Positions 1-11,251 of a stretch of DNA of 11,251 nt are shown one piece after another. The DNA comes from an uncultured Methanosarcinaceae archaeon (GTDB lineage: Archaea; Halobacteriota; Methanosarcinia; Methanosarcinales; Methanosarcinaceae): contig CAVRJG010000058.1 in assembly GCA_963721455.1 (NCBI GenBank), forward strand, positions 1 through 11,251. The letters are read 5' to 3'. Position 1 is the first letter of the stretch; every line of letters starts with the position of its first letter. Made by a program: the position numbers and the translations under genes. The notes beneath the pieces are model-generated. The model searched no databases and was not told the origin of the DNA. It saw only the letters and a program-made list of their open reading frames with translations.

Positions 1-21
1 TTTTTGAGGAAATGGATGTAA
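1..21 (+). CDS. 3' end of an unidentified upstream gene (...FLRKWM*), running in from off-window
   Basis: ttt ttg agg aaa tgg atg taa reads FLRKWM*, identical to the end of the fragment at 6791-6811. Confidence 0.6.
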   Translation, partial: FLRKWM

Positions 22-22
22 G
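1..22 (+). repeat. Left copy of a >=22-bp direct repeat (may extend beyond the window)
   Basis: TTTTTGAGGAAATGGATGTAAG is identical at 1-22 and 6791-6812. Confidence 0.9.
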
Positions 23-71
23 TCTGTTTTGGAAATTAGTTGTGCCCAATTAGCTGGTTTAGATCTCATTT

Positions 72-145
72 TAGAATCAGCTTGTTCATCTGCACCTGTT
101 TTCCAAACTTAGCTGTGCACAGAAAATTAAAATGTACGCGAGAAA
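72..145 (+). repeat. Degenerate non-coding repeat, copy 1 (homologous to ~6990-7071)
   Basis: tagaatcagcttgttcatct matches tagaataagttcattcatct at 16/20. acctgttttccaaacttagctgtgcacagaaaattaaaatgtac matches acctgttttttaattttagctgtgtataaagattaaaacgtac at about 35/44 by manual alignment. Confidence 0.7.
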
Positions 146-346
146 ATGAGAGTGAATGCAAGTGTATGAACGTCTTAGTAAAATCTCAACTTATTATTGA
201 GAGACTACACATATCATCCATTGAAAAGTTCAGAAAAAATTACGATATTCTATGAAGTTGGTGTAGGATTTTTTAGAATAAGTTAAATGGAATGAGGTCA
301 AACCAAAATATTAAAATGTTACCATTATTAGATTTATTTTTAGATA

Positions 347-363
347 AGTAAAATTATTAATAT
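347..363 (+). promoter_or_regulatory. Possible archaeal BRE/TATA-like promoter for the TIR-NLR operon
   Basis: Purine-rich agtaaaa followed by TTATTAAT, about 60 nt upstream of ATG 422. The region is AT-rich, so specificity is low. Confidence 0.25.
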
Positions 364-421
364 TTCAATTATTTGAGTATGTAACTGGATTCACATTTAG
401 CGACCATAAGAACGTGTTAAT

Positions 422-1075
422 ATGCCATTCAAGTACTCATGCTTCATAAGCCATAGCAGTAGTAACAGCGATTTTATGAGGACATTCCTCGTGCAGCTTA
501 GAGATACTCTCCAAAGTTATATCAACCTACATTCTCCGAATTATAACAACAAAGAAGTTTATATTGACATGGATCGATTGGGCTCTGGTTGCCATTACAA
601 TGAGGAATTGTCTTGTGCTATTTGTAACAGTATTTGCATGATTGTAGTTTACACTCCGAGCTACAAACATAAAGATCATCTTTACTGTGAACGGGAGTAC
701 ATGGCAATGGAATATATAGAAAATGAACGTATCAAAATGTTGGGGGGTAGAGCTAAAAATAAAGGAATGCTCATTCCCATCATCTTTCGTGGTGATAAGG
801 AAGAAATACCTTCAAAAATTACAAATTCTATCCATTATTGTGATTTTTCAAGACTCACAACAGCTAGTCCACACATAAAAAAAATAAAGAAATGCGCTGT
901 TGAAATTGAGAAAATTGCTGAAACTATTTGTGATTACGAGAAAGCTTTTAAAGAGCGAGATATCAATCCATGTAGTGGATGTGACTCTTTTAGTCTACCT
1001 TCCGAGGAAGAAATAGAGTCATGGGAAGAAAAGTCTAGTAAACCTATATCTCCTTTTCCCGGGCGTGGGGTGTAA
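422..1075 (+). CDS. TIR domain protein (TIR_2 / FxsC-N-like)
   Basis: TIR motifs: CFISHS (betaA), VYIDMDRLGSG, LSCAICNSICMIVVYTPSY, YCEREY (putative catalytic Glu), LIPIIFRG. Ends in PFPG. Only 5 nt separate it from the next ATG. Confidence 0.85.
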   Translation: MPFKYSCFISHSSSNSDFMRTFLVQLRDTLQSYINLHSPNYNNKEVYIDMDRLGSGCHYNEELSCAICNSICMIVVYTPSYKHKDHLYCEREYMAMEYIENERIKMLGGRAKNKGMLIPIIFRGDKEEIPSKITNSIHYCDFSRLTTASPHIKKIKKCAVEIEKIAETICDYEKAFKERDINPCSGCDSFSLPSEEEIESWEEKSSKPISPFPGRGV

Positions 1076-1080
1076 TAATT

Positions 1081-4000
1081 ATGTCATCAAGTACACCTGG
1101 AGAAATAATTACTTTTTACTCGTACAAAGGTGGAACTGGGAGATCAATGGCTTTGAGTAATGTTGCTTGCATTCTCGCAGAAAGACAATCAAAAGGTAAG
1201 GGGGTTTTGATGATTGATTGGGATCTGGAGGCTCCCGGTCTTCATCGATTTTTCCATGATAAATTTAAGCGAAGATACGGGAACTCAAATGAGTCTGTGA
1301 ATGAGTTTACCCTGCATCTAGGTCTTATTGATTTATTCTTAGAGTTCGAACGTCTAACACTTAATATAAATATAGATTGTAATGGAGGATCTGAAAAAAA
1401 CGCAAATGAAGTTTTAAAAAATATTGACCTCGAAAAGTTTGTGATTGAAACTGACATTCCTCATCTTAGCTTGCTTAAGGCTGGATGCTTTGATGAAAAT
1501 TACTCTACAAAGGTTAACACCTTCAATTGGGAAGATTTGTATAATCGATCTCCTTATTTGTTTATCTCATTTGCCGAAAAATTAGTTGAGAGAGTATAAA
1601 TACGTACTGATCGATTCTCGCACGGGATATACAGATATCAGTGGAATCTGTACTTCGCTAATGCCACAGGAATTGGTAGCGGTTTTTACGCCAAATAGAC
1701 AAAATTACATGGGAATTTCAGAAATTGTTCGGGCGGCAACGGATTATCGTAGAAAATCTGAAGATTTACGTCCTCTTCTGGTTTACCCTCTTCCCTCACG
1801 CATAGAATCATCCAGAGATGATCTTCGAGCAGAGTGGCGGTTTGGAAATTCTGAAAAATTAATTAAAGGTTATCAACCAATGTTCGAGGAACTTTTTAGC
1901 GAAGTTTATGACATTTCTAATTGTAGTCTGAAGGATTATTTTGAAGATGTTCAAATTCAGCATAGTCCTGATTATGCTATGGAGAAGAAATCGCAGTAAT
2001 GGTAGAAAAAGTTGAAGACAGATTTTCACTTATCTAAAAGTTATAGAGTTTTTACAGAATGGTTACTTGAATCCAGTGCTCCTTGGCAGAGATTGAATCA
2101 AGAGGTTATCCCAAAAACAATATCAAACGTTCCTTACTCAAGGAACTTTCGTTTTACAGGGCGTGAAGATAAGTTAAAACAAATCCATGAAGCTCTTATT
2201 TCAGAGAATATAATTGTACCTCAACCCATTGCAGTGTGCGGACTCGGAGGTATTGGGAAAACACAAACTGCGGTTGAATATACCTATCGTTATTGTGATG
2301 AATACGAATTTATATTCTGGGTAAAAGCGGATTCTGAAGATTCGATAATTTCCGGTTACGTCGATATTGCAAAATTATTGGATTTACCGGTTAAAAATCA
2401 CTCCGACCAGAATAATATTGTTTCAGCTGTATTAAACTGGTTTAGAACCCACGAGAACTGGTTACTTGTTCTCGACAATGCGGATGACACTTCTTTTGTA
2501 AAGAATTATTTTCCTCCATATCCCAAAGGGAATATCCTCCTGACATCAAGAGCACAAGTTTTTGATGCGCTTGAGATTACAAAGTTGGTTGAAATGGAGG
2601 AGATGTCTCCTGAAGAAGCTAAATATTACATGCTAAAGCGTACTGGACGTGCAGATATAAATCAACAGGAAGCTGAAGCGCTTGAAAAGCTTGTTCAGGA
2701 ACTTGGTTATCTTCCTTTGGCTTTGGAAAAAGCAGGAGCCTATATTTATGCAAACAATTCCAGCTTTAAGGACTACCTAGTCAGCTATAGTAAACGTGGT
2801 CTAAAGTTATTAGGAAAATCTCTGATTGATAAGAACAAATATCCAGAGTCAATATTTGCCTCTTGGTTGATTAATTTCGAGGAGGTGAAGAATAAATCAG
2901 AAATTTCAGCAGATATCTTATTTGCAAGTGCTTTTTTGCATCCTCACGAAATCCCTTATGAAATCTTTTATAAAGGTGGGCATGAATTAGGGCCTTTAAT
3001 TTCTGCTGCATTTAATGATGTTGATACAGATCCCCTCGTTTTTGATGAAGTTCTTAAACCACTATGGCAGTACTCTTTAATCAACTGTGATGCTGGCTGC
3101 CGTACTTACGATATTAATCGCCTTGTACAGGCTGTTATCAGAGATGGAATGAAAAAAGATGAACAGTACCTATGGATTGAACGTATCATTAAAGCTATAA
3201 ACTGTGCGTTCCCTGATGTTGAGTATAAAAATTGGGAAATTTGCGATAAGCTTCTTTCACATGCTCAGACCTGTGCAGAATATATTGCACTTTGGAATAT
3301 AGAGACTGAAGAATCTGCAAAACTGCTAAATGCGACTGGCAGTTATTTACATAAGCTTGCACGTTTTAAGGAAAGCGAGTCCCTCTTGAAAGGTTCATTG
3401 GATATTCGAAAGAAATTTCTGGAATCCGGGCATTTTGAGTATTTTTGAGAGTTTCAATAATTTAGGGGAAGCTTTATAGCGATTTAGGCAGGTACTCCGA
3501 AGCAGAACCACTATTCTTGCATGCATTAGAGATTCGAGAAAATACATTAAATTCAGATGATCCAGCTATAGCAGAGAGTCTTAACAATTTAGCGAGACTT
3601 TTCAGATCTTTGGGTAGGTATTCTGAAGCTGAATCACTACATGTGCGTGCATTAGAAATTAGAGAAAACGTTTTGGAAGCCGGATGATCCAGCCATAGCA
3701 GAGAGTCTCGACAACTTAGCTGGAGTTTATAGAGATTCAGGACGACTTTCAGAAGCCGAACCACTAAGAATCCGTGCCTTGGAAATCACAGAAAAAACAC
3801 TGGCCCTGAACATCCAGATGTAAGCACTCGTCTCGACAACTTAGCTGGAGTTTATAGAGATTTTAGGGCGACTTTCAGAAGCCAAACCACTAAGAATCCG
3901 CGCCTTGGAAATCACCGAGAAAGCACTTGGTCCTGAACATCCAGATGTAGCTATTTGCCTTAACAGTCTAGCGACAGTCTACAGGGATTTGGGCAGGTAT

Positions 4001-4591
4001 TCTGAAGCTGAACCATTATATATTCGTGCCTTGGAAATCACCGAGAAAGCACTTGGTCCTGAACATCCAAATGTAGCTATCTACCTTAACAATCTAGCTG
4101 GAGTATATAGCAATTTGGGTCGATTTTCAGAAGTCGAACCATTATATATTCGTGCCTTGGAAATCACTGAAAAAACGCTTGGATCTAAACATCCAGATTT
4201 AGGTACTCGCCTTAACAATCTAGCTGGAGTGTATAGTAATTTGGGTAGATTTTCAGAAGCCGAACCATTATATATTCGTGCCTTGGAAATCACTGAAAAA
4301 GCGCTTGGCCCTGAACACCCAAAAGTAGCTGTTTGTCTTAAAAATTTGGCTATATTTTTCCATAAGCAAAGGAAGTATCTCCAGGCTAGACCTTATTATG
4401 AGCGAGCAATTGAAGTTATGGAAAAAACCATAAGAGAAAATAGTCTTGAGCTTGTTAGCCTCCTAGAAGATTATGCATCTCTGCTGAATAGTATGAAAAA
4501 AAATGAGTACGCCGTAAGAACATATAACCGCGCTAAAAGTATACGTTCAAAAATTGAAAAAGGGAAAATAAATAAGTTCAACTTATTATAA
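1081..4591 (+). pseudogene. ParA/MinD-like ATPase + NB-ARC (STAND) + TPR protein, FxsT-like, ~1,170 aa if repaired; frameshifted as given (pseudogene or sequencing errors)
   Basis: ParA-like part: TFYSYKGGTGRS, IDWDLEAPGL, YVLIDSRTG, and YA(Y)GEEIAV in a shifted frame. NB-ARC part: NVPYSRNFRFTGRE, GLGGIGKT, LLVLDNAD, LLTSR, LGYLPLAL, NRLVQ. Then 42-aa TPRs. ORFs 1081-1599, 1586-1999, 2012-3448 and 3905-4591 join through indels near 1590, 1978, 2030, 3440, 3470, 3679, 3803 and 3862. Confidence 0.85.
3320..4450 (+). repeat. Tandem 126-bp (42-aa) TPR-coding repeats, about 9 units
   Basis: cg(t/c)gccttggaaatcac recurs at 3773, 3899, 4025, 4151 and 4277, an exact 126-nt period. Consensus LNNLAGVYxxLGRxSEAEPLYIRALEITEKxLGPEHP. 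Confidence 0.9.
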
Positions 4592-4703
4592 TCTCAACAC
4601 ATATTTGATATAATATCGAGTCTCTATAATTGTTTGTTTCATCATCTGCTTTCGAAAAAATAGGGCATACCATTCAAGAGTTGCCTTCCTTAATCTATTA
4701 CCT

Positions 4704-5126
4704 TCAGTTTGACAGGGCTTTTATTATCGCTTCCGGCGTGAAATTCATAGCCCAACTTGCACTGGAATTTATTATTGCAAGCGGGGACTCACAACTCTTA
4801 TCAATTTTCACTGCAACTAACTTTTTTCTCAGCTCTTTTGCTTTGTTTACTTCCCAGTTAATCCAATTGATATCTCCAATCAATTCGGAATCTGGATGGC
4901 GCTTATTCGCTTCTCTACCTATTATCACAAGAACATATGTGGATTCATTAATTTTGATTGAAAGTCCTGCTTTTCTTCTGCCGAGGTTGTAACTGTTGAT
5001 TTCATGCGCAGATTTATCAGAGAAACTAAAATCAAAGTAAGAGTTTGCATTCCAGGCCTCTAACAGAAATTTGTAATGCTTATCGTTTTCATAGTCAAAA
5101 CTGACAAAAACTTTCTTCTTAGCCAC
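4704..5126 (-). CDS. Stand-alone TIR protein, DUF1863/MTH538 (Thoeris ThsB-like)
   Basis: KKVFVSFDYEND, STYVLVIIG, NWINWEVNKA (putative catalytic Glu), LVAVKI. GTG start preceded by GAGGT; overlaps the HD gene by 8 nt. Confidence 0.85.
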   Translation of the reverse strand: MAKKKVFVSFDYENDKHYKFLLEAWNANSYFDFSFSDKSAHEINSYNLGRRKAGLSIKINESTYVLVIIGREANKRHPDSELIGDINWINWEVNKAKELRKKLVAVKIDKSCESPLAIINSSASWAMNFTPEAIIKALSN

Positions 5127-6372
5127 TATTAACCTCTTTTATTGTGATTCCATCTTCAAAAACATCATTTATTTTTAGTAGCTTATATATCTTCTCTTTT
5201 ATTTCAGAGGAGTTACTCTCATTAAAATAGTTATCAGAGAACTCATAAATTATTTCCAAGGTATAGTTATCTATTGTTAACTTAAAGTCTGTAGAAGGAC
5301 ATTTGTTTTTGCTGTAATCCTGACCATAAAACTCTCTTTTCCATTCTTGAAGATTGTCGCACAATATCAGCAGATAAGCAATTGGATGAACTTTAGCATT
5401 AAAGGCTTCTAAGCTAAAATATTCCATCAGACCACGCTCAAAATAGTTATGTAAAAAAATTGCACTTGCCGCGTCAGCTATTGGATAATAAAAGTATGCT
5501 GGATTCCATTTTGTGCTTTTTACCAGATAGTGATACCAGCTCAGTATAACTACAGAACTGTATAGCCCATGATCGATGAAACTTCCTTCTCTCATAGTGT
5601 CTATAAACTTGTTGATATTATCGTTTACATCATCAAAATTGAGGCTGAAACTGGTAGTAATCGATTTAGAGAGAATTTCAATTGCATCACTACGGAATTC
5701 TTCTTCATAATTTGGATATTTTTCAATGAAACTGTCTTTATACTTTATATCTGGGTTTATTATCGGAAGTTTTCTAAACTCTTCAAAATTACATATTTCT
5801 AACTTTATTCTTAAATTATTGTCTTCTGTTTTAGGATAGCTGCATATAAAGGCAGCATAATTTTTTGCTTGCTCTAAAGTAATTTCTAGTGGGTATGCAA
5901 TATCATGAAACAGAGATGCAAGCCCCCAGCGATAGAAAAATTCTTCATTGTTTGTATCGTAGGAATTAGGATATTCACTTTTGTTAAGAGCATATTTTTT
6001 AAATATTTCTCTATAATTAGAGTTCTGTTCATAAATTGCTATACCGATTAAAAAGACAAAGACACTGTGAATATAATGGTCCCGCTGTTTTGGGGTCAAT
6101 CTCCCTGCTAGTTCTTCGAATGTTTTTACCTTTTCTATGAGTATTAAAAACGGATTTTCTTTTTCGTTTGTGCCTATCCAGTAGGCCTTAAAAAAAGTTT
6201 CATACACTTTATAAGCAGAATCTGTAGTCGTTGAATTTAGGAAATTACATACTGCGGCAATTATTTCTTGTTTGTATCCTTTGCCATTATGAATATCTTC
6301 ATAAATTTCCAGGTTATTAAAAAAAGAGTGAATATATTGTTCAAGGGAAGTTTTTCTTTGTTCTGATATCAT
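5119..6372 (-). CDS. HD-superfamily metal-dependent phosphohydrolase-like protein
   Basis: Ordered metal-ligand motifs RDHYIHS, ASLFHDIAYP, DHGLYSS, AIFLHN, LILCDNLQEW. Intact 417-aa ORF. Confidence 0.8.
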   Translation of the reverse strand: MISEQRKTSLEQYIHSFFNNLEIYEDIHNGKGYKQEIIAAVCNFLNSTTTDSAYKVYETFFKAYWIGTNEKENPFLILIEKVKTFEELAGRLTPKQRDHYIHSVFVFLIGIAIYEQNSNYREIFKKYALNKSEYPNSYDTNNEEFFYRWGLASLFHDIAYPLEITLEQAKNYAAFICSYPKTEDNNLRIKLEICNFEEFRKLPIINPDIKYKDSFIEKYPNYEEEFRSDAIEILSKSITTSFSLNFDDVNDNINKFIDTMREGSFIDHGLYSSVVILSWYHYLVKSTKWNPAYFYYPIADAASAIFLHNYFERGLMEYFSLEAFNAKVHPIAYLLILCDNLQEWKREFYGQDYSKNKCPSTDFKLTIDNYTLEIIYEFSDNYFNESNSSEIKEKIYKLLKINDVFEDGITIKEVNSG

Positions 6373-6489
6373 TGTTATCTGTGTTAAATAACATTCAACC
6401 TGTTAAATAGACTTTCTTTTTTGATCTTGCCGATATGTACAGGAAATTGCAGTGTAAAATAAGAAGATTATTCAAGTAATTTAATAAAG

Positions 6490-6811
6490 CGGAACAAAAC
6501 CCTCAATCCTTTTCTGGTAAAACAGGTACTCCTGGGCATACCCGCAATAGGGACCGAAATATTCCCGTCCCCAGTCCCCCATTCTGCTCAGGTTCGTGCA
6601 ATTTTCAAAGAAGAAAACGGAAAAATACGTCTTTGAAATCCGTCGCAAGTACCCGATGGCAAAAGGTCTTCTCGAAAACCAGCTTATGAACTGCTCCCTT
6701 GGGAAACAGGTATATCAGAGCGTGAATGAGGGCTTTGAGCTTATAGAGAATGCCGGGATTTGCAGGTTAAAATATCCTGATTTCAGGGTTTTTTTGAGGA
6801 AATGGATGTAA
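6490..6811 (+). pseudogene. 5'-truncated, apparently frameshifted 3' fragment of the gene that also ends at 1-21
   Basis: One frame reads KTLNPFLVKQVLLGIPAIG...FKEENGKIRL and another continues FEIRRKYPMAK...ICRLKYPDFRVFLRKWM*. There is no convincing start, and the last 21 nt match 1-21. The family is not recognised. Confidence 0.55.
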
Positions 6812-6812
6812 G
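6791..6812 (+). repeat. Right copy of the 22-bp direct repeat
   Basis: Identical to 1-22. Confidence 0.9.
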
Positions 6813-6989
6813 AGAGATTACTGTAGAACCTAAGTTCCGGGTTTTTAGGCACACAAAAGCCGCTTGATGCTGAATGATGTGCTTAAACTTAACCACATAA
6901 TCTCCAGTTTCAAATTCCAAAACCACAGTCAAATGACATAACAGATTTGTGGAAATATGGATATGCGCTTAAAATTTTGGAACTAAGGG

Positions 6990-7071
6990 TAGAATAAGTT
7001 CATTCATCTCATATGAACCTGTTTTTTAATTTTAGCTGTGTATAAAGATTAAAACGTACACAGCGCAGAAA
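6990..7071 (+). repeat. Degenerate non-coding repeat, copy 2, containing an 8-bp inverted repeat
   Basis: Aligns to 72-145. GCTGTGTA (7035-7042) and TACACAGC (7057-7064) form a perfect inverted repeat with a 14-nt spacer. Confidence 0.7.
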
Positions 7072-7179
7072 TTTGGACTTATAACTTTTCGCTGGATCGT
7101 TCAGAGATAGACCCGAATAGATAGTTCATGAAAATGGTAGGTATATTGCCTTACGAATAAGTGAGTGAGAACAATGTGT

Positions 7180-7236
7180 CCAACACGGCACGCCGGAATC
7201 TTTGTATGCGGGGTAGGGCTTGAGGTCGTGGATCAT
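7180..7236 (-). pseudogene. hsdS: Truncated N-terminus of a type I RM specificity subunit
   Basis: ATG at 7236 overlaps the upstream stop (ATGA) and reads MIHDLKPYPAYKDSGVP, like the YxxYKDSGVxWLG start of HsdS proteins. Similarity is then lost, and a stop follows at 7126-7128. This ORF is not in the supplied track. Confidence 0.75.
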
Positions 7237-8103
7237 GTATCCACCTCCGCATCCTGAATGGACTTTAGCGTATGTCCGTCAGCGGTTTTCCACTCGGTAC
7301 GGCCGTTTGCCGCTCTTCCGAGAAGCACACCAGCTGCCGTCGAAGGGGAATTAAAGGTATAGTCCTGTGTCATTTCATAGTAATGGCCGTTGTCAACAAA
7401 GACACCCTGTTCAACCAGTGAACGGCGCATGTCACTCAGGTAGGCATGAATTGATTTTGTTTCACTCTTAACTGCTTGTGAACCTGTTCGCACGACAAAA
7501 CCTGTGGTTGTCTGGTACCCTCTTGCTCTTTATATCCTTGGCGTTCAATGTGAATTCGAGAGTGGTCTGTGTGGGTGCAGGGGCTGCTTCAAAAAATCCA
7601 TATCCCAGCACTGGCAGGCAGAGCAGGATATCTGCAAGAAAACCTTCAGCTTCAGCTATATCTGCTTCTGACAGGGAAGGTGGTTGTGGAGTGTTGGCAT
7701 TGTCGAGCACACATCTTTTTGCAGTTTTTGCCAGGTCGATAAGCCGGTATTCAAGAAACTGGATGTGAGCCTTATTCAGGTTTTGATCCTTGCTTGTGAA
7801 ACCAGCTGCCTGAGTCCAGAAATCTTTATTTTTCGCGTGCTGATCCAGCCTCGGGCCAATTGGATCGCCTTCTCCCACATACACGCGGGGAAGCTGGGAC
7901 TTTTCATCTGGTCCGACCAGAATATACACCCCCGTACTTCCCAGCTCAGCACGTGAACGGGTCTCAGCAAATAGTGATCTTGGAATCACAAGCCCTCTTC
8001 CAGTCCAGTTAGACTTCTCCACAGTCTTGACGCCGTCCGGATCTCCGCCTGGGAGAAATAGGCGCACCGAGAAGGCCCTGGGTCTTTCCCTGTTATTGAT
8101 CAT
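7233..8103 (-). CDS. GIY-YIG nuclease-like + DUF4357 protein, ~290 aa, split by one frameshift near 7527
   Basis: TGVYILVG...VYVGEG...RLDQH..KDFW...LE marks the GIY-YIG part. Removing one base gives IKARGYQTTTGFVVRTGSQA and continues into DYTFNSPSTAAGVLLGRAANGRTEWK (DUF4357-like). GGAGG RBS at 8110-8114. Confidence 0.8.
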
Positions 8104-9154
8104 CGTATGCCTCCAGCCTGGCCCGTGCGGTCTTGATGGCGCGGTGCAGCCTTTCAGCCAGCAGTTCGCGGGGCGGCAGTTCTGTCAGATATTCAGCCAC
8201 ATGGATTCCTGAACGGTTCAGTTCCAGTAGCTCGATTTGTTCCTGTTTCTTTCCGGCGCAAAGGATGATCCCGAGGGGAGATTCTTCCCCTGGCTGTCTC
8301 TCATATTTGTCCAGCCAGCGCAGATAGAGTTCCATCTGGCCTTTGTATTCGGCCTTGAAATTTCCAAGCTTCAGATCGATAGCAATCAGCCTGTGCAGGG
8401 AGCGGTGATAGAAAAGAAGGTCAATATAAAAATCGTCATCATCAATCTGGATGCGCCGCTGTCTGGCTACAAAGGCAAATCCTGCACCAAGTTCCAGCAA
8501 AAAAGCTTCCAGTTCGCGCAGAATGGCGTCTTCCAGATCCTTTTCCAGATAACGGTCTTTCAAGCCAAGGAAATCGAGGACGTAGGGATCGCGGAAAACC
8601 AGTTCCGGACTCAATCTGTCCTGCTCGCGCAGGGTGGCAAGTTCGTGTTGAATTACCTCTTCCGGCTTGCGAGAAATGGCGGTGCGCTCATACAACATGG
8701 AATCAATGTGCTTTCGCAGAGTGCGCACACTCCAGCGCTCTATACGGCACATCTCAGCATAGAATTCGCGTTGAAGCGGGTCTTTTAATGGGATTAGAGC
8801 CAGGAAATGGGTCCAGCTCAATTGTCGTATCAGTGATACGATAATCTCTTCATCCGGGAATACTTCGGCAAATTGGATTATCCGGTGCAGGTTTTTCACT
8901 GAAAATCCGTTGCCATACTCAGCTGACAATTCTCGCCCCAGTGAGGCGACAATCTCCTGTCCGTATTCTGCTCTTTCCCCTCTCAGAATTTCCTCATGGA
9001 TGCGCTTACCAATATTCCAGTAGAGCATCGTCAGCCCGGCGTTAAAGGCAGTCGCCACCGCCGAACGAGTTTCTTCGATCATTTGACGAACATCGCTCAC
9101 CAGCAGGGAATTATTTAAAGCCGGCCCAATTTCCTGCTTGTCCTTGCGGATCAT
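8093..9154 (-). CDS. yhcG: DUF1016 / YhcG family PD-(D/E)XK nuclease-domain protein
   Basis: LYWNIGKRI, YGxGFSxxNL, LSWTHF, REFYAEMCRIERWSVRTL, FRDPYVLDFLGL, FLLELGAGFAFVARQ, FYIDLLFYHRSL, DLK, GQMELYL, GIILC. GGAGGG RBS and ATGA overlap with the upstream ORF. Confidence 0.92.
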   Translation of the reverse strand: MIRKDKQEIGPALNNSLLVSDVRQMIEETRSAVATAFNAGLTMLYWNIGKRIHEEILRGERAEYGQEIVASLGRELSAEYGNGFSVKNLHRIIQFAEVFPDEEIIVSLIRQLSWTHFLALIPLKDPLQREFYAEMCRIERWSVRTLRKHIDSMLYERTAISRKPEEVIQHELATLREQDRLSPELVFRDPYVLDFLGLKDRYLEKDLEDAILRELEAFLLELGAGFAFVARQRRIQIDDDDFYIDLLFYHRSLHRLIAIDLKLGNFKAEYKGQMELYLRWLDKYERQPGEESPLGIILCAGKKQEQIELLELNRSGIHVAEYLTELPPRELLAERLHRAIKTARARLEAYDDQ

Positions 9155-9517
9155 TGCTCTGTCCCTCCGGAGCTGTACTTATGAAGTTCCTTTTCAAATT
9201 TCTCGATTGTTGACAGGCTGGTAATTAGTGCAGCAAGCTGCTGCATAATTGAAAAGTCTAGCCAGGCAGCGGTAAAGGCTCTCATATACTTTTCCTTTAA
9301 TCTGGCAGATGCGGTCTGCCAAATTCCTGACAACAACTCTGTAAATTGTAGGGATGTTGTTCCCATAATTTTGGAAGTCTCTTCATGATAAACGGACGAG
9401 CTAAAATATCTCTGGCTCAATTGTCTCCTCACTGCGGAGACAATTCCCTCTTCGAATTGTCGTATCACTGATACAATAATTCCTTCACCAAATTGTCGTG
9501 ACAGTGACACTGCAATC
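8820..9517. repeat. Eight ~27-bp imperfect palindromes with AATT-like ends, each coding a 9-aa DUF1016 variable segment
   Basis: Units at 8820-8846, 8928-8954, 9223-9250, 9299-9325, 9344-9370, 9419-9445, 9455-9481 and 9491-9517. The last three have a 36-bp period. Example: AATTGTCTCC-tcactgc-GGAGACAATT, with perfect 10-bp arms. Confidence 0.85.
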
Positions 9518-9543
9518 TCTTTTCCATAGCCTGCTAGCTTCAT
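9151..9543 (-). CDS. 130-aa patchwork ORF of DUF1016 fragments (small protein or collapsed pseudogene)
   Basis: GYGKEIAVSLSRQF, IIVSVIRQF, IVSAVRRQLS, IWQTASARL, KYMRAFTAAWLDFSIMQQLAALI and SLSTIEKFEKEL all resemble DUF1016 segments. ATGA overlaps at both ends (9540-9543 and 9151-9154). Confidence 0.65.
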   Translation of the reverse strand: MKLAGYGKEIAVSLSRQFGEGIIVSVIRQFEEGIVSAVRRQLSQRYFSSSVYHEETSKIMGTTSLQFTELLSGIWQTASARLKEKYMRAFTAAWLDFSIMQQLAALITSLSTIEKFEKELHKYSSGGTEQ

Positions 9544-11251
9544 CGTTCACTTCTCCCGATGATCTCGTCCAGCAATCCTTCTGTCTCTTTCTCCAATGCA
9601 AGAATATCTGCGCGGATTTCCTCAAGCGAGCGCAGAGGCTGTGGCTTGTAGAAATAGCGGGTGAAGCTCACTTCGTAGCCTGTCTTGATGCTATTTTCGT
9701 CAATCCATGCGTCTGCGGCATGGGGCAGTACCTCACGCTGGATAAAAGCCTCGATACCACCCTGTTCGAGTAATGGAACCTGCTCAGTATCTCGTAGCTC
9801 GGTATCCGGCTCGTACTCAACCACACAGAGTTTGCCACTTACAGTAGCCTCGAAGCGACCATGCAGTGGATCGGCTTCAGCTTTTCCGGGCTTATGTACC
9901 TTTTTAATAACAGGTACTGCTGACTCATCTCGTTTGGCAAGGCTGTTCTGAAGAAGTTTGAGCTTTTTGGCAGTTAGTTTAAGTCCAGCTTTACCGGCAA
10001 GACCCTCAAAAGAAGAAAGGAAAGCATTGAAATCGTTGTGCGGGCCTGGACCAAGCTGAGCCGCCGCCGTATCGATAAGTGTGGCAAGCTGCTCTTCCCC
10101 TGCTTCGGTACAGATCTTCTGGAAGGTAACGATGGAATCCGGTTTGAGATCCACGGAAAGGCGCAGCGGCCTTTCAACTGTCACCTTCCAGTAGCCAAAA
10201 GCGGCATTTGGAAAGATCTTTGACTGCTCGGACTCCTCAAAAACGAGGAAAGTGTCGCAGATCTTCTGGATATCCTCCTCAGCCAGTTCACAGTTTTTCT
10301 TGCCCAGGTTCTTACGCAAAGGCCTGTACCACTGTGTCGCATCGATAAGCTGTACTCTGCCCTGCCTATGTTCAGGCTTGCGGTTTGTAAGAACCCAGAT
10401 ATAGGTCGCAATACCAGTGTTGTAAAACATGTTCAGGGGAAGGGCAACGATTGCCTCCAGCCAGTCATTCTCTATGATCCACCGGCGGATGTTGCTCTCT
10501 CCCTGGCCCGCATCGCCAGTAAAAAGCGACGATCCATTGTGAACTTCAGCGATCCGGCTTCCAGGTTTGGTGCCATGCTTCATTTTTGAGAGCATATTGA
10601 CCAGAAATAGCATCTGTCCGTCGCTCGAACGTGTAAGTAACGAGTACTCCGGATCACCTGCGTGCTCTATAACAAAACGAGGGTCTTTGATGCCATCTTT
10701 TCCGCCCATCCTCTCAAGGTCGCTCTTCCAGCTCTTGCCATAAGGAGGGTTTGAAAGCATAAAGTCGAACTCACGTGCCGGAAAAGCATCGTTAGCAAGG
10801 GTCGAATATTCAGGCCCGCCCACAAGGTTGTCTGCTTCGTCGCCTTCACCCTTGAGTAAAAGGTCGGCTTTGGCGATGGCATAAGTTTCGGCGTTAATTT
10901 CCTGGCCGTACAGGTGCGTAGCAACCTGCTTGCCGTGTTCCTCTGCAAGCTGCTTCAGTTCTTCTTCAGCCACGGTCAGCATACCGCCGGTTCCACATGC
11001 TCCATCGTAAAGCAAGTAGGTTCCTGACTCAATCTTGTCGGCTACTGGAAGGAAGATAAGTCGTGCCATCAGCTTTACAGCATCGCGGGGAGTCCAGTGC
11101 TCACCGGCTTCCTCATTATTTTCTTCATTGAAACGCCTTATAAGCTCCTCAAAGACAGTACCCATACCATGGTTGTCAAGGCCAGGAAGCTTCACCGATC
11201 CATTGCCATTCATAACCGGATTCGGACTCAGGTTTAGAGAAGGGTCAAGAA
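9540..11251 (-). CDS. hsdM: Type I restriction-modification N6-adenine methyltransferase subunit M (5' partial)
   Basis: GEHWTPRDAVKLM, YDGACGTGGML (motif I), LYGQE, SNPPYG (motif IV), MFYNTGIATYIW, and C-terminal EPDTELRDTEQVPL...GYEVSFTRYFY. The frame stays open to the window edge (LDPSLNLSPNPVMNG), so ATG 11213 is probably internal. Confidence 0.95.
   Translation of the reverse strand, partial: LDPSLNLSPNPVMNGNGSVKLPGLDNHGMGTVFEELIRRFNEENNEEAGEHWTPRDAVKLMARLIFLPVADKIESGTYLLYDGACGTGGMLTVAEEELKQLAEEHGKQVATHLYGQEINAETYAIAKADLLLKGEGDEADNLVGGPEYSTLANDAFPAREFDFMLSNPPYGKSWKSDLERMGGKDGIKDPRFVIEHAGDPEYSLLTRSSDGQMLFLVNMLSKMKHGTKPGSRIAEVHNGSSLFTGDAGQGESNIRRWIIENDWLEAIVALPLNMFYNTGIATYIWVLTNRKPEHRQGRVQLIDATQWYRPLRKNLGKKNCELAEEDIQKICDTFLVFEESEQSKIFPNAAFGYWKVTVERPLRLSVDLKPDSIVTFQKICTEAGEEQLATLIDTAAAQLGPGPHNDFNAFLSSFEGLAGKAGLKLTAKKLKLLQNSLAKRDESAVPVIKKVHKPGKAEADPLHGRFEATVSGKLCVVEYEPDTELRDTEQVPLLEQGGIEAFIQREVLPHAADAWIDENSIKTGYEVSFTRYFYKPQPLRSLEEIRADILALEKETEGLLDEIIGRSER

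What the first reader, a model, noticed from the sequence alone, without database searches (positions are those of the whole stretch)
8820..9517. Array of protein-coding 27-bp palindromes, each encoding a different version of the YhcG variable segment: candidate new diversification or recombination system
Seen (+ strand, with - strand peptide): 8820 AATTGTCGTATCAGTGATACGATAATC (IIVSLIRQL) and 8928 AATTCTCGCCCCAGTGAGGCGACAATC (IVASLGREL) inside yhcG. Upstream: 9223 AATTAGTGCAGCAAGCTGCTGCATAATT (IMQQLAALI), 9299 AATCTGGCAGATGCGGTCTGCCAAATT (IWQTASARL), 9344 AATTGTAGGGATGTTGTTCCCATAATT (IMGTTSLQF), 9419 AATTGTCTCCTCACTGCGGAGACAATT (IVSAVRRQL), 9455 AATTGTCGTATCACTGATACAATAATT (IIVSVIRQF), 9491 AATTGTCGTGACAGTGACACTGCAATC (IAVSLSRQF). 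Length, codon phase and AAT ends are near-constant, and five share a CA(C/G)TG centre. Interiors differ but keep dyad symmetry, implying selection on DNA/RNA structure. Inference: (a) a donor library swapped into yhcG to change specificity, (b) recombination sites sized like tyrosine-recombinase/dif sites or hairpin substrates, or (c) operators bound by YhcG, whose variable helix would be encoded by its own site. I know of no description of this, but cannot search the literature.
Basis: partly seen in the sequence, partly recalled or inferred. Interest (0 to 1): 0.88.

Follow-up and report, generated by a model that had tools for sequence, protein, structure and literature searches.

The report
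Conserved hairpin inside YhcG nuclease genes
The palindromes are real copies of a short hairpin-forming element that sits at one fixed spot in YhcG/DUF1016 defence-nuclease genes from archaea to E. coli, while the upstream "array" looks like leftovers of older gene copies, not a shown diversification library.

Summary
Observation confirmed: 6 of the 8 units are strong hairpins and 2 are weak. The window comes from a Methanosarcina genome.

The in-gene palindrome is not a local oddity. In 52 distinct DUF1016_N gene sequences (archaea plus 7 bacterial phyla), a dyad centred on the first base of the 6th codon before a conserved Trp is 80.8% Watson-Crick. Shifted centres give 14-38% and synonymous resamples give 45%. 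The sequences differ between genes, so the pairing covaries.

In 65 close relatives, synonymous variation drops at only two places, and these are the two palindromes. E. coli K-12 yhcG has three tandem units.

The upstream small ORF is a patchwork of deleted DUF1016 gene pieces from three subtypes. What survives in it is mostly hairpin units.

I found no sign of unit exchange with the gene, and no recombinase or reverse transcriptase in the window.

The function is inferred, not shown. My best guess is a single-strand hairpin, probably in the mRNA, that YhcG itself reads for self-control. A recombination hot spot is the main rival.

No paper or Rfam family that I could search describes this.

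The parts
8093..9154 (-). yhcG-type gene (353 aa): DUF1016_N domain plus YhcG_C PD-(D/E)XK nuclease domain; PADLOC candidate defence gene PDC-S02
   Evidence: Pfam PF17761 1.1e-47 and PF06250 1.1e-49; PADLOC PDC-S02 2.5e-135
8820..8846 (-). 'Motif 2' hairpin unit inside yhcG (peptide IIVSLIRQL). Its dyad centre is the first base of the 6th codon before the conserved Trp. This is the family-wide element.
   Evidence: 11 of 13 pairs; RNA fold z -2.9; 0 of 300 synonymous resamples reach it; same position in 52 distinct genes
8928..8954 (-). 'Motif 1' hairpin unit inside yhcG (peptide IVASLGREL), 108 nt upstream of motif 2. It is palindromic in this gene subtype only.
   Evidence: 10 of 13 pairs; z -3.95; 48 of 64 distinct motif-1 27-mers in relatives have at least 9 of 13 pairs; trough in synonymous variation
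9151..9543 (-). Small ORF (130 aa) between hsdM and yhcG, joined to both by ATGA stop/start overlaps. It is a patchwork of internally deleted DUF1016 gene pieces.
   Evidence: No Pfam family. Residues 4-30 match yhcG residues 62-112 with a 24-residue gap. Residues 85-108 and 99-130 match residues 113-136 and 345-377 of another DUF1016 subtype, E 1e-7 and 1e-6. 96% identical copy in one other species.
9491..9517 (-). Weak unit (IAVSLSRQF) with a motif-1-like left flank (YGKEI)
   Evidence: 9 of 13 pairs; z -1.0
9455..9481 (-). Unit (IIVSVIRQF), near-copy of the in-gene motif-2 unit
   Evidence: 11 of 13 pairs; z -3.45; 88% match to 8820-8852
9419..9445 (-). Unit (IVSAVRRQL), the strongest in the window
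   Evidence: 12 of 13 pairs; z -5.2; the same type occurs in other Methanosarcina genomes
9344..9370 (-). Degenerate unit (IMGTTSLQF), probably the partner of 9299 in an E. coli-YhcG-like tandem (inferred)
   Evidence: 8 of 13 pairs; z -1.25; layout compared with the E. coli yhcG tandem, inference
9299..9325 (-). Unit (IWQTASARL) of the subtype seen in E. coli K-12 YhcG (IWQTLSAKS)
   Evidence: 10 of 13 pairs; z -5.1; E. coli unit seen
9223..9250 (-). Unit (IMQQLAALI), a decayed motif-2 hairpin of the 'IVQQLAAQI' DUF1016 subtype. It is followed directly by that subtype's C-terminal tail.
   Evidence: 7-bp stem; z -2.7; BLASTP to L026 residues 113-136
9540..11213 (-). Type I restriction-modification methylase (hsdM-like), the upstream gene of the operon
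   Evidence: Pfam N6_Mtase 6e-52; hsdM model below its cut-off
7233..8103 (-). Split PDC-S14-type gene downstream of yhcG: 7468-8103 plus a DUF4357 fragment at 7233-7493
   Evidence: PADLOC PDC-S14 3e-71; DUF4357 3e-22; homologues in relatives are 289-316 aa

Best explanation
What it is (shown). The 27-bp palindromes are copies of a hairpin-forming element that is an integral part of DUF1016/YhcG genes.
- One unit ('motif 2') always lies with its dyad centre on the first base of the 6th codon before a conserved Trp of the N-terminal domain.
- The subtype in this window has a second unit 108 nt upstream ('motif 1').
- Some genes carry 2-3 tandem units, 36 or 39 nt apart.
- The base pairing is kept while the sequence, and therefore the peptide, changes. 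So the nucleic acid constrains the protein here, not the reverse.
- The upstream 'array' (9151-9543) is a patchwork of earlier DUF1016 genes of three subtypes, deleted down to their hairpin units plus one C-terminal tail. It has stayed in frame, so hsdM, the remnant ORF and yhcG remain linked by ATGA overlaps.

How it works (inferred). The element acts as a single-strand hairpin, most likely in the mRNA. The one factor that always travels with it is the YhcG protein, so I propose that YhcG binds it to hold its own synthesis or activity in check. Extra leader units would then add more of the same ligand.
For: Family-wide dyad:
- 56 genes gave 52 distinct sequences.
- 80.8% Watson-Crick pairing over k=1-10 at the fixed centre.
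- 13.7-37.7% at centres shifted by 1-6 nt.
- 45.3 +/- 1.8% (maximum 51%) in 500 synonymous resamples.
- 3-4 pair types at most positions k=2-9.

Per-gene tests:
- 32 of 38 archaeal ORFs beat their own synonymous resamples at p<=0.05.
- 11 of 11 plasmid genes with the Trp motif, from 7 bacterial phyla, do so at p<=0.023. In 10 of the 12 genes fetched, this is the strongest hairpin of the whole gene.

Close relatives (70 of 80 loci parsed):
- Positions k=5, 6 and 7 are 84, 96 and 96% paired, with 3 pair types each.
- The Val wobble base (GTC/GTT/GTG) tracks the second base of the codon five positions downstream (CGA/CAA/GCA).

Synonymous variation in 65 genes is low at only two places, which are the two palindromes. 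Relative codon entropy there is 0.00-0.54 at the conserved I, V, L, R and Q codons, against a gene mean of 0.80.

E. coli K-12 yhcG: the strongest hairpin in the gene has a 13-bp stem at this position, and there are three units 39 nt apart.

The element survives transfer between domains. Methanosarcina and bacterial proteins are 64-74% identical and both keep it. This argues for a self-contained or universal reader.

Non-coding orphan arrays keep perfect 13+1+13 palindromes while their flanks carry stops and frame changes.

Patchwork nature of the small ORF.

Covariation favours base pairing over duplex read-out by a dimer, because there are at least 27 interior 4-mers among 55 motif-2 units.
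Against: - Nothing here shows binding, expression or any effect of the hairpin.
- RNA versus DNA is unresolved. Wobble-compatible G-T mismatches are not significantly commoner than A-C on the sense strand: 9 v 6, and 11 v 7 and 12 v 6.
- Positions k=3 and k=4 pair only 59-71% and 39-62% of the time.
- A 12-bp hairpin about 300 nt inside an ORF is an unusual place for an autogenous operator.
- The N domain has no structural relative that would suggest RNA binding.
- 6 of 38 archaeal ORFs lack a significant hairpin at the fixed distance. In two of them (L044, L045) it sits further upstream behind an insertion.
- The sequences are related, so resampling p-values overstate independence.
Confidence: 0.4

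Rival explanations
1. DNA-level recombination or rearrangement hot spot. The palindrome extrudes as a hairpin or cruciform. It is cut or stalled at, possibly by the junction-resolvase-like YhcG nuclease itself. This promotes gene conversion, deletion and tandem duplication, which shuffle the N-terminal (specificity?) domain among DUF1016 alleles.
For: - The N domain is a mosaic cassette between close species. The flanks are 95-100% identical and the inner block 62-80%.
- Against two relatives the window gene's similarity breaks at the 3' edge of the motif-1 palindrome. Against four others it changes at the motif-2 palindrome.
- All internal deletions in the small ORF abut palindromes.
- A 92-nt indel between two orthologous arrays ends at palindromes.
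- A metagenome contig lacks 9156-9403.
- Some palindromes have arms of two different types.
- Motifs 1 and 2 of the same gene are more alike than shuffled partners: 13.24 v 11.46 +/- 0.23 of 19 positions, with 0 of 2000 shuffles reaching the observed value.
- 36/39-nt tandem units recur in unrelated lineages.
- Kosinski et al. 2005 (PMC1189080, passages read) place the nuclease domain near Holliday-junction resolvases.
Against: - The 3' breakpoints (+141, +165, +237) and several 5' ones are not at palindromes.
- Breakpoints in conserved stretches are expected from ordinary homologous recombination.
- Evolvability is weak selection for keeping a near-perfect stem in nearly every gene across two domains.
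- Orthologous arrays are stable between species.
- No rearranged reads could be examined. Only metagenome contigs were available.
Confidence: 0.25
2. Duplex operator. A dimeric protein (YhcG's N domain or a host factor) binds the double-stranded palindrome to repress or roadblock transcription.
For: - Dyad symmetry is present, with conserved outer arms (ATTGTC/GACAAT) and a conserved CA-N-TG centre in the subtype of the window.
- Two in-gene sites lie 108 bp apart. That is about ten helical turns, which is my own arithmetic.
- There are no strand-specific wobble signals.
Against: - The interiors vary widely while keeping their pairing (at least 27 interior 4-mers in 55 units). That would need as many co-changes in protein specificity.
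- If those bases are not read, their symmetry is unexplained.
- Other subtypes share no arm sequence at all.
- No DNA-binding fold was recognised.
Confidence: 0.1
3. Self-perpetuating quasi-palindrome with no function. Template switching during replication copies one arm onto the other, so an ancestral palindrome stays symmetric while it drifts.
For: - Arms evolve in concert.
- Perfect palindromes persist in decaying, non-coding remnants.
- There is no strand asymmetry.
- The mechanism itself is recalled from the literature on quasipalindrome mutagenesis, not from any call.
Against: - It does not explain the fixed codon position in all subtypes.
- It does not explain the conserved centre and closing pair (k=2 is C-G in 54 of 55 units).
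- It does not explain why other genes do not behave so. Only 3 loci in the 3.9-Mb genome carry such units.
- Between two species the few substitutions seen in units break the symmetry and are not corrected.
Confidence: 0.1
4. One reading: the upstream units are silent donor cassettes that are copied into yhcG to change its specificity.
For: - Units of several types lie next to the gene.
- Unit 9455 is nearly identical to the in-gene unit.
- In one relative, the leader and in-gene 27-mers are identical (L018).
Against: - The units share only the 27 nt with the gene, not the flanks.
- Type matches occur at the chance level. About 3 of 8 loci match, by my reading.
- The closest relative has the same array but a different in-gene unit.
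- The array is rare outside Methanosarcina. At the strict CA-N-TG criterion, extra units outside the gene's two positions appear in only a few of the 72 bacterial loci, two of them of the clear family type (L091, L102).
- No recombinase or reverse transcriptase is encoded nearby.
Confidence: 0.05

Closest known systems
Protein-coding palindromes: Rickettsia palindromic elements, seen only as a passage and reference list in PMC4316617, and coding palindromes of Nematomorpha mitochondria, PMC6649704 (abstract in the listing)
   Same: Hairpin-forming inverted repeats lie inside open reading frames and are translated. The nucleic-acid symmetry shapes the peptide.
   Different: Those are long (about 100-284 bp) and scattered over many unrelated genes of one lineage. 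Here a 19-33-nt unit sits at one fixed codon position of one gene family across archaea and bacteria, and it covaries.
Type III toxin-antitoxin systems such as ToxIN (recalled, not from a call): tandem 36-nt RNA repeats upstream of a defence nuclease gene, acting as RNA antitoxin
   Same: There are tandem units with a 36-nt period directly upstream of a candidate defence nuclease, and they are co-transcribed by layout.
   Different: The units here are not identical repeats and were not called by Tandem Repeats Finder. They are simple hairpins, they also lie inside the nuclease ORF, and the nuclease is PD-(D/E)XK, not ToxN-like. The leader units are gene remnants.
REP/BIME extragenic palindromes (PMC3733652, abstract in the listing)
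   Same: They are 20-40-bp palindromic units, sometimes clustered, lying between genes of an operon.
   Different: REPs are high-copy, extragenic and tied to RAYT transposases. Here there are only 3 loci in the genome, all tied to DUF1016 genes or their remnants, and the core copy is coding.
Autogenous operators in mRNAs, where a protein binds a hairpin of its own message, as for phage T4 gp43 or MS2 coat/replicase (recalled)
   Same: This is a small conserved hairpin in a message whose most plausible reader is the encoded protein.
   Different: Known operators sit at the ribosome-binding site. This one lies about 100 codons into the ORF, and binding is not shown.
Structure-initiated cassette recombination, such as the Neisseria pilE/pilS system with its G-quadruplex (recalled), and hsdS shufflons of type I restriction systems (recalled)
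   Same: A variable domain of a surface or defence protein, a nearby DNA secondary structure, gene fragments nearby, and a type I restriction-modification setting.
   Different: There are no long silent cassettes, no recombinase, and no evidence of switching. The fragments are 27-40 nt.
Defence systems triggered by palindromic phage DNA (DdmABC, PMC11707656, title and abstract in the listing)
   Same: It links a defence system with hairpin or cruciform-forming DNA.
   Different: There the palindromes are in the invader. Here they are in the defence gene itself, and the proteins are unrelated.

Membership tests
DUF1016 / YhcG family (Pfam PF17761 + PF06250) | N-terminal DUF1016_N domain and C-terminal YhcG_C PD-(D/E)XK nuclease domain, both above Pfam's gathering scores | tested here: met
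   162.0 bits (cut-off 32.8) and 168.7 bits (cut-off 32.5)
PADLOC phage-defence candidate PDC-S02 | Match to the PDC-S02 protein models | tested here: met
   2.5e-135 over residues 12-348. Defence activity itself was not tested, and I read no paper that assays it (listing only).
Type I restriction-modification operon context | hsdM, hsdS and hsdR genes around the insert | tested here: inconclusive
   hsdM-like methylase is present. There is no hsdS or hsdR in this 11-kb contig. Relatives have hsdS downstream.
Type III toxin-antitoxin (ToxIN-like) | Array of near-identical direct RNA repeats upstream of the toxin gene | tested here: not met
   No tandem repeat was called in 8800-9550. The units differ in sequence and come from different gene subtypes.
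Type III toxin-antitoxin (ToxIN-like) | Toxin is a ToxN/AbiQ-type endoribonuclease that cuts the repeats | tested here: not met
   The protein is PD-(D/E)XK. Fold matches are Cas4, MGME1, NucS and XisH, all weak. Cleavage is not testable here.
REP/BIME elements | Many dispersed extragenic copies in the genome | tested here: not met
   Only 4 family-type hits at 3 loci in 3.9 Mb. 43 sites in 22 of 59 genus genomes, against 3 control hits.
CRISPR array | Constant repeats alternating with variable spacers of similar length | tested here: not met
   The units vary, the linkers are 9 nt, and no repeat family was found.
Diversity-generating retroelement or recombinase-driven shufflon | Reverse transcriptase with template/variable repeat pair, or a site-specific recombinase next to the sites | tested here: not met
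   No RT or recombinase domain in any ORF of the contig that was scanned. Some bacterial homologues do lie next to integrases.
Known RNA families (Rfam 15) | Match to a curated covariance model | tested here: not met
   0 matches at E<=1 in 8000-9700 on both strands

The most novel reading that the evidence does not exclude
The hairpins are an RNA antitoxin written into the toxin's own message. YhcG is a structure-sensing nuclease whose N domain is kept occupied by the hairpin(s) of its own transcript, plus leader copies where present. When a phage shuts off host transcription, the ligand decays and the nuclease is freed. Because the ligand is encoded by the same bases as part of the domain that binds it, protein and ligand can never be separated by recombination or transfer. 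That would explain why the element survives transfer between archaea and bacteria.
Probability: 0.12. Interest if true: 0.92.

Novelty: new variant of a known kind. Interest (0 to 1): 0.8.

Why it matters
DUF1016/YhcG is a very widespread family of uncharacterised nucleases. It occurs in defence islands, plasmids, ICEs and phages, and it is listed as defence candidate PDC-S02. No function or ligand is known for its N-terminal domain.

A hairpin kept at one codon position across two domains of life is one of the clearest cases of a nucleic-acid structure dictating a protein sequence. Three things show it:
- compensatory changes in the stem;
- a Val wobble base that tracks an amino acid five residues downstream;
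- synonymous constraint confined to exactly these sites.

It gives the family its first concrete, testable handle, and E. coli K-12 carries a three-unit version. It also warns annotators that short "ORFs" next to such genes can be in-frame patchworks of gene remnants.

Tried and rejected
- Programmed frameshift: four split yhcG copies in the genus looked as if they broke at one place. The alignment shows different lesions (2-nt deletion, 1-nt deletions, 1-nt insertion), so they are ordinary pseudogenes.
- Strand test for RNA: G-T versus A-C mismatch counts are not significant in any set.
- Selection on orphan arrays: G008 and G067 arrays are too alike (about 94%). By my count there are 4 substitutions in about 155 nt of palindromes and about 25 in about 390 nt of spacers. 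This is suggestive only.
- Sequencing runs: no RNA holder was listed, and only metagenome contigs hold parts of the stretch. Laying four of them gave one credible deletion variant (9155->9404, side 56). It also gave one joint (8851->9491, side 28) that is probably a cross-match between palindromes. Neither says anything on expression.
- Structure: the AlphaFold2 model has mean pLDDT 73. Foldseek gave no hit at E<=0.001, and all the weak hits are PD-(D/E)XK nuclease-fold proteins. Sequence search of the PDB gave nothing. The ESM Atlas gave no usable hit.
- A homodimer prediction was considered and not sent, because the report does not rest on dimerisation.
- Literature: six searches. I read passages of PMC4316617 and PMC1189080 and saw all other papers only as listings. 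None links DUF1016, YhcG, COG4804 or PDC-S02 to a palindrome or hairpin. One search was badly constrained and returned no yhcG paper. Subscription journals and supplementary files were not searchable, so prior description cannot be excluded.
Full report
**The window and the observation**

The contig is a defence island of a Methanosarcina genome. The genus name comes from the record titles of the closest loci. On the - strand lie three linked genes:
- an hsdM-like methylase (9540-11213);
- a 130-codon ORF with no Pfam family (9151-9543);
- a DUF1016_N + YhcG_C nuclease gene (8093-9154).

The three are joined by ATGA stop/start overlaps.

- Six of the eight are strong hairpins: 10-12 of 13 pairs, or a 7-bp perfect stem for 9223, with RNA-fold z from -2.7 to -5.2.
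- Units 9344 and 9491 are weak.
- Six of the 15 best hairpins of the whole window fall in 8821-9482.
- Synonymous resampling of the small ORF never reaches the observed four hairpins (0 of 300, mean 0.32).

**The element belongs to the gene family, not to this locus**

In the genome itself, units of this kind occur at only three places:
- the window;
- a second, frameshifted DUF1016 gene (C53);
- a pair of units behind an hsdR-like gene end (C73).

In 59 genomes of the genus, the pattern AATTGTC-N13-GACAATT occurs 43 times in 22 genomes, against 3 hits for the reversed control. Nearly all interiors are themselves palindromic.

I then took DUF1016_N genes from 201 genomes of the same (archaeal) phylum, of which 32 had a match. 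I aligned them by codon.
- In 32 of 38 ORFs, the 42 nt before a conserved Trp codon hold a hairpin that beats 300 resamples of the gene's own synonymous codons at p<=0.05.
- The six that do not are two genes with insertions (L044, L045, where a palindrome lies further upstream), L034, L037 and two fragments.

Twelve plasmid genes from Planctomycetota, Bacteroidota, Actinomycetota, Cyanobacteriota, Deinococcota, Bacillota and Pseudomonadota gave the same result.
- All 11 with the Trp motif pass at p<=0.023.
- In 10 of the 12, this is the strongest hairpin in the gene.

Pooling 56 genes gave 52 distinct sequences.
- The dyad centre is always the first base of the 6th codon before the Trp.
- 80.8% of positions k=1-10 are Watson-Crick.
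- Shifting the centre by 1-6 nt gives 13.7-37.7%.
- 500 synonymous resamples give 45.3 +/- 1.8% (maximum 51%).

The stems differ completely between subtypes. The peptides include FVQEVLAQI, KLQPLVAEI, KLAQLVREI, DLPQPVAEI, HALRDEL, IGYTVCSGL and IVSALRRQL. So this is covariation, not conservation.

**Fine structure in the subtype of the window**

Eighty close relatives were fetched. Eight are Methanosarcinaceae or related archaeal records at 82-93% identity. The rest are bacteria of many phyla at 64-74%, which implies transfer between domains. Seventy of the 80 could be parsed.

- Both conserved helices of the N domain (motif 1 and motif 2, centres 108 nt apart) are encoded by 27-nt palindromes of the form RATTGTS-NNNN-CA-C-TG-NNNN-SACAATT.
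- In motif 2, positions k=5, 6 and 7 are 84, 96 and 96% paired, with three pair types each.
- k=7 pairs the wobble base of a Val codon with the second base of the codon five positions downstream: GTC with CGA, GTT with CAA, GTG with GCA.
- k=3 and k=4 are looser.

The two units of one gene resemble each other more than units of different genes do: 13.24 against 11.46 +/- 0.23 of 19 positions, with 0 of 2000 shuffles reaching the observed value.

A profile of synonymous codon diversity over 65 genes has a mean of 0.80 and only two troughs. These are exactly the two units. Rfam has no family for the region.

**Tandem units occur inside working genes**

- E. coli K-12 yhcG (b3220) carries three units 39 nt apart (IHQTMSGEL, IPQTPSAEF, IWQTLSAKS). 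The last has a perfect 13-bp stem and is the strongest hairpin of the gene.
- A Parabacteroides gene and one archaeal gene have two units 36 nt apart.
- So the 36-nt spacing of units 9419, 9455 and 9491 is a recurrent layout and not a peculiarity of this window.

**What the upstream array is**

The small ORF is a patchwork.
- Residues 4-30 match yhcG residues 62-112 with the 24 residues between motif 1 and motif 2 deleted.
- Residues 85-108 match residues 113-136 of another DUF1016 subtype ('IVQQLAAQI', E 1e-7). Residues 99-130 match that protein's last 33 residues (E 1e-6). About 210 codons after its hairpin are therefore gone.
- Unit 9299 (IWQTASARL) is of the E. coli subtype.
- PADLOC gives weak PDC-S02 hits for the same stretches.

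Across the genus I saw three settings:
- the in-gene units;
- leaders between hsdM and yhcG with one to three units;
- orphan arrays of two to eight units behind hsdR or hsdM ends, with no yhcG.

The orphan arrays are non-coding, with stops and changing frames. Yet many of their units are perfect 13+1+13 palindromes. Orthologous orphan arrays of two species keep the same unit order at about 94% identity. They differ by one 92-nt indel whose ends lie at units.

A 96% identical copy of the small ORF exists in one other species, and a similar ORF in another. A wetland metagenome contig lacks 9156-9403. Outside Methanosarcina, extra units near the gene are rare. At the strict CA-N-TG criterion only a few of the bacterial loci show one outside the gene's two positions, two of them of the clear family type, L091 and L102.

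**Mosaic N domain**

- Between the window and its closest relative, hsdM, the array, the first 60 nt of yhcG and the whole nuclease domain are 95-100% identical. The DUF1016_N part (about 9110-8600) is only 62-80% identical.
- Against two other species, the break is at the 3' edge of the motif-1 unit. Against four more, similarity rises right after the motif-2 unit.
- A two-breakpoint scan of 12 informative pairs puts 5' ends at -255, -153/-150, -117, -81 and +42, and 3' ends at +141, +165 and +237/240, relative to motif 2.
- So the units lie inside the exchanged cassette. Only some ends touch them.

**Mechanism**

Shown: a base-paired element under purifying selection, tied to one gene family, portable between domains, and able to multiply in tandem.

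Inferred: because the pairing covaries through at least 27 interior variants, the active form is a hairpin or cruciform rather than a duplex read by a dimer.

- I favour an mRNA hairpin bound by YhcG for self-control of a potentially toxic nuclease (confidence about 0.4 for the whole statement).
- The main rival is a DNA hot spot for recombination (0.25). It is supported by the junctions, the mosaic, the concerted evolution of the two units, and the reported kinship of the nuclease domain to Holliday-junction resolvases (PMC1189080, passages read).
- My own fold search gave only weak hits (Cas4, MGME1, NucS/EndoMS, XisH), none at E<=0.001.
- The strand test that could separate RNA from DNA is not significant.

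**Novelty**

Searches for DUF1016, YhcG, COG4804 or PDC-S02 together with palindrome or hairpin terms found no paper that connects them. Supplements and subscription journals were not available.

The nearest known things are:
- protein-coding palindromes of Rickettsia and of Nematomorpha mitochondria;
- REP elements;
- type III toxin-antitoxin repeats;
- autogenous mRNA operators.

The defining features of the middle two were tested and not met. I rate it a new variant of a known kind: a structured nucleic-acid element overlapping a coding sequence. It could be something more unusual if the protein reads the hairpin that encodes it.

Noticed in passing
window 422-6372: The rest of the contig is a defence island. 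It holds a TIR-domain gene (422-1075), a ParA/MinD-like ATPase split into two ORFs (1081-1999), and an NB-ARC + TPR STAND-type gene (2012-4591) with 126-nt tandem TPR repeats. It also holds a ThsB-like TIR gene (4704-5126) overlapping a 417-aa gene (5119-6372) with no Pfam, NCBIfam or PADLOC match. That last gene could be an unknown Thoeris-type effector.
   Followed up: partly
window 7233-8103: The PDC-S14-type gene downstream of yhcG is broken into a 211-aa N part and an 86-aa DUF4357 part. Homologues in relatives are 289-316 aa. No hsdS follows, unlike in relatives.
   Followed up: partly
L081-L160: The yhcG protein of this archaeon is 64-74% identical to proteins of Verrucomicrobiota, Latescibacterota, Desulfobacterota, Planctomycetota, Cyanobacteria, Chloroflexi, Nitrospirae and Proteobacteria. 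This points to recent gene transfer between domains.
   Followed up: no
window ~8600-9110, and L013, L051, L054, L066: The DUF1016_N domain behaves as an exchangeable cassette between species whose flanking DNA is nearly identical. It resembles the target-recognition domains of HsdS, which hints that it is the specificity module.
   Followed up: partly
L128 1501-2917: In one Planctomycetota gene the two hairpin units are 421 nt apart instead of 108, and the protein match is about 400 nt longer. Something has been inserted between the two units.
   Followed up: no
G000:C53:168082-168490 and G000:C73:28895-28958: The same genome holds a second yhcG copy with a 2-nt deletion between the two units. 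It also holds an orphan pair of units 36 nt apart, directly behind an hsdR-like gene end.
   Followed up: partly
plasmid hits H2-H6: On IncA/IncP-type enterobacterial plasmids and a Singulisphaera plasmid, the DUF1016 gene overlaps or adjoins a tyrosine integrase gene. This recurrent pairing could bear on the recombination rival.
   Followed up: no
table: Many genomes carry tandem DUF1016 genes and isolated half-domain fragments (profile positions 1-60 or 66-137). The ends of these fragments cluster around the two hairpin positions.
   Followed up: no
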